This document shows positions 1-64,000 of a DNA stretch of 64,000 nt, piece after piece. The notes under the pieces were generated by a model that searched no databases, had not been told where the DNA came from, and saw nothing but the letters and a program-made list of their open reading frames with translations. This DNA is from Thermoproteota archaeon (GTDB lineage: Archaea; Korarchaeota; Korarchaeia; Korarchaeales; Korarchaeaceae): contig JAOZFH010000026.1 of assembly GCA_027491415.1 (NCBI GenBank), forward strand, positions 1-64,000. Reading direction: 5' to 3'. A program made the position numbers and the translations under genes. Every line of letters starts with the position of its first letter. Positions within the stretch are counted from its first letter, which is position 1.

Positions 1-7
1 CCGGGCG

Positions 8-2074
8 GTGGAGGCGCTCGCCGAGAGGGTCGGGATGGTCAGGGGCGCCGACGGCAGGTGGACCTTCGAGGGCAGGCCGGTCCTCCTGGTGGTGGCCTTC
101 AACGACGAAACCCTGCCGGACAGGGTCAGCCCAATGTACGACGAGTCCTCTAGGTGGATCCACAGGCTGGCCGTCTTCGACCCCCAAGACAGGGGGGAGG
201 ACCTGGCCGAGACCGTCAAGGGGCTTCTCAGGAGGCACGGCTTCGAGGTCAACGACTGGCGCGCCGGTTACGGCGGGCCCCTGAGGTCCACGCCCAGCTC
301 CCCGCACGTGCTCGTCCAGGCCATACCCCCCGGCTACCTGGTGGCCCCCGACTACATGTGGATGGGCTGGCTCTACTCCTACGACCCCCTCCCCTGGGCC
401 GACCGGGCCGACAGGTTCCTCAACCTCAGCAGGATATGGGAGCCCGTTTTCGGGCTGATCGAGGGCGTCGACTACGACGGGACCCCCTGCTCCGACCTCG
501 AGTGCACGGCCAGGCTCGCGGCTGACGTGGTGCTCAGGGGGGTGGAGGAGGGGTGGCCCAGGTGCTTCCTGTTCGAGGAGTACGACTACGTGCCGTACAG
601 CTCCGAGAGGGTGAGCTTCACCCACCTGGGGGTCGTCTACGGGCCCGTGGACCCGCTCGCCCTGATGACCGCCAGGACCCCCACGGGGACGCTCGCGGTC
701 GCCGTGCCGGAGGACGCCACCCTGTCGCCAGGCTCCCGGATCCCGGGCCTCTACCCCGGGTCGGGCCTCATACCCAACTTCGGGACCTTCGAGATGTCCC
801 AGTACGCCAAGTTCCCGCCGATCCACGAGTTCAGGGTGAGCCCCTTCTTCGCCTACAACGGCTGGGTGGGCTGGCTGGTGCACCAGCTCACGGTCTTCCA
901 GCTGGCCGTGGCCCACCCCACTCTCCTGGTCAGGGTCCCGATACCCGGGGTCGACTGGGCCGTGGCCAGGGGGTACAGGGGGCTGGGCTACACGGTGGAC
1001 GTCAGCTACCAGGGAGACCTGGGGATAAGCGCAAGGGAGGTCGAGGGGACCCTCGAGGCGCCCGTCGACCTGACGTCCTGGGACCCGATATCCCACTCTC
1101 CAATCGACGCCGAGGACTCCGGCCTGGCCAGCCTGGTGGAGATCAGGCTGCCCAACCTCAGCTACGGGTTCAGGAGCCTGGGGGAGGAGGACCTGATCTA
1201 CTGGATGCCTCAGCTCGTCGAGGAGGGCAGAGTCGTAATGGAGAATGAGAAACCTAGGTGGAGCCCCAGGGCCTGGACCCCGACCTGCTGGCTCTGGCTG
1301 CCGAGCGACAACGTTGCTGGGTGGAGCGTAGAAGGAGACAGGGTTCTTATAGGCCTCAAGGAGGCCGGGTGGCATAGAAGAGAACTTCTGGCGCACCTGC
1401 TCCCACCTCCCAATCCCGTGGCGGCCGCTTCCACGCTGGGCCAAGCCATGCCCATCTTCGGCCTGCCCTGGGAGCTTGAGGAGGCTGCGAGCAGAGTATC
1501 CGAGGGAGAGGACTACCCGACTGTAAACCTACTCGACCCGGAGTGGGCTCGGAAGATAGCCAGCGAACTCGCAAAGATGGCCAAGGAGAAATACGTCCCG
1601 CCCCAGCTGGAGGGCCTCGTCTCCCCAGGAGAGGCCGCCGAGCGCTACGTCGAGCTGGCCAGGAGGATACACGACCAGGGGCACGCCGTGATAAGCTGCG
1701 GGCCCTTCCGCGTGGAGGCCATCCTGGCCCAGGGTATCCTCATAGTCAGGAACGAGGAGTGGCCAGGCTGGAGCGGCCTGGAGGAGTGGCTGAGCATGGA
1801 CTTGGGGGACCTCTTCGCCGACTCGGGCTGGGAGCCCTGGGCCCCGTCCATACTGGAGGGCGCCCCCCGGCAAGGGGGATCCGCGCAACCCCGGCTCAAT
1901 CAGACCCCCTCCCCCGGTGGGGGGAATCGGACGCAGGCCGAGGGGACTACCCAGACACAGCCCGAGACGGGACCGAGGATTGGGGTGAGGTCCTGGCCGC
2001 TGCTGGCTGTCGGCCTGGCTGGCCTTGTCCTGAGCTTGGCCCTGGCCATCTACTGGGGCAGGAGAAGCGCGTAG
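8..2074 (+). CDS. ABC transporter extracellular solute-binding protein (family 5-like), 5' part probably outside window
   Basis: C-terminal GHAVISCGPF motif typical of archaeal peptide-binding proteins, then a G/T/Q/P-rich linker, a TM anchor and a basic tail; frame is open from the window start. Confidence 0.6.
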   Translation: MEALAERVGMVRGADGRWTFEGRPVLLVVAFNDETLPDRVSPMYDESSRWIHRLAVFDPQDRGEDLAETVKGLLRRHGFEVNDWRAGYGGPLRSTPSSPHVLVQAIPPGYLVAPDYMWMGWLYSYDPLPWADRADRFLNLSRIWEPVFGLIEGVDYDGTPCSDLECTARLAADVVLRGVEEGWPRCFLFEEYDYVPYSSERVSFTHLGVVYGPVDPLALMTARTPTGTLAVAVPEDATLSPGSRIPGLYPGSGLIPNFGTFEMSQYAKFPPIHEFRVSPFFAYNGWVGWLVHQLTVFQLAVAHPTLLVRVPIPGVDWAVARGYRGLGYTVDVSYQGDLGISAREVEGTLEAPVDLTSWDPISHSPIDAEDSGLASLVEIRLPNLSYGFRSLGEEDLIYWMPQLVEEGRVVMENEKPRWSPRAWTPTCWLWLPSDNVAGWSVEGDRVLIGLKEAGWHRRELLAHLLPPPNPVAAASTLGQAMPIFGLPWELEEAASRVSEGEDYPTVNLLDPEWARKIASELAKMAKEKYVPPQLEGLVSPGEAAERYVELARRIHDQGHAVISCGPFRVEAILAQGILIVRNEEWPGWSGLEEWLSMDLGDLFADSGWEPWAPSILEGAPRQGGSAQPRLNQTPSPGGGNRTQAEGTTQTQPETGPRIGVRSWPLLAVGLAGLVLSLALAIYWGRRSA

Positions 2075-2093
2075 AGAATCCTTCAGGTTAACG

Positions 2094-4642
2094 CTACTTT
2101 GGCGCTCCATACACCGTATCGGAGTCGGTGTCCCTGTCCCCCCACGTCGGGACCTCGCTGCTGCCGGCCAGGGCCTCCATCCACCCCTCATAGTACCCGC
2201 GCCAGTTCACGGGGATCTCCAGGTTCACGTAGACGCATGTCCCCGGCCCGCCTGGCCCCTCGTCCCTCCCGGTCCTTATCGGCTGTCCGGGCGGCGGCGC
2301 GAGCTTTCCGAAGACCCTGACCCACGTCGCCGGATCCTCGTCCCAGCCAGCGTTGTAGCCGTAGACCGTCACGTTGCGGTCGTTCTCCACCTGCGTTTTG
2401 GCGGACACGGGACCCGGCTCCACGAAGAAGCTCGTGGTGAGCCACGGGTACGTCACCGCCATCCAGTCCCCCGCGGGCTCCCCGTAGGGTATGTCGAAAC
2501 TCAGCGCGTACAGCGCGTAGACGTACGTGGCGCCGCCGTACGTCCTGCGCTCGAAGCCGACCGGCCCGGACGGCCTGCCCTCGGCGACCACCCGCGAGGG
2601 GCTCGCGACCCTCATGACCCAGTCCTCTGACTCCACCTCCCGCCTGCAGACGTAGCAGGCGTCCTCCTCCCCCTCCCCGGGGCCGTCGACGCAGTAGGCG
2701 AAGTAGTAGGTGCCAGACCCTCCCTTGTGCAGGTCCCCGGTGACCCGGTCGTACACGCACACCGGGCCGGTGGGGCAGTCGAAGTAGAAGTACTCGTCGC
2801 CCCACCCGTTCCTCCTCACGGTAACGCTCCTGGACTCGCTCCCGTAGTCCGTGACGACCCTCACCGAGTGGGTCCCGGGGCTGGTCGGGACGCTCAGGTC
2901 GCTGCCCCTGCCAACCCAGGACCCGTCCAGGTAGACGTCCCCCTCCAGGCTCTGGCCCGAGGAGCACCTCACGTGAACGTTTACGCCCTGGTCCCCCTGG
3001 CCCCCTCCGCCTCCACCCCCGCCCTGGCACCTGACGTAGAGCAGAGTCGAAGCCGAGGCTGAGGCCCCGTAGCCCATCGAGTCGTAGGCGTCCACCGCCA
3101 CGGAGCCCCTTAGCCAGTAGTCGCAGTCGGACATGCTGGCCACGCACCCGCTCCCGAAAGACCTCGACCAGGACCCTCCCGAGGGTTCGTCGGAGCCCGA
3201 GCCGCTCCTGCCGCTGGTTCCCGAGGCGCTCCAGGTCCACTCCGCCCTCTCAAGGTTCCCGTCGGGGTCGGAGGCGGCCATCGAGAAGGCCACGCACCTC
3301 CCCGGGCACCCGCACCCCAGCCAGCCGCTCTCGGCTCTGGCCGAGGCGGACACCACGGGGGCGTCGTTGAGCGTGAAGGTGTCGGAGTCCACCAGCTCCA
3401 GCCCTCCCCCCGTCACCGCCACCCCCACCACGGTCCACTCCCCTCCCAGGCCGTCCACGTAGACCTTGGAGGGATCCGTCTCCCTCACCGGGTTACCCTG
3501 GCGGTCCCTCTCGAGCTGCCTCCACATCACGACGCACTCCGCCGAGCACCTGTACCTCCTCAGCCAATCGCCGCCCGGGATCCTCTCGCAGTCGAAGTCC
3601 CTCAGCTCCACCTGCACGCTGTCCGGGTCCACGTCGGGGTTCCTCAGGAGCTCCTCCACGACGGGCTCGGCCCTCGAGCTGCACTCGCTCTCGAGCCTTG
3701 AGTTACACGAGTGGCAGTTCCCGGACCTGGCCCGGACGGTCCCGAGGCTCCGCTCCCTGTCCTCCCACCTGTAGAGGGATCCGGGGGGAGTCACCTCCGC
3801 GACTACGTCAGCCCAGCTCCCCGTGTGGTTCAGGGTGACCCCGTACTCCTTCCACAGGGACCCGGAGGGCGCGTAGATCCTCAGGGTGACGTTCCTCTCG
3901 CTGCTGTGGATCAAGACGTTGAAAGCCTGGAGCCTCCCCACCACGTCCTCCAGGACCTCGACCTCTATGAAGGGCCGCTCCCCTCCGGATTCAACGCCCA
4001 TCACCAGCGAGCTGTCGCTCCCACCGCTGGCCGACGCGGTGAGGTTTGAGGCGAGGCCCTCGCACGTCACGTTGACCGTCACGGTGACCGTCGCGGACTC
4101 CATGTACCCCAGCGTTACCCGGGAGGGGCTGACCGACGAGCCGTATCCGCAGGCCAGGTCCCCGGCGGACAGGTATATCACGCCGGCCTCCCCGGCGTTT
4201 ATCAGGGTGAACTGGACCGACCTGACCCCCCCGACCTCCGCGCTCTCGTTCTCAGGGACGAGCACGGGGATCGGTCCATGGATCGGGGGGCCGCCACGAC
4301 CGTAGTCGCGAGCCAGCTCGAGCCCTCCGTCACGTTGAAGCTTATGGAGACCACCGAGCCCCCGGCCGCGTCGCTGGCCGAGACCGAGTAGGTAAGCCCG
4401 AGCCCCACCGCCGCCAGCTCCTCCCTGGCCCTCTCCATCTCCGCCGAGCACATGGCCTCGGCCGTCCCGGCGTCCCATTGCGCCGCGACCTGGGCCACGG
4501 ACTCAGCCCTCCTGAGCACGGAGTCGAATGCCGAGTATACGTCCGTGGGGGCGGAGATCTCCACGGGCTGGGCGAGGAAGACGGCTCCAACTGCGAGGGC
4601 CAGCGCGACGAGGAATACGGCAGCCAGCGCGACCGAAGACAT
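2094..4642 (-). CDS. Large Cys-rich secreted/surface protein (Ig/PEGA-like domains), split by a frameshift at ~4285-4290
   Basis: ORF 4202..4642 supplies the signal peptide; ORF 2094..4478 supplies beta-rich domains, a poly-Gly linker and a PEGA-like VYLDGSWVG...PGTHSVRV segment; one extra C in the C6 run joins them. Confidence 0.6.
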
Positions 4643-4707
4643 TCCCGGCGGCGCCGCCCGGGTAGACGTGAAAAAGTGTTCGCGCAGCCCGCGGACGGGG
4701 AGAACTG

Positions 4708-5189
4708 TTAGCCGCTATCAGTTAACGCGCACGAGGAGAGCCGAGCAGCCAGAGCCCTCCCGCCTCCGAACGGGGGCTCTTCACTCGCGATGAGGGCCTC
4801 ACCCCACACTAAGAAAGCAACCGCGAAACAGTAGTCGTAGACCCACCGCCGGTCAGGCCATGCAGGCGCAGGAGTCAGATAGACGGCAGCGGCGGCGATG
4901 GCCATGAGGAGAGAGTAGCTGCTGTCTTGGGGGTTGCTCCCCTGAAGACGGCGACGGCGACCTGATAGAAGAGCAAGGTAGCGAGGGCGAGGAGATCGTT
5001 GCCAAAGATCAATGAGGCTCCTTCGACCCTCTCCGCGCCGGAGATTAGCCAGGTTGGTGGGAAGAAGTAGGTAACAAAGAGAAAGGCGAGGAGCCACGCC
5101 TCTGGGGGGCCCAGTCTCGAGATCCAGCTTCTACTTTGTCGGCCTCTCTCAGACTTCACCAGCGCTCGCAGTGACACCTGTAGCTCCAC
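4708..5189 (-). pseudogene. Frameshifted, truncated paralog of the adjacent membrane protein 5149..5781
   Basis: LLFYQVAVAVFR (4875..5189 frame) and WVYDYCFAVAFLVWGEALI (4708..5097 frame) align with LLSYQVVVALRR and WLIAYYFPLCLLAWAEWLI of the neighbour. Confidence 0.6.
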
Positions 5190-5781
5190 CCCTCAACGCA
5201 GCATTAGGGGCCTCGACGTACCCCCACACCCGTACGGATGCTCCCCTCAGCAGCAGAACCGAATCCATCGCGACGACCGACAGCGAGGCCAATCCTAGGG
5301 CGGATGTGGTGATCGCGAGGTAGGAGGGGACGGCAGCCTCGGCTAGGCCCAGAGCCGCATGATAGAGCAGAGGTCCCCCGATGAGTGCGAAGGACAGTGA
5401 GACCAGCGGGATGAGGGTGAACCTCCTACCCTCCCGGATCAGCCACTCGGCCCAGGCCAATAGGCACAGTGGAAAGTAGTAGGCGATGAGCCAGTAAAAT
5501 CCCACGCACGCCGCTGGGCCGGAGAGGAGGGCCAAGAAAAGCAGGACCCCCGTGAGGAGCGGGTGTATCAGGCTCCAACCACTCAACCTCCTCCTCAGGG
5601 CGACGACAACCTGGTAGGAGAGCAGGACGGCTAGTATAACTGAAGGTGGGTTCAGTCTCGCGGAAATCTGAGACACTAGCCCCAGCAGGCTTCGGCCTTG
5701 GACGCAGTCGAGGCCCAAGAGAACCCCACCTAGGAGAAGTTCAAAGGGGCCAAACCTCTTTCTTCTCAATTCACTCCCCAC
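5149..5781 (-). CDS. Multi-pass membrane protein, candidate immunity/accessory protein
   Basis: About 6 hydrophobic segments; lies directly downstream of the Cys-rich precursor on the same strand. Confidence 0.6.
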   Translation of the reverse strand: MGSELRRKRFGPFELLLGGVLLGLDCVQGRSLLGLVSQISARLNPPSVILAVLLSYQVVVALRRRLSGWSLIHPLLTGVLLFLALLSGPAACVGFYWLIAYYFPLCLLAWAEWLIREGRRFTLIPLVSLSFALIGGPLLYHAALGLAEAAVPSYLAITTSALGLASLSVVAMDSVLLLRGASVRVWGYVEAPNAALRGGATGVTASAGEV

Positions 5782-5797
5782 CCGCCAATTATGGTGA

Positions 5798-6670
5798 TCA
5801 CCAATGAGAACAATGGCATCGGTAGCTCCAACCGCCTGTGCAACAATACGAGCAGGAGCTAAGGCCAGCCGCGCACGTCATGCATCCTCCACAGGCTGCC
5901 CAATTCCCCAGTAAGCAAGCCAAACACACGATAGAGCATCCTATGTTTCTAGCCCCGCACCTTATCAAGCACGAGTCGTCCCAGTCGGTGCAGTACCTGC
6001 TGCAAACCCCGTAGTACCCCGGCGGGCAGTAGGGGTCGCAGTCCTCGTCCCTCTGGCAGGATATGTAGTCCGGCCTATATACGTTGGTGGGTCCCACGAC
6101 CGACTTGGTGAGAACCGGAGCGGGCGGACGCTGAGGATCCTGAAGGAGCCGAGCCAATCCCGGCAAGAGGATTAGCCTTCCCTCGTAGATGTAGGCCAGG
6201 TGGAGGAGCTCACCCCCCTCGGGCTCCCAGAGCAGCACCTCCCCTCTCCTGGTGGGGTTCTCTTCGCCCTCTATGGTCACGCCCACTATGGCAATGGGGA
6301 ACTCGGGGATTCCTCCCTTGGCCAAGGCGTGCCTGACGCCCGGGGCTCCGTAAGTCGCTATCAGCAGCCGCAACTCCCCGGAGGGAGACATGAACCTGAT
6401 CATCGAGGCATTGAGCAGCGTTGGAAGTCCAATGGCGCTGGTTAACATCTCCAGTTCTGAGGACAGACCGGCTCCAAGCAGCCCCGGAAGTTCGGTAGAC
6501 GAGACTTCAAATCCTCCGAGGTACCTCAGGTCGCCTCCGCCCCCCGCCCTGACCGCGCAACAGCATCCGCCACCCGTCTGGGTGGGCGAGGCTAACGCCG
6601 AACTGGGGGTGAGGATCATAGCCACGAGAGACGACAGGATCACGAGGCTGATGAGCTTTTTGCTCATCAT
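5798..6670 (-). CDS. Secreted precursor with C-terminal Cys-rich domain (halocin C8-like architecture)
   Basis: Sec-type signal peptide ending ...SSALA; 290 aa; 18 Cys in the last ~86 aa; G-rich RBS upstream. Confidence 0.6.
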   Translation of the reverse strand: MMSKKLISLVILSSLVAMILTPSSALASPTQTGGGCCCAVRAGGGGDLRYLGGFEVSSTELPGLLGAGLSSELEMLTSAIGLPTLLNASMIRFMSPSGELRLLIATYGAPGVRHALAKGGIPEFPIAIVGVTIEGEENPTRRGEVLLWEPEGGELLHLAYIYEGRLILLPGLARLLQDPQRPPAPVLTKSVVGPTNVYRPDYISCQRDEDCDPYCPPGYYGVCSRYCTDWDDSCLIRCGARNIGCSIVCLACLLGNWAACGGCMTCAAGLSSCSYCCTGGWSYRCHCSHW

Positions 6671-6705
6671 CAGCCCCCCATTAAAGTGAGTTATTTTTCC
6701 TAACT

Positions 6706-6759
6706 ACACCTGTAATATGCATTTTAATATAAATGTATTTGTTACAGGTGTTATATAAC
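6706..6759 (-). promoter_or_regulatory. AT-rich promoter (TATA-like TTTATATTAAAA) flanked by a 10-bp inverted repeat, candidate operator
   Basis: ACACCTGTAA 6706-6715 and TTACAGGTGT 6742-6751; palindrome GTTATATAAC 6750-6759. Confidence 0.55.
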
Positions 6760-7262
6760 GCTATATTTGCTAAATCAACCGATTGATCACCATCTTCCCC
6801 CTTAAACGTGGATTATTCGAAATAGGGGTCCCTCGAGCTGGAACGAACCGGCGGGCGCGGAGACACGGTTGGGCAGGCCACAACTGAGAGCGAAGGGCCC
6901 CCATGTTAGGTGAGGGGGAGCGGAGCGTAGGGGAACTCCCTGATCTAGGCGAGTGAGGAGGCTGAGCTGTCTTATTGAGAGCGCGCAGCCTCTGGTAGGG
7001 AACCGGGGACATTGGCCTTACTCCAAGCGCCGGGTTGGGCCTGAGCGACTGGGGAACCCTACCTCCGCGTCAACTCGCTGGCTGGGGTCTCCAGGGTGGG
7101 GCCTCTCTGAGTTCGGGAATTGACAGCAGGGCCGACTGAGGGATAAGGAACTCTCCGAATAGTAGGTATGGTTAAAGTCGTTGCGAAGGTGCCGACCGGC
7201 CTCTCTTCCCGCGGACCGCGGTGACGTGGTATAAGGAGGTGGCCGGAGAAGATGCTGAACTG

Positions 7263-7589
7263 TCAGGAGTACTCCCGCCACGTGTACTTGCACTTGACGC
7301 AGGTGTAGATCCTGGTGGGGGGCTCGTCCGCCGACCTGGTCTGCTCTATCCTCAGGTAGGCCTCGGTGTGCCCGCACTTCGGGCACACGGCCTTGACCTT
7401 GGGGAGGGAGATGAGTTCCTCTGGGTTCTCTATCACGACGACCTTGTTCTCGGGGCTGGCGGCGACCCTCCTGGTTATGTTGAGGGCCCTCCCCTCGGTC
7501 CCCTCGTACCCGCACCTAGGGCACTTGAACACGACCTTGCCGTCCTCGACCTTGGGAGACATCAGGGCCCCGCATTTCGGGCAGATCAA
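7263..7589 (-). CDS. tfs: Transcription factor S (TFS/RpoM)
   Basis: Two Zn ribbons and the QTRSADEP acidic hairpin. Confidence 0.93.
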   Translation of the reverse strand: MICPKCGALMSPKVEDGKVVFKCPRCGYEGTEGRALNITRRVAASPENKVVVIENPEELISLPKVKAVCPKCGHTEAYLRIEQTRSADEPPTRIYTCVKCKYTWREYS

Positions 7590-7686
7590 TCCTATCCCTC
7601 GGTTCGGTTCTCCGGGCGTGGCGATTAATCTAGTTTGCGCGGGCGACGGGCCAACCGTTAATTAGGTCCCGGGAAGGGGTGGTCCG

Positions 7687-8193
7687 ATGAGCCACCGCCG
7701 CGTCTCAGTCCCCAGAGTTCCGCTCAGACTTCCGTCGAGGCACAGGAGGAGGCGGGTGGCCGTCATAGTGGACGGCCCCAACATGCTCAGGAAGGAGCTG
7801 GGTGTGGACCTCGAGGAAATCTCGAAGGTGGCCTCTGATCTGGGAAACGTCAGGGTTAAGGTGGTCGTGCTGGACAGAAAGGCTCCAGAGAAGCTTGTGG
7901 AGGCCGTTATGAATGCGGGCTACAAGGCGCTGATCTCCCCGGGCAAGCCGGAGGTCGACTTCACGATCGCCGCCATGGACACGATACACGACGACAAGAT
8001 AGACGCCCTGGCCCTCGCAACGAGGTCGGCGGCCTACCTCCCGCTGGTTTACCGGGCGAAGGAGGCTGGAAAGGAGGTTGCGGTGATCGGGGCCGAGCCG
8101 GGCTTCAGCGTGGCGCTCAGGAAGGCGGCCGACGCCTCATTCACCGTGGGATCTCCTTCTCCTTCCTACGAGGGCCCTGAGGAAGAAGAGTGA
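7687..8193 (+). CDS. NYN/PIN domain protein (TIGR00288-like)
   Basis: IVDGPNMLRKE, VDFTIAAMD and GAEPGFSVAL motifs. Confidence 0.85.
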   Translation: MSHRRVSVPRVPLRLPSRHRRRRVAVIVDGPNMLRKELGVDLEEISKVASDLGNVRVKVVVLDRKAPEKLVEAVMNAGYKALISPGKPEVDFTIAAMDTIHDDKIDALALATRSAAYLPLVYRAKEAGKEVAVIGAEPGFSVALRKAADASFTVGSPSPSYEGPEEEE

Positions 8194-9234
8194 GGCTATG
8201 GAGAACAGGAGGGCAGCCGCGAGCCCCAGGGCGAGCACCACCGCCCCCACCCTGCCGAGCAGGTACTCGCCGGCATAGTAGGCCATCAGCCAGGCAGAGA
8301 AGGAGACCGCCACCGCCAGCAGCTTCTCCACGTAGTCCCCCCGCTTCGTGGCGTACGACTCTATCGCGCTGCCGAGGAAGGCCGCTGACGTGAATAGGAA
8401 GAAGAGGTGGGACGTGTTCCTCAGCACGGTGCCGATCACCACGCCCGTCGGGTTGCTTCCTATCATGCTCGAGGCCGTCCTGTAGGCCTGAAAGGCGCTG
8501 ACGGCTATGCCAGTGAGCCCGAAGAACAGCGAGAAGATGCCGGTGGCTCCGCCGAAGTACTTGACGACCCTCACCAGTTTGCTGGTTATCGAGAAGCCCT
8601 TCTCCATCAGGAGGACCCCGAGGAAGAGTATGAACCCGGTGGCCAGGTACCTCTGGAGGTTCAGCAGGGAGAGTATGCCAGCCAGCGCCAGGAGCGCGCC
8701 GGGTATGCCCAAGGCGTAGGCCCTGGCCTCCGGGCTCTCGAGCAGCCTCTCTATGTACCTCCTTATGAGGAGGTACGTCTCCTCCAGCTGCGGGCTCTGC
8801 TGAACCACAATGCGCCTGACGCTTATCGTCGGCACGAACTTGAGGAGGAGGGGGATAACCCTCTCGTCGTCGACGCCGTCAGAGACCAGGATGGCGTGAT
8901 CCGGCCGGAACGTGGAGGTCACCTCGGCCATCTGCCTGATGATCTCCTGGTCCGCGATCAGCTCGCTGGTGTGGTGCCCGGTTATGGTGGCCACCAGCAC
9001 CTCGGCCTCCGGCAGCTCCCGCTTTACCTCTTCGGCCACCTTGACGGCCCCGAATATGGCGTTCGCGTCGGCCTCCTGAGGGTCGGCGAGCGCGAGCCTC
9101 GTCGCGGCCTCGGTGTTGGCCTCGACGCCGACCACAGGGCCCCTCAGGCCGGTCTTCAGGCCGAGATCGTCATCTCGGTCGACGCACAAGATGAGCACTC
9201 GTCGTGGAGTTCCCTCGGGGCCCCTGGTGACCAA
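8137..9234 (-). CDS. DUF373 family membrane protein
   Basis: LILCVDRDDDLG...DPQEADANA, LVSDGVDDE and VVQQS motifs, then TM helices. Confidence 0.88.
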   Translation of the reverse strand: MVTRGPEGTPRRVLILCVDRDDDLGLKTGLRGPVVGVEANTEAATRLALADPQEADANAIFGAVKVAEEVKRELPEAEVLVATITGHHTSELIADQEIIRQMAEVTSTFRPDHAILVSDGVDDERVIPLLLKFVPTISVRRIVVQQSPQLEETYLLIRRYIERLLESPEARAYALGIPGALLALAGILSLLNLQRYLATGFILFLGVLLMEKGFSITSKLVRVVKYFGGATGIFSLFFGLTGIAVSAFQAYRTASSMIGSNPTGVVIGTVLRNTSHLFFLFTSAAFLGSAIESYATKRGDYVEKLLAVAVSFSAWLMAYYAGEYLLGRVGAVVLALGLAAALLFSIASLFFLRALVGRRRRSHGE

Positions 9235-9288
9235 TCCTATCGCGTGCCCCCGGGCGCCCGGGAATTAAAAATGTGGGTTGAGGCGAGG

Positions 9289-10203
9289 CTAGCTGGAGGA
9301 CGCCGGGCTCCCCTCGAGGAGGCCCGCCTCCATGAGGGCCCTGAGCTCCTCCAGTGTCAGCTTCTCGCCGGCCTTGTACTTCTCCAGGGCCTCCTGGGCG
9401 AGCCTGGTCTTGATCTGCTCCTCCGTCAGCCTGGCGGCGGCCTGCATGTCCTCGTAGGCCTTCTTGAGGAACTCCCTAGTCTGCGTTATCTGCTGGAACA
9501 GCTCGTCCATCCGGGCCTTCATCTCGTCAACCTTGCCGCTCTTCTCCTCTATCTCCTTGCTGAGCTCGTCTATCTGAGGCCTTATCTCGTCGAGCTCCCT
9601 GATCAGCTCCGAGATCTCGCCGTTGATCTCCGAGATCTTAGCCTTGAGCTCCTTGATCTTCTCCCCGGTGTCCCTGATGAAGAACCTCCACCTTTCCGCC
9701 TCGGCCATGATCTCGATGTACCTCCTCTTGAGCTTCTTGGCCTCCATGAGAGTCTGGAGCTGGGCCTCCAAGTGGCTTATCCTCACCACCAGGTCCCTCT
9801 CCGCGTCCCTCGAGAGGGGCTGGGTCTCGATCCGCCTCTCCAGGGCCGCTATCCTCCTCCTCAGTACCCTCTCAGGGACACCGACCTCCGCCATGAGGCT
9901 CTCGTACCTGTTCTTTATCTCGGTAGCCTCCTTCTTGGCCTTTCGGTACTCCTCGATGACCTTCCTCCTCTCCTCAAAGAGCTTCTCGACCTCCTCCCTG
10001 ATCTTCTTTCTCTCCTCGATCAGCTCCCTTATCTTGGCCCTCTTGCTTCGCACCTGCTCGATGAGCTCCCTCCTCTTCTCCCTGAGGCCCTTCAGGTCCT
10101 CGATGATGGCCCTCCTCTCGTCCCGGATGGAGAGAAGCTTCGCTCTAAGGTCTTCAACCCTACGCCGGAGATCGTCAAGATCCTGCGCCTGTGCTGCTCC
10201 CAT
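9289..10203 (-). CDS. Archaeal coiled-coil protein (COG1340-like)
   Basis: Long heptad repeats, IETQPLSRDAERDLV, C-terminal GEKLTLEEL; start taken at ATG 10203. Confidence 0.8.
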   Translation of the reverse strand: MGAAQAQDLDDLRRRVEDLRAKLLSIRDERRAIIEDLKGLREKRRELIEQVRSKRAKIRELIEERKKIREEVEKLFEERRKVIEEYRKAKKEATEIKNRYESLMAEVGVPERVLRRRIAALERRIETQPLSRDAERDLVVRISHLEAQLQTLMEAKKLKRRYIEIMAEAERWRFFIRDTGEKIKELKAKISEINGEISELIRELDEIRPQIDELSKEIEEKSGKVDEMKARMDELFQQITQTREFLKKAYEDMQAAARLTEEQIKTRLAQEALEKYKAGEKLTLEELRALMEAGLLEGSPASSS

Positions 10204-10315
10204 GGGAGCTCCTCCTCTCTCAGCTGTTGCGTTGCCTGAAAGATCGCTCGCCACCAAGCGTGCTCGGATCGGGCCGGTGTTAGGAGATTAAAAAGGTTCG
10301 CCGCCGGGGGCCGAC

Positions 10316-10525
10316 TCACACCGACACGAGGATTATGTCGGCGCAGGCCCTTATGGCTGAGTAGGGGATCGTCCTCCTCTCCTTGCCCTTCTCGTCCAGC
10401 GCCACGATTATGGCGGCGAGACGACCCCCGGCGTCGTCGAACACTATGTCGTCCACCGTGCCTATGAACTTGCCGTCGGTGGTGTAGACCTCCAAGTCGT
10501 ATAGCTCCGACACCCTCCTCGCCAA
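10316..10525 (-). CDS. PRC-barrel domain protein
   Basis: VYTTDGKFIGTVDDIVFD...IPYSAIRACADIILV. Confidence 0.88.
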   Translation of the reverse strand: MARRVSELYDLEVYTTDGKFIGTVDDIVFDDAGGRLAAIIVALDEKGKERRTIPYSAIRACADIILVSV

Positions 10526-10529
10526 GGCA

Positions 10530-11225
10530 TCACCCCAGTATGACCCTGGCGTCCACCACTTTAAGGCCGCTCGGGTAAGCCATAACGGGGTTGAGGTCCA
10601 TCTCCTTTATCTCGGGGTTCTCGACCCCTATCTGGCCCACCTTCACCAGCGCGTCTACGAGAGCCTTCTTGTCGACGGGCTCCATTCCCCTATAGCCCTC
10701 CAGGAGCTTTCTGCCCTTTATCTCGCTGATCATCTCCTCTGCGTCCCTCTCGGTCAGCGGCGCGACCCTGAAAGACACGTCCCTGAAGACCTCCACGAAC
10801 ACGCCTCCGAGACCGAACATGACGGTCGGGCCGAACTGCGGGTCCTTGATGAGGCCTATTATCACCTCGACGCCCGCCGGGGCGAACTCCTGGATGAGGA
10901 CACCCACGATCCTGGCATTCGGGACCTTCGACTTGACGGACTCTATTATCTCCCTGTAGGCCCTCCTGACCTCCTCCTCCGTCTTCAGGTTCACCTTCAC
11001 GCCGCCCACGTCGCTCTTGTGCAGGACGTCTGGTGAGACTATCTTGAGGACGACCGGGAGGCCGATCTCCCTGGCGAACTGGACGGCCTCCTCCTCGGTC
11101 TTGGCGACCTTCACCCTGGTCACGGGGATACCGTAGTCGGCGATGAGGGCCTTGGCCTCTGGCTCGAGTAGGACCTTCCTGCCCTCAGAGATGGCTCCCT
11201 GGATTATCTCCCTCCCCTTAGGCAT
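10530..11225 (-). CDS. acdB: ADP-forming acetate/acyl-CoA ligase beta subunit (ATP-grasp)
   Basis: PVVLKIVSPDVLHKSDVGGV, DPQFGP, EMDLNP, VVDAR. Confidence 0.92.
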   Translation of the reverse strand: MPKGREIIQGAISEGRKVLLEPEAKALIADYGIPVTRVKVAKTEEEAVQFAREIGLPVVLKIVSPDVLHKSDVGGVKVNLKTEEEVRRAYREIIESVKSKVPNARIVGVLIQEFAPAGVEVIIGLIKDPQFGPTVMFGLGGVFVEVFRDVSFRVAPLTERDAEEMISEIKGRKLLEGYRGMEPVDKKALVDALVKVGQIGVENPEIKEMDLNPVMAYPSGLKVVDARVILG

Positions 11226-11285
11226 GGACGCACGTCACCGCGACAAGCTTTGGCCCAATCCGTTAAAAGATTATCCCACGGAGTC

Positions 11286-12563
11286 TCAGCGCCTCCTGGA
11301 CCTCCTGAGAATCCTCTCTATGGACTTAGAGACTCTCCTAGCCTTTTTAGCCTCCTTCGGGGGGGCCTTGCTGAGTTTTCTCTTCGAGGGCTCCTCGCGC
11401 GCTCCTCCCGCCTCCAGCACCTCCTTGGGTATGTAGTACATGCCCGCCGCGTCCTTGGAGAGGTATCCGGCGGCGACTAGAGTCTCCAACCTCCTGTACT
11501 CCTCGTCCACCGGAACCTCCGTCGCGAGCGCCAGCTTCTCGAGGGTCGTTGGACCGCCGCCGAAGTCCCTCACCAGCGTTTCAACCTCCAGCCTGTACCT
11601 CTCCGGCACCCTGTCTAGGAAGTCCAAGAGGGGCTTCTCGGGCTCCATCACGTCGTCCACAATGACCTCGGTGACGGTAGTCCTCCTCAAGGCCACGGCG
11701 GCCTCCAGGGCCTGGGAGAGTATCTCCATCAGCCTCTTTGGCACCCCACGTGCGTACCTGTTGGCGGTCTCCACCGCCTCGGGCGTCAACGGATCGAGGT
11801 CGAACCTCGGCTCCCTCACCCTGAAGGCCGACACCCTCTTGCCCACTATCCGGATGGCCTCGTCGTCGGTCAGCGGCTGGAGCTCCACCTTGTCGTGCAT
11901 CCTCGATAATAGGGCGGAGTGCCTCTTCCTCAGGGCGTTGAAGGCGTCAGGGCTCATTGTCATGACGACCATTATCCCCTCTGGCATCACGGAAACGAGC
12001 TCCCTGATGCTCTCGAAGAAGAAGAAGGACCACCTGTCCCCGCTCAGGAGCATGTTGTGGGCGTCGTCAAGGAGGAGAGCGACTGGCCTTATTGGGTCGA
12101 GGTAGTCCACCAGAGCCTCCCCGACGCTGGCGGGGGATCTCCTCAGCCTCTCCAGCTCCTCCTCGCTCAGCTCGGATATCCCGAGGACTAGCTTCTTCAG
12201 CGCCTTCATCATGCCCCTGCTCCGCTCGTAAGTGAAGCTCAGGAGGTCGTCTATGGCGTCGGGCCCCTCCAGCGGGCTGACCTCGTAGAGTATGTACTCC
12301 CCCTCGGACTCCCAGAAGTCGTGGGCCAGGACGTTGAGCCGCGTCGTCCGGCCCATCCCGGGCTCCCCCACCACCGCTATGAACGCCGACCCGGTGCCAG
12401 CCAGCGTGTCGCTCGCCATCGCTTGGAGGCTCGAGTCCTGAGAGAGGGGGACGAACATCTGCCTCGTCAGTTCAGGGTCAAAGTCTGCTAGGGGCGTGAA
12501 CGGGTTCCTGGAGAGGCCGAGGATCACTTCGAGGCTCCTCTCCCTTCCAGCGAGGCCCGCCAA
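11286..12563 (-). CDS. AAA+/P-loop ATPase with C-terminal winged helix
   Basis: N-terminal NPF, Walker A variant GEPGMGRTT, Walker B LLLDDAH, lid GVPKRL, C-terminal HTH-like region and basic tail. Confidence 0.7.
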   Translation of the reverse strand: MAGLAGRERSLEVILGLSRNPFTPLADFDPELTRQMFVPLSQDSSLQAMASDTLAGTGSAFIAVVGEPGMGRTTRLNVLAHDFWESEGEYILYEVSPLEGPDAIDDLLSFTYERSRGMMKALKKLVLGISELSEEELERLRRSPASVGEALVDYLDPIRPVALLLDDAHNMLLSGDRWSFFFFESIRELVSVMPEGIMVVMTMSPDAFNALRKRHSALLSRMHDKVELQPLTDDEAIRIVGKRVSAFRVREPRFDLDPLTPEAVETANRYARGVPKRLMEILSQALEAAVALRRTTVTEVIVDDVMEPEKPLLDFLDRVPERYRLEVETLVRDFGGGPTTLEKLALATEVPVDEEYRRLETLVAAGYLSKDAAGMYYIPKEVLEAGGAREEPSKRKLSKAPPKEAKKARRVSKSIERILRRSRRR

Positions 12564-12679
12564 TCAATCCACCGCGGAAGGGGCGCCCGGGCCTATATAA
12601 TAGGCCCGGGTCTCCCGGCGGCGGGGGCATTCTTTTTTAACGCAGGCGCGCGGGCTGGCCTTGGAAGGGTGAAAAGGCG

Positions 12680-14899
12680 TTGCAGAAGTACAAGAAGATC
12701 GTAGAGCACCTCCAGGGCCTGATGATGGACCCCCGGAACATAAAGAACATTGGGATCATCGCCCACATAGACCACGGCAAGACGACGCTCTCTGACAACC
12801 TGCTCTCCTCAGCCGGCATGATCAGCACGAGGATGGCGGGCGAGATGAGGTGGCTCGACTACCACGAGCTAGAGCAGGCCAGGGGAATCACGATAAAGGC
12901 CGCGAACGTCTCTCTGTACTACAAGTACGAGGGGAGGGAGTTTGCCATCAACATGGTGGACACCCCTGGCCACATAGACTTCACGGGGCACGTCACCAGG
13001 TCGCTGAGGGTGATAGACGGCGCCATAGTCGTGGTCGACGCGGTGGAGGAGGTCATGGTCCAGACCGAGACCGTGACCAGGCAGGCCTTGGAGGAGAGGG
13101 TCCGGCCGCTCCTGTTCATCAACAAGGTCGACAGGCTCATCAAGGAGCTGAGGCTGACCCCCCAGGAGACCCAGAAGAAGATCGCCAGGATCATCACCCA
13201 GTTCAACGACCTCATCGAGGCCTACGCGGAGCCGGAGTTCAGGGACAAGTGGAAGGTGAGGTGGGAGAACGACACCGTGGCCCTCGGCTCCGGGCTCCAC
13301 GGCTGGGGCCTCAACGCGTCCGTCTCCAAGAGAAAGGGCGTCACCTTCGGCGAGATACTGAAGGCCTACGCAGAGGACGACCACGTCAGGCTCAAGCACG
13401 AACTCCCGGTGCACGAGGCCATCCTGGAGATGGTCGTGAAGCACGTCCCCAGCCCGATAGAGGCCCAGCAGTACAGAATCGACAGGATATGGAAGGATAA
13501 GCACGACGAGGAGATCCTCGAAGCCCTGAAGAAGTGCGACCCCAACGGGCCGCTAATCATAGGCGTCAACGCCGCCAAGCTCGACCCGCACGCTGGCGTG
13601 GTGGTCACCGGGAGGGTGTTCAGCGGGACCGTCGGAGAGGGCCAGGAGGTCTACCTGCTCAACGCCAAGAAGACCCAGAGGATACAGCAGACCGCCATCT
13701 ACATGGGCCCGTACAGGGTCAGGATGGAGCGGATCCCGGCTGGGAACATAGCCGCCCTGCTTGGCGTGGACGCCGCCAGCTCCGGCGAGACCCTGGTCGT
13801 GCCATCGATCAGGGGGAGGGTCCAAGAGGGCTTTGAGGCCATGCACTACGTCACTGAGCCGGTCGTCACCGTGGCCATAGAGGCCAAGAGGCCGTCCGAC
13901 CTGCCCAAGCTGGTGGACGCCCTCAGGAAGCTCACGCTCCAAGACCCGAACCTGATCCTGATCCACAACACCGAGACGGGCGAGATCCTCCTGAAGGGTA
14001 CCGGCGCACTCCACCTGGAGGTGTCGCTCTACGACATCAAGAAGTCCGGCCTCGAGTTCGAGGTCAGCGAGCCAACCGTCGTCTACAGGGAGAGCATGAA
14101 GTCGTCTTCGCCAGAGCCCGTGCTGGCCAAGTCCCCCAACAAGCTCAACAGGCTCTGGGTCACCGCCGAGAGGCTGCCGGAGAAGGTCATCGAGCTCATC
14201 AAGGAGAAGAGGATCCACGAGAGGATGGACAGCAGGTCCATCGCCAAGATCCTGAGGGAGGAGGGCGGCATGGAGACCGACGACGCCAGGAACGTCTGGA
14301 AGATCGACGAGGAGAACTACAACCTGTTCATCAACAGGACCGTCGGAGTCCAGAGGCTCGACGAGGTCAGGGAGATCCTGAAGCAGGGCTTCATGTGGGC
14401 CATGAAGGAGGGCCCGCTCGCCGGGGAGCCGTCCATGGGGCTCGTCATAAGGCTGGTCAACGCGATGATTCACGAGGATCCGGCCCACAGAGGTCCGGCC
14501 CAGCTGGTGCCAGCGATCAGGAGGGCGATATTCGGCGCCATGCTCAGCGACGACCCGGTCCTGCTGGAGCCAGTCTACGAGATCCAAGTCACCGTCCCTC
14601 CAGAGCTGATAGGGAGTGTAATAGGCCTCCTCTCGCAGAAGAGGGGCAAGGTCTCCGGGGTAGAGGAGAGGGGAAGGATCAGCGTGGTAAAGGGCTACAT
14701 ACCCGTCAGGGAGACCCTCGGCGACTTCAGCAACGAGATGAGGAGCGTCACCGGCGGAAGGGCCTTCTGGCAGACGAAGTTCTCCCACTGGGAACCCCTG
14801 CCGAAGTCCCTGATGGAGCAGGTGATCCTAGAGATCAGGAGAAGGAAGGGCATGAAGGAGGAGCTCCCGAGAGCGGAGGACTACATCGACCGACTGTGA
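12680..14899 (+). CDS. fusA: Translation elongation factor 2 (aEF-2)
   Basis: AHIDHGKTT, RGITI, DTPGH, NKVD, and diphthamide loop HEDPAHRGPAQ. Confidence 0.98.
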   Translation: MQKYKKIVEHLQGLMMDPRNIKNIGIIAHIDHGKTTLSDNLLSSAGMISTRMAGEMRWLDYHELEQARGITIKAANVSLYYKYEGREFAINMVDTPGHIDFTGHVTRSLRVIDGAIVVVDAVEEVMVQTETVTRQALEERVRPLLFINKVDRLIKELRLTPQETQKKIARIITQFNDLIEAYAEPEFRDKWKVRWENDTVALGSGLHGWGLNASVSKRKGVTFGEILKAYAEDDHVRLKHELPVHEAILEMVVKHVPSPIEAQQYRIDRIWKDKHDEEILEALKKCDPNGPLIIGVNAAKLDPHAGVVVTGRVFSGTVGEGQEVYLLNAKKTQRIQQTAIYMGPYRVRMERIPAGNIAALLGVDAASSGETLVVPSIRGRVQEGFEAMHYVTEPVVTVAIEAKRPSDLPKLVDALRKLTLQDPNLILIHNTETGEILLKGTGALHLEVSLYDIKKSGLEFEVSEPTVVYRESMKSSSPEPVLAKSPNKLNRLWVTAERLPEKVIELIKEKRIHERMDSRSIAKILREEGGMETDDARNVWKIDEENYNLFINRTVGVQRLDEVREILKQGFMWAMKEGPLAGEPSMGLVIRLVNAMIHEDPAHRGPAQLVPAIRRAIFGAMLSDDPVLLEPVYEIQVTVPPELIGSVIGLLSQKRGKVSGVEERGRISVVKGYIPVRETLGDFSNEMRSVTGGRAFWQTKFSHWEPLPKSLMEQVILEIRRRKGMKEELPRAEDYIDRL

Positions 14900-14940
14900 G
14901 TCCTCCTGGCCCCCTCTTTTGATCTCAGGGGGGCCCAAGC

Positions 14941-15621
14941 TCACCCCCTATTTTCGGCCCAGATGGGCTCCCCCACCCACCTCATCCTGGCTATCGCCGG
15001 CCCAACGATGGTGTAGGCCGCCGCTAAGATGACGACCGCCTTAGACAGCGGCGAGACCAGCTCGGTAGGCCCCAAGATCATGACCAGCGGGAGGATCGGC
15101 CTGAGGCCCCAGAGTAACCTCCTCCACCCGCCCCCCTCCCCCACAGACGTTGCCTGGGACCTCGGGTAGGGTATGGGGAGGCCCGTCGCCAGAATGAAGG
15201 GGAGCAGGATCAGGGGGTGCAGGTCCAGACCCGCCAGTACGGAGCACTCGATCAACAGGGCCGGGATGAACAGGGGCGCCCCCCTGAAGTATCGCGAGTC
15301 CTTGGGTATGGACAGCCTCACAATCCCTACTATCACGCGCAGGGAGGCCACCGCGCTCTCCAGAGGACCTCCGGCAGCCGCGTAGAGCACTGCCGGGGCC
15401 ACGCACTGGTTTACCCTGTCCACCGCCCTGTCCAGAACCTCCCCCCTGGGAGACTCGACCCCGAGCAGCCTGGCGGCCATCCCGTCCAGGTAGTCGAAGA
15501 AGAGGGCGAGGAAGAACAGCCTCGCGGCCTCGTAGAACCTGCCCGTCGCGGCGAGGTAGATGGACTGGAAGCCGATCTCGAGCCCGATGAGCGTTATTAA
15601 GTCTGGCAGGAGTTCCAGCAA
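14941..15621 (-). CDS. CDP-alcohol phosphatidyltransferase (archaetidylserine synthase-like)
   Basis: DYLDGMAAR...GEVLDRAVD signature; hydrophobic. Confidence 0.88.
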   Translation of the reverse strand: MLELLPDLITLIGLEIGFQSIYLAATGRFYEAARLFFLALFFDYLDGMAARLLGVESPRGEVLDRAVDRVNQCVAPAVLYAAAGGPLESAVASLRVIVGIVRLSIPKDSRYFRGAPLFIPALLIECSVLAGLDLHPLILLPFILATGLPIPYPRSQATSVGEGGGWRRLLWGLRPILPLVMILGPTELVSPLSKAVVILAAAYTIVGPAIARMRWVGEPIWAENRG

Positions 15622-15643
15622 TCTCGGTCACCCGGTGGTTCCG

Positions 15644-16354
15644 TTGGCGACGCTGAGAGTGATCTTGGTCGAGCCCGAGAACGCAATAAACGTTGGCTCG
15701 ATAGCCAGGGCCATGAAGAACTTCGGCTTCAGGAGGCTCTACCTCGTGAATCCCATGTTCGAGTCGTTCGACAGGGCCTACGCCGCGGCCATGAGGGCGA
15801 GGGACGTCCTGGAGGGGGCGAGGGTCGTGACCTCCCTAGAGGAGGCGTTCGAGGGCGCCCACGTGGTGGTCGGCACCACCGCGAAGCCAGGCCCGCCGGG
15901 GTCAATCCTCAGGCAGGTCGTGCCGCTCAGGCAGTACGTTCAGAGCCTGAGGTGGGACGCAGAGTACGCCCTTGTGTTCGGCAGGGAGTCGACCGGCCTG
16001 ACCAACGAGGAGCTCACCAGGTGCGACGTCCTGATCACGATTCCGGCCTCGGAGGAGTACCCGACGCTGAACCTGGCCAACGCGGTGGCGGTAGTGCTAT
16101 ACGAGTTCAGGACGGCGATGGACGCCGGGGGGATGGACGTCAGGCCCCCGGAGAGAAAGACCGTCGAGATAATGCTTAAGTACCTCGACGACATCATCGA
16201 CCGCGTAGACCTGCCCGAGCACAAGAGGAGGAGGCTCCGCCTCATGGCCCGCCGGGTGATCGGGAGGGTGTTTCCCTGCGGGCTCACCGAGGAGGAGACC
16301 CTCTACGCGCTCGGGGCGGTGAGGAGGATAAGAGACGCGATGGTGGGTGATTGA
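15644..16354 (+). CDS. trmJ: tRNA C32/U32 2'-O-methyltransferase, TrmJ family (SPOUT)
   Basis: NVGSIARAMKNFG, LVFGRESTGLTNEEL, YPTLNLA; TTG start after GGTGG RBS. Confidence 0.9.
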   Translation: MATLRVILVEPENAINVGSIARAMKNFGFRRLYLVNPMFESFDRAYAAAMRARDVLEGARVVTSLEEAFEGAHVVVGTTAKPGPPGSILRQVVPLRQYVQSLRWDAEYALVFGRESTGLTNEELTRCDVLITIPASEEYPTLNLANAVAVVLYEFRTAMDAGGMDVRPPERKTVEIMLKYLDDIIDRVDLPEHKRRRLRLMARRVIGRVFPCGLTEEETLYALGAVRRIRDAMVGD

Positions 16355-16868
16355 TATGTCGCTGAGACCGGCCCGGAACTACAGGGCAATCCAGAGGCCC
16401 TACACCCGCAAGGAGTACATCAAGAGCATACCCTACAGCAAGATCCAGAAGTTCGACCACGGCAACCCAAACCTGGACTACGACTACGAGATCAGGGTCG
16501 AGGCCACCGCCAGCTTCCAGCTGAGGGCCAACGCCATGGAGGCCGCCAGGATGGCCGTGCTCTCGCAGCTCAGGAAGAGGATAGTGAGCGGCGAGTACTT
16601 CTTCAAGGTGGTGCCCTACCCGCACCACATCCTCAGGAAGCACGCGATGGCGGGTGTGCACAAGGCGGAGAGGCTCCAGAAGGGCATGAGGCTCGCCTTC
16701 GGCAAGCCCGACGGTAGAGCCGCCCAGGTCAGGAGGGGGCAGACCATCCTCCTCCTCAGGGTCAAGGAGGAGGACCTAGAGGAGGGCAAGTACTGCCTGA
16801 GCGTCGGCAAGAGGAAGCTCCCCCACATGACGAGGCTGGTGGTAGAGAGGATCTCCGGTGGCGGGTAG
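16347..16868 (+). CDS. rpl10e: 50S ribosomal protein uL16 (L10e)
   Basis: RPARNYR, YTRKEYI, GMRLAFGKP. Confidence 0.95.
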   Translation: MIDMSLRPARNYRAIQRPYTRKEYIKSIPYSKIQKFDHGNPNLDYDYEIRVEATASFQLRANAMEAARMAVLSQLRKRIVSGEYFFKVVPYPHHILRKHAMAGVHKAERLQKGMRLAFGKPDGRAAQVRRGQTILLLRVKEEDLEEGKYCLSVGKRKLPHMTRLVVERISGGG

Positions 16869-17493
16869 GCCCTCCGAGGGGGAGCTCGCCAGGCTCCTCT
16901 CTTCCCTCGAGCCCCTTCCAAACCCGAAGCCGGAGCTGGAGCAGTACGAGACGCCCTCCGAGCTTGCGTCCCAGGTTCTCGCGTGGGCATTCGACCTGGG
17001 CGACATCGAGGGGAGGACCGTCGCCGACCTCGGCTGCGGATCGGGGGTGCTGGGGCTGGGCGCGGCCCTGCTCGGCGCGAGGGAGGTCGTCTGCATCGAC
17101 GTGGATCCGCTCGCGGTGGTCACGGCGTGGAGGAACGCCTGGAGGTTGGGCGTGGTGGATAGGGTGAGGATCTACGTGAGCGACGTGGTGGACTTCAGGG
17201 AGGCCGTGGACACGGTGGTCATGAACCCGCCGTTCGGCATCCGGGGTGACGTGCCCGACCTAACCTTCCTAGTGAGAGCGCTCAGGTCCGGGAGGGTGAT
17301 TTACTCCATTCACAGGGAGGGGAACGCCGAATTCCTCGCAGGGGCCGCCTCCAGGCTCGGCGCCAAGCTGACGCACGTGCGGCGATATCCTTTTTCCATT
17401 GCCAGGAAGTTCAAATTCCACAGAAGGAAGAGCGTCGAGGTGGGCGTTGAGGTCCTCAGATTCGAACGCTTATGCGACGAGGAGTCTCCCTGA
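16858..17493 (+). CDS. METTL5-family N6-adenine RNA methyltransferase
   Basis: LEQYETP, DLGCGSG, NPPFG. Confidence 0.9.
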   Translation: MAGRPSEGELARLLSSLEPLPNPKPELEQYETPSELASQVLAWAFDLGDIEGRTVADLGCGSGVLGLGAALLGAREVVCIDVDPLAVVTAWRNAWRLGVVDRVRIYVSDVVDFREAVDTVVMNPPFGIRGDVPDLTFLVRALRSGRVIYSIHREGNAEFLAGAASRLGAKLTHVRRYPFSIARKFKFHRRKSVEVGVEVLRFERLCDEESP

Positions 17494-17504
17494 GGGGTGA
17501 TTGC

Positions 17505-18071
17505 ATGTCCAAAGATCAGAAGAGGCTTGTGATCCCCGGTGAGCCGCTGGGGGTCATCGAGGAGGTTCTTCCGGGAGAGGGAGCTTACGTGGACGCTGAG
17601 GGTAAGGTCAGGTCGACCAGGCTCGGCTACTCCATCGTGGAAGGGGGCAAGGTCAGCGTTGAGCCTCTTAGGAGGCCGCTGCTCCCGCTCAAGCCCGGGA
17701 CGGAGGTTGTAGGGGTGGTGTGGGGGACTGAGAGAGCCCTGCACCACGTCAAGATTATCGGGATCGCTGGGAAGCGGCCGATCAGGCTTCAGGAGCCCAT
17801 ATCAGGGATCATGCTGAAGTCTCACCCGGCCAACCAGGGGGCCAGGCCCGGCGACCTCATCCTGGCCAGGGTGATGAGGTCAGACTCGGAGCAGGTTGTC
17901 CTGACGATGGCGGGCCCCTCGCTGGGGGTAATCCTGGCCAGGTGCCCGAAGTGTGGGGCCCCTCTGAAGAGGGTGGGCTACACACTTGTCTGCGAGGACT
18001 GCGGTAGGGTGGTTCTGGACAGGAGGGTAAGCGACTTATATGGCAAAAACCCGTTCAGGGGGACGGTGTGA
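17505..18071 (+). CDS. csl4: Exosome RNA-binding subunit Csl4
   Basis: VIPGEPLGVIEE, GDLILARV, LGVILARC..C Zn ribbon. Confidence 0.88.
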   Translation: MSKDQKRLVIPGEPLGVIEEVLPGEGAYVDAEGKVRSTRLGYSIVEGGKVSVEPLRRPLLPLKPGTEVVGVVWGTERALHHVKIIGIAGKRPIRLQEPISGIMLKSHPANQGARPGDLILARVMRSDSEQVVLTMAGPSLGVILARCPKCGAPLKRVGYTLVCEDCGRVVLDRRVSDLYGKNPFRGTV

Positions 18072-18072
18072 G

Positions 18073-18702
18073 TTGGTGAGGCACGGCGGCCTGAAGAGGA
18101 TCGAGAAGAGGAGCTTCGTGCTCAACGTCAGCCAGGAGAGTCTGTCGGACTTCCTCGACTACCTCGAGAGGAAGATGGAGGGGCTGGACTACAGCTACAG
18201 GTTCGCCGTGCCCGGAAAGCTCTACATCACCGTTTACGGGACCAAGGAGGAGATGACTAGGGCCGAGAGGGTCGCCCGGTCGGCCTACAGGAACTTCGCC
18301 CTCGTCCACGCAGAGGGCCCCACCAGGAGGTACCCCAGGGACTGGATAGACGAGCGCAGGGGAGGGGTGTCCTACAGCCTCTTGACGACCGCGCTGGAGG
18401 CGGCCGGTCACGAGGTCGGGTGGGTGGGCGACGAGCTGGTCACGGACGCGACGCCGGAGGAGTTCCAGGAGATGGTGGCCGAACTTCAGGACCTCGTCAC
18501 GGAGGCCAGGGCCGAGATAAGGCAGAGAAGGGTCAGGGAGACCCTCGTGGCCGCCGCGTACGTCTCCGGCAGGCCGTTCCTGGACGTCCTGGAGGAGGCC
18601 TTGGAGGAGGGCCTCATCGAGGAGGATGAGGACGGCGTCTTCTGGTTCAGGGCGCCTCCTGAAGTGGTCATCACGAGGCTCAAGGGGGAGGAGGAAAGTT
18701 GA
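18073..18702 (+). CDS. DUF2067-like protein
   Basis: KLYITVYGTKEE motif and the usual position between csl4 and rpoL; start uncertain. Confidence 0.6.
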   Translation: MVRHGGLKRIEKRSFVLNVSQESLSDFLDYLERKMEGLDYSYRFAVPGKLYITVYGTKEEMTRAERVARSAYRNFALVHAEGPTRRYPRDWIDERRGGVSYSLLTTALEAAGHEVGWVGDELVTDATPEEFQEMVAELQDLVTEARAEIRQRRVRETLVAAAYVSGRPFLDVLEEALEEGLIEEDEDGVFWFRAPPEVVITRLKGEEES

Positions 18703-19007
18703 GCGGCGAGCAGGGGGAGAGGGTGGAGGTCTCCATAGAGAGAGACGGAGACCTCGTCACCGTCCGGGTTCGGGGTGAGACCTACACGCTGCTGGACCCG
18801 CTGGTGAAGGCCCTGCACGAGGTGGGCGTTGACTTCGCCGGGTACGACGTTCCGCACCCGCTGAAGGAGGAGGGGGTGCTCTACGTCAGGTCCAAGGATG
18901 GGGACCCCGTTAGGAAGATCTTCGAGGCCCTTCAGCTTCTCAAAGATGAGTTTGGGGCCCTGAAGGAGTCCGTAGAAGAGGAACTGAGGCGCGTGGGGGG
19001 CTCGTGA
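18699..19007 (+). CDS. rpoL: DNA-directed RNA polymerase subunit L (Rpo11)
   Basis: GETYTL...FAGYDVPHPL. Confidence 0.92.
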   Translation: MSGEQGERVEVSIERDGDLVTVRVRGETYTLLDPLVKALHEVGVDFAGYDVPHPLKEEGVLYVRSKDGDPVRKIFEALQLLKDEFGALKESVEEELRRVGGS

Positions 19008-19051
19008 TCCGTCGGGTCAAGTAATTTATAGACCGCCTGGCGGCCTGGCCC

Positions 19052-21112
19052 GTGCCAGCCAAGACCAGGAAGGAGAACTCGAGGGGACTTAAGGGTCATC
19101 TCATAGACTCCGCGCTAGTTCTCGCGGCTTATGCGGCCGGAGTCTTCATCCGCGCCCAGAGCGCCCTCAAATACGGGGTGAAGCTCACCTCCGACGACCC
19201 GCTCCTTCACTACATGATCACCAGGTATCTCATCGAGCACGGCCACCTTCCGCACTACTGGCCGCTTGGGTGGCACCCCTGGTCTTACGACCCCGCGAGG
19301 GTGCTTCCGGTCCTCCACTACTACCTGGGTGCGCTGATCTACCGATTGGCGGCCCTAGTCAAGCCAGGCATTTCCCTGCTGGAGGTCGTGGTATACACGC
19401 CCGCCTTCTTCGCGCCCCTCATGGTCATCCCGGTCTACCTCACCGCTAAGCTCCTGTGGGACGGCAGGAGGGTGCCAGCCTTAGCCGCCGCGATGCTGGC
19501 CAGCGTGAGCTATCCCGCGGTCATGAGGACCATCGCGGGCTTCTACAGGCACGAGCAGTTCGCCCTGCCCTTCCTGGCGGCCAGCTTCTACTTCACGCTG
19601 AGGGCAATGAAGGAGGAGGACGAGTCGAAGTCCCTGCTCTTCGCGGGGCTGAGCGGCCTGACGCTCGTGTGCGCGGCGGGGCTCTGGGCTGGGTTCAGGG
19701 CGCTCTACGACGGGTATCCGCTCTTCCTGCTCGGGCTAATGGCGTTCGACTGGGCCGACCTGAGGGACTACCTCGCGCTGGCGCTGCCCTCGGGCTACGT
19801 GATACTATCCTCGATCGCCCTGTATCCGCACCTCAACCAGAGGAGGGTCTACATCGGCATGGAGACCACGCTGGTCTACGGCGCCCTCTTGGCCGGAGCC
19901 GTCTACCTGCTCTGGCCCAGGTTGAGGTCAGACCTCGCCAGGAAGGTCGACCGGAGGATAGCCGCCCTAGCCACCTTCGGCGCTGTGATCGCCGTCCTCC
20001 TCGCCCTGGGAGTGTACAAACCGCTGACCGCCAGGCTGGCAAGGGTGGTATTCCCGTGGATCGAACTCCCCAAGGGTAGCGTGGTGGAGACCGTTGCCGA
20101 GCACAGACCGGGGGCCATCGGTCAGAGCATGAAGATCATACTGCTGCCCGCCCTCCTCGGCCTGGGGCTCATGTTCCTAGAGAGGAGGAGGGACAAGGAG
20201 CACCTCTTAGTCGTCTACTTCACGGCGCTCACGCTGTACTTCTCCTACTCCATAGTCAGGCTCCCGCCCCTGGCTTCCCCGTTCGTGGCGCTATCCGCGG
20301 CCTACCTCACCAACAGGGCCTGGGATGCCTGGGAGTCCAGGGCAAAGAGGTTCTCCGCCGGCAGGAGAGGAAAAGCCAAGAAGATAAGCCTCTCTCGCAA
20401 GATAAAGGTTCTGGCCCTCCCAATCGCCATGGTCGTCCTCTTCACGGTCCTCCCGCTCGCTGGAACCGCCTACAGGTCCTATCAGCTGGCCGCCCGCTAC
20501 AGGCTGGGGTTCACCCAGGGCTGGGACGACGCTCTCTCCTACATGAGGGAGAACGCGGAGCGGCAAACCGCGATCTCCTGGTGGGACTACGGTTACTGGT
20601 TAGCCTACGGTTCGGACGTCGTCACGCTGGCGGACGGGCTCACCATAAACAGCACCCAGATCCGGCTGATAGCGAGGGGATTCATGGGGTCGGAGGAGGA
20701 CCTCCTCGACCTAGCCATGAGGTTCAACGCCAGCTACGTCGTCATCGACTTGCTCGGGGAGGTCTACGACCCTTACACTGGCCAGTTCCTCAGCCCGCAC
20801 GGTGGAAAGTGGCTGGCGATAGGCTGGATCGCGGGGGAGTTCGAGTACAGCCCCTACACCGAGCCGTACAAGTTCGGCGAGTACGACATCCCGAGGCTCT
20901 TCCAGTATGTCCAGGAGGCGAACAGGTACTTCCCGACGGACTACGCGCTGCAGAAGTCCCTGTTCAAGCTGAGCCTGCACGCAATCTCTGAGTTCCAGAA
21001 CCAGACCTATGGGCCAGCCCCGGAGATGTTCGATCTCGTGCACATAGGCGGGAAGTCCATCGGAGTGCCGAACGTCGCAATCTACAGGGTGAGAGGGATT
21101 GAGGGCCCCTGA
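19052..21112 (+). CDS. aglB: Oligosaccharyltransferase AglB (STT3)
   Basis: Many TM helices, DDP, TVAEH and WWDYG motifs. Confidence 0.93.
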   Translation: MPAKTRKENSRGLKGHLIDSALVLAAYAAGVFIRAQSALKYGVKLTSDDPLLHYMITRYLIEHGHLPHYWPLGWHPWSYDPARVLPVLHYYLGALIYRLAALVKPGISLLEVVVYTPAFFAPLMVIPVYLTAKLLWDGRRVPALAAAMLASVSYPAVMRTIAGFYRHEQFALPFLAASFYFTLRAMKEEDESKSLLFAGLSGLTLVCAAGLWAGFRALYDGYPLFLLGLMAFDWADLRDYLALALPSGYVILSSIALYPHLNQRRVYIGMETTLVYGALLAGAVYLLWPRLRSDLARKVDRRIAALATFGAVIAVLLALGVYKPLTARLARVVFPWIELPKGSVVETVAEHRPGAIGQSMKIILLPALLGLGLMFLERRRDKEHLLVVYFTALTLYFSYSIVRLPPLASPFVALSAAYLTNRAWDAWESRAKRFSAGRRGKAKKISLSRKIKVLALPIAMVVLFTVLPLAGTAYRSYQLAARYRLGFTQGWDDALSYMRENAERQTAISWWDYGYWLAYGSDVVTLADGLTINSTQIRLIARGFMGSEEDLLDLAMRFNASYVVIDLLGEVYDPYTGQFLSPHGGKWLAIGWIAGEFEYSPYTEPYKFGEYDIPRLFQYVQEANRYFPTDYALQKSLFKLSLHAISEFQNQTYGPAPEMFDLVHIGGKSIGVPNVAIYRVRGIEGP

Positions 21113-22214
21113 CCCACTCTCATACTTCGAACGCGAGGACGAGGTGGAGAGGCAGGCCTTTGCGGAGCTCAAGAAGAGGTTCGTCGCGGAGGCCTCCCCC
21201 CGCCACCTGCGAGAGCTGCCGAACTTCACCTTCGCCCTGATAAAACCGGGGTGCTACGCGAGAGGCCTGGCGCCGGAGGTCATCAGGAGGCTGAAGTCCG
21301 CCGGATTCAGAATCGTCGACTACAGGATCGCCAGGTTCACGCCTGAGATAATCGACGAGCTTTACAAGTTCGTGAAGCTGAAGTACGCGAACTCCTGGTG
21401 GATCATGGAGAAGGTCTACACCACATCACCTACCGTGGCCCTGCTCCTCAAGGGGAACCCCGGAGCCAGCGAGCACCTCTCCGAGAGGTTGAGGGAGATA
21501 CTGGGGCCGACGACCCCCGACGCCGGCAGACCCGGTCAGATAAGGTACGACCTCAAGGGGGTCAACAGGGTCCTCAACCTCGTCCACGCCTCAGACGACC
21601 CGGCGGCCGCCGTGAGGGAGGCGCTAATCTTCTTCGACATGGGAGAGGTCCTCGACGCACTCGCGTCCGAGACGGACGTGGAGGTACCAGCTGACAGCGT
21701 AACTCCTGAGAGCGAGGTCAACATCTCCAGGTGGGGGCAGCTGAACGCGGTCAAGACCAGGGCGGCGGAGCACCTAGACGGCGGCTCCGCCCGCGTCCGC
21801 GAGTTGCTGAGCAGAGAAGCGGAGATCGTGCGGGCCAACCTTCCCATAGACGAGGAGAGGGCCGAGCTCATGCCAGTTGAGGCAGAGCTGGCCAGGTGGG
21901 CTATGGGAGAGGTCGAGAGGCTTGCCGGGGTGCTCGTGAGGGAGGCCAGGTCGCGCGCGAACGTGAGGGACAAGAGGCCGGTCTACCGGGAGGTGGACTC
22001 GCGCCTCACGGCCGCCAAGATCATCCTCGCCCTGAGCGACGAGCGTTTCCTCGCCGATTTCAGCGAGTTCGACGAGCTCCTGATGGCCTCCATTCACTAC
22101 GGGTTCGTGGAGGACGACTGGGAGGAGATAGTGGCCCACAGCACCTGGGCGGTCATGCCGCAGATGGTGAGGGACCTCGAGTCCAGGGGCAAGCCGGTGA
22201 TCTCCTCGGCGTGA
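21099..22214 (+). CDS. Nucleoside-diphosphate kinase domain protein with long C-terminal extension
   Basis: TFALIKP, LGPTTP...PGQIR, NLVHASD with catalytic His. Confidence 0.8.
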   Translation: MRAPDPLSYFEREDEVERQAFAELKKRFVAEASPRHLRELPNFTFALIKPGCYARGLAPEVIRRLKSAGFRIVDYRIARFTPEIIDELYKFVKLKYANSWWIMEKVYTTSPTVALLLKGNPGASEHLSERLREILGPTTPDAGRPGQIRYDLKGVNRVLNLVHASDDPAAAVREALIFFDMGEVLDALASETDVEVPADSVTPESEVNISRWGQLNAVKTRAAEHLDGGSARVRELLSREAEIVRANLPIDEERAELMPVEAELARWAMGEVERLAGVLVREARSRANVRDKRPVYREVDSRLTAAKIILALSDERFLADFSEFDELLMASIHYGFVEDDWEEIVAHSTWAVMPQMVRDLESRGKPVISSA

Positions 22215-22251
22215 GGTGAACCCCTTATAACTCGGGCATATCCTGCGCTAA

Positions 22252-24495
<2,244 letters not shown>

Positions 24496-24537
24496 GGGGA
24501 AACCCTTTTTATGGGGCTTTCCTCCCCCTCCCCTCCG

Positions 24538-24614
24538 GGCGGGGTAGCTCAGCTAGGTAGAGCGCCCGGCTGTTAACCGGGCGGTCGTGGGTTCGAGTCC
24601 CACCCCCGCCGCCA
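24538..24614 (+). tRNA. tRNA-Asn (GTT), CCA encoded, no intron
   Basis: Acceptor GGCGGGG/CCCCGCC, anticodon arm CCCGG-CTGTTAA-CCGGG, T loop TTCGAGT. Confidence 0.97.
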
Positions 24615-24642
24615 CTTCTGATCTTTCATGCGGGACAGCGCG

Positions 24643-26481
24643 TCAGGAGGATCCAACGAACACCGGTCTCCTGCTCAGCCTCATAGGGACGTTTAGAGGC
24701 CTGAATGGCTTGCCCTCGGTGAGAGACTTGATCTCAGAGATCAGCTCCTCCACGCCAGCCTCGTATTCAGCGCCGTCTCTCCTCCTCCTGATCGAGAGCC
24801 TCCCGGTCTCCTGCTCCCGCTTGCCCACAACGACGACATAGGGAATCCACCTTCTCTCGGCTTCTCTGATCCTCTTGGCCAGAGTCAGCTCCCTATCATC
24901 GACGTCTGCCCTTATTCCGCTTGAATTCAATCTATCAGCGAGGGAGAGGGCAAATTCAACGTTGTCCATCGATATGGGGATAACCCTGACCTGCGTGGGC
25001 GCTAGCCACACCGGCAGGGAGGGCTTCTCCCCCCTGGCGGTCGACTTCGCCGCAGTCTCCAAGATGGCGTACATCAGCCTCTCGACGCTCCCCATGGAGG
25101 TGTGGACTATGACGCCCGGCCTCTTGTTTCCGTCCCGGTCGACGTAGAAGATACCGTACCTCTCAGAGTCCTCCACATCCAGCTGGACCGTGCTGAGCTG
25201 GCCGTTCCCCTCAGAGGTGTCGACGACCTGGAACTCGTGCTTTAGGGCCCAGTAGTGCTTCATCTTTGGGAGGAGCTCTATGAGGGCAGGCTTGCCTACG
25301 GCCGACAGCATCCTCACGATCGCCGGCTTGAGCCTCTCGTAGAAGCTCTCCACGATCCTGAACACGACCGCGTAATCCACGTTGAGATCTCGCAGCAGGC
25401 GGTGGTACTCCGTGAAGTACCGCTCGTACATCTCCATCCCCTGATCCACATCGGCCACGAAGGAGTGGATATCGGGCATCGTGAAGGCCCTGAGCCTCCT
25501 CAGGCCGACGCACTCCCCCCTCTGCTCGAGCCTGAAGGATGGGGAGATCTCGTAGAAGCTGAGGGGCAGATCCCTATAGGAGATGTTCATGTCTCTCATC
25601 ATGGAGAAGAGGCCGAAGTCGCCGGCGAACCTCAGTATAAGGGTGGTCTTTCCCATAGGGATCTGATAATTCCTCTCCCTGAACTTCGCCGCCTGGCCAG
25701 CTATGGCGGGATCGTCGAGCCTGTAGAGCAGGGGAGTCTCGATCTCCATGGCCCCTATCCTGTGGGCGACCTCGAACGCGAGGTCCTCGATGAGCCTCTT
25801 CACCAGCGTTCCCTCGGGGTAGAAGCGGAAGTGACCGACGTCGGAGGAGGGCTCGTAGTCGACCAGCTCCAGCCTCCTCATGAGCCGTATGTGCTCGGGC
25901 TCCCTGCCGGATGGGGGCTTGCCGAACACCTCATTTCGCACCACTATCCTGAGCTCGGGGTCCTCGATCCACTCCCAGCCGTCTACTTCACGCTCGCTTC
26001 CGTCGGGAAAGAGAATTACGAACCTGCTGACCTCCTCAGCCTCCTCCTCTACTGAGGCCTCCCCCTCCCCTTCCGGGCGGATGGTCCTCAGGGACTCGGC
26101 CAGTGGGTGACCCTTCACCTTGATCTCGAACTCCTTGTACCAGCCGATCGGCACTGGGTGAACGGTGAAGCCCGTATCGGCCAAGGACTTCAGCAGCGAG
26201 GTGTATAGATCCAGGGCTTTCTGGAACGGGGCTGGCTCCTCGGTGAGGTGGACCCAGGGATACAGCACGAGTTCGCTCACTCCGAGGCGGCTCGCCAGCG
26301 TCTTGACCTCTGAGACCGCGCTGTCAACGGAACTCTGGTCGTCAAAGGACTCAAAGGCGGTGAATAGGACGAGAACCTCCTCGTACTCGGCCTCGCGCTC
26401 CTCAGGCTCGGGGGCGGAGGCCACGGCCCTATCCCTAACCCTATACCAGATCCTGTCCGAGTGAAGCGCGAATATCTTCAC
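24643..26481 (-). CDS. thrS: Threonine--tRNA ligase (archaeal, with N-terminal editing domain)
   Basis: LYPWVHL and GWYK..KGHPLAE editing domain, FRLEQRGE, HTSMGSVER; GTG start overlaps mvk stop. Confidence 0.96.
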   Translation of the reverse strand: MKIFALHSDRIWYRVRDRAVASAPEPEEREAEYEEVLVLFTAFESFDDQSSVDSAVSEVKTLASRLGVSELVLYPWVHLTEEPAPFQKALDLYTSLLKSLADTGFTVHPVPIGWYKEFEIKVKGHPLAESLRTIRPEGEGEASVEEEAEEVSRFVILFPDGSEREVDGWEWIEDPELRIVVRNEVFGKPPSGREPEHIRLMRRLELVDYEPSSDVGHFRFYPEGTLVKRLIEDLAFEVAHRIGAMEIETPLLYRLDDPAIAGQAAKFRERNYQIPMGKTTLILRFAGDFGLFSMMRDMNISYRDLPLSFYEISPSFRLEQRGECVGLRRLRAFTMPDIHSFVADVDQGMEMYERYFTEYHRLLRDLNVDYAVVFRIVESFYERLKPAIVRMLSAVGKPALIELLPKMKHYWALKHEFQVVDTSEGNGQLSTVQLDVEDSERYGIFYVDRDGNKRPGVIVHTSMGSVERLMYAILETAAKSTARGEKPSLPVWLAPTQVRVIPISMDNVEFALSLADRLNSSGIRADVDDRELTLAKRIREAERRWIPYVVVVGKREQETGRLSIRRRRDGAEYEAGVEELISEIKSLTEGKPFRPLNVPMRLSRRPVFVGSS

Positions 26482-27482
26482 GATACCACCTCCTCGATTC
26501 GAACGCCCTCCTCGGCCAGGGGGGCGGGGAGAGACCTGAAGCCGCACTCCTCTATGGCCGAGGCTATCCTCTCGGCCGCACCCTTCTCGCTGAGCGAGAC
26601 GGCGCAGCCTCCCCCGCCGGCGCCCGAGAGCTTGCTGCCGAGCGCGCCGGCGGATCTGGCAGCCCAGACTATGCGGTCTAGCTCGGGTGAAGAGACGCCG
26701 AGGGCGGCGAGGAGGCCGTGGTTCACGTTCATGAGGCGGCCCAAGGCAGCCGCGTCGCCGGAAATCAGCGCCTCCTTTCCGGAGCGGACGAGGTCTCCGA
26801 TCGCGGAGACTATCTTGGCGTGGGGAGCGGGCACCTCCTCTGCCAGCTTGGCAACCCTCTCAATCATCTCTTTGGTCCTGCTGGGCCTCCCGGTAATCCC
26901 CATGACGAAGCTCAGACTCGGCGCCTCGCCAAAGGGTTCGGCGGACATACCTCCGTCCGACCACTCTATCCATATTATGCCTCCGAGGACCGCGCAGGCT
27001 GGGCCCGTCTTGCTGGCCTTCCCGTGTATAATGGTCTCGAAAGAGTAGGTCTCCTCCAAGATCTCCTCACGGGAGAGGTCCAGCCCGAGGGCCCTGGAGG
27101 CGGCGGCCACCAGCGCGGCCGAGACGCTCGCGGAGCTCGCCATCCCGCTGTTGACCGGTACGTCCGAGTCGATCTTCACCTTCAGACCGACGTCGCGTCC
27201 CATCCATCTCCCAAGGAATCCGGCAACTCCCCTAGCCAGGGGCTCGAGCGCCGGGTGCCCCCTCACATCGACCAGCGAAGACCCCCCAGACAGCCTGGCC
27301 AGGAGACCGGACTCGAAGGCTGTAGACTCTATCTCCACCACTCCCGGCTTGGGAGTCACCTCCACCGTGACGTGAGACCTCACGTCTATGGAGGCTGCCA
27401 GAGCCGGCTGCCTGTATAGGACGGCGTGCTCTCCAAGCAGGAATGCCTGAGAGGGAGCTGATGCCCTGGCCCTGATGGGCAT
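26478..27482 (-). CDS. mvk: Mevalonate kinase (GHMP)
   Basis: GEHAVLY, PVNSGMASSAS, KLSGAGGGGC. Confidence 0.88.
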   Translation of the reverse strand: MPIRARASAPSQAFLLGEHAVLYRQPALAASIDVRSHVTVEVTPKPGVVEIESTAFESGLLARLSGGSSLVDVRGHPALEPLARGVAGFLGRWMGRDVGLKVKIDSDVPVNSGMASSASVSAALVAAASRALGLDLSREEILEETYSFETIIHGKASKTGPACAVLGGIIWIEWSDGGMSAEPFGEAPSLSFVMGITGRPSRTKEMIERVAKLAEEVPAPHAKIVSAIGDLVRSGKEALISGDAAALGRLMNVNHGLLAALGVSSPELDRIVWAARSAGALGSKLSGAGGGGCAVSLSEKGAAERIASAIEECGFRSLPAPLAEEGVRIEEVVS

Positions 27483-27581
27483 TGTTGGTTGGTCAGCGGT
27501 CGCCCGAATATATTAACACCCCGGTCAGCCCGGGGCAGGCTCAGAATTGGAAAAGACTGTTCCAAAAAGGGGGTTGAGGGG

Positions 27582-28661
27582 TCAGCCTCCCCTGATGAAG
27601 TCCTCGACCATCTGCCTGGCCACAGGGTCGGGGTACTGTTTGGGCGGGTGCTTGAAGAAGTATGCGCTGACCCCAACCAGCGGCCCGGCGATTCCCCTGT
27701 CCTTCGCTATCTTCACGGCTCTGATCGCGTCGATCGCCACGCCTGCGGCGTTCGGCGAGTCCATGACGCTCAGCTTGACGTCGATGTAGATCGGGAACCC
27801 GCCGAACTGCTCGGCCTTGAGCCAGACGTACATGACCTTCCTGTCGCCGAGGAATGGAACGAAGTCGCTGGGGCCGATCCTTGCCTTGACCTCATACGGG
27901 ACGAGGCTGGTGACCGCCTCCGTCTTGCTGATCCTCTTGGTGGTGAGCCTGTCCTCCTCGATCATGTTGAGGAAGTCTGTGTTGCCTCCTATGTTCAGCT
28001 GGTAAGTCTCGATAATCTTGAGGCCCCTGGCCACGGCCAAGTCGACGATGGCCCTGTGGAGAATGGTCGCGCCGAGCTGGCTCTTGAAGTCGTCGCCCGC
28101 GGCGGGCACGCCAGCCTCCTCGAACTTCTTGCCCCACTCTGAGTCGCTGACGATGAACTCGGGTATCCCGTTGACGAATCCGGTGCCCGACTCCAGCGCC
28201 GCCCTGGCGTATGCCCTGCTGGCCTCGTAGGAGCCGACAGGGACCAGGTTCACGAGCACATCGGCGCCGACCTCCTTCAGGACATCGGCGACGTTGACGC
28301 TGGGCCTGGAGTCGTCCACCTTGAAGCCCTCGCCGTACTTGAAGTCCCTCATGTGCGGGGCCACCCCATCCAGCACGGGCCCCTTGAGGACCTCGACCCC
28401 CAGCTTGGGAACGTCCGCGAACTTGGGCACGCAGTTAGGAGGCGAGAATATCGCCTCAGACAGGTCCTTACCCAGCTTCCTCTCGTCCACATCAAAGGCC
28501 GCCACGAACTCGATGTCAGACACGTGGTAAGGGCCGAACTTGACATGCATCAGACCCGGAACGAAGCTGTCATCCGGGGCATCCCTGTAGAAATAGACAC
28601 CCTGCACGATCGCGGAGGCAACGTTCCCGACGCCCGCCAAGGCCACCCTGACCTTGCCCAT
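27582..28661 (-). CDS. ino1: myo-inositol-1-phosphate synthase
   Basis: GVGNVAS, GDDFKSQLGAT, QLNIGGNTDF, DSPNAAG. Confidence 0.95.
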   Translation of the reverse strand: MGKVRVALAGVGNVASAIVQGVYFYRDAPDDSFVPGLMHVKFGPYHVSDIEFVAAFDVDERKLGKDLSEAIFSPPNCVPKFADVPKLGVEVLKGPVLDGVAPHMRDFKYGEGFKVDDSRPSVNVADVLKEVGADVLVNLVPVGSYEASRAYARAALESGTGFVNGIPEFIVSDSEWGKKFEEAGVPAAGDDFKSQLGATILHRAIVDLAVARGLKIIETYQLNIGGNTDFLNMIEEDRLTTKRISKTEAVTSLVPYEVKARIGPSDFVPFLGDRKVMYVWLKAEQFGGFPIYIDVKLSVMDSPNAAGVAIDAIRAVKIAKDRGIAGPLVGVSAYFFKHPPKQYPDPVARQMVEDFIRGG

Positions 28662-28783
28662 CCAATCACCCCCCACGCAAAGCATAAGACCCCCGCTTTT
28701 ATATTATGCGGTCGTGTAAGGTCGCCGAAAATCGGCGCCATCCCGTGCCCGGTGGGCCGAACCCCCGCAAGAAAAGTGTGAGT

Positions 28784-29029
28784 TCAGGGGGAGGCCTCCC
28801 GAACCTCCTCCTCAAGCTTGCCCTTATCGAGGGACAGGTGGGCGCTGACCGCCCGGCCCTGGTAGGATATGGACACCCAGCCGCCGTGCTTGAAGACCAC
28901 CAGGCACCCCGAGCTGGACTCGGCCACGGTCTTGGTCGGGTACCTCTTGATGACGTATCCCCTCTCCCTCAGCTTGGCTGCTACATCGTCTGAAACCAGC
29001 TTTGCCTCCATGATTCGTCCCCCCTCCAA
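28784..29029 (-). CDS. Small hypothetical protein
   Basis: Typical codon usage, GGAGG RBS, in a co-directional gene run. Confidence 0.6.
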   Translation of the reverse strand: MEGGRIMEAKLVSDDVAAKLRERGYVIKRYPTKTVAESSSGCLVVFKHGGWVSISYQGRAVSAHLSLDKGKLEEEVREASP

Positions 29030-29113
29030 TTTGTACCGCTAAGGAGGCGAGGTCTCCTTGTAGGTCACCATCTCTCTCAGATAAAATAAAAAATTCGGTA
29101 GAGAGGGGCGGCG

Positions 29114-29374
29114 TCAGATCGGCACGGGGAGAGGGGTCAGCGGGCCCCTGAGCGGCGGATGAGGCGGCACGCATATGGCCGCGGGGGGGTCGGGCGCCGG
29201 CTGGGGCGCCCCTATCCCGGTCCAATGGACAACGTGCTCCTCGGGAACCCTCTCATAAGGTAGATAAACGACTACTACTTGATACGGGAACGCTAAAGCT
29301 ACCGTTGCGCTCACCAACGCCGCCACGAGCGCCATCGCGGCGAGTCGCCTGGGCCACCCTCCCAACCGAGACAC
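29114..29374 (-). CDS. Small secreted/membrane protein with Pro-rich tail
   Basis: N-terminal hydrophobic helix and Pro-rich C-terminus. Confidence 0.5.
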   Translation of the reverse strand: MSRLGGWPRRLAAMALVAALVSATVALAFPYQVVVVYLPYERVPEEHVVHWTGIGAPQPAPDPPAAICVPPHPPLRGPLTPLPVPI

Positions 29375-29441
29375 CTACGGTATCGAAGCCGAGGAGAAAA
29401 AAGAAGGGCGCTCGACGCCCGCCTTATGGTAGTAAGTTCCC

Positions 29442-30815
29442 TCAGGACAGCCCCTTCTCTCTCTCCACCTCTCCCATCTTGTCCAGGATTATGTCGATGG
29501 CCTTCCAGAGGTACTCCTCCGGTATGTTGAGGGGCGGGGCTATCCTGATTGTGCTGACGCCAGCCGTGATCACGGCTACGCCGCTCTTCCAGGCCCGCAT
29601 CATGACCTCCGCCGCCTCCTTCTTCGCTGGCTCCTTGGTCTCCCTGTCCTTGACGAGCTCAACGCCTATCATGAAGCCCTTCCCCCTGACGTCTCCCACC
29701 AGCGGGTGTTCGCTCATGGCGTCCACCAGCCGCTTCTTCACCTCCTCTCCGAGCTTCGCTGCCCTCTCAACCAGGTTTTCCCTCTCGATGACTGAGATCG
29801 TCGCGAGGCTGGCGGCGCACGAGACGGGGTTGCCGCCGAACGTGCTGGCGTGGGATCCTCCGACCCAGTCCATCAGCTCCTCCTTAGCTATCAGTGCCCC
29901 GAGCGGCAGCCCTCCACCGAGGGCCTTGGCCGAGGTGATGGCGTCGGGCACCACCCCCCAGTGCTCGATGGCCCACCACTTGCCGGACCGCCCCATGCCA
30001 GACTGGACCTCGTCCACTATCAGCAGGATCCCGTGCTTGTCTGCCAGCTTCCTGAGCCGCTCGAAGTACCCCCGGGGCGGCGGGACGTAGCCGCCCTCCC
30101 CCTGGATTGGCTCGATCACGAAGGCCGCGACCTCGTCCGGAGGGACATACTTGTTCAGCACCCACTCCTCGATGAAGTCCACGCAGTAGAGCCCGCAGTC
30201 CGGGAACTGCTGCCTGAACGGACACCTGTAGCAGTAGGGGTAGGGTACGTGGACGACGCTTGGTATGAGCGGGGAGAACCGCCCCCTCTGGACGGGCTTG
30301 CTCGACGTCAGGCTCAACGAGCCGAGGGTCCTGCCGTGAAAGGCCCCTATGAAGCCGATGAAGTACTGCCGCCTGGTGTGCCAGCGGGCCATCTTGAGCG
30401 CGGCCTCGACTGCCTCCGTCCCGCTGTTCCCGAAGTAGACCCTCTTCCTGAAGTCTCCCGGCGTGATCTCGACGAGCTTCTCGGCTAGCCTGACGGAGGG
30501 CTCGTAGTAGAAGTCCGTGTTCGAGTAGTGAAGTAGGAGATCCGCCTGCTCCTTTACGGCCTTGAGGACCTCGGGGTGCCCGTGGCCAACGTTCATGACG
30601 GCCAGGCCCGAGTTGAGGTCTATGTACACGTTGCCGTCAACGTCATAGAGGAGGGCACCCTTAGCGTGATCGACCACCAAGGGATAAAACCTCACGTAGG
30701 ACGGCGAGATGACCCTTTGATCCCGTTCGAGGAGTTCGCGAGCCTTGGGGCCGGGCGGCTCGACTAGTATCTTGGGAACCTCCTCCAAGAGCCGACACCC
30801 GAGGCCCCCCCTCAA
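29442..30815 (-). CDS. Class III PLP aminotransferase (ornithine/4-aminobutyrate type)
   Basis: NSGTEA, FHGRT, EPIQGEGG, DEVQSGMGR, SAKALGGG. Confidence 0.92.
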   Translation of the reverse strand: MRGGLGCRLLEEVPKILVEPPGPKARELLERDQRVISPSYVRFYPLVVDHAKGALLYDVDGNVYIDLNSGLAVMNVGHGHPEVLKAVKEQADLLLHYSNTDFYYEPSVRLAEKLVEITPGDFRKRVYFGNSGTEAVEAALKMARWHTRRQYFIGFIGAFHGRTLGSLSLTSSKPVQRGRFSPLIPSVVHVPYPYCYRCPFRQQFPDCGLYCVDFIEEWVLNKYVPPDEVAAFVIEPIQGEGGYVPPPRGYFERLRKLADKHGILLIVDEVQSGMGRSGKWWAIEHWGVVPDAITSAKALGGGLPLGALIAKEELMDWVGGSHASTFGGNPVSCAASLATISVIERENLVERAAKLGEEVKKRLVDAMSEHPLVGDVRGKGFMIGVELVKDRETKEPAKKEAAEVMMRAWKSGVAVITAGVSTIRIAPPLNIPEEYLWKAIDIILDKMGEVEREKGLS

Positions 30816-30927
30816 TGAACCGTAAAAATATTATCCCCTTTGGAGTCAGGGGAATCTCCCTAGCCCCTTGAGGGCAGGCGGAGCGAGACCGTTGGCCTTC
30901 CCCTTGGATTGGAAGTTTGGTTTAGGG

Positions 30928-31377
30928 CTAGTCAAGAGAGCCCTTAGGAGAGACCTTTTTGAGTAGCTCAGGCCTCATGGCGTCGTACTTGCAGATGAGC
31001 TGCGCCGTCTCCGCGTATTTTTCCCTGGACCCGACATCCGAGTCGCAGAAGACTCCGAGCTTACGGGCCGTGTAGCAGGCCTCGCAGACCAGGATCGCCG
31101 CCTCGTCCTTCCCGAGCTTGCCCTCGGCCAATCCTCGGGCCAACCTCTTCACGATGGAGATCACCTCTGGGTACTTGTCCAGCCTCAGCTTTCCTCCCCT
31201 GGTCCCCCTCAAGTACTGGCTAATGGCCGCCTGAGTGACTCCGAGGAGTTCGGCCGCCTCAACTTGCTTCTTCCCCGAGTTCATAACCAGCTCTCTCGCC
31301 ACCATCGCCCTTATCGCTGGGATCAGCGTCTTTACGACGAGTTCGCAGGGCTGAGCTATCATTCGCTTCACCTTCAC
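30928..31377 (-). CDS. HTH transcriptional regulator (COG2522-like)
   Basis: PCELVVK..IPAIRA, AELLGVTQAAISQYL, CxxC. Confidence 0.85.
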   Translation of the reverse strand: MKVKRMIAQPCELVVKTLIPAIRAMVARELVMNSGKKQVEAAELLGVTQAAISQYLRGTRGGKLRLDKYPEVISIVKRLARGLAEGKLGKDEAAILVCEACYTARKLGVFCDSDVGSREKYAETAQLICKYDAMRPELLKKVSPKGSLD

Positions 31378-31489
31378 GGGGTTTTACGATATATTACGCC
31401 CGTTTTACAGGGGGCTTATTAAGTCATCGGTCCCGGCAGGATGGCTGGGAAGCTTTGAAAACTGTGACCTCCGCCCTGCGGCAGAGCGG

Positions 31490-32737
31490 GTGCCGGTGTT
31501 GGCTGTGGGACGGGTCGTCAAGGCGGTCATTATCCTGGCCGCGGCCCTCTTCGTGCTCAGCGTCGAAGTCCACTATTCCCCCATAAGTCTGGCGATCTCA
31601 CCGGCGCTGGCCGTGCTCTTCGCTTGGGCAGCCTCAGCCTGGACAACTCGGGGAGGGAGATGGAGGGGCCTCGGGCAGGCAGACATCTTGGGGCTGATGG
31701 GTGGAGGGGCGATCGCCTACACGGTCTCGCCGCTTCTGGGGGCCGCCCTGGCCGCCGTCGCAGGGTACAAACCCTGGACGGAGGGCGGAGCCCCCCTCTT
31801 AAGAGTGAATCGAGGTTCGTCGGGGGGAGGGGTCGCGGAGGCGTCGGGGGGGTGTGGCATCCCCGCTCTCCCGCGGGCATTTGAGTCCCTGCTCGTCGTC
31901 GGTCCGGACCTGAGGTCCTCGGCCAGAGTCGCCTTCAGGATGGCGGCGGCCGCCGCGGCCTCCCCCCTCAGGGTTGTGGTGGTGGACACAGCCGGCGTTG
32001 CAAGGGAGGAACTCGACGAGCTGGGTTCTCCGTATGTAGAGGTCGGCCCCGAGGATATGGACCTGGTCAGCCCCACTGCCAGGCCAGAGCACTACCTCAA
32101 GGCCGCGAGCATACTGTCGGCGGCGTGCGGAGGTAACGCCGCGGCGGTCGAGGCCGCGCTGAGGAACAGGTCGCTCGACTCGCTGGCGAGGGACCTCACC
32201 TCTCCGCCCGACCTTAGGACGCTGGCAAGGAGCTTCTCCGGCGGGGTGAGGGTCTCGGTAATAGACGCTATGCCGAGGTTCGGGGCGCTGGTGGTCGACC
32301 TTTCAGCCCTGGAGCCCGCCACGGTCAGAGAGTCGGCCGCCATCTTAGTGGCAATGCAGGGGCTCTCCACAGACTACCCACCCTTCCTCGTGGCTACCGC
32401 GCTGTCAGCTTCTGTGTCTCGGGACGCCGACAGGAGACTCAGGGCCGAGCTGATTGACCTGATCTCCAAGATGTCTGAGAGGGGCCTCATCCTCGCCGTG
32501 GACTCGAGCGCCGATGCGAGGATCTGGGACGCCTTCCCCGTGCTGGTTCTCTGCCCAGGGATGAGGGTCTCCTGGCAGTCTCAAGTTTTGGGGGGGCTCA
32601 GGCTCCTCGACAGAGACAGCCTTCGAGAGCTGAGGAAGCTCGAGAGCGATGAGGTGCTCGTCGTCTGGGGGAGTCCGCCCAAGAGAGCGAGGATTAAGCT
32701 CAGAGATATCAGGCCCCTGGCCAGTCGGAGAGAGTAA
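31490..32737 (+). CDS. Membrane-anchored protein with degenerate HerA/VirB4-like P-loop domain
   Basis: 3-4 N-terminal TM helices; LLVVG, VVVVDTAG and LVVDLS strands but no Walker A Lys. Confidence 0.5.
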   Translation: MPVLAVGRVVKAVIILAAALFVLSVEVHYSPISLAISPALAVLFAWAASAWTTRGGRWRGLGQADILGLMGGGAIAYTVSPLLGAALAAVAGYKPWTEGGAPLLRVNRGSSGGGVAEASGGCGIPALPRAFESLLVVGPDLRSSARVAFRMAAAAAASPLRVVVVDTAGVAREELDELGSPYVEVGPEDMDLVSPTARPEHYLKAASILSAACGGNAAAVEAALRNRSLDSLARDLTSPPDLRTLARSFSGGVRVSVIDAMPRFGALVVDLSALEPATVRESAAILVAMQGLSTDYPPFLVATALSASVSRDADRRLRAELIDLISKMSERGLILAVDSSADARIWDAFPVLVLCPGMRVSWQSQVLGGLRLLDRDSLRELRKLESDEVLVVWGSPPKRARIKLRDIRPLASRRE

Positions 32738-33872
32738 CCGCCGACCTGACCAGCCTTGTGGGAAGGATCAACGACGCTAGGTCCCAGACCGGCGCGTATT
32801 TCATCAGGAGGGTGGCGATCCTCCTGAACCTCAGCGCCCTGCCCAGGATCGGCGCTATGTGGGCCCTCATCGCCGACTCGTAGGCCGCCCCCCCTCCGCC
32901 GTCGGCTATAGAACTCCCGGCCAGCGCGCCCGATATCATCCCTGTGTTTATTCCGCCCCCGTTGGAGGGTATGCACGTCCCCGCGGCGTCACCCGCAAGG
33001 AGAAGCCGACCGACGTGAAGGCGGTCCCTGAGGCCAGCCACGGGGAGGATCCTGCCCCTTAGGTCATCCTCGGGCGAAGAGTCGGATAGCTGAGGGAGCC
33101 TGGCGACAAGGTTCGAGAAGTACTCGGCCGCCGAGCGGGGGGAGGGGAGAGGGTAACCCAGCCCCACGTTTGCGGTCCCCCTCCCCCTCGGGATTATCCA
33201 GGCGTACCCGCCGGGCGCCACCCTGGAGTCGACCCACATGAGCAGGCGGTCCTCGGGGTACCTCACCCGAGACCTCTTCTGGTTGACCGCCAGGGCCACC
33301 TCCCGATACGGACCCAGGCCCGCGGATCTGGCGGCGGTGGAGAAGACCCCGTCCGCGGCCACGAGCCAGTCCACGTACAGGGAGGTGGCCTCCCTCCCCC
33401 CTTTGAGGATGAGCCTCACGCCGTCCCTCTGAAGCTCGACCCCGGACACGGTGGTTCCCAGCTTGAGCTCTGAGCCAAGCCTCTCGGCCCGACGAGCGGC
33501 TGCGCGGAGGAATCTGGCCCTGTCGAAGACCCTGGAGGGAAACTCCAGCTCGACGACCCTCCTCGATCCAAGCCTGAGTTCCAGGACGTCGATCCTCGTC
33601 AGAGTGGTCCTCGGAAGATCCAGGAGTTCATACGTGTAGTCGACGACCCACCACAGGTGCTCGGGGAGGATGGACCTCGCCCACTCTGGCTCCGGAATGA
33701 ACTCGCCGCAGATCGTGGGTCTGCCGGGCTCTCGCTCTCGGGATATCAGGACCACATCGAGACCCCTCTCGGCGAGGAGATTCGCCGCCGTGACCCCCGT
33801 CGGCCCGGCCCCCACCACGGCAACGTGGCGCCTCTCCCGGCTCACCCCTACCCTCTCCCACGGTGGGAACAA
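32709..33872 (-). CDS. Geranylgeranyl reductase family flavoprotein
   Basis: VVGAGPTG, ADG, PGGYAWIIP, GDAAG...GGGI. Confidence 0.88.
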   Translation of the reverse strand: MFPPWERVGVSRERRHVAVVGAGPTGVTAANLLAERGLDVVLISREREPGRPTICGEFIPEPEWARSILPEHLWWVVDYTYELLDLPRTTLTRIDVLELRLGSRRVVELEFPSRVFDRARFLRAAARRAERLGSELKLGTTVSGVELQRDGVRLILKGGREATSLYVDWLVAADGVFSTAARSAGLGPYREVALAVNQKRSRVRYPEDRLLMWVDSRVAPGGYAWIIPRGRGTANVGLGYPLPSPRSAAEYFSNLVARLPQLSDSSPEDDLRGRILPVAGLRDRLHVGRLLLAGDAAGTCIPSNGGGINTGMISGALAGSSIADGGGGAAYESAMRAHIAPILGRALRFRRIATLLMKYAPVWDLASLILPTRLVRSAVTLSDWPGA

Positions 33873-33901
33873 AAATTGAGAAAGAGGGAGACAGCGGGCA
33901 A

Positions 33902-35614
33902 TCAGGACTTCTTCCAGAGGTGCATGAAGGGCGCGTAGGTCCTCTTGTAGGGCTCTCCGGCCTCGAGCTTCTTCACGTCCCTCCTGTACTTGCTCTCAGG
34001 CCCGATCATCTTGGCCCCGTGGGTCCTGGCGTACTCCTCCAAGGGGACCCCGTGCCGTCTCTGGATGTAGTCCCTGTAGAGGTCCGGCAGGACGTTGAAC
34101 GTGCAGAACGGGATCACCCTCCCGTCGGGCGAGAGGTAGTGGATGTTGCACCTCATAACCCTCTGCACATCGTAGTTGTAGAGGTCCATGAAGTGCATCA
34201 TGCCGAGAAACAGCGACTTGTAGTGGAACTCCGCCAGGGCATCGTAGTTCCTTCTGAGGAGGACATGCCTCATGAGCGCCAGCACGTTGATTCCCTCGGG
34301 CTGCCTCTCTCTGTCGATGAACCTGGAGAGGTTGGCGGCGATCTTGAGGAGCGTCACCCACCTGTTGGCGCCGGCCCTGAGTTCCTCTACCTTCTCCAGC
34401 ACGTACTCCCTGAATCCCTCTACGTCTATGAAGTCGGTTATCGGGACGAACCTCTTCACGCGCCTCTCCCCGTCGACCCGTTCGAACTCGGGGAACACGT
34501 ACGTCGCCGCCCCGCACGCCGGGTGATTGGTCATCTTGAACTGGGGCTTGCCGGTCAGGGCCTCAACCAGGTCGCTGAAGAAGGTCACGAATGGCACGGG
34601 GTACCAGGCGTCCATCGGGATCTGGCCGTTGGTCTGCTCCTCGATGAGCCTTATCACGTCGGGGATCGTGATCCTCAGCCTCTCCCTCTCTGACCTAGGC
34701 ACCCTGCCGGTCAGGGAGATGGGCTGGAAGTTCACCCCCCTGATGACGTCGATGTTCAGGGCCGCGAAGCGAATGATGTCTCCGAGCTCGTGTGTGTTGA
34801 ACCCGTTTATCACGGTGGGAACGAGCACTATGCTGGTCATGCCCGACTCCCTGGCTATGTCGAGGATGTAGGGGATCTCCCAGTGGTTCTTCACGTTGGT
34901 CTTCGGGCTGACCCCGTCGAAGCTCAGGTACATCGTGTTGACTCCGGCCTGCCTGACCTGCCTCATCAGCTCAGGCTTCTGTAGGAACGTTATGCCGTGG
35001 GTGTTGAGCTGGATGTGCCTTACACCCTCCCCCTTGATCATCCTGATGATGTCGACCAGATCCTCCCTCAGCGTGGGTTCGCCCCCAGTTAACTGGACGG
35101 CCAGACCTGGAACGGGCCTCTCTCTCCTGAGAACCCTCACCATCTGCCTAATCTGCTCCAGAGACGGTTCGTAGACAAATCCAGCCCTCTCCGCGTAGAA
35201 GAAGCAGTACCAGCAGTCGAGGTTGCACCTGTTGGTCAGCACTATGTTCGCGAGGGCGGTCATATCGCCGTGGGCCGGGCAGAGGCCGCAGCTGAACGGA
35301 CACGGGGCAGTCATGGGGACGATCGGCTCGATCTTCATCGGTGGAACCTCGAAGCGGAACGCCCTCTCGTAGAACCTAGCGTCTCCCCAGTAGAGCTCCT
35401 CAATCTCCCCGTGTTCGGGGCAGACTCTGCGAATGAAGACCTTACCGTCCCTCTCAAAGACCACGGCCGGGAGCAGCCTGTAGCACTCGGGGCACAGCGA
35501 GAGCGTCCTCCTTAGGAGCTTCTCACCCTCCCTCACGGACGGGGTGGGGCCCCCAATTGGTATTTCTCTCTCTGCTACCCTGACAACCCTCTCTGCGACG
35601 CTCTGTTCTACCAT
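33902..35614 (-). CDS. tes: Tetraether lipid synthase Tes (GDGT-MAS, MJ0619 family radical SAM)
   Basis: SLCPEC...CPEHG rubredoxin-like site, CPFSCGLC, NRCNLDCWYCF, RCNIHY...IPFC. Confidence 0.9.
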   Translation of the reverse strand: MVEQSVAERVVRVAEREIPIGGPTPSVREGEKLLRRTLSLCPECYRLLPAVVFERDGKVFIRRVCPEHGEIEELYWGDARFYERAFRFEVPPMKIEPIVPMTAPCPFSCGLCPAHGDMTALANIVLTNRCNLDCWYCFFYAERAGFVYEPSLEQIRQMVRVLRRERPVPGLAVQLTGGEPTLREDLVDIIRMIKGEGVRHIQLNTHGITFLQKPELMRQVRQAGVNTMYLSFDGVSPKTNVKNHWEIPYILDIARESGMTSIVLVPTVINGFNTHELGDIIRFAALNIDVIRGVNFQPISLTGRVPRSERERLRITIPDVIRLIEEQTNGQIPMDAWYPVPFVTFFSDLVEALTGKPQFKMTNHPACGAATYVFPEFERVDGERRVKRFVPITDFIDVEGFREYVLEKVEELRAGANRWVTLLKIAANLSRFIDRERQPEGINVLALMRHVLLRRNYDALAEFHYKSLFLGMMHFMDLYNYDVQRVMRCNIHYLSPDGRVIPFCTFNVLPDLYRDYIQRRHGVPLEEYARTHGAKMIGPESKYRRDVKKLEAGEPYKRTYAPFMHLWKKS

Positions 35615-35791
35615 ATTTCACCAACTCCCTCCGCCCGCCCCTCGAGCGGGCTGGCGGGCAGATTTCCACTATCCCCCCTCGATAAGTAATTAAAGTCTGT
35701 CGGGCCTTTTGACACTCTGTAGCACGAAGTTGACGACAGAGAGATCGTATTTTCCCATCATCACCGTTAAGAGTTTTCCGGAGGTGCGAGG

Positions 35792-36430
35792 TTGAAAGGT
35801 CGTCGTCGGGCTATTGCGCTCCGGCTCGCAGCGGAGGCAGCCGCTCTGAACTCCGGAGGGGTCGGCGAGGCCGAGGAACTCGAGGCCATCGCCGCCGCCC
35901 TTGCCAGGGGCACGCGGCCGACTGTGAAGACGAAGCGAGGGGAGGTCTTCACCAGAATCTGTGAAGCATACGCATCTGGATGGGAGGACCTCTCCAGGCT
36001 GACGGACAGCCTGTTCGAAGAGCTGGATCCCGGGTTGAGGGCGGCCCTCACGGTCTTGCTCGTGGACCTCGCGCCAGAGTTCGAGGGGCGCGCCATGGAC
36101 TCGGCCGTGAAGTGGCTCGAGCGGGTGGAACCGGACCTCCGTGTGGCGGCGGTCAAGGTCTTGGGGGCGCTCGCGGAGCTTGGAAGCAGGAGAGCGCTTG
36201 AAAGGGTTCTGAAGGTACTGAAGGCCGAGTGGGAGGTCAAGAAGGTTCGCCTCGCGGCGCTCGGGAGCCTCCTAGGCATAGCGGAGTCGAGGCCCGAGGT
36301 CGGGGAGGTGATCACCTCCGAGCTGGGGGCCGCGCTGAGTAAGGAGAGAGACCCGGAGGTGCGGATCGGCATCCTCTCCGCGCTCATCTCCCTGCTAGAG
36401 CGCCGGGCGCCTGAGTCTAGTTTTGATTAA
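35792..36430 (+). CDS. HEAT-repeat protein
   Basis: Repeated helical units PDLRVAAVKVLG, WEVKKVRLAALG, DPEVRIGIL. Confidence 0.65.
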   Translation: MKGRRRAIALRLAAEAAALNSGGVGEAEELEAIAAALARGTRPTVKTKRGEVFTRICEAYASGWEDLSRLTDSLFEELDPGLRAALTVLLVDLAPEFEGRAMDSAVKWLERVEPDLRVAAVKVLGALAELGSRRALERVLKVLKAEWEVKKVRLAALGSLLGIAESRPEVGEVITSELGAALSKERDPEVRIGILSALISLLERRAPESSFD

Positions 36431-36457
36431 AATCTGAGGCTCGTTCCAGACTCCGGG

Positions 36458-37141
36458 GTGGATGCCATGGGGAGGGTGACCTTTCTAGGACACGCAAACG
36501 TGCTGATCGAGTCCGGGGGCGTTAAGGTTCTCTTTGACCCCTGGATACAGGGAAACCCGGCCTACCCCAAGGGCATGGAGGAGCCCGACGGCGTCTTGGC
36601 CTACGTCGTGACCCACGGGCACGGCGACCACGGACTCGAGGACGCCATAAGGCTCTCGAAGAAAAGGGGAGGAAAGGTCGTGGGGATATTTGAGCTGGCG
36701 AACCACGCCTCTGATAGGGGAGCAGACGCCGTGGGGGCGAACATCGGGGGGCCCTTCAAGGTGGGGGACATTGAAGTCATCCTGACCGAGGCGCTCCACA
36801 GCTCCCCCTTGGGGGCGCCGACCGGCGCCGTCGTGAAGTTCCCCGACGGGTTCACGGTCTATCACGCTGGAGACACCGGCATATTCCCGGGGATGAGCCT
36901 GATAGGTGAGCTCTACTCCCCTGAGCTCGCCATCCTGCCCATCGGCGGGCACTTTACCATGGGGCCCAGAGAGGCGGCGAAGGCCCTCGAGCTCCTGGGC
37001 AGTCCGAAGGTCCTGCCCATCCACTACGGGACATTCCCCGTCCTGTGGGGCTCTCCCGACAAGCTCAGGGACGAGATCAGGGCCCGGAAGCTGGATGTGG
37101 AGGTGGTGGAGCTCACTCCTGGGTCTTCAGCGGGGCTTTGA
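36458..37141 (+). CDS. Metal-dependent hydrolase, MBL fold (UPF0173)
   Basis: THGHGDH, YHAGDTG, LPIGGHFTM, PIHYGTF. Confidence 0.9.
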   Translation: MDAMGRVTFLGHANVLIESGGVKVLFDPWIQGNPAYPKGMEEPDGVLAYVVTHGHGDHGLEDAIRLSKKRGGKVVGIFELANHASDRGADAVGANIGGPFKVGDIEVILTEALHSSPLGAPTGAVVKFPDGFTVYHAGDTGIFPGMSLIGELYSPELAILPIGGHFTMGPREAAKALELLGSPKVLPIHYGTFPVLWGSPDKLRDEIRARKLDVEVVELTPGSSAGL

Positions 37142-37188
37142 GCCCCGCCCAGCGGCCTTTTTTAGGTCGGATCGCCGCATTAGGCGAG

Positions 37189-37554
37189 ATGTCCCTGGAG
37201 AACCACGTGGTTGTCGAGTTCTACAACGTCGGGGAGTCTGAGATACTCGACTCCCCCAGGAAGATGGAGGCCATGCTGAGGGAACTCGCGGAGGCGGTGG
37301 GGTTAGAAGTGAAGGCCCTTCACATACATGAGTTCGAGCCGTACGGCGTCAGTTCGCTCTTGCTCACCGAGATGGGATATGTTGCCCTTCACACGTGGCC
37401 AGAACACGATTACGCGACCGTGAACATAGTCGACTTCGCCCCGGGAGAGTCTAACTGGGCGAAGGGGGCCTTGGAGTTCTTGAGGGAGAGGCTGAAGCCG
37501 GAGACCGATAGCATAGTTGAGATAAGCACGGGAAGGGTAAGGAAGAATGGGTGA
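37189..37554 (+). CDS. AdoMet decarboxylase (SpeD/SpeH) homolog lacking the pyruvoyl Ser
   Basis: FEPYGVS...HTWPEHDYA fold motifs; ESH replaced by MGY. Confidence 0.8.
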   Translation: MSLENHVVVEFYNVGESEILDSPRKMEAMLRELAEAVGLEVKALHIHEFEPYGVSSLLLTEMGYVALHTWPEHDYATVNIVDFAPGESNWAKGALEFLRERLKPETDSIVEISTGRVRKNG

Positions 37555-38644
37555 TCCCGCCGCCTATCTCCGGGGGAGATCCCCCAGAGAGGCCCTGAGG
37601 AGGGCCTTCGAGCTCTTCTCCCGCTACGACATGGAGTCCACCGTCAAGGCGGCGGGCACGGTGTACGGGAGAAAGTCACCGGAAGAGGGACGACTCTCGT
37701 GGGAGTTGGTTCACAGGCTGTCCTTCTTTCAGTACGAGGTTCTAGCGTACAGGCTCCACCAGATTGGAAGCCTAAGAGGACTCATTAAGGAGGTCCCCCT
37801 CATACCGGAGAGGGCGCTCAACCTGGCCAGGTCGCTCGAGGAGGTCGGCCTCGTTGAAATCGGCTCAAACGGGGAGGTCGAGTTCAGGGCCAACCCGTTC
37901 GGCAGGACCTCTCCGGACCCTGGCGTCCTCGGACTGGTGCCCCAGATAGATGTGAACTACGAGTTCGACCAGCTCCAAGTGTCGAAGGAGAGCCTCCTCG
38001 AGAGGATTGCGGAGATCGCGTCTGACGTCCCACTCGACGGCAAGAGCGTCGCGGTGATGGGGGATGACGACTTCCAGAGCGTGTTGCTCGCTGCCAGCTT
38101 TGACGTCAGCGTAACCGTGTTCGAGCTCGACGAGCGGGTCATTCGGAGGATAGAGGGCATAGCGAGGCAGGAGGGGCTCAGCATCAATGTGGTGAAGCAC
38201 GACCTGACAAAACCACTTCCGGAGGATCTGCGAGACAGGCACGACGTCTTCGTGGCCGATCCGACGTACACCCTCCCCGGGGTCCAGACCTTCACGCTGA
38301 GGGGTTGGGAGGCGCTGGTAAAGGAGAGGGGGCGCAGGGGATACGTCTGCCTCCTGCCCGACGAACTCGGGTCCCACATCAGCCGGGTGTTCAGGAGCTT
38401 CGGGGAGATGGGCTTTGCGGTCGAGAGGGTCGTCGTTGGACTCAACCACTATCTAGTCGCGAGAGACAGCCCCATCTACTGGCTCGCGGAAGAGGTCGCC
38501 AAGGCGATGGGCAGACCGAACCTGGCGGACTCCGTGGCGGGCTACTCAAGCAACCTCTACGTCTTGGTGCTCACGGAGCCGCGCGCCGCCGAGGGATTCC
38601 GTCCCGCCCAGTGGCCAATCTACGACTACTTCCCGACCGAGTGA
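37547..38644 (+). CDS. bpsA: Branched-chain polyamine synthase (BpsA/DUF43 family)
   Basis: EFDQ, VMGDDD, ELDER, HDL..PLP, DPTYT motifs. Confidence 0.8.
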   Translation: MGDPAAYLRGRSPREALRRAFELFSRYDMESTVKAAGTVYGRKSPEEGRLSWELVHRLSFFQYEVLAYRLHQIGSLRGLIKEVPLIPERALNLARSLEEVGLVEIGSNGEVEFRANPFGRTSPDPGVLGLVPQIDVNYEFDQLQVSKESLLERIAEIASDVPLDGKSVAVMGDDDFQSVLLAASFDVSVTVFELDERVIRRIEGIARQEGLSINVVKHDLTKPLPEDLRDRHDVFVADPTYTLPGVQTFTLRGWEALVKERGRRGYVCLLPDELGSHISRVFRSFGEMGFAVERVVVGLNHYLVARDSPIYWLAEEVAKAMGRPNLADSVAGYSSNLYVLVLTEPRAAEGFRPAQWPIYDYFPTE

Positions 38645-39959
38645 CCGTTGACGTGACCTCCAGCGGCTTCACCTCCCTCTTGGCCAGTACCCTGCCCACC
38701 AGGTAGGTGGGCCTGGCCTCCTCGATGACCACGTCGTAGAAGCTGCCGAGCTCCACGTCGGGCCCCACCAAGGCAACGGGTCTGTAGAAGTCCGTCCTGC
38801 CCTGGTACCCCTTGGGGCCACGCTCCAAGGCGAGGACCGTGAGTTCATCGCCAACGTAGGCCTCATTCCCCCTACGGCTGATCTCTTTGACGAGCTCGGA
38901 AATCAGTCTGCTTCTCCGTTTGACGGTCGCAGGATTGGGGGACTTCCACCTTGAGGCCGGAGTGCCCGGCCTGGGTCCGTATCTGCTTATGTTCACGACA
39001 TCCGGCCTCGTCCTCTCCAGCAGCCCGACGGTCATCTCGAAGTCGTCCTCGGTCTCCCCGGGGAAGCCCACGATTACGTCGGTGGCCAGGGTGGTGTCGC
39101 GAAAGGCGGCCCGGAACTTCGAAACCAGCCTCTCGAACAGCTCGGCCCTGTAACCCCTGGCCATCCTCTTCAGCACGTCATCGCTCCCGCTCTGCACGGG
39201 AACGTGCAAGAACCGATACACCCGCGGGTCCCTCATGGTGACAAGGAGGTCGTCGATCACCCTCGCGAGCGTGTTCGGGTTGGCCATCCCCACCCGCAGC
39301 CTGTATTCGCCGGGGATCTCCAAGATCCTCTCGAGCAGCCCCGGCAAGGTCCAGCCGGTGTCCCAACCGTAGGCAGCCGTATCCTGAGCCGTTATCAGAA
39401 GCTCCACCGCACCTCCGGAGAGTAGTTCCCTGGCCCTCTCGACGATCGCGTCCGGAAGGAAGCTCTTCAGCCTTCCCCGGGCGAGTCTGGTGATGCAGAA
39501 GGTGCAGGCCCCCAGGCAGCCCTCCGCTATGGGCAGGGGAGCCGAGATAACCTTACCACGAGTCCTCGGCAAGCCCGCCTTGTCGAGCGGATCTCTCTCG
39601 AGGAACTCGGCCCTCTCCCCGCGCAGGGCAATCTCAACGGCGTCTACCACCCTGTGCACCGACTTAGGCCCGAGGAGGACCTTTGCGTAGGGTCTGAGCC
39701 TCCCCGGCTGGGTGAGGGCCATGCAGCCGGCGGCTACCACCGGCCGACCAATGCACGCCAGCCGGGAGATCCGGTGCGCCATCCTGTCCTCGGTGGGCTT
39801 CTTTACGTTGCAGGTGTTGAGGATTATCACGTCTGCCGCCTGGGGGGACTCCACCAGCTGAAATCCGGCGCGCTCGAGCAGCGCCGCCATGATGTCGGAG
39901 TCCGCCCTGTTCGCGGTGCAACCGTGAGTCTCTATGTACACCCTCCGGAGGCCGCCCAT
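38571..39959 (-). CDS. tRNA t6A37 methylthiotransferase (MiaB-like, archaeal MtaB/CDKAL1 type)
   Basis: THGCTAN, NTCNVK, EGCLGACTFC, IVGFPGET, C-terminal TRAM. Confidence 0.9.
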   Translation of the reverse strand: MGGLRRVYIETHGCTANRADSDIMAALLERAGFQLVESPQAADVIILNTCNVKKPTEDRMAHRISRLACIGRPVVAAGCMALTQPGRLRPYAKVLLGPKSVHRVVDAVEIALRGERAEFLERDPLDKAGLPRTRGKVISAPLPIAEGCLGACTFCITRLARGRLKSFLPDAIVERARELLSGGAVELLITAQDTAAYGWDTGWTLPGLLERILEIPGEYRLRVGMANPNTLARVIDDLLVTMRDPRVYRFLHVPVQSGSDDVLKRMARGYRAELFERLVSKFRAAFRDTTLATDVIVGFPGETEDDFEMTVGLLERTRPDVVNISRYGPRPGTPASRWKSPNPATVKRRSRLISELVKEISRRGNEAYVGDELTVLALERGPKGYQGRTDFYRPVALVGPDVELGSFYDVVIEEARPTYLVGRVLAKREVKPLEVTSTVTRSGSSRRLATGRDGIPRRRAAP

Positions 39960-40016
39960 TCCGACGCGGCGCCGCCTGTCCGGGTTAATAAGGAGGCGCG
40001 CCCGCCAGGGCCGAGG

Positions 40017-40337
40017 CTAATCCGACTCCTCCTCAGAGACCGAGGTGACGCCGTCAAGGCTGGCTATGTTCCCGCCGTAGTACTTGACCACTCGGCTTAT
40101 CTCCTCGTAGTCGAGGTCCTCCCCGTCCAAGATGACCTTGAGCCTCTCTATGTTGGTGTCGTAATCCTGAACATCTATCTCAACCCTCGAGACCCCAGGA
40201 AGTTCATTGAGGGCCTCTGCCAGTTCGATTATGGTGGGATTGTGCGGCTTCACGATGTCCAGAACCAGTCTGACTATGCGTACCTCCTTCTCCTCTACCT
40301 GCGAGTCCTCTTCCGCAGACGACCTAGAGCCGAACAC
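40017..40337 (-). CDS. DUF211 family protein
   Basis: RLVLDIVKPHNP...GGNIASLDGV; start estimated. Confidence 0.8.
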   Translation of the reverse strand: MFGSRSSAEEDSQVEEKEVRIVRLVLDIVKPHNPTIIELAEALNELPGVSRVEIDVQDYDTNIERLKVILDGEDLDYEEISRVVKYYGGNIASLDGVTSVSEEESD

Positions 40338-40411
40338 CGGCCCTCCTTCCCTCCTCCTCGGACCCCCCGAGGGGCACAATATATAAGTTCGGTGCACCAA
40401 GCGCCGCTCAC

Positions 40412-40825
40412 TCAGCAGTCTATCCTCTCGCTTGGGGAAGTTCTTGTGAGCCACCGGGCGGCCGAAAAGATGTCCGCCACTATCTTGTTCACGGTCCGAG
40501 ACTTCCCACCCTTCAGCCGCAGGAGCACCATCTTCCCACGCGCCCTCTCTGGCAGGCGGGCCCTCCTGTCGAATGTCGCGAGGACCAGTATGCCCCTCGC
40601 CAAGCAGTAGTCCACGAGATCCTCAGTTCTCCTCCTCCCCCTGACGGCCGATCTAGGCGCCCAAGCCGCGCCGTAGCCCAAGTAGTTGAGCCTCCTCTGA
40701 ATGGAATAGTAGAGATCCCTCGGAACGGTCCTGTCGAACATAAAGAGCGTCTTGTATATGGGCCTCGCTCGCCGGCCGACCGGGCGACCTCCGGTCTTCG
40801 ACTCTCCCTCAAAGCGAGTGGGCAA
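40412..40825 (-). CDS. Small PIN-like (DUF5615/Mut7-C-like) protein
   Basis: FMFDRTV, LNYLGY, DLVDYCL..GILVLATFD; start uncertain. Confidence 0.5.
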   Translation of the reverse strand: MPTRFEGESKTGGRPVGRRARPIYKTLFMFDRTVPRDLYYSIQRRLNYLGYGAAWAPRSAVRGRRRTEDLVDYCLARGILVLATFDRRARLPERARGKMVLLRLKGGKSRTVNKIVADIFSAARWLTRTSPSERIDC

Positions 40826-41651
40826 CCTTCCTCGCCCTCAGCACCCTGACGCCCAAGTTCTCGAGAATGGCGAGTATCCTCGCCCTCTCCTCTCCCCTGA
40901 GGCCCTTCCAGTCGACTATGGCCGTGTTGGTGGGCCCGCAGCTCCTTCGGAAGGCTTGGGCGATCGCCTCTTCGCTCGCCGCGGAGGCGTCGTGCCTCCT
41001 GAGGATGTGTCCGATGGCCAGCTCCCGGGACTTGATCTGAATCTCCGTGAAGTAGTGGTTGATGTGGGGGCCGCCGAACCCGACCGCCAGCTTGTAACCG
41101 AACGTGGGGCCAGCCTCCTCAGAATTCCTCAAGTCCGTTAGAGCCTGCAGGGATGACTGAACGACGAGCTTGGCCGCCTCCCTTATCTCCCAGTGCTCGG
41201 GCTTGGATCCCACTTCGACAAACGCGAGAGGGGTCTCGAGCGTCGGGCCGTGGTGGGTCGGCTCCTGCGCGGGTTCAAACCCGATCTCCAGAGCCGAGTC
41301 GGCGACGATGCGGAGGAACGCCTTCATGAAGGGCGGGCACGCCGTCGACAGGGCCTCCGGCTCCCCGCCGTAGGGAGCCTGGCCGAAGTTCCCGGACACG
41401 TGCGTCGTGATGACCGGGCTTCCGGGGACCCCGCTGTGCCTGGACAGTATGACTATCAGATCGGCCCCGTCGGCCCCCAGATCGCTCTCGCTCCTTGCGT
41501 ATAGAACCTCACCATCCGGGCGGGACAGCCACGCCCTCACGGAACCCACGCTGAACTCCTCAGAACCAGTCTCGCTCAGGAGCTCCTCGGCCATGAGGTT
41601 TGCGGCAGGATCCACCTTGGAGGCGACGAAGGCCACCCTCTCCAGCCTCAC
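40809..41651 (-). CDS. dtdA: D-aminoacyl-tRNA deacylase (archaeal DTD2)
   Basis: LSRHS, TTHVSGN, EPTHHGP, FVEVGS, GFGGPH. Confidence 0.92.
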   Translation of the reverse strand: MRLERVAFVASKVDPAANLMAEELLSETGSEEFSVGSVRAWLSRPDGEVLYARSESDLGADGADLIVILSRHSGVPGSPVITTHVSGNFGQAPYGGEPEALSTACPPFMKAFLRIVADSALEIGFEPAQEPTHHGPTLETPLAFVEVGSKPEHWEIREAAKLVVQSSLQALTDLRNSEEAGPTFGYKLAVGFGGPHINHYFTEIQIKSRELAIGHILRRHDASAASEEAIAQAFRRSCGPTNTAIVDWKGLRGEERARILAILENLGVRVLRARKVAHSL

Positions 41652-42451
41652 CCTTCAGACCCCCCAGCCCTCTCCCAGTACTCGATGAACTTCCTCCTCG
41701 ATACCTCCACGTACTCCAAGTCGCTGCAGTGGATCTCGAGGGTAACGGTCCCCTCGTACCCCACGCTCCTGAGGTAAGACAAGACCCTCTCCCAGGGGAC
41801 CCTCCCCGCACCGACGGGCATGTGGTCGTCACCCCTGCCGTAGTTATCGTGGGCGTGCACATGGAGTATCCTCCCTCTGGCCTTCTCAATGTAAGACCTG
41901 ACCTTCTCCACCCCTCCCAAGAAGGCGTGTCCCAAGTCAAGGGTAAATCCCATCTCCGGAAGGGCCCCTAGCAGGTAGAGAACGTCTGAGACGGAACTGA
42001 AGGCGCCGTGATCAACGTTTTCCACGTGAACCCTGACCCCGACTTCCGTTCCCCTGGCCACCAGCCTTCTCATGGCCTCCAAGTTGAGCCGCCTGGCCTC
42101 GTCCCTGTACCTAGCGAGCCAGCCGGGGGTGTAGGGGTGAACCGTCAGGAAAGGCGCGTTCAGCTCGGCGGCCAGGTCGAGTAGTCCCTCCGCGTACTTC
42201 ATCGCCCCCTCTCTGACCCCCTCGTAGGGGCTCGCTATCTCTAGGTACCAGGGGGCGTGCACGACCACATCTAAGTCCCTCGTGGAGAGGAGGCTCAGAA
42301 TGTCCCCCTCGACCTCTCGGATCCTCTCGAGGCTCGCGCCAGGCCACTCGACCGTGAGTTCCAAGTAGTCGAGATCGAGCTCGCTGAGCGTCTCAAGTTC
42401 GTCGAGCACGTCTCTCGCGGGGTTGTTCATGGCGCCGAACTTCAGCGGCAT
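41648..42451 (-). CDS. Sugar phosphate isomerase/epimerase-like TIM barrel (AP endonuclease 2 family)
   Basis: VHAP, VEN, LDLGHA, HVHAHDN..DDH, TLE. Confidence 0.85.
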   Translation of the reverse strand: MPLKFGAMNNPARDVLDELETLSELDLDYLELTVEWPGASLERIREVEGDILSLLSTRDLDVVVHAPWYLEIASPYEGVREGAMKYAEGLLDLAAELNAPFLTVHPYTPGWLARYRDEARRLNLEAMRRLVARGTEVGVRVHVENVDHGAFSSVSDVLYLLGALPEMGFTLDLGHAFLGGVEKVRSYIEKARGRILHVHAHDNYGRGDDHMPVGAGRVPWERVLSYLRSVGYEGTVTLEIHCSDLEYVEVSRRKFIEYWERAGGSEG

Positions 42452-42474
42452 TTGCCCGCTGAGCGAAGGCGCGC

Positions 42475-43743
42475 ATGATCTTAAGTAGGTTAGCGGCAGA
42501 CGGCGGTCGGGAAATGTGGAGGCTCATAGTGGACGCGGCGCTGGAGTGGCTGCCGCTGACCGCTCAGCTGTCGCAGAGATCTCAGGCCATCGCGGGGCTG
42601 CTGGCGGACCCTAGGATCATCGTCTCGAGAGATCTCATGCCCGCTGAGGCCTCGGCCCTCGCCACCTCGCTGACCATTACCCTCATCTGGATAAAGCTGG
42701 GATTCGGGGCCGACTGGATACTCGGGGGAGTGGCCGTACTAGGCATTAGCGTGATGACTGCCGCCGGCGCCCTCATGACGAGGTTGGGCCTCCTCCAGAC
42801 CTCGGAGTTCAGGGGAATAGGGGTGGCTGAGGGTGCGGTGGCCGGCATCGTCCAGGGGCTCAGCATGATGGGGTTCGGCGGCTCCGGCCTCAGCGTCGCC
42901 GCCCTGACCGCGATGGGAGTTCGGCTGAGGGAGGCGCTCGTCGTCTCCTCCGCCGCCGGGGTTCCGGTCGCGCTGGCATCCGGGGTCGGGTGGGAGTCCC
43001 TGATCCCCCTCGCCGTTTCGGCCGTTGGGATCGTGGTCGCCTCGAGGGCCCTAGAGGGAGTCAAACCCACCACCCTGTCGTTAGCAATATCCATTCCGAC
43101 CGTAGTGGCCAACGCGGGGAGCGTCAGGGTCCTCCTCGAGAGGCGCCTGTACTACGACCAGCTCACGAAGAGGGTGGCGTCGTGGGTGATGAGGTGGGGC
43201 CCGACGGGGCTCATCCTGGCCATGATCGTGCAGTCGGTGATCTCCCCCATTCCGGCAGACGCCATCCTCGTGGCCGCCGGCGCCCTCGGCATGGACGCTT
43301 GGACGGTCGGGGTGGTGGGTGGAGTAGGGTCCGCCCTCGGGGCGATGGCCAACTTCTACATCGCGAGGCTGGCGGGCAGGCCCTTCGTGGAGAGGGCCTT
43401 CAGGGGCGAGGTCCTGGACTCAGTGGACCGGTGGTTCAGGAGGTGGGGTCCGCTGGCCGTGGTGATCGCGAGGCTCATCCCCTTCAGCCCGATTGACCTC
43501 ATTTCCTACGCGGCCGGGCTCACCGGGATGAACCCGCTCCACTTCTTCGCCGCGAACCTTGTGGCCCTCATACCGAGGGCCGCGCTGTTCGGGTACATCG
43601 GCAACCTCCTCTCCAGGGGGAAGGTCTGGCCGGTCCTGCTGATATTGGCCGCCATCCTCGGAAGCGCCGCCGTATACGCATCGAAGGGCAGGATAAGGCG
43701 CCTACTCAGGGGGGAGAAGGGTAAATACTGGGCACCCCCCTGA
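42475..43743 (+). CDS. Fusion of degenerate BacA/UppP-like domain and DedA (VTT/SNARE-associated) domain
   Basis: N-terminal LEWLPL and GIVQGLS...G..GSG; C-terminal SPIPADAI, ARLIPFSPIDLISYAAG; start may be ATG 42514. Confidence 0.75.
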   Translation: MILSRLAADGGREMWRLIVDAALEWLPLTAQLSQRSQAIAGLLADPRIIVSRDLMPAEASALATSLTITLIWIKLGFGADWILGGVAVLGISVMTAAGALMTRLGLLQTSEFRGIGVAEGAVAGIVQGLSMMGFGGSGLSVAALTAMGVRLREALVVSSAAGVPVALASGVGWESLIPLAVSAVGIVVASRALEGVKPTTLSLAISIPTVVANAGSVRVLLERRLYYDQLTKRVASWVMRWGPTGLILAMIVQSVISPIPADAILVAAGALGMDAWTVGVVGGVGSALGAMANFYIARLAGRPFVERAFRGEVLDSVDRWFRRWGPLAVVIARLIPFSPIDLISYAAGLTGMNPLHFFAANLVALIPRAALFGYIGNLLSRGKVWPVLLILAAILGSAAVYASKGRIRRLLRGEKGKYWAPP

Positions 43744-43749
43744 TGAAGT

Positions 43750-43828
43750 GGGCCCGTAGCTCAGCACGGATCAGAGCGCCGGCCTTCGGAGCCGGTGGTC
43801 GCGGGTTCAAGTCCCGCCGGGCCCGCCA
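43750..43828 (+). tRNA. tRNA-Arg (TCG), CCA encoded, no intron
   Basis: Acceptor GGGCCCG/CGGGCCC, anticodon arm CCGGC-CTTCGGA-GCCGG, T loop TTCAAGT. Confidence 0.97.
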
Positions 43829-44856
43829 CCCCTAACCACCATTCTCCTCGTGAGGACCTCGAGCCTGTGCCTGTCCGGCCCCCTCAGCACGCTCCAAGAG
43901 TCCGGGGAGAGTATCACCCTGTCCTCCTCAACCCGGCCCTCCAGCCCCCACTCATCGAGCAGGCTCAGGACCTCAGACTCACGGGGGAGCTTGGAGAGGC
44001 AGTCGTTGGGACAGCCCGTGCACATGTGGTGGAGCCACTTCACATCGAAGCACGGTACTCCGTGAGCCAAGGCGCTGGCGCAGCAGGCTGAGCCCAGCGC
44101 GATCATCCCCCTCCTCCGGGCCTCCTCCATGGCGCACGCCTTGAGGTCAGCCGATGAGACGTAGACCTGCTCTCCGTCGTGAAGGGGAGCCCTCACACGG
44201 CGCTCAATCTCTGAGACGTCGACTCCGGCCTTTTTGAGCCTCTTAAGGATTTGGGGAGACACCCTGAGCGATCCAAACACGGCGCTCTCTATGCCGCTCT
44301 TCCTGGCGTAGTCCAAGATGTCCGGCAGCTCGCTCAGGGTGACGCCGGGAATTATGGGCCTCACGAAGAGAGTGGGAACGGCGCCGACTTGGGCGGCCTC
44401 GGCCGCTGAGTTCAGCCTGTCCCACGGGGGCGGAGCCGCCGGCTCCAAGAACCTGTACGATTCCCAGGCGACCACAGTCACCAAGACGTTCACGCCCGCC
44501 AGGCGGTCGTCCAGCGGGAGCTTCAGCTTTGTCGAGACTTGAAGGGGGTTGCCCAGCGCCTTCAGCGCGCTCAGGTATTCGAGCGTCCTCTCTGCAATTT
44601 TGGGAGTGAGAAACGGTTCCCCCAGACTTCCAAGGGCCAAAAAGGTCCCCCCTCGAGATTCTACGAAGTACGGGTTCCTTCTCAGTTCGAGAATGAGTCG
44701 CCCTGGAGGGAGGGGATTCGCTTGAGGCGACGGGACGATCAGCCCCATTTCCCACAGGTAGCAGTAGGCGCACCCGACGTTGCACCCCAGGGATGGGTGG
44801 ATGGTGAGTCCACAGGGCCGGGGACGCCGCCGGGGGACGGGCGGGAATTTGAGCAT
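43807..44856 (-). CDS. Radical SAM protein (SPL-like archaeal family)
   Basis: GCNVGCAYCY, GEPF, STK, RPIIPG, C-terminal Cys cluster; start taken at ATG 44856. Confidence 0.85.
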   Translation of the reverse strand: MLKFPPVPRRRPRPCGLTIHPSLGCNVGCAYCYLWEMGLIVPSPQANPLPPGRLILELRRNPYFVESRGGTFLALGSLGEPFLTPKIAERTLEYLSALKALGNPLQVSTKLKLPLDDRLAGVNVLVTVVAWESYRFLEPAAPPPWDRLNSAAEAAQVGAVPTLFVRPIIPGVTLSELPDILDYARKSGIESAVFGSLRVSPQILKRLKKAGVDVSEIERRVRAPLHDGEQVYVSSADLKACAMEEARRRGMIALGSACCASALAHGVPCFDVKWLHHMCTGCPNDCLSKLPRESEVLSLLDEWGLEGRVEEDRVILSPDSWSVLRGPDRHRLEVLTRRMVVRGGGPGGT

Positions 44857-44920
44857 ATTGAACTCGGTGGCAGGGGTGGGTGGAGAGCTTATTACAAAAA
44901 CTATCGTCAGGCGCATCGGG

Positions 44921-45310
44921 GTGAGCCGCGTGAAGTTAGAAGAGGCCAGAGAGATCCTAGAGGAGGCGAAGAAACTCCACTCAGAGGACAAGTGCGCCTC
45001 GTCCATAAGGAAGTCCCAGGAGTCTGTTAAGGTCGCGCTGAGGGGGTTCTTGAAGAGCCTGGGCATCGAGCCCACTGGAGCGCTATCCGACCACCTGAGC
45101 AGAATACCCGCCGACTACAAGGAGAGCCTTCAACGGATACTTAAGGAGGCGTGCGGGGAGTCCGTGTGGATTACCATGGCCTGCGATGCCAGGCTCGAGA
45201 AGCCGATCGCGGGTCCAGAGGAGGGTTCGTGTACGAGGCTGGACTCTGAGGCGGCCATTCGCTCGGCCGAGAAGATCATAAGCCTCCTAGAGGAAATGCT
45301 CGGATCCTAA
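44921..45310 (+). CDS. HEPN-like domain protein
   Basis: Helical pattern AREILEEA...SQESVKVALRGFL...AIRSAEKII. Confidence 0.6.
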   Translation: MSRVKLEEAREILEEAKKLHSEDKCASSIRKSQESVKVALRGFLKSLGIEPTGALSDHLSRIPADYKESLQRILKEACGESVWITMACDARLEKPIAGPEEGSCTRLDSEAAIRSAEKIISLLEEMLGS

Positions 45311-45355
45311 CCCCCCGGAGGGCGTTCAAGCGACGAAAAGCTGAATTCACTATCC

Positions 45356-45363
45356 AAAAAAAG
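45356..45363 (-). terminator. Oligo-T terminator downstream of the histone gene
   Basis: A-run on + strand (T-run on -) ~20 nt after the stop codon. Confidence 0.5.
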
Positions 45364-45383
45364 GAGAAGGGTTGGAGGCCGGC

Positions 45384-45620
45384 TCACTTCTTCCAAACGG
45401 CCTCCACAGCCAGCTCGATGTCCCTGTCGGTAACGGTCTTCCTCTTGGCGTGCCGGGCGAGGTCGGCCGCGTACTTGGCGACCTCGGACCCGAACTTCTC
45501 GAGGTAGTAGGCGAGCCTCTCCTTGGCGGCGTCGCTCACCCTCTCGGCGCCGGCCTCCTTGATTATCCGGTAGACCGGAGCCAGGGGCAGATGCTTGGCA
45601 GACCTCTGAGGCATATACAT
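45384..45620 (-). CDS. Archaeal histone (HMf family)
   Basis: LPLAPVYRIIKEAGAERVS...AKRKTVTDRDIELA. Confidence 0.95.
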   Translation of the reverse strand: MYMPQRSAKHLPLAPVYRIIKEAGAERVSDAAKERLAYYLEKFGSEVAKYAADLARHAKRKTVTDRDIELAVEAVWKK

Positions 45621-45687
45621 ACACCCCCTATATCCTGTTACACCTTGACCCCGGCGTCGCGGGGCCTGATTAGTAAGAAGGCCTTCT

Positions 45688-45695
45688 ATATTTAA
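45688..45695 (-). promoter_or_regulatory. TATA box for the histone gene
   Basis: TTAAATAT on the minus strand ~70 nt upstream of the start. Confidence 0.5.
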
Positions 45696-46220
45696 GCTCT
45701 TCGCATCAAACCTCCATAGAGGGACTTGTTCGTTGATTGCAAAATTAGGCGGGAGTCGTTGAGCCCAAGGTCTTCAAATCGAAATTGGATCCACGAGTGG
45801 GGGGTGCTCTCGGCCGAACACATTGCGATATTGTATAAGTGAATTCTGGCTAGATTAATACCCATAATTAGCCGGAATTTAAAGGCCAAAAAAACACTAA
45901 TCGGCCGTTAACTAATTGAATCTTTCAACTCCTATCTTGGCGGCTCAGGGGCGGCCCAGATCACTATTCAATGCGCGGTCGACTCATGCGAGTGAGTTGG
46001 ATGGTCACACCTAATTTCGGTGTCTTACGTTAATCGGCTAAGAGGTCCGAGGCGTGAATCTGGCCCCTCGATCGGACGGGTCCCCTTGGATATGTTTGAA
46101 GAAAATTTACCTATCTATGGAACTCTAACAAAGCTATCTCAGAGGAAGCGCCTCTATTGCACGGGATGCCTCCTTGTGTGGGCATTTCAAGAACTATTCT
46201 CCAAGGCCAGAATAGCCAGA

Positions 46221-47621
46221 TCATACCTGAACTATCCTGACGGCTTCCGTGGCCCCCTCTCTTATACCGTACGCCAACACGACAATGTCACCGAAGGAGA
46301 CCGCCCTCTCCTCCCTCAGTTTGGTGATCAGCGCCTCTAGGGCTTCCTCCCGGCTCTTTAATCGACCGAGAACGATGGGAGAGACTCCCCAGAGGACTGA
46401 GAGCTGTCTCGCGACGCGCTCGCTGCTCGAGCCAGCATGGATGTCGGTCGGTGGCCTGTACCGGGAGATCCTCGCGGCAGTCCGCCCACTTCTTGTGTAG
46501 ACCGCTATCTTGGCGCCGAGGCTCTCGGCCAAGAGCGCTATCCCCCTCGCAAATCTGTCGTATAAGCCCTCCGTGGTTCCAAAACCCTGCTGCATGGGCC
46601 GCTGTTCGAACTCCGTCCGCTCTACTATCCGCCTCATCCACCTGACGGCCTCAACTGGATACCTGCCCGCCGCGGTCTCCCCCGCAAGCATGAGTGCGTC
46701 CACCCCCTCCCTGACGGCCACCATGACGTCGACCACCTCGCTCCTAGTTGGGACCGGGCTGTACATCAGGCTCTCCAGCAGCTGTGTGGCTATGATGACA
46801 GGCCTCCCGAGGTACAGCGAAGTGTCTATGATCTCCCTCTGGAGGCGGGGGATCTCCTCTAGGGGAAAGAAGTTGCCCAAGTCCCCCCTCGCCACCATTA
46901 TGGCGTCGGACTCGGCCGCTATCTCCTCAAGTCTCTTAACACCGGCCTTAGTCTCTATCTTAGAGATCACCTTCACTTCCTCGCCGCCCTCAGTCGACAG
47001 GAAGTCCCTGAGGAGCCTCACGTCGGCACCGGAGCGGACGAAGCTCATGGCCACGTAGTCAAAGCCTTGTTCGATCGCAATCCTCGCGCAGCGGGCGTCT
47101 CGCTCCGTGAAGGTGGGTATGCCGAGCTCCTTGCCGAATATTGCCAAGCTCTTCCTGGACTTGATGACGCCGTCGACGACCGCCTGAGCCTTCACGCGAT
47201 CGACTCCCACCTCCAAGACCCTCAGTCTCACCCTCCCCTCGTCGACGAGCAGCTCATCCCCCTCCTCCACGCCGTCGAAGAACTCTTCGAGGGGGACGGG
47301 CACGTATTCTCCGTCGGACTCGCGCGCCTTCTTCAGCTCGACTATCTCGCCTCTCTTCACGTAGATCGACTTGATCAGTTCGCCCAGCCTGACCGAAGGC
47401 CCCGTCAGATCCCCTATCAGGGCTACCCAGCGTCCCAGCCTTCGCTCGGCGCTTCTAACAGCCCTAGCGTAATTCTTCCAGTCTTCCTCGCTCCCGTGCG
47501 AGAAGTTTATCCTGAAGGCGTCAGCTCCCGCTCTCATCATGGCTGCGACGGTCTCCTCACTGGCCGAGGAAGGGCCCAGCGTGGCGATGATCTTAGCCCT
47601 CTTCCTCAACCCCCTCACCAA
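46221..47621 (-). CDS. pyk: Pyruvate kinase
   Basis: KIIATLGP, RINFSHG, SKIE, MVARGDLG, ATQLLES. Confidence 0.96.
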   Translation of the reverse strand: MVRGLRKRAKIIATLGPSSASEETVAAMMRAGADAFRINFSHGSEEDWKNYARAVRSAERRLGRWVALIGDLTGPSVRLGELIKSIYVKRGEIVELKKARESDGEYVPVPLEEFFDGVEEGDELLVDEGRVRLRVLEVGVDRVKAQAVVDGVIKSRKSLAIFGKELGIPTFTERDARCARIAIEQGFDYVAMSFVRSGADVRLLRDFLSTEGGEEVKVISKIETKAGVKRLEEIAAESDAIMVARGDLGNFFPLEEIPRLQREIIDTSLYLGRPVIIATQLLESLMYSPVPTRSEVVDVMVAVREGVDALMLAGETAAGRYPVEAVRWMRRIVERTEFEQRPMQQGFGTTEGLYDRFARGIALLAESLGAKIAVYTRSGRTAARISRYRPPTDIHAGSSSERVARQLSVLWGVSPIVLGRLKSREEALEALITKLREERAVSFGDIVVLAYGIREGATEAVRIVQV

Positions 47622-48375
47622 TAGGTATCTCCTGATAGTCCCAGCCGTCTAAAACCCTCTCGAGCTCGGCTGCGAGGCTATCCAAGAGCTTAGAGTAGAA
47701 CTCCCGAGAGACCTCTTCACTTGGGACGTCAGCAGGCTGGTCCCTGTAGAGGAGGACTGAGCCGGGCGCGGGGAAGGGCTCAATGCCCTCGCGGACCCTG
47801 TACACCTCTCTGGCGGCCGGCCTGCCGGTCTTCACGAGCTCGGGATAGGCGGCCATCACCGCAGCGGCCTCAACTCCCGCCGCGTGGCCCCCGCCCATGG
47901 ACTCCCTGGCCAGGGTCTCGGCGTAGATCCACCAGTGAACGACGACCGTCCTAACCCCCAGCTCCCTCCACGCGCGCCTCGTGGCGGACTTGATGGCTGC
48001 CACGTGCTCCGACCCGCCGTGCCCGTTGATCAGAATGACGCGGTCAAAGCCGTTCTCCGCGAAGGCCCTGAGGACCTCGAACAGGAGCGACTCGAGCGTC
48101 GACTGGGATATTCCCATGGTGCCGGGGTAGGCCGAGAGGGAGCCCACCACGCCGTAGGGAATCGCGGGCGCCACGGCCGCGTTGAGCCTGGGCGCCAAGT
48201 CTTGCGCCAGCCTCTCGGGCAGCATGAAGTCTGTGCCCAGTGGAAGGTGAGGGCCGTGGGCCTCGACAACCCCCACCGGCAGTATGACCAAGTCCGTGTC
48301 GCCTAGGAGGTTCGCGAACTCCGGCCAGGACAGGCGCCAGATCCGCAGCTCCCTCTCGCCCCCCAACCCACTCAC
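47593..48375 (-). CDS. Creatininase-family amidohydrolase
   Basis: EAHGPHLPLGTD, NGHGG, GHAAGVE. Confidence 0.9.
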   Translation of the reverse strand: MSGLGGERELRIWRLSWPEFANLLGDTDLVILPVGVVEAHGPHLPLGTDFMLPERLAQDLAPRLNAAVAPAIPYGVVGSLSAYPGTMGISQSTLESLLFEVLRAFAENGFDRVILINGHGGSEHVAAIKSATRRAWRELGVRTVVVHWWIYAETLARESMGGGHAAGVEAAAVMAAYPELVKTGRPAAREVYRVREGIEPFPAPGSVLLYRDQPADVPSEEVSREFYSKLLDSLAAELERVLDGWDYQEIPIGEGVEEEG

Positions 48376-49709
48376 CTCAGGCCGACCTTCGAGAGGAACT
48401 CGTCTATGACGTCCTCCAAGTTCGGCCTGCCGATCTCCTGAAGCTCGTACCTCACGTGCACCGCGGGCTTGTCTATCCGCAGGTACCTGCTGAGGTCTGT
48501 GGGCGTCCCCAAGATGACCGTGTCGGCGTCGGCGTTGTTGATTGTCTCCTCGAGCTCCCTCATCTGGCGGTCGCTGTAGCCCACCGCTGGGAGGACTGGC
48601 CCAAGGTGGGTGTACTTCTGGTAGGTCTCCCTTATCGAGCCGACGGCGTAGGGCCTAGGGTCAACGATCTCGGCGGCGCCGAACCTCCTGGCGGCCATGT
48701 AGCCCGCGCCGTATCCCATCTCCCCGTGGGTGACCGTGGGGCCGTCCTCGACCACGAGGATCCTCTTGCCTTTGATCAGCTCCGGGGCGTCGACCGTCAG
48801 GGGCATGGCGGCCTCTATTATGGTGGCCCCCGGGTTGACCCTCATCACGTTGCCCCTCACGCACTCGATCTGGTCGGCGCTGGCCACGTTCTCCTTGCTG
48901 ATTATGACCACGTCGGCCGCCCTGACGTTGACGGAGCCCGGCCAGTAGGTGAGTTCGTGACCGGCCCTGAGTGGATCGGCGACCGTGATCCAGAGGTCTG
49001 GCACGTAGAATGGGAAGTCATTGTTGCCACCGTCCCACAGTATCACGTCGGCCTCCTTCTCGGCCTCCCTCAGGATCTTCTCGTAGTCGACTCCCGCGAA
49101 CACCACATTGCCCATCTTGATGTGGGGCTCGTAGTCTTCCCTCTCCTCGATGGTGCACTCGTGCCTGTCGAGATCCTCCAGAGAGGCGAACCTCTGAACT
49201 ATCTGCTTCCTCAGGTCGCCGTATGGCATTGGGTGCCTAATCACCGCTACCCTCAGCCCCCTCTCCTTCAGGATGGCGGCGACCCTCCTGCTGGTGGGGC
49301 TCTTGCCGGCGCCGGTCCTGACGGCCGTAACCGCTATGACGGGCTTGTTTGACTTCAGCATGGTGCTCTCGGGTCCCAGGAGCATGAAGTCGGCCCCGGC
49401 CGCCTGGGCGATGGCCGCCCTATCCATCAGGTACTGGTGGGAGACGTCGCTGTAGGCGAACACCACGAGATCGACCTTCTCCCTCCTGATTATCTCTGGG
49501 AGGTCCTCCTCCCTCAGGATCGGGATCCCGTCGGGGTAGAGGCTGCCGGCCAGCTCGGGGGGATACTTCCTACCCCAGATGTCAGGGAGCTGTGCGGCTG
49601 TGAAGGCGACAACCCTGTAATCGGGGTTGTCCCTGAAGAAGACGTTGAAGTTGTGGAAGTCCCTGCCGGCGGCTCCCATGATCACGACCCGCCGAACCCG
49701 CTCACCCAT
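48372..49709 (-). CDS. arcE: COG2403 P-loop protein, arginine synthetase (ArcE)-like
   Basis: GAAGRDFHNFN, YPPELAG, FAYSD, AVRTGAGKS, RHPMPYG, EEREDYE, DGGNND; closely resembles the Thermococcus arginine synthetase as recalled. Confidence 0.75.
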   Translation of the reverse strand: MGERVRRVVIMGAAGRDFHNFNVFFRDNPDYRVVAFTAAQLPDIWGRKYPPELAGSLYPDGIPILREEDLPEIIRREKVDLVVFAYSDVSHQYLMDRAAIAQAAGADFMLLGPESTMLKSNKPVIAVTAVRTGAGKSPTSRRVAAILKERGLRVAVIRHPMPYGDLRKQIVQRFASLEDLDRHECTIEEREDYEPHIKMGNVVFAGVDYEKILREAEKEADVILWDGGNNDFPFYVPDLWITVADPLRAGHELTYWPGSVNVRAADVVIISKENVASADQIECVRGNVMRVNPGATIIEAAMPLTVDAPELIKGKRILVVEDGPTVTHGEMGYGAGYMAARRFGAAEIVDPRPYAVGSIRETYQKYTHLGPVLPAVGYSDRQMRELEETINNADADTVILGTPTDLSRYLRIDKPAVHVRYELQEIGRPNLEDVIDEFLSKVGLR

Positions 49710-49779
49710 AGCAGGACACCGGAGCGGCGGCCCGCCAAAGTGCTCAAAATCTTTAGCTGCTGCCGAGTACGGTGAGTTC

Positions 49780-50760
49780 GTGAGGGGACTCAGCGAGGTC
49801 GAGGTTATCTCCAGGCTGGCTTCAATCAGCCGGGCCGCGAGAGGGGGCCTCCTTCCCATTGGCGTGGACGACGCCACGGCCCTCCAACTTGAGGGAACCT
49901 ACGTGGTGAACATCGACACAGTGACCGAGAGCGCCGACCTTCTCCCGGGCATGGGGCTGCGCAGACTTGCGAGGAAGGTCGTCGTCCAGACCTTCTCCGA
50001 CGTGGCCGCCAAGGGTGCCACGCCCCAGCACTTCTTCCTGTCTATGTGTATCCCCAGCTCCTTCGGGAGGGCTGAACTTGACGAGGTGGCGCGGGGAATT
50101 GAGTGGGGACTGGAGGAGGTGGATGCCCAGCTCATGGGAGGGGACGTTGACTCCTCCGGCGAGCTTGTCCTGACGGGCGTCGGCGTGGGCAGGTCCGCGG
50201 GCCGAGTAGTACCCAGAGGGGGGGCGAGGCCGGGCGACATGATCGCGGTCACCGGAACATTTGGGTGGACCTGGCTCGGGTACAGGATCGCCCTCGGCCA
50301 AATAGACGCCCCAGATCGGATTAGAGAGAGGGCACTGGCGGCCGTCTACGAGCCGCGGGCCTCGATCGAGCAGGGCAAGATCTTGGGGTCTCTTGAGGGC
50401 GTCAGGGCCTCGGCCGACAGCAGCGACGGCCTGTTCAAGACCCTGTACTCGATCGCCAAGGCGAGCGGCGTCAGGATCGTGGTCGTCGAACTACCCGTGG
50501 ACCCGGAGCTGGAGGACTTCATGTCGTCGGAGGGGGTCGACCCAGTGGACGCCGTATTCTACGGTGGGGAGGAGTTCCACCTGGCCGTGTCCGTCGACCC
50601 GGCCGAGTTCAGAACGGCGAGGCAGCGACTTCGCTCCAGGGGATACGAGCTGATTGAGATAGGGAGGGTCGAGGCGGGGGAGGGGGTCTACCTCGAGCTG
50701 GAAGGCGAGGCCGTCCCCCTGAGGGAAGGGGGATGGGACTCCGTCGCGGGGCGCCTATAG
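49780..50760 (+). CDS. thiL: Thiamine-monophosphate kinase
   Basis: DDA, SDVAAKGA, GGD, DSSDGL, GGEEFHL. Confidence 0.88.
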   Translation: MRGLSEVEVISRLASISRAARGGLLPIGVDDATALQLEGTYVVNIDTVTESADLLPGMGLRRLARKVVVQTFSDVAAKGATPQHFFLSMCIPSSFGRAELDEVARGIEWGLEEVDAQLMGGDVDSSGELVLTGVGVGRSAGRVVPRGGARPGDMIAVTGTFGWTWLGYRIALGQIDAPDRIRERALAAVYEPRASIEQGKILGSLEGVRASADSSDGLFKTLYSIAKASGVRIVVVELPVDPELEDFMSSEGVDPVDAVFYGGEEFHLAVSVDPAEFRTARQRLRSRGYELIEIGRVEAGEGVYLELEGEAVPLREGGWDSVAGRL

Positions 50761-51447
50761 GGGAATTCTGTAGGCGGCCCCGTCCTCCGGAACTATCACG
50801 TTGACGGAGGGAAGGGCCTTCTTGGCCCTCTCGGCGAACTTCGCCAGTTCGTCCTCGCTCCCGTTTATTGGGACTGTCGTGGAGGCGCTGAGGATTCTCG
50901 CTATCCTTATCGCGTCGTTGACGCTGGCGGTCGGGGAGGTCCCTCCAACCGGGACGAATGCGATGTCCACGGGAGCGAAGGCCCGGAACGCCGTTGAGTA
51001 GGCGGTCCCCGACCCGTGGAACGCAGCGGCCTCGTCGGTCTCTATCAGAAACACGAGCGGGTTCAGCCCAGGGTGGACCGCCCTGAGGGCGTGGATTCTG
51101 AGTCCGTCCAGGTCTACGGACTCTCCCGGCCTCAGCCGCGCGATATTCTCATCGGGAACTAGCCTCCTCAGGTCCTTGAACACCGCCTTATTCGTCACCA
51201 CGGCCGCGTCCGTCTGCCTGGCGAGCCTCACGACGAGGTCTCTGCTGTAGTGATAGCTTCGGTCCTGAGTCACCGCTATGACGTCTAACCTCTCTATCGC
51301 CCTTATCTCCTCCTCCGACAGCTGCGATCCCGGGTCTAGCAGGATCAAGCGGGACTCCAGATTGAGCAGGATGCAGGACGGCAGCCTGATGTAGAAGGAG
51401 TTTCGCTCCCTCAGCACCCAGCCTATTGCCTCAGTTCCCCGGATCAA
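50755..51447 (-). CDS. MBL-fold protein with degenerate metal-binding motif
   Basis: ILLDP, TQDRSYH in place of THxHxDH, FHGSGT, DIAFVPVGG. Confidence 0.75.
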   Translation of the reverse strand: MIRGTEAIGWVLRERNSFYIRLPSCILLNLESRLILLDPGSQLSEEEIRAIERLDVIAVTQDRSYHYSRDLVVRLARQTDAAVVTNKAVFKDLRRLVPDENIARLRPGESVDLDGLRIHALRAVHPGLNPLVFLIETDEAAAFHGSGTAYSTAFRAFAPVDIAFVPVGGTSPTASVNDAIRIARILSASTTVPINGSEDELAKFAERAKKALPSVNVIVPEDGAAYRIPL

Positions 51448-51887
51448 GGCTCCTCCTTCCTCCTAACCTGAGCGGTCTGACCCGTGGCCGCTGACTCAAA
51501 GGCTTCTAAGCCGGAGACGACCTTTCCCAGCAGCAGGACGGGGGCGGGGAGCCTTATCCTCTTCAGCGCGATGATCAGGGCCTCCTTGGAGGGAACGAAG
51601 GCGACCTCCCCACGGCGGAGCTCACGCCTACCCTTCTCCAGCTTTGAGGTCATCTCAACGAAGAGGTAGACCTTTGGGCCGTCTCTGACGACCAGAGCCC
51701 TCTTGGGGAGATTCCTGTAGAGCCTCTCGGCTGTCAGTGGGGATAAGTGGCGCTTTATCTCAATATCAGCCGTCCCTGACGGCATTACCACCTCTACCAC
51801 GTAACTCTCAACAGACTCAACCAGCCCCCACACCTCCCGGGTAGCGAAAAAGCGGGGCTCGGTATGTGATGATGTGGGCTCCTCCAT
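51444..51887 (-). CDS. Cyclophilin-like fold protein
   Basis: SPLTAERLYRNLP, GEVAFVP...LIIAL, LLGKV; start uncertain. Confidence 0.7.
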   Translation of the reverse strand: MEEPTSSHTEPRFFATREVWGLVESVESYVVEVVMPSGTADIEIKRHLSPLTAERLYRNLPKRALVVRDGPKVYLFVEMTSKLEKGRRELRRGEVAFVPSKEALIIALKRIRLPAPVLLLGKVVSGLEAFESAATGQTAQVRRKEEP

Positions 51888-51896
51888 AATAAAACA

Positions 51897-51918
51897 CTCG
51901 CCCCCACCCGGGGGCGAG
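51897..51918 (-). terminator. GC-rich hairpin just downstream of rps25e
   Basis: CTCGCCCC ... GGGGCGAG 8-bp stem. Confidence 0.4.
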
Positions 51919-51923
51919 GGCTC

Positions 51924-52163
51924 TCAGGCCTTGGCGCCGCGGTAAATCCTCAGCTTGGAGTTTCCATCCACGTAGACAACCAGACCCTCCTTCTCAAAGC
52001 GTCGAAGGAGCCTCTTCGCCACGCTGACCCTGATGTCGTACTTCAGCGCGAGTGACTGGGGGGTGACGACCCTCGCCCGCTGGACGTACTTCGTTATCTC
52101 CTCTAGGAGTTCAGGTGTGACATCTGGAGCCCTGACCTTCTTCTCGGTGACCTGCGAACTCAT
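51924..52163 (-). CDS. rps25e: 30S ribosomal protein eS25
   Basis: VTPQSLALKYDIRVSVAKRLLR...LRIY. Confidence 0.88.
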   Translation of the reverse strand: MSSQVTEKKVRAPDVTPELLEEITKYVQRARVVTPQSLALKYDIRVSVAKRLLRRFEKEGLVVYVDGNSKLRIYRGAKA

Positions 52164-52256
52164 GCCAATCGTGTGGGGGGCTCACCACGCCTATATCAGG
52201 TTTGCGGAGCAACCGTGATTTATATAACCCTCACCTCTTAGCCGGTTTGAGGAGAA

Positions 52257-52712
52257 ATGGATCTGCCTCCCGTTCCGTCAAACCTGAATAGCCTGCTAGG
52301 CGAGTTTCTGGACGTGAACAACGTCGTAGCAGTAGTCGGCGCGTCTAGAAACCCTGAGAAGTGGGGGTACAAGCTCTACAAGTTCTTCAAAGATGAGTTC
52401 TACAAGAGGGTCTATCCCGTGAACCCGAAAGCCGAGACCGTCGACGGAGACAGAGCCTACCCGTCTCTAGACAGGCTCCCGGAGAGGCCGGACGTGGTCA
52501 ACGTTGTGGTGCCCCCTGAGGTCAGTCGAAGGATCGCCAGAGAGGCTGCTGAACTCGGGATCGAGAGAATATGGTTCCAGCCAGGGTCGGAGGACGAGGA
52601 GGCTATTGGAACGTGTCTGAGGGCCGGTATGAAGGTCGTTTGGGGAGTCTGCATGATGGAAGAGAGTTTGAAGAGGGGGATAGTCCCCCCGAGGTTTGGA
52701 CCGATCGGCTAG
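52257..52712 (+). CDS. CoA-binding protein (YccU-like)
   Basis: VAVVGASRNPEKWG, YPVNP, WFQPG. Confidence 0.9.
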   Translation: MDLPPVPSNLNSLLGEFLDVNNVVAVVGASRNPEKWGYKLYKFFKDEFYKRVYPVNPKAETVDGDRAYPSLDRLPERPDVVNVVVPPEVSRRIAREAAELGIERIWFQPGSEDEEAIGTCLRAGMKVVWGVCMMEESLKRGIVPPRFGPIG

Positions 52713-53809
52713 AGGGGAAGCGGTGCCGTTAGGAGGAGTACCGCCAAGTACATCAGGGAGCCCACGACCTTCCTCGAGGTCGAGAGCGAGCTCACCTCGT
52801 CGAGCGGGGGAGGGTGCCTCGTGAACGTAAACAGCGCCACCAGGAGGGCCATGAAGGGGCTGTAAATCATGGCCACGAGTACGGCCAGCATACCCAGGGC
52901 CGCCCTCGCCCTGCCGCTGGGAATTATGGCGTATATGACGTGACCTCCATCTAGCTGGCCAGCCGGCAGCAGGTTGAGGAACGTCAGTATGAGGCCCGCC
53001 CACCCGGCGAACGCAATGGGGGACATGATTAGCGCAGTCCCCTCGGGAACCGAGAGGCCCCTCTGGATCAGGCCGAACAGCAGGGGCGTGGGAACGAATT
53101 GTAGCCCCTCCTCCTTTGCCAGCTGAGCGGCGACCTCCGAGGGCAGGACCGGGGAGGTCAGCAGGCCTATGACCGTGACGGCCACGGCAGGAATGAAGCC
53201 GGCCAGTGGACCGGAGATTCCCATGTCAAACACCTCGTCTCTGTTTACGGGGACCTTTGCGCTTCTTATGACGGCGCCGAACGTGCCCAGCGGAGGAGGC
53301 CCGGGGATGAATATTGGGGGTTCCCAGTCGCCCCCCCACCACCTAGTGGCCATCATATGCCCCAGCTCGTGCACGCCCAGTATGGCGAACAGGGGGATCA
53401 CGAAGAAGATCGGATCTATCAGCTTCATCGATCTCCCGAGTTCGCTGACGAACTGAACATCGACTCTGGTAACGAGGTCCCTGAAGCTGGAGGACAGCAT
53501 CCAACCGCTGATCCAGACCGTGGCGGCGCTCACCGCGAGCGAGAGCAGGCTCTTCCATGCGGCCAGGGGGCTGGGTCTCCTGACCCTCCTGACGAGGATC
53601 AGGTAGGCCCCCTGTTCTGTTCTAAGGAGCTTTGGTAGCATGTCCAGCTCATCCAGATCCTCAACGAGGAGGCGGAACTCCTGCTTCAGGTCGGACCCGG
53701 GCAGGAGAGTAACGAGAAAGTCGTATCCTCCAGAGACCTCTCTGACCTCCAGGACGTTGAAGTGCTTGGACACCGCACGAATTGGATCGTCAAAGAGGGG
53801 CTCGAACAT
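52709..53809 (-). CDS. Site-2 protease (M50 family)
   Basis: HELGH, GTFGA, NLLPAGQLDGGH. Confidence 0.92.
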   Translation of the reverse strand: MFEPLFDDPIRAVSKHFNVLEVREVSGGYDFLVTLLPGSDLKQEFRLLVEDLDELDMLPKLLRTEQGAYLILVRRVRRPSPLAAWKSLLSLAVSAATVWISGWMLSSSFRDLVTRVDVQFVSELGRSMKLIDPIFFVIPLFAILGVHELGHMMATRWWGGDWEPPIFIPGPPPLGTFGAVIRSAKVPVNRDEVFDMGISGPLAGFIPAVAVTVIGLLTSPVLPSEVAAQLAKEEGLQFVPTPLLFGLIQRGLSVPEGTALIMSPIAFAGWAGLILTFLNLLPAGQLDGGHVIYAIIPSGRARAALGMLAVLVAMIYSPFMALLVALFTFTRHPPPLDEVSSLSTSRKVVGSLMYLAVLLLTAPLPL

Positions 53810-54424
53810 CGCCTTTCGGATTTCTCCCCGGCGCGGGGGGTTAAAAATGTGGCTCGATGCGACCCCAGTGAGGGGGATCTGTTGGAGGGGGGCGAATACA
53901 GGATCCGCCGCTTCGATCCATCTGAAGATCTCAGCAGCGTTGTGAGGTTGAATCGGGTCTTCCTCCCGGAGAATTACCCCTCATACTTCTTCGTCGAAAA
54001 TCACAGGCGGTGCCCTGAGGGGTTCCTTGTAGCAGAGGCCGCCGACGGCTCCATAGTCGGGTACATCATGTGCAGGGTCGAGACGAAATTCACAGACGAC
54101 ATCACGCTCAGGGTGGGTCACGTCCTCTCCGTGGCGGTGGACAGGGCCCACAGGAGGAGGGGTATTGGGAGAGGGCTTATGCTGGAGGCGGAGAGGAATC
54201 TGGTGGAGGAGAGGGGGGTTGACCTGATGTACCTTGAGGTGCGCGTGTCGAACACGCCAGCCATCTCCCTCTACAGGAAGATAGGGTACGAAATCCTGGG
54301 GGTAATCCCGATGTACTACGCCGACGGGGAGGACGCCTACCTCATGTACAAGCCGACCTCTAGGTCCGCCACCCCCGACAGGATCAGGCGGGCGCTGGGG
54401 AGCAGGGTGAGGCAAGTAAATTAG
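53762..54424 (+). CDS. N-terminal acetyltransferase (Ard1/RimI family)
   Basis: LPENY, GYIMCR, GHVLSVAV, RRRGIG, LEVRVSN, YYADGEDA; real start likely ~53849. Confidence 0.9.
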   Translation: MLGHRTNWIVKEGLEHRLSDFSPARGVKNVARCDPSEGDLLEGGEYRIRRFDPSEDLSSVVRLNRVFLPENYPSYFFVENHRRCPEGFLVAEAADGSIVGYIMCRVETKFTDDITLRVGHVLSVAVDRAHRRRGIGRGLMLEAERNLVEERGVDLMYLEVRVSNTPAISLYRKIGYEILGVIPMYYADGEDAYLMYKPTSRSATPDRIRRALGSRVRQVN

Positions 54425-54448
54425 CAACGGGGTGGGCCCGGCGCGCGG

Positions 54449-54685
54449 ATGTCCCGCGCATCCCCGCCAAGGGTGGACCTGAGGGGGAGGAAGTCGCCCC
54501 TCCCGGTGGTCAAGGTCGCGAAGGTCGTTAAGAAGATCAAGCCGGGGACGAGCGCCGAGTTCCTCGTAGACGACCTGAGGTCGCTGGAGGACATCCAGAA
54601 GTGGGCCGAGAGGACTGGCAACAAGATAACGAGGCTGGAGGATCGGGGGGGCTTCTGGAGGGTCGTGGTCAGAAAGAAGCTCTGA
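54449..54685 (+). CDS. TusA/SirA-like protein lacking the active-site Cys
   Basis: VDLRGRKSPLP, LVDD..S.EDI.KW...G. Confidence 0.82.
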   Translation: MSRASPPRVDLRGRKSPLPVVKVAKVVKKIKPGTSAEFLVDDLRSLEDIQKWAERTGNKITRLEDRGGFWRVVVRKKL

Positions 54686-55812
54686 GGGAGGGGTCTTGGA
54701 CGGAGGAACTCGACCTAGGCGCGCTCAGGGTTAGGGGCTGGAGCAGGGGCTGCGAGATATGCTGGCGAGGGGCGAAGATGGTCCTCTTCGTCACCGGGGC
54801 CTGTCCCAAGTATGACGAGTGTCCGTACTGCACGATCTCCCCTTGGAGACGGAACAGAGATGTGATCTACGCCGACGAGGTCGAGGTGAAGTCCGACGAA
54901 GACGTTCTCAGGGAGGCTCGACTCATCGAGGCTCAAGGAGTCGGGATAACGGGTGGAGAGCCTTCGGTGGTTCCGAGGAGGGTGGAGCACTACCTGCGTG
55001 TTCTGAAGGGTGAGTTCGGGGAGGGATTCCACGCCCACCTCTACACCAACGGATGGGGGATCACAGAGGAGGTCCTAGCCAGGTGGGTCGACGCCGGGCT
55101 GGACGAGATAAGGTTCCACATCTGGGACGAGGGCGGCTGGCAGAAGATCAGGCTGGCGGTGAAGTTCGACCTGAGGGTCGGCGCCGAGATGCCCGCCATC
55201 CCTGGCTCCCCCTGGGAGGATCGTCTGAGGGACCTCGCGGTGTTCCTCGATTCGGCCGGGGCCGAGTTCATGAACCTGAACGAGCTAGAGTTCACCGAGG
55301 GAAACAGGCGGTCCCTGCTGGCTATGGGTATGAGGCCGAGGCCAGACAGCGAGGTGGCAGCCATGGGCAGCAGGGAGGCGGCCACGAGGGTTCTGGAGTT
55401 CATCGAGCGAGAGACGGGCATCGACGGGTACTTCTGTCCAGCCCAGCAGAAGGACCACCAGATGTGGATGAGGTGGCGAAGGCGCGCCAAGAACGTCGCC
55501 GAGCCCTACGAGTCTCCGGAAGAGCGCGGGTCCCTCGTATACGGCGTGTTGAAGGGGGACGAAGAGGCGCTCTCCCTAGCGCTGGATCTACTGAGGGAGA
55601 GAGGGGTCCCGAAGGAGCGAATCCTGATCAAGCGGGGCGAGATAAGAGTGGCCCCTGAAGCCCTGATTGAACTAGCCGAGGAACTCGTGTCGCTCGGTCT
55701 CGAGGGAGAACTCGTCGAGGTTGCCCCGCTCGACGAGCGAATGGTTCTAGCGGAGTACCCCCTCGCCTACGTTGCGAGGCACGGGAAGGAGTGGGAAGAG
55801 GGGGGCGGGTAG
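54601..55812 (+). CDS. Radical SAM protein (COG2108-like)
   Basis: GCEICWRGAKMVLFVTG, CPKYDECPYC, ITGGEP, HLYT, LDEIRFH, NLNELE; start uncertain. Confidence 0.85.
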   Translation: MGREDWQQDNEAGGSGGLLEGRGQKEALREGSWTEELDLGALRVRGWSRGCEICWRGAKMVLFVTGACPKYDECPYCTISPWRRNRDVIYADEVEVKSDEDVLREARLIEAQGVGITGGEPSVVPRRVEHYLRVLKGEFGEGFHAHLYTNGWGITEEVLARWVDAGLDEIRFHIWDEGGWQKIRLAVKFDLRVGAEMPAIPGSPWEDRLRDLAVFLDSAGAEFMNLNELEFTEGNRRSLLAMGMRPRPDSEVAAMGSREAATRVLEFIERETGIDGYFCPAQQKDHQMWMRWRRRAKNVAEPYESPEERGSLVYGVLKGDEEALSLALDLLRERGVPKERILIKRGEIRVAPEALIELAEELVSLGLEGELVEVAPLDERMVLAEYPLAYVARHGKEWEEGGG

Positions 55813-55832
55813 AGCGGCTGACCCTCTGCGGC

Positions 55833-57107
55833 TCAGACCAGTATCTCCTCGCCCGCCTCTGAGGGGGAGATTGCGGATATCCCGAACTCTTCGGTGAGTT
55901 CCTTGGCGAACCTTGCGGAGTACTCTCCGTGGATCGTCATTATGGCCTCTGGCTCGAGCTGCTTGACGAACCTCCTCAGCCCGCTGTCGCTGGCGTGAGC
56001 GGAGAAGTTCAGCTGGTTCACCTTCATCTGTATCTCGACCTCCTCGCCGTCTACGGTCATCCTGCCCTCCTCAATGAGCCTCCTGCCTTCCGTACCCTCA
56101 ATTTGGTAGCCGGTGAGGGTGACGGAACTCTTGGGGTCGTCCTTCAGCTCCTTGAGGTAGAAGTGCACCGGTCCACCCTCCAGCATCCCGGAGGTGGTCA
56201 GTATCACGTTGGGTCTCTTGACGAGCTTCTTCCTTAGTCTCCAGCCGTCCACGGGCTTGATGAACCTCTCGACGTACCTCAGGATGTCCGGGTCCCTGAC
56301 CCTGTCCGGGTAGGCGTCGGTTATCTCGGCGCCCCTCCTAGCCATCCCGTCGAGGAACATCCTGCCCCTGAAGCCCCTGGCCTTCAGCGCCATGGCGATC
56401 TCCAGCAGCCTGCCTATGGCGAAGCCCGCTATGACCGCCACGCCGCCGCTCCTCAGGGTCTCGTCAACGACCTCCTTCAGGAGCATCTCCTGCCCCTCCC
56501 TTCGGGGGTGCTCCTTGAACGCGTACGTGGACTCCATGATCAGGAGGTCGACCTTCGGTATGGACGTGTCCGCGGGGGGCATAAGCCTCGTCTCGCGCAT
56601 GTTGAGGTCTCCCGTGTAGAGTATGGACTTCCCGTCGTACCTGAGGTAGAACATGGCGCTCCCAGGTATGTGGCCGGCGTTGTAGGCCGTGATCTCGACG
56701 TCCCCAACCCTAAAGGGGACGCCGAACTCCACCTGCCTGAAGTTCGCCAGGGACTGCCTGACCTCCCTCATCCCGTAGGGCAGCGTGTGCCCCCTGGCCT
56801 TCGCCACCTTGATGGCGTCCGCCAGCAGGACGTCGCTGTAGTCCCTGGTGATGTCCAAGGCGTAGACCTTCGGCCACTTCCCCCTAGACCTGAACAGCGC
56901 GGGTATGGCGCCCGAGTGGTCTAGGTGAGCGTGAGAGAGCAGCACCGCGTCGACATCCTCCACCTCAGGCGGGAAGAGCGGCTGGCTCTTGGGGATCAGC
57001 TTCATCCCATAGTCCAGAAGGATCCTAGTATCACCCGCCTCAAGGAGGACGGCCGAGCGTCCAACCTCATTGTACCCACTGAGCACGGAAACTGACATCT
57101 TGCTCAT
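55833..57107 (-). CDS. beta-CASP MBL ribonuclease (aCPSF2-like, no KH domains)
   Basis: EVGRS, HAHLDH, AGHIPG, YTGD, ESTY, SGMLEGG, FSAH. Confidence 0.92.
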   Translation of the reverse strand: MSKMSVSVLSGYNEVGRSAVLLEAGDTRILLDYGMKLIPKSQPLFPPEVEDVDAVLLSHAHLDHSGAIPALFRSRGKWPKVYALDITRDYSDVLLADAIKVAKARGHTLPYGMREVRQSLANFRQVEFGVPFRVGDVEITAYNAGHIPGSAMFYLRYDGKSILYTGDLNMRETRLMPPADTSIPKVDLLIMESTYAFKEHPRREGQEMLLKEVVDETLRSGGVAVIAGFAIGRLLEIAMALKARGFRGRMFLDGMARRGAEITDAYPDRVRDPDILRYVERFIKPVDGWRLRKKLVKRPNVILTTSGMLEGGPVHFYLKELKDDPKSSVTLTGYQIEGTEGRRLIEEGRMTVDGEEVEIQMKVNQLNFSAHASDSGLRRFVKQLEPEAIMTIHGEYSARFAKELTEEFGISAISPSEAGEEILV

Positions 57108-57234
57108 GTCTCAGCTCACTCCCTTCAACACGGCGGTGGTCTCCGAGGCTCGCTGTCCTCGGGCCCCGCCTTCTCACGCTCTACTACGGCGCCTCACTAT
57201 TTAAGTGCGGCCCCTCAGGGGGAGGGGGGTAACC

Positions 57235-57561
57235 ATGGAGTTCGTATCCTACCAAGATTTCTCGAAGCTCGACCTCAGGGTGGCGCAGATTCTCTCCGCC
57301 AAGAAGGTGGAGGGGGCCGACAAGCTCCTCGTCCTCGAGATAGACCTGGGAGGCGAAAAGAGGCAGATCGTGGCGGGAATAGCCGAGTACTACTCCCCCG
57401 AGGAGCTGGTCGGCACCCAGATAGTCGTAGTGGCCAACCTGCAGCCCAGGAAGATCAGGGGGGTGTGGTCTCAGGGGATGCTGCTGGCGGCGGATGTGGA
57501 CGGCAGGCCCGTCCTGCTCAGGCCAGACAAGCCGGTGCCGCCCGGCAGCAAGGTCCTGTGA
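57235..57561 (+). CDS. tRNA-binding OB-fold protein (Trbp111/MetRS C-terminal-like)
   Basis: DFSKLDLRV, ADKLL, RQIVAGI, NLQPRKIRG..SQGMLLA. Confidence 0.92.
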   Translation: MEFVSYQDFSKLDLRVAQILSAKKVEGADKLLVLEIDLGGEKRQIVAGIAEYYSPEELVGTQIVVVANLQPRKIRGVWSQGMLLAADVDGRPVLLRPDKPVPPGSKVL

Positions 57562-57571
57562 CGCCAAGAGG

Positions 57572-57961
57572 TTAGCCCAGTGCCGGGAAGCGGTAGACCT
57601 CCACTCCCCTGTCCTCTATTTCCTCAAAGTCTAGGTAGGCGACGCCCTTCCTCTCGAGAGACCTGAGGATGCTCACAGCCACGTCGACCGGAATGCCGAG
57701 CTCTAGGGCGAGCTCCTCCGCCGTAAGTCTTCCTCCCTTCTCCTTGGCCACCCTGAGGGTCTCGGCCTCGATGCGCCCAAGCGCCACGCCGGACCTCTGC
57801 CTGATCCTCAGGAGGTAGATCGAGGCCCCCGCCAGGAACAGAAAGATGAGGGAAGGGAACACCCTCACCGGATTGTAGGCCGCGGCCACCGCGAAAACTA
57901 TGCCCAGGAGGCCGAAGAGCGCGGCCGCCCCGATGAGGATGAGGGATGGGGCGTCCCTCAT
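57572..57961 (-). CDS. Two-TM membrane protein with C-terminal winged helix
   Basis: Two hydrophobic helices, then GGRLTAEELALELGI...LERKG...YRF. Confidence 0.75.
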   Translation of the reverse strand: MRDAPSLILIGAAALFGLLGIVFAVAAAYNPVRVFPSLIFLFLAGASIYLLRIRQRSGVALGRIEAETLRVAKEKGGRLTAEELALELGIPVDVAVSILRSLERKGVAYLDFEEIEDRGVEVYRFPALG

Positions 57962-57970
57962 CGGATCCCC

Positions 57971-58699
57971 TCAGGCCCTTCCGAGTTCCTGCTTCAGCTT
58001 CGCCAGGTCGTCCTCGACGGCCTTCTGAATCTCAAGGGTCTTGAGTTCCTTCTCTATCTCGTCCCTCTCCTCGGGCTCCAGTATGTCCAGCTCTCCCCCT
58101 GCGGCCACGAGCTCGTCTATCGCGGCCGCGCGGGCCCTCATGTCCTCCACCTTGCTCTCCGCCCTCTCGATGGCCCTCGCCGCCGAGAGCATGTCGTCGG
58201 ACAGGCCGGAGAGGCTCTCCTTGACCTCGACCTGAGCCTTGGACACCTCGTACTCGGCCTTGAGCTTCTCCTTCTTGGCGCGGAAGAGTTCTATCCTCGT
58301 CTGGAGGGTCTCCCTGACCTGCTTCAGCTTCTCTTCGTCCTCCTTCATCTCCTCTATCTTCCGCTCGAGGGACTCCAGCTCGGCCTGCAGCACGTGCTTC
58401 CGCTCGAGGGCCTTCTTGGCCAGATCCTCCCTGCCCAGCTCGAGGGCCCTCCTGGCCTTCTCGTCGAGGTCCTCAACCTTCTCGCGAATCCTCTCGGCGT
58501 TGAACTCAAGCTTCTTCCGGGCCGTCATGGCCCTCGCGAGGGCCATGTCTACGTCGTGGAGCTGCTGGACCAGCTTGTCGTAGGCGTAGTCCAGCTGCTC
58601 CCTCGGGTCTTCAAAGCGGTCCAGAAGCTTGTTGAGTTTCGCCTCTATGCTTGCAACCAGGCGATCCCAGAAACCAGTCATGGGCAATCTGATTCTCAC
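57971..58699 (-). CDS. pspA: PspA/IM30 (ESCRT-III superfamily) protein
   Basis: LLDRFEDPREQL, ALELGREDLAKKALERK, RAAAIDEL, C-terminal VEDDLAKLK. Confidence 0.9.
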   Translation of the reverse strand: MRIRLPMTGFWDRLVASIEAKLNKLLDRFEDPREQLDYAYDKLVQQLHDVDMALARAMTARKKLEFNAERIREKVEDLDEKARRALELGREDLAKKALERKHVLQAELESLERKIEEMKEDEEKLKQVRETLQTRIELFRAKKEKLKAEYEVSKAQVEVKESLSGLSDDMLSAARAIERAESKVEDMRARAAAIDELVAAGGELDILEPEERDEIEKELKTLEIQKAVEDDLAKLKQELGRA

Positions 58700-58738
58700 A
58701 CCTCGCCACGGGATAAAAATCTTGGGTCGGCGTGGGAG

Positions 58739-59479
58739 CTACTCCGAGGATAGAACCCTGAGCGCGACCTCGGCCGCGCGCATCAGCGCGTCCTGCGACT
58801 CCTCAGGGAGCTCAGAGGCTGACGGCCTGACCTCCGCCTTGCCCGTCCCCTCGGCGATGTTCCCATCGACCACTAGGACGGCGGCCGATCTGGCGCCCAA
58901 TAGGCGAGAGAGGACGAATATCGTGCTGCACTCCATCTCCACGGAGAGTAGGTTGAGCTCACCGGCCTGCTCGATCAGCCACTCTTCGTCCACGTAGAAG
59001 GCGTCCAGGGTCGCGATTATGCCCTCGTAAACCGTGAGCCCTTTCAGCCTGGCCTCTCTCGACAGCGCAAGCGCGAGCCTTGGGTCGGGAACCGCCGGGT
59101 ACTCCGCGGGGGCGTAGAACTCCGAGGCCCCGTCCATCCGGAGGGAGCCGTGGGGCACGACGAGCGACCCTATCTCGATCCCCCTCTGGAGGGCGCCGGT
59201 CGTCCCCACCCGGATCAGGAGTTCCGCGCCGGCCTCTAGGAGTTCGTTGACAGCGATCGCGGTCGAGGGCCCCCCAATTCCAGTCGAGCAGATCAGAATC
59301 TCCACGCCCTCGTACTCTCCCTTCACAGACCGGAACTCCCTGTTGTGGGCCAGGACCCTGGGCTCGTCGAGCAGCCCGGCGATCCTATCCACCCTACCGG
59401 GATCGCCCGTCAGAACGACCCTCTCCGGAACCTCGTCGGGCTGCATCCTCAGGTGAAGGAGCCTCCCCAGCTTGGGCAT
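58739..59479 (-). CDS. Uridine/purine nucleoside phosphorylase (NP-I)
   Basis: GDPGRV, STGIGGPS, RVGTTG, VEME. Confidence 0.9.
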   Translation of the reverse strand: MPKLGRLLHLRMQPDEVPERVVLTGDPGRVDRIAGLLDEPRVLAHNREFRSVKGEYEGVEILICSTGIGGPSTAIAVNELLEAGAELLIRVGTTGALQRGIEIGSLVVPHGSLRMDGASEFYAPAEYPAVPDPRLALALSREARLKGLTVYEGIIATLDAFYVDEEWLIEQAGELNLLSVEMECSTIFVLSRLLGARSAAVLVVDGNIAEGTGKAEVRPSASELPEESQDALMRAAEVALRVLSSE

Positions 59480-59532
59480 GGTCTAACGCTCCCTCGGAAG
59501 TTTATTATTGGACTCCCGGGTCAAACGGCTCA

Positions 59533-60954
59533 ATGGAGCTGGATAGCCTGCTCTCTCTGGTTGATAGAGCTCAGGAGATGGCCAGAAGATATGACGCGAC
59601 GTACTTCGAGGTGAGGGCCCAGCTAGACGTGTCCGATGGGCTGTTCATGCGGAACGGAGTCGTTGAGGCTTTTTCGCTGGACTCGACCTCGGGCATCTCG
59701 GTCAGGATGCTCGTAAACGGCGGGCTTGGCTTTGCGTCAACGAACAGACCCGACTCCCTGAGTTCCATGATCGAAGAGGCGTACAAGAACGCCCTAGCCG
59801 CCTCCAAGGTCGGAAAGAAGGTGGCTCTCTCGAGGGAGAGCTTTGGGAGGGCGGAGTTCTCCTCGCCCTACAGGGCAGACCCCATGGAGGTGCCGGTAGA
59901 CGAGAAAGTGGAGTACATGAAGTCGATAGACTCCCCGGCCGCCGAGAGGGGGATAGCCGCCCGGGTGCTGTGGCTGCTATCCTCCAGGTCGGTGGTCCAC
60001 TTCGTGAACAGCGAGGGGGCCGAGGTCAAGGGGGACGTGAGGCGGGTGACCCTGATGGTCAGGCTCACCCACATCTCCGGGGCCGGGGCCACGCAGGAGT
60101 TCACCCAGCCGGGGGGGAGCGGCGGATGGGAGATCGTCGACGGCTGGCGCCTGGACGAGAAGGTCGCGTACCTGTCGGACTCCATGAAGGAGAGGCTGGA
60201 GAAGGGCGTCCCAGCCCCGAGGGGCGTTAAGGTGGACGTGATAGTTGGGCCCCAGGTCGCCGGCCTGATAGCGCACGAGTCCACCGGCCACCCGTACGAG
60301 GCCGATCGGATACTGGGGAGAGAGGCCGCCCAGGCCGGGGAGTCCTTCGTGAAGCCCTACATGCTGGGGCAGCGGATCGGATCCCCCGCGGTGACCGTGA
60401 TAGACGACCCGACTATACCGGGCAGCTACGGATTCTACCTCTACGACCACGAGGGAGTCAGGGCCAGGCCGAGGGCCCTGATGAGGGAGGGCCTGATAAA
60501 CGAGTTCCTCCACAACAGGGAGACCGCGGCCGAGATGGGCGTCAGCAGCAACGCCGCCGCTAGGGCCAACAGGTTCGACAGGGAGCCCATCGTGAGGATG
60601 GCAAACACGTACATAGCGCCCGGCGACGTGTCCGTGGAGGAACTCATCGAGGGCGTCTCCGAGGGGGTCTACCTGAAGAGGTTCATGGAGTGGAACATAG
60701 ACGACCGCAGGTACAACCAGAGGTACGTCGGCTCGGAAGCTTACGCGATAAGGGGCGGGCGGCTCGCCGAGCCCGTTCTGAACCCCGTGCTGGAGGTCAC
60801 CACCCCTGCGTTCTACTCGTCGGTGGACGCCGTCGCCAAGGACCTAGAGTTCGAGGCGGCCACTTGCGGCAAGGGGGACCCGGGTCAGGGGGTTCCCGTG
60901 TGGACGGGCGGACCCAGCGTCAGGCTCAGGGGCGTCGGTCTGGGAGGTACTTGA
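59533..60954 (+). CDS. tldD: TldD metalloprotease
   Basis: HESTGH, RMANT, CGKG. Confidence 0.92.
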   Translation: MELDSLLSLVDRAQEMARRYDATYFEVRAQLDVSDGLFMRNGVVEAFSLDSTSGISVRMLVNGGLGFASTNRPDSLSSMIEEAYKNALAASKVGKKVALSRESFGRAEFSSPYRADPMEVPVDEKVEYMKSIDSPAAERGIAARVLWLLSSRSVVHFVNSEGAEVKGDVRRVTLMVRLTHISGAGATQEFTQPGGSGGWEIVDGWRLDEKVAYLSDSMKERLEKGVPAPRGVKVDVIVGPQVAGLIAHESTGHPYEADRILGREAAQAGESFVKPYMLGQRIGSPAVTVIDDPTIPGSYGFYLYDHEGVRARPRALMREGLINEFLHNRETAAEMGVSSNAAARANRFDREPIVRMANTYIAPGDVSVEELIEGVSEGVYLKRFMEWNIDDRRYNQRYVGSEAYAIRGGRLAEPVLNPVLEVTTPAFYSSVDAVAKDLEFEAATCGKGDPGQGVPVWTGGPSVRLRGVGLGGT

Positions 60955-60955
60955 G

Positions 60956-62308
60956 ATGTTCCACGAGGAGAGCATCCGGCTGGCCGAGCGAATCCTCCAG
61001 CTCGCTCAGGCCAGGGGAGCCGAGGATGTGGCCGTGCACGTGGTGTCGAACAGGGCTAGGCAGGTGAGGTTCTCCAACAGCTCGGTCGACGTGGTGAAGA
61101 CCTGGATCGAGACGCTCGTGGAGGTGCAGATCGCCCTCGACAGGAGGGTGGCCGTGGTCTCCACGACCTCCCCACCGGAGGAGAGGTCCCTGGAGGGCTT
61201 CGTCGAGCGGGCGTTTGAGCGGCTGAAGAGGGTGCCGGCTAGGGACGTCTATGTCCCACTTCCGGAGGGGCCGTTCGACTACCCAGTGATTCAGGGCACC
61301 TACGACCCTCGCCTAGAGGAGGCTCAGGAGGAGCTGGTGGACGCGGCCAAGGAGGGGATCGACTCAGGACTGGCGGAGGGCGCCGAGAGGGTGGCGGGAG
61401 TGGTCAGGTCCTACGCGGGCCACGAGTGCCTCCTCACCTCCGGGGGGGCGGAGGTCTGCGAGCGCTTCAGCAGGGTAAACATGGAGGTCAGGGCCCTGGT
61501 GGACGATGAGGCCACCGGACACGGGGTCACCTGCTCCAGGTCACTGGACGGGCTCGACCCGCGGAGGGCCGGGTCAGAGGCGGGTAGAGATGCCGTCCTG
61601 GCCAGCAAGGTGGTCGACCTCCCGGCCGGGAGGCACAACGCCGCCTTCTGGTGGAGCGCCATGACCACCCTCTTGGGAGTGTTCGGCTCCATGGCGTCTG
61701 GCCTCCGGGCCCTGATGCAGATGACCCCCTACGTCGACAAGCTGGGCCAGAGGGTAGGGACCGAGCTGGTGACCATCGTCGACGACCCCTTGATCGACGG
61801 CGGGTACGCCTCACGGTCGTTCGACCTGGAGGGCCTGCCCACGAGGAGGAACGTGATCATCGAGGGCGGGGTCCTGAAGACCCTGCTCCACAACAGGCTC
61901 ACAGCAGCCCACTTCAGGGTCAGATCCACAGCAAACGCGGGCTGGGTGTTCCCCAGACCCTGGTTCCTCACAATGTCACCCGGAGACAGAACCGAGGAGG
62001 AGATCCTCGAAGACCTGGGCAGGGGAGTCGTCGTGAGGAACGCCACCTACCTCAGGTTCCAGAACTACAGGACCGGGGACTTCTCGGCGGTGATAAGGGA
62101 TGGGGTCTTCCTCGTCGAGGGCGGCGAGATAAAGGGGGAGGTCAGGGGACTCAGGCTCAGCGAGAACGTCCTCCACCTGCTGTCCAACGTGTACGCTGTC
62201 GGCAGGGAGACCAGACAGATGACCCACTGGTGGGCGGAGTTCGGGCCGCCCGTCGTGACGCCGGTGATCGCGGTCAGGGACGTGGCGTTCACGGCCGCTA
62301 CCGCCTGA
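60956..62308 (+). CDS. tldE: TldE/PmbA partner subunit
   Basis: FDLEG, STANAG, TGDFS; no HExxH; follows tldD. Confidence 0.88.
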   Translation: MFHEESIRLAERILQLAQARGAEDVAVHVVSNRARQVRFSNSSVDVVKTWIETLVEVQIALDRRVAVVSTTSPPEERSLEGFVERAFERLKRVPARDVYVPLPEGPFDYPVIQGTYDPRLEEAQEELVDAAKEGIDSGLAEGAERVAGVVRSYAGHECLLTSGGAEVCERFSRVNMEVRALVDDEATGHGVTCSRSLDGLDPRRAGSEAGRDAVLASKVVDLPAGRHNAAFWWSAMTTLLGVFGSMASGLRALMQMTPYVDKLGQRVGTELVTIVDDPLIDGGYASRSFDLEGLPTRRNVIIEGGVLKTLLHNRLTAAHFRVRSTANAGWVFPRPWFLTMSPGDRTEEEILEDLGRGVVVRNATYLRFQNYRTGDFSAVIRDGVFLVEGGEIKGEVRGLRLSENVLHLLSNVYAVGRETRQMTHWWAEFGPPVVTPVIAVRDVAFTAATA

Positions 62309-63689
62309 GCCTCAGGGGCTGCGTTAGCCTAGCGTACCTCCATAGGGCGGCCAGCGCGGAGGCCGCTCTCTCGGGGGATGGAAACACAGGCACGCCCTCC
62401 GCCTCCAGCCTGGAGTTCTCCCTGGCCACCTCCGGCGTGACATCCAGCGACACGACGACTATGGGCTTGCCGTAGTCCCTCAGCACTTGGAGGATGTAGT
62501 CGGTCGTCCTCCTCGGCTCCATGAGCGGCACCGAGTAGAGCGCCATCACTATCAGCGCGTCGATCACGTCAGATCTGGCCATCTCCACCATACCGGCGAG
62601 GTACTGCTCGGGCGTCGAGCTTCCGGTCAGGTCTAGGGGGTTTCCCACGGGGTAGAATGGCGGGAGCCTCTCCCTGAGCCTCTCTGCGGTGGCCTTGTCC
62701 AGTTCAGGGACCTCCATTCCGCGCTCCTCCAGCGCGTCGACGGCTATGACCCCGTATCCTCCCCCGTTCGTGATTATTCCGACCCTTGGCCCCCTGGGCG
62801 TGGGCAGCCTGGCCAGGGCCCGCGAGGCGTCCAAGAACTCCTCCGTCGAGTAAGTCCTGACGACGCCGCACTGCTTGAAAGCCGCCTCGTACGCCGCGTC
62901 GGATCCGGCCAGGGATCCCGTGTGACTCCTGACCGCACTCGCCCCCCTCTGGCTCCTGCCCGCCTTGAACACCACCACGGGCTTCGAGGGGGTCACCTCC
63001 CGCGCCGCCTCCATGAACCCCCTCCCGTCCCTGAGGCCCTCAACGTAGATCGCTATCACCCTAGTCTCCGGATCCTCGGCGAAGTAGCGGAGCAGGTCGG
63101 CCTCGTCCACGTCGGCCCTGTTGCCGTAGCTCACGAAGGCGCTTATCCCCCTCCCCTCCATGGCCAGCCACGTCAGGATTGCGCCGCCGAAGCTCCCGCT
63201 CTGGGTGAGTATCGCAACGTCCCCTGGGCCTGGCCTCGGAAGCCTGTCGGAAGGGGTGAAGAGGGTGTCGAGCCCGACGCTGGGCCTGTATATCCCCATG
63301 CAGTTCGGGCCGATCAGCCTGACCCCGCTCCTCCTGGCCGCCTCCCTCAGCTCGCGCTCTAGCTCCTCGTTCCCGACCTCCGAGAATCCCCCCGAGATCA
63401 CTATGGCGGCTTTGACCCCCCTCCTCCCGCAGTCTTCCACGACCCTCGGGGTAACCGGGGCCGGCACCACGACCACTGCCAGGTCGACGGGCTCGGGCAG
63501 GTCGGCGACGCTGGGATAGCACCTGACGCCGAGTATCTCCTCCGCCTTGGGGTTGACCGGGTAGACCCGGCCCCTGAAGCCCTCGAGCAGCTGCCTCAGG
63601 ACCACGTGACCGAGCTTCTCAGGACTCCGAGACGCCCCGACCACCGCTATCGACTCCGGCTCGAAGAAGGCGGCGAGCTCCCTGGCCAT
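62298..63689 (-). CDS. acdA: ADP-forming acetate/acyl-CoA ligase alpha subunit
   Basis: IAVVGAS, GPNCMG, QSG, SHTGSLAG (phospho-His), NPLDLTG; start at ATG 63689. Confidence 0.92.
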   Translation of the reverse strand: MARELAAFFEPESIAVVGASRSPEKLGHVVLRQLLEGFRGRVYPVNPKAEEILGVRCYPSVADLPEPVDLAVVVVPAPVTPRVVEDCGRRGVKAAIVISGGFSEVGNEELERELREAARRSGVRLIGPNCMGIYRPSVGLDTLFTPSDRLPRPGPGDVAILTQSGSFGGAILTWLAMEGRGISAFVSYGNRADVDEADLLRYFAEDPETRVIAIYVEGLRDGRGFMEAAREVTPSKPVVVFKAGRSQRGASAVRSHTGSLAGSDAAYEAAFKQCGVVRTYSTEEFLDASRALARLPTPRGPRVGIITNGGGYGVIAVDALEERGMEVPELDKATAERLRERLPPFYPVGNPLDLTGSSTPEQYLAGMVEMARSDVIDALIVMALYSVPLMEPRRTTDYILQVLRDYGKPIVVVSLDVTPEVARENSRLEAEGVPVFPSPERAASALAALWRYARLTQPLRLRR

Positions 63690-63753
63690 CCACCGCACCG
63701 AGCTGACGGACCACTCCCTCACCTTAAAAGGCAGGTCAGGGGAGTCATGCCGA

Positions 63754-64000
63754 ATGGCCGAAGAGGCCCGCTTCATGGACATAGTTGAGGCCTTCTTGAG
63801 CGCGAGGGGCGACATCGAGAGGGCCCTGGGGGTCGGCCCCAGGTTCGAAGAGCTATCCGCCGCGTGGCTTCCCGTAAGGACGGATCTGAGCCCGAGGGAC
63901 GCTCTGGAGAGGATGGGCTCCATAGCGGGGATAGACGGCGGAAGCCACCTCGTGGAGGTGAACCTGGGCCAGAGCCTCTTCGCCGTGAGTTCCACCTCCG
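63754..64000 (+). CDS. NurA-family nuclease, 3' end outside window
   Basis: Manual translation MAEEARF...IAGIDGGSHLVEV; frame open to the window end. Confidence 0.6.
   Translation, partial: MAEEARFMDIVEAFLSARGDIERALGVGPRFEELSAAWLPVRTDLSPRDALERMGSIAGIDGGSHLVEVNLGQSLFAVSSTS

Follow-up and report, generated by a model that had tools for sequence, protein, structure and literature searches.

Whether an uncultivated thermophilic hot-spring archaeon of the Korarchaeota carries its own antimicrobial and immunity system, and of what kind, is the question raised by a small cysteine-rich gene and its neighbors in the window, the 64,000-nucleotide stretch of DNA analyzed here. Archaeocins include haloarchaeal halocins, and the sulfolobicins of Sulfolobales are further examples. 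We know of no report of antagonism among Korarchaeota, which have never been brought into pure culture, and apart from passing mentions in reviews the literature search returned no paper tying Korarchaeota to archaeocins, toxins or immunity proteins. An earlier note on this DNA had described a halocin C8-like precursor followed by two paralogous membrane genes on the same strand.

Gene content of the locus

The 290-amino-acid protein described in the earlier note, with 18 cysteines in its last 86 residues, was confirmed as an open reading frame at 5798-6670 on the minus strand, and the membrane gene that follows it at 5149-5781 is an intact multi-pass reading frame. The second membrane gene, assigned to 4708-5097, is not an intact paralog. 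The window reads as containing an intact cassette at 5149-6670 and what is left of another at 4708-5203, with the following features.

5798..6670, minus strand: Cys-rich secreted precursor gene (putative polymorphic toxin); open reading frame of 290 amino acids plus stop, 21 Cys, family alignments
6590..6670, minus strand: Sec-type signal peptide, residues 1-27; by sequence reading (KK n-region, hydrophobic core, ALA motif before SP, RR absent)
6131..6532, minus strand: conserved N-terminal alpha/beta domain, residues 47-180; AF2 model, conserved across genera
6059..6130, minus strand: Pro-rich linker, residues 181-204, predicted from pLDDT to be disordered
5801..6058, minus strand: Cys-rich C-terminal domain, residues 205-290, 18 Cys; Cys count, alignment and AF2
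5801..5965, minus strand: variable C-terminal module, residues 236-290, after the conserved W-x3-C-L; apparent unit of exchange together with the downstream gene
6722..6733, minus strand: TATA-like box TTTATATTAAAA, about 52-63 nt 5' of the ATG; by sequence reading
5149..5781, minus strand: multi-pass membrane gene memB (putative cognate immunity gene), 210 amino acids, intact; open reading frame
4708..5177, minus strand: degraded memC-type membrane gene, frameshifted near 4926-4932 and truncated at about residue 148 of 226
5156..5203, minus strand: remnant of a second Cys-rich gene, the last 15 codons CCVEGWSYRCHCERW plus stop; homology search (E 1.7e-4) and frame reading

The TATA-like box may act as the promoter of the precursor gene, and a G-run at 6673-6678 was read immediately 5' of its start codon; similar A/T boxes and G-runs also lie 5' of a paralog of the precursor on contig C46 and of the ortholog at metagenome locus L195. 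The memB product has at least four hydrophobic segments, had no match in Pfam or NCBIfam scans, and is 68% identical to the memB protein beside the C46 paralog. This homology stops at "...WGYV" (window 5215), and the last ~20 codons of memB come from the remnant of the second Cys-rich gene, read in another frame.

The second membrane gene was rejected as an intact paralog, being a frameshifted, truncated copy of another type, the memC of locus L195. Residues 1-81 of that memC match 4932-5177 at 52% identity and residues 83-148 match 4729-4926 in another frame at 45% identity (tblastn, E 3.9e-27), with 69.5% DNA identity over 394 nt. The Cys-rich remnant, all that is left of a deleted gene ahead of this degraded memC, is 71% identical over 14 amino acids to the tail of the C46 paralog (tblastn, E 4e-7). 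At the DNA level it can be aligned with the 3' end of the Cys-rich gene at L195.

The block had also been described as less GC-rich than its flanks. This holds against the left flank (0.681) and the window mean (0.628, SD 0.022), since the cassette block has a GC content of 0.592, a value matched or undercut by 4.7% of windows of that size; the right flank, however, itself reaches only 0.619. GC3 is the clearer compositional signal, at 0.725 and 0.692 in the two cassette genes versus 0.87-0.92 in three neighboring genes.

A secreted precursor with a cysteine-rich C-terminal domain

The precursor contains 21 cysteines, of which three form the CCC triplet (C36-C38) previously noted in the pro-region and 18 fall in residues 205-290. 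Read from the sequence alone, the N-terminus, MMSKKLISLVILSSLVAMILTPSSALA/SP, is of the Sec type that had been proposed, with no twin arginine; the hydrophobic segment spans residues 1-28 and looks like a cleavable signal, with no anchor. Across the 2103 open reading frames of the genome of at least 120 codons, where cysteine makes up 0.85% of residues overall, the precursor and its C46 paralog have the highest cysteine count per 86-residue span (18), followed by 16, 14 and 13. In the wider Korarchaeal family the C-terminal domains hold 18-25 cysteines in ~90 residues, and an 11-sequence alignment has 12 invariant and 4 nearly invariant cysteine columns.

An AF2 model built from the 11-sequence alignment reaches no more than moderate quality (mean pLDDT 61.9, pTM 0.45). 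It predicts an N-terminal domain at residues 47-180 (block pLDDT 64-85), a poorly ordered stretch at residues 181-220 (pLDDT <50), and a C-terminal domain with a helical hairpin (helices 232-253 and 257-268) between short strands (pLDDT 74-84). Residues 181-204 also have the lowest identity to homologs from genus g3 (12-22%). The predicted disorder of this linker hints that it may be where the precursor is cleaved.

No match to the precursor was found in Pfam, NCBIfam, PHROGs or PADLOC, and profile scans matched no part of the cassette to a known toxin, immunity, bacteriocin or defense family. For the N-terminal domain, structural comparison returned no Foldseek match with E<=0.001 (best VIA-align Z 6.2), and BFVD structures gave no match with E<=0.001. 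A signal peptide was the only recognized export feature, with no delivery or trafficking domain (T5SS, T6SS, T7SS, Rhs/YD and similar) in Pfam or NCBIfam scans.

The resemblance to halocin C8 is limited to layout

The halocin C8 precursor, ProC8, likewise combines an export signal, an N-terminal domain of ~110-180 amino acids, a linker and, at the very C-terminus, a hydrophobic domain of ~76-95 amino acids rich in cysteine, and most of 18 haloarchaeal precursors are 258-345 amino acids long. Only this layout is shared, namely signal, N-terminal domain, Cys-rich C-terminus and similar length. ProC8 has a Tat signal and typically 10 cysteines, whereas the window protein has a Sec signal, and by sequence reading the RR motif is absent from it and from its homologs in genera g1 and g3. 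Ten cysteines were counted in 15 of the 18 haloarchaeal C8 domains, compared with 18-25 in the Korarchaeal domains.

The proposed halocin C8 relationship was not detected by family models or by profile-profile comparison, although the positive controls worked. The C8 domain model TIGR04449 (halocin_C8_dom, cut-off 24 bits) had no match in a six-frame search of the whole genome at E<=10 and none in five family proteins, while it recovered the 283-amino-acid Natrinema ProC8 with 57.6 bits (E 1.9e-15; C8 domain at residues 214-283). NCBIfam as a whole gave no match for the window protein or the family members C1, P0004 and P0009 (E<=1 to 10). The N-terminal model PF22862 (Hac8_like_N) scored 164 bits on Natrinema ProC8 and had no match to the window protein, four homologs or C1 at E<=0.1 to 10, a test of low power because three of four genuine C8 precursors fail its cut-off (one strong match, one below cut-off, two without match). 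That genuine precursors often miss the model indicates that their N-terminal domain evolves fast.

In hhalign comparisons with 18 of 28 haloarchaeal precursor loci (10 near-duplicate or long rows were dropped), the match probability was 0.2% for the C-terminal domain, 2.1% for the N-terminal region (E 0.023) and 3.2% for the whole protein. When distant Tat-type family members were added the match rose over the signal peptide only (39% probability, 46 columns), and a superfamily profile reached 9.7%. An ESM Atlas search with the whole protein gave a score of 0.88 (172/256 features shared) for a cluster that bears the automatic name [quoted passage not shown] and in which 17% of members carry PF27906 (Gpos_C8-like); under the rule of that tool the result counts as a lead only. 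With the C-terminal part alone the best score was 0.76.

The accessible part of the ProC8 report (10.64898/2026.07.27.741052) gives three haloarchaeal halocins as the archaeocins described in molecular detail, assigns ProC8 a role in inter-strain antagonism, places immunity in the N-terminal portion of ProC8 itself, and names halR, halU and ABC transporter genes as neighbors; swapping of a modular C-terminus goes unmentioned in that part. Compared with ProC8 as described there, the Korarchaeal system differs in having a separate, co-varying membrane gene after the precursor.

A small family followed by membrane genes

The Cys-rich family is very small and was found in Korarchaeota only, with nine clusters among 5.8 billion proteins and members in 5 of 43 genomes. 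Its proteins are 222-316 amino acids long, and their variable modules 55-64. The earlier note had suggested checking whether homologs keep the adjoining membrane gene, and every copy with readable downstream sequence does: one or two multi-pass membrane genes (~170-226 amino acids) follow on the same strand in the window, beside C46, at six loci in genus g3 genomes and at all nine metagenome loci, one of which (L197) is on a contig that holds only the first 39 codons of the membrane gene. Two distant Tat-type members, C1 (with a 133-amino-acid gene) and G037, are also paired with a membrane gene. Both carry RR-F-L/I-S motifs that by sequence reading resemble Tat signals, and both have two extra N-terminal hydrophobic helices ahead of the signal-like segment.

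The membrane partners were sorted by sequence into types Y, X, Z, U, W and V in genus g3 and memA, memB and memC in genus g1. No similarity was detected between the types of the two genera (hhalign probability 0.2%), memX and memC are linked only marginally to their groups, and the partners of C1 and G037 match neither the g1 nor the g3 type. The membrane partners are not one family, which counts against reading the pair as a polymorphic toxin and its immunity protein. They have no conserved Cys or His columns. The gene pair also has no conserved neighbor that encodes a protease, transporter or regulator, another point against that reading. One Y-type protein carries the UniRef label "DUF1404 domain-containing", which was not reproduced: PF07185 matched none of four genomes (G000, G013, G031, G033) at E<=1, and a scan of 10 membrane proteins at E<=10 gave no match either.

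C-terminal modules and membrane genes change together

In three independent pairs of loci, similar N-terminal parts give way near the same point to unrelated C-modules and unrelated membrane genes. Loci L198 and L203 share 99.1% of their DNA as far as codon ~167 of the Cys-rich gene, beyond which blastn (E<=1e-5) found no similarity across the C-module and the downstream gene. For L197 and L200 the identity is 95.6% as far as codon ~169, where it breaks off. Between the window and L195 it is 83% as far as codon ~239, after which the window has memB and L195 has memC; here the nucleotide similarity stops at window 5955 and resumes for the last 66 nt of the gene only. All three breakpoints lie within four codons of the conserved W-x3-C-L motif, and the right-hand breakpoints lie off the contigs compared.

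The same pattern was seen in pairwise identities, for example 97% in the N-part, 39% in the C-module and 23% in the membrane protein when L199/L198 are compared with L203. Co-variation was examined at 10 mutually related loci (45 pairs), after L202 (identical to G033) and the frameshifted L005 and L195 were dropped. The membrane protein correlated with the C-module at r = 0.92 and with the N-part at r = 0.57. The partial correlation with the C-module, given the N-part, was 0.87 (reached by 1 of 5000 permutations) and that with the N-part, given the C-module, was 0.18 (reached by 922 of 5000), which is weaker evidence than it appears because the two are adjacent and a single recombination tract would replace C-module and membrane gene even without functional coupling. 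The breakpoints and the co-variation support exchange of the C-module together with the downstream membrane gene between strains.

Membrane genes persist without the cysteine-rich gene

The g3-type membrane profile matched 6 of the 43 genomes, including G013 and G017 (both 99% complete), which carry two such genes each and in which the family search found no Cys-rich gene. One of these membrane genes is 98-99% identical to the gene adjoining the intact putative toxin gene of L201. At its site in both genomes a 561-bp deletion (L200 513-1073) removed the Cys-rich reading frame, leaving the upstream region, ~37 codons, the last five codons and an intact membrane gene; the breakpoints are the same in both, which points to one event instead of two. 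The other membrane gene agrees at all 39 residues that can be compared with the gene 3' of the L197 variant of the putative toxin. Further membrane genes without a toxin gene occur at a separate locus, and the Y-type membrane cluster includes a protein of Korarchaeum cryptofilum OPF8.

Decayed copies are also found. Frameshifted or degenerate copies occur in G030, G031, L195/L196 and P0001, and fragments of membrane genes in G031 and G033. The Cys-rich family is absent from all four other genomes of the same genus as the window, and genome G008 lacks the cassette even though it is 95.6% identical over window 7245-12566, with synteny stopping at 7245. These observations support a strain-specific, accessory status for the cassette, as do the low GC3 of its genes and OrfB_IS605-like fragments found next to the paralog on C46.

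Discussion

What the earlier note had called an undescribed disulfide-rich antimicrobial/immunity system gains support from the swapping of the C-module with its neighbor, the orphan membrane genes and the strain-specific presence; its link to halocin C8 is not supported. On the sequence evidence, the locus is probably a Korarchaeota-specific cassette of polymorphic secreted toxin and membrane immunity protein, archaeocin-like in the way it works and built from families without detectable relatives. The few and mutually related loci, the lack of matches to known toxin, immunity, bacteriocin or defense families and the moderate quality of the AF2 model weigh against it. The architecture, the range of the family, the module swap, the co-variation, the orphan membrane genes, the deletion, the strain-specific presence and the atypical codon usage are observed; what we infer is toxicity and immunity, a target in the membrane, the formation of disulfides and proteolytic release, if it takes place. 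In such a scheme the 290-amino-acid precursor would be exported through Sec, its conserved N-terminal alpha/beta domain serving as carrier, pro-domain or receptor-binding part, while the variable C-module, a Cys-lined helical hairpin that is probably disulfide-stapled, would be the active, specificity-determining part, aimed probably at the envelope or membrane of competing Korarchaeota. The downstream multi-pass membrane protein would shield the producer from its own module. Strains would trade C-module and immunity gene as one unit; some would lose the toxin gene and keep the immunity gene, and decaying copies would build up.

Other readings of these data were considered. The pair could serve self/non-self recognition or adhesion, with a polymorphic Cys-rich ligand and a cognate membrane receptor acting in kin discrimination or cell-cell contact and no killing. 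The variable C-module, the co-varying neighbor and the strain-specific presence fit this as well, and the extra N-terminal helices of C1 and G037 could tether those proteins to the producer's membrane, as for a surface marker. The window protein, however, has a cleavable-looking signal and no anchor. It is also hard to see what a receptor would do once its ligand is gone, and in G013 and G017 the membrane genes are still intact although the ligand reading frame has been cleanly deleted; toxin-less membrane genes occur at the separate locus too, a pattern typical of immunity genes. We regard recognition as unlikely. A very distant but true relationship to ProC8, with an N-terminal HalI-like immunity or pro-domain, a released halocin-like C-terminal peptide and merely accessory membrane genes, we consider highly improbable: the absence of matches to TIGR04449 and PF22862, the low hhalign probabilities, a gain from the Tat-type members confined to the signal peptide, the different cysteine numbers and the lower ESM Atlas score of the C-terminal part outweigh the similar layout and length (290 versus 283 amino acids in Natrinema ProC8), the bacteriocin-named ESM Atlas cluster, the frequency with which genuine precursors miss PF22862, and the Tat-like motifs of C1 and G037.

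The cassette proposed above must also be set against two further explanations. An extracellular metal-binding or redox protein, for example one sequestering thiophilic metals, with a membrane transporter or assembly partner would make the locus part of accessory physiology instead of a weapon. The 18-25 conserved cysteines in ~90 residues would suit it, as would the DUF1404 label and the membrane protein adjoining one g3 locus, which may be a ZIP-type metal transporter, but the label was not confirmed by PF07185, and partners of several unrelated types without conserved Cys or His are hard to square with a conserved role in transport or assembly. Sec export, moreover, delivers unfolded protein without cofactors, and metal binding gives no rationale for joint replacement of C-module and partner or for retention of the partner alone. 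We find this explanation very hard to credit. The genes might instead be cargo of a virus or mobile element, such as a superinfection-exclusion or envelope protein, that sits by chance in variable regions. The atypical GC3 of a variable island, the OrfB_IS605-like fragments near the C46 paralog (E 5.7e-4, a match that falls short of the Pfam cut-off) and a CRISPR array ~1.6 kb from the C1 member are in line with this; against it, neither PHROGs nor BFVD (E<=0.001) gave a match, the open reading frames listed around the loci include nothing viral, such as an integrase or capsid gene, and the g3 cassettes occupy fixed chromosomal sites between housekeeping genes. Mobile cargo is in our view scarcely plausible.

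The toxin and immunity reading has parallels among known systems. Bacterial polymorphic toxins include the CdiA-CT/CdiI modules of CDI, Rhs proteins, and the cytotoxic domains of colicins and pyocins with their immunity genes. These share with the Korarchaeal cassette a conserved N-part, a sharp junction at a conserved motif, unrelated C-modules each with its own downstream immunity gene, orphan immunity genes, decayed modules and strain-specific presence. The Korarchaeal protein differs in being small (222-316 amino acids) and exported by a plain Sec signal (Tat-like in distant members) without a T5, T6, T7 or Rhs delivery domain; its module is predicted to be a 55-64-residue Cys-laddered hairpin and not an enzyme domain, and its candidate immunity proteins are multi-pass membrane proteins instead of small cytosolic binders.

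Integral-membrane immunity proteins protect against pore-forming colicins, and class II bacteriocins also have membrane immunity proteins. Here the likeness is one of working only, a secreted protein with a C-terminal helical hairpin as its putative active part and a small multi-pass membrane protein, encoded alongside, as its putative protector; there is no homology in Pfam or NCBIfam, and the Korarchaeal hairpin is amphipathic and Cys-rich, with charged residues. The alpha-hairpinins, or twin Cx3C peptides, are families of helical-hairpin peptides, and the moderate-confidence model resembles them in its helix-turn-helix with cysteines at i, i+3 or i+4 on facing sides of the helices (C234, C238, C245, C249 and C252 on one helix, C260, C263 and C266 on the other), whereas the Korarchaeal hairpin has many more cysteines and lies inside a larger secreted precursor in an archaeal lineage.

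There is about an even chance that the cassette represents a new class of archaeocin used in warfare between Korarchaeota strains. The tail of a small precursor exported by Sec, a helical hairpin laddered with disulfides, would be a plug-in toxin module that moves between strains in one cassette with the membrane immunity protein dedicated to it. "Cheater" genomes that lack the toxin, among them the reference Korarchaeum cryptofilum lineage, would then keep the immunity genes only, and this would be the first polymorphic toxin-immunity system of a deep-branching, uncultivated lineage of thermophilic archaea, with folds that have no known relatives. The question can be put to the test, as the g3 and g1 types already tell cognate from non-cognate pairs at the sequence level. 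If the reading is correct, the family would contribute a toxin fold and several immunity families that are all new, provide a natural marker for strain competition in hot-spring communities, and offer a scaffold that is compact, stable to heat and rich in disulfides and whose specificity can be exchanged. It would also place the logic of polymorphic toxins, with a fixed junction, a module swapped together with its immunity gene, and orphans, in deep-branching archaea without a specialized secretion machine.

An intact cassette and the remains of a second

The cassette consists of a Cys-rich secreted precursor gene, the putative toxin, and a membrane gene downstream of it, the putative immunity gene. 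Its features in the window are:

6722-6733, minus strand: TATA-like A/T-rich box, then a G-run, ahead of the Cys-rich ORF (sequence reading)
5798-6670, minus strand: Cys-rich precursor ORF, 290 aa (ORF call)
5149-5781, minus strand: membrane ORF downstream of the Cys-rich gene, 210 aa, at least four hydrophobic segments (ORF call)
5156-5203, overlying, out of frame, the end of the first membrane gene: remnant of a second Cys-rich gene, last 15 codons and stop

The N-terminus of the 290-aa protein reads as a Sec-type signal (KK, a hydrophobic core, ALA followed directly by SP, and no RR), in line with the earlier note. A CCC triplet occupies residues 36-38, and 18 of its 21 Cys lie within residues 205-290, which bears out the claimed Cys-packed C-terminus. 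In a Cys-density scan of the 1.78-Mb genome (2103 ORFs of at least 120 aa, genome Cys fraction 0.85%), 18 Cys in 86 residues was the maximum, held by the window protein and a paralog on contig C46 of the same genome.

Window 4820-5206 aligns to the metagenome locus L195, where the match runs through the final ~50 nt of the Cys-rich gene and on into the downstream membrane gene memC (69.5% over 394 nt), and memC residues 1-81 and 83-148 (of 226) were recovered in two different window frames (E 3.9e-27). Given this split memC and the 15-codon remnant, the window carries one intact cassette plus the wreck of another, and the second membrane paralog described in the earlier note is not intact. The low GC also described there is seen in the cassette block (0.592 vs 0.628 +/- 0.022 for the window) and in the GC3 of the cassette genes, 0.69-0.73 against 0.87-0.92 for three genes nearby.

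The TATA-like box is flanked, at 6706-6715 and 6742-6751, by a perfect 10-nt inverted repeat (ACACCTGTAA / TTACAGGTGT). An operator role is doubtful and is not claimed here, because the repeat is degraded upstream of the L195 ortholog. Rfam and tRNA scans of the window returned two tRNAs only, both far from the locus, and nothing in 6671-7262. The 490-bp stretch from the cassette promoter to the TFS gene (6771-7262) has no Rfam match, and its only ORF is an implausible 80 aa.

The cassette is accessory in its genomic setting

Window 7245-12566 has a 95.6%-identical counterpart in the related genome G008, where synteny ends at 7245, just past the TFS gene; beyond that point G008 carries different genes. 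The same pattern is present in G010 at 86.7% identity. Window 6671-6961 shares 83% identity with the sequence ahead of the cassette in L195 and was for this reason assigned to the mobile unit; the island boundary lies between 6961 and 7245. Weak OrfB_IS605-like fragments adjoin the C46 paralog.

Downstream of the cassette are ORFs for a 794-aa protein (2094-4478, minus strand), whose Ig-like and BiPBP_C matches are weak and under the cut-off, and a 146-aa protein (4202-4642, minus strand) with a pilin-like hydrophobic N-terminus and a weak DUF7261 match. As called, the two overlap by ~280 nt. The 794-aa protein is represented by a 180-aa fragment in G008 and at 60% identity in G011, and as a query had no match in G009 or G010; a fragment 32% identical to its C-terminus (G000:C46:1191-1757, minus strand) adjoins the C46 cassette. 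At 8-2074 (plus strand), within the 1-7245 stretch non-syntenic with G008, an ORF of 688 aa ends in a hydrophobic anchor and has no Pfam or NCBIfam match.

Distribution of the family

The three cassette proteins had no match in Pfam, NCBIfam, PHROGs or PADLOC. A single-sequence search among 5.8 billion proteins gave three matches, HMMER against 1.84 billion representatives gave one, the near-identical P0001, and a profile of seven sequences gave nine clusters, in which all named proteins were from Korarchaeota or Korarchaeum MAGs. The 11-sequence A3 profile matched 5 of the 43 genomes of the phylum (twice each in G000, the window's own genome, and G031, once each in G030, G032 and G033); by this profile the Cys-rich family is absent from all four other genomes in the window's own genus. 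A pattern scan of genome contigs, based on the A1 alignment, yielded 61 pattern matches, none confirmed.

The Cys-density scan also surfaced a distant branch, a 316-aa protein on contig C1 of G000 (hhalign to A3 90%, E 1.5e-6), with one relative, in G037 of genus g4. As a pair, the two align with the family profile at 97.4% (hhalign, E 1e-11, 171 columns), and both have RR motifs resembling Tat signals and two additional N-terminal hydrophobic helices. The C1 protein, the third family member in this genome (L204 4432-5382, minus strand), has 16 Cys in its final 86 residues and a Tat-like KRREFLS motif behind the two helices; the ORF after it encodes a membrane protein of 133 aa (L204 4077-4478, minus strand). 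A probable CRISPR-like repeat array, judged from a repeated translated motif, lies ~1.6 kb away (L204 7038-8675).

The C-terminal module is replaced together with the membrane gene

Wherever the sequence downstream of a family member can be read, one or two multi-pass membrane genes come next on the same strand. A single conserved membrane family was rejected, because hhalign found no similarity between the types of genus g1 (memA, memB, memC) and those of genus g3 (0.2%). Among the g3 types, relatedness is clear for Y, Z, U, W and V and only marginal for X. The UniRef name of one Y-type protein in the P0014 cluster, 'DUF1404 domain-containing protein', was not borne out: PF07185 matched neither this protein nor anything in four genomes.

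Nine metagenome loci enabled a comparison of modules. The DNA of L198 matches that of L203 at 99.1% identity as far as codon ~167 of the Cys-rich gene, past which there is no similarity over the last ~60 codons and the entire downstream gene. The same break occurs at codon ~169 between L197 and L200 (95.6% identity) and at codon ~239 between the window and L195 (83% identity). All three junctions fall at a conserved W-x3-C-L motif, where the helical hairpin of the predicted structure begins.

Across 10 loci (45 pairs; L202, identical to G033, and the frameshifted L005 and L195 were left out), membrane-protein identity tracked C-module identity (r = 0.92) rather than N-part identity (r = 0.57). 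The partial correlation of C-module and membrane protein given the N-part was 0.87, a value reached in 1 of 5000 permutations, vs 0.18 for the reverse, reached in 922 of 5000. No two loci with similar C-modules had dissimilar membrane genes. Adjacency by itself could generate this co-variation; the recurrence of the junction at a single motif carries more weight.

An initial AlphaFold2 run with four sequences was poor (pLDDT 54.5); the 11-sequence alignment gave a moderate model (mean pLDDT 61.9, pTM 0.45). It predicts an alpha/beta N-domain (residues 47-180, block pLDDT 64-85), a disordered linker (181-220) and a C-domain with short strands plus a helical hairpin (helices 232-253 and 257-268, pLDDT 74-84), in which the Cys are spaced i, i+3 or i+4. 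Twelve Cys columns of the alignment are invariant and four nearly so. With this model, Foldseek against the PDB and a search of BFVD each gave no match at E<=0.001, and a wide VIA-align search reached a top Z of 6.2, with none at Z>=8; these negative searches do not establish a new fold. At sequence level, solved structures searched with the A3 profile returned only Wsv112 and a thrombomodulin EGF domain, at E 0.74-1.1. Complex prediction of memB with C-domain residues 196-290 scored 0.01 vs a mark of 0.32, a value that speaks neither for nor against binding.

Orphan membrane genes and decayed copies of the putative toxin

Two genomes, G013 and G017 (each 99% complete), have no Cys-rich gene, yet carry two g3-type membrane genes apiece. 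At the site that holds a toxin and a Y-type gene in L200, L201, L202, L203, G033 and G030, both have a 561-bp deletion (L200 513-1073) that removed the Cys-rich ORF. What it left is the upstream region, ~37 codons, the final 5 codons and a membrane ORF that is intact and 97-98% identical in DNA. Since the breakpoints are common to both genomes, the deletion was counted once. Among the 24 members of the Y-type cluster is a protein from Korarchaeum cryptofilum OPF8. The second orphan of G013 and G017, downstream of a gene that we take from its translation to be nuoN-like, matches the gene after the L197 toxin variant at 100% identity across the 39 residues available; at this site G033 has frameshifted fragments of X-type and Z-like genes.

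Decayed toxin copies are common in the family. The G030 copy lacks its N-terminus and has Cys-to-Arg changes, next to a membrane gene with an internal TGA; one of the G031 copies, L195 and L196 are frameshifted, and P0001 diverges beyond residue ~257.

The g3 site lies between genes that, from their translations, we take to be ZIP-like and HEPN-like. A fragment resembling the 3' end of a presumed nuoN-like gene is directly 5' of the cassette (L200 20-280; L018 2247-2507, minus strand), and an intact nuoN-like gene elsewhere (L021 1-1368) precedes an orphan Z-type membrane gene. This arrangement suggests that the cassette may have been copied between the two sites along with part of nuoN. Wherever the site was seen, a small-gene pair flanks the cassette (L006 2533-3281; L007 1-797; L018 2446-3197; L202 3448-4196); judging by motifs, the pair may encode a HEPN protein plus a minimal nucleotidyltransferase.

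The resemblance to halocin C8

As described in the main text of a preprint, halocin C8 is covered by the models TIGR04449 and PF22862, and halR, halU and ABC transporter genes lie next to its gene (10.64898/2026.07.27.741052). The string 'Korarchae' occurs 0 times in that main text, the homolog lists being in the supplement. TIGR04449 was positive in 23 of 201 sampled haloarchaeal genomes, at 28 places, from which 18 non-redundant precursors were aligned and 10 near-duplicate or long rows left out. A 283-aa Natrinema precursor, the positive control, scored 164 bits with PF22862 and 57.6 bits with TIGR04449; the Korarchaeal family proteins matched neither model. Against the 18 precursors, the hhalign probability was 0.2% with the Cys-rich domains, 2.1% with the N-regions and 3.2% with whole proteins, and with the Tat-type members added the alignment was restricted to signal peptides. 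With both models negative, controls positive and hhalign near zero, the halocin C8 relationship proposed in the earlier note finds no support, and the resemblance is one of layout, without demonstrable common ancestry. An ESM Atlas score of 0.88 to a cluster with 17% 'Gpos_C8-like' members counts as no more than a lead; when just the C-terminal part was searched, that match was gone and the best score, 0.76, was uninformative.

A probable polymorphic toxin-immunity system

The CDI, Rhs, colicin and bacteriocin systems have a recognizable signature, in which swappable C-terminal modules with their own downstream partners are joined at a fixed junction, partners are kept after toxin loss, decay is rapid, presence is strain-specific and codon usage is atypical. 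The Korarchaeal cassettes resemble them in junction, replacement of module with partner, orphan partners, decay, strain-specificity and codon usage, and by this analogy we consider it reasonably probable that the cassette is a polymorphic toxin-immunity system.

Among the rivals, a non-lethal recognition pair would have the C-module and membrane protein matched with no killing involved; their co-variation is compatible with this, and the analogy that favours a toxin extends to orphan partners and decay. Mobile-element cargo accords with the island and the IS605-like fragments, set against the negative PHROGs and BFVD searches. For a metal-binding function the conserved Cys columns can be cited, set against the unrelated types of membrane partner, the replacement of module with partner and the retention of partners alone, and a very distant halocin C8 relative would share the layout, set against the negative profile comparisons.

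On the toxin-immunity reading, toxicity, protection, disulfides and cleavage are all inferred. The multi-pass membrane immunity candidates and the amphipathic, Cys-laddered hairpin suggest that this variable module would act on a target cell at its membrane or envelope. Systems of this kind are already known; within the literature searched, what is new is the proteins, the lineage and a minimal format that uses Sec alone.
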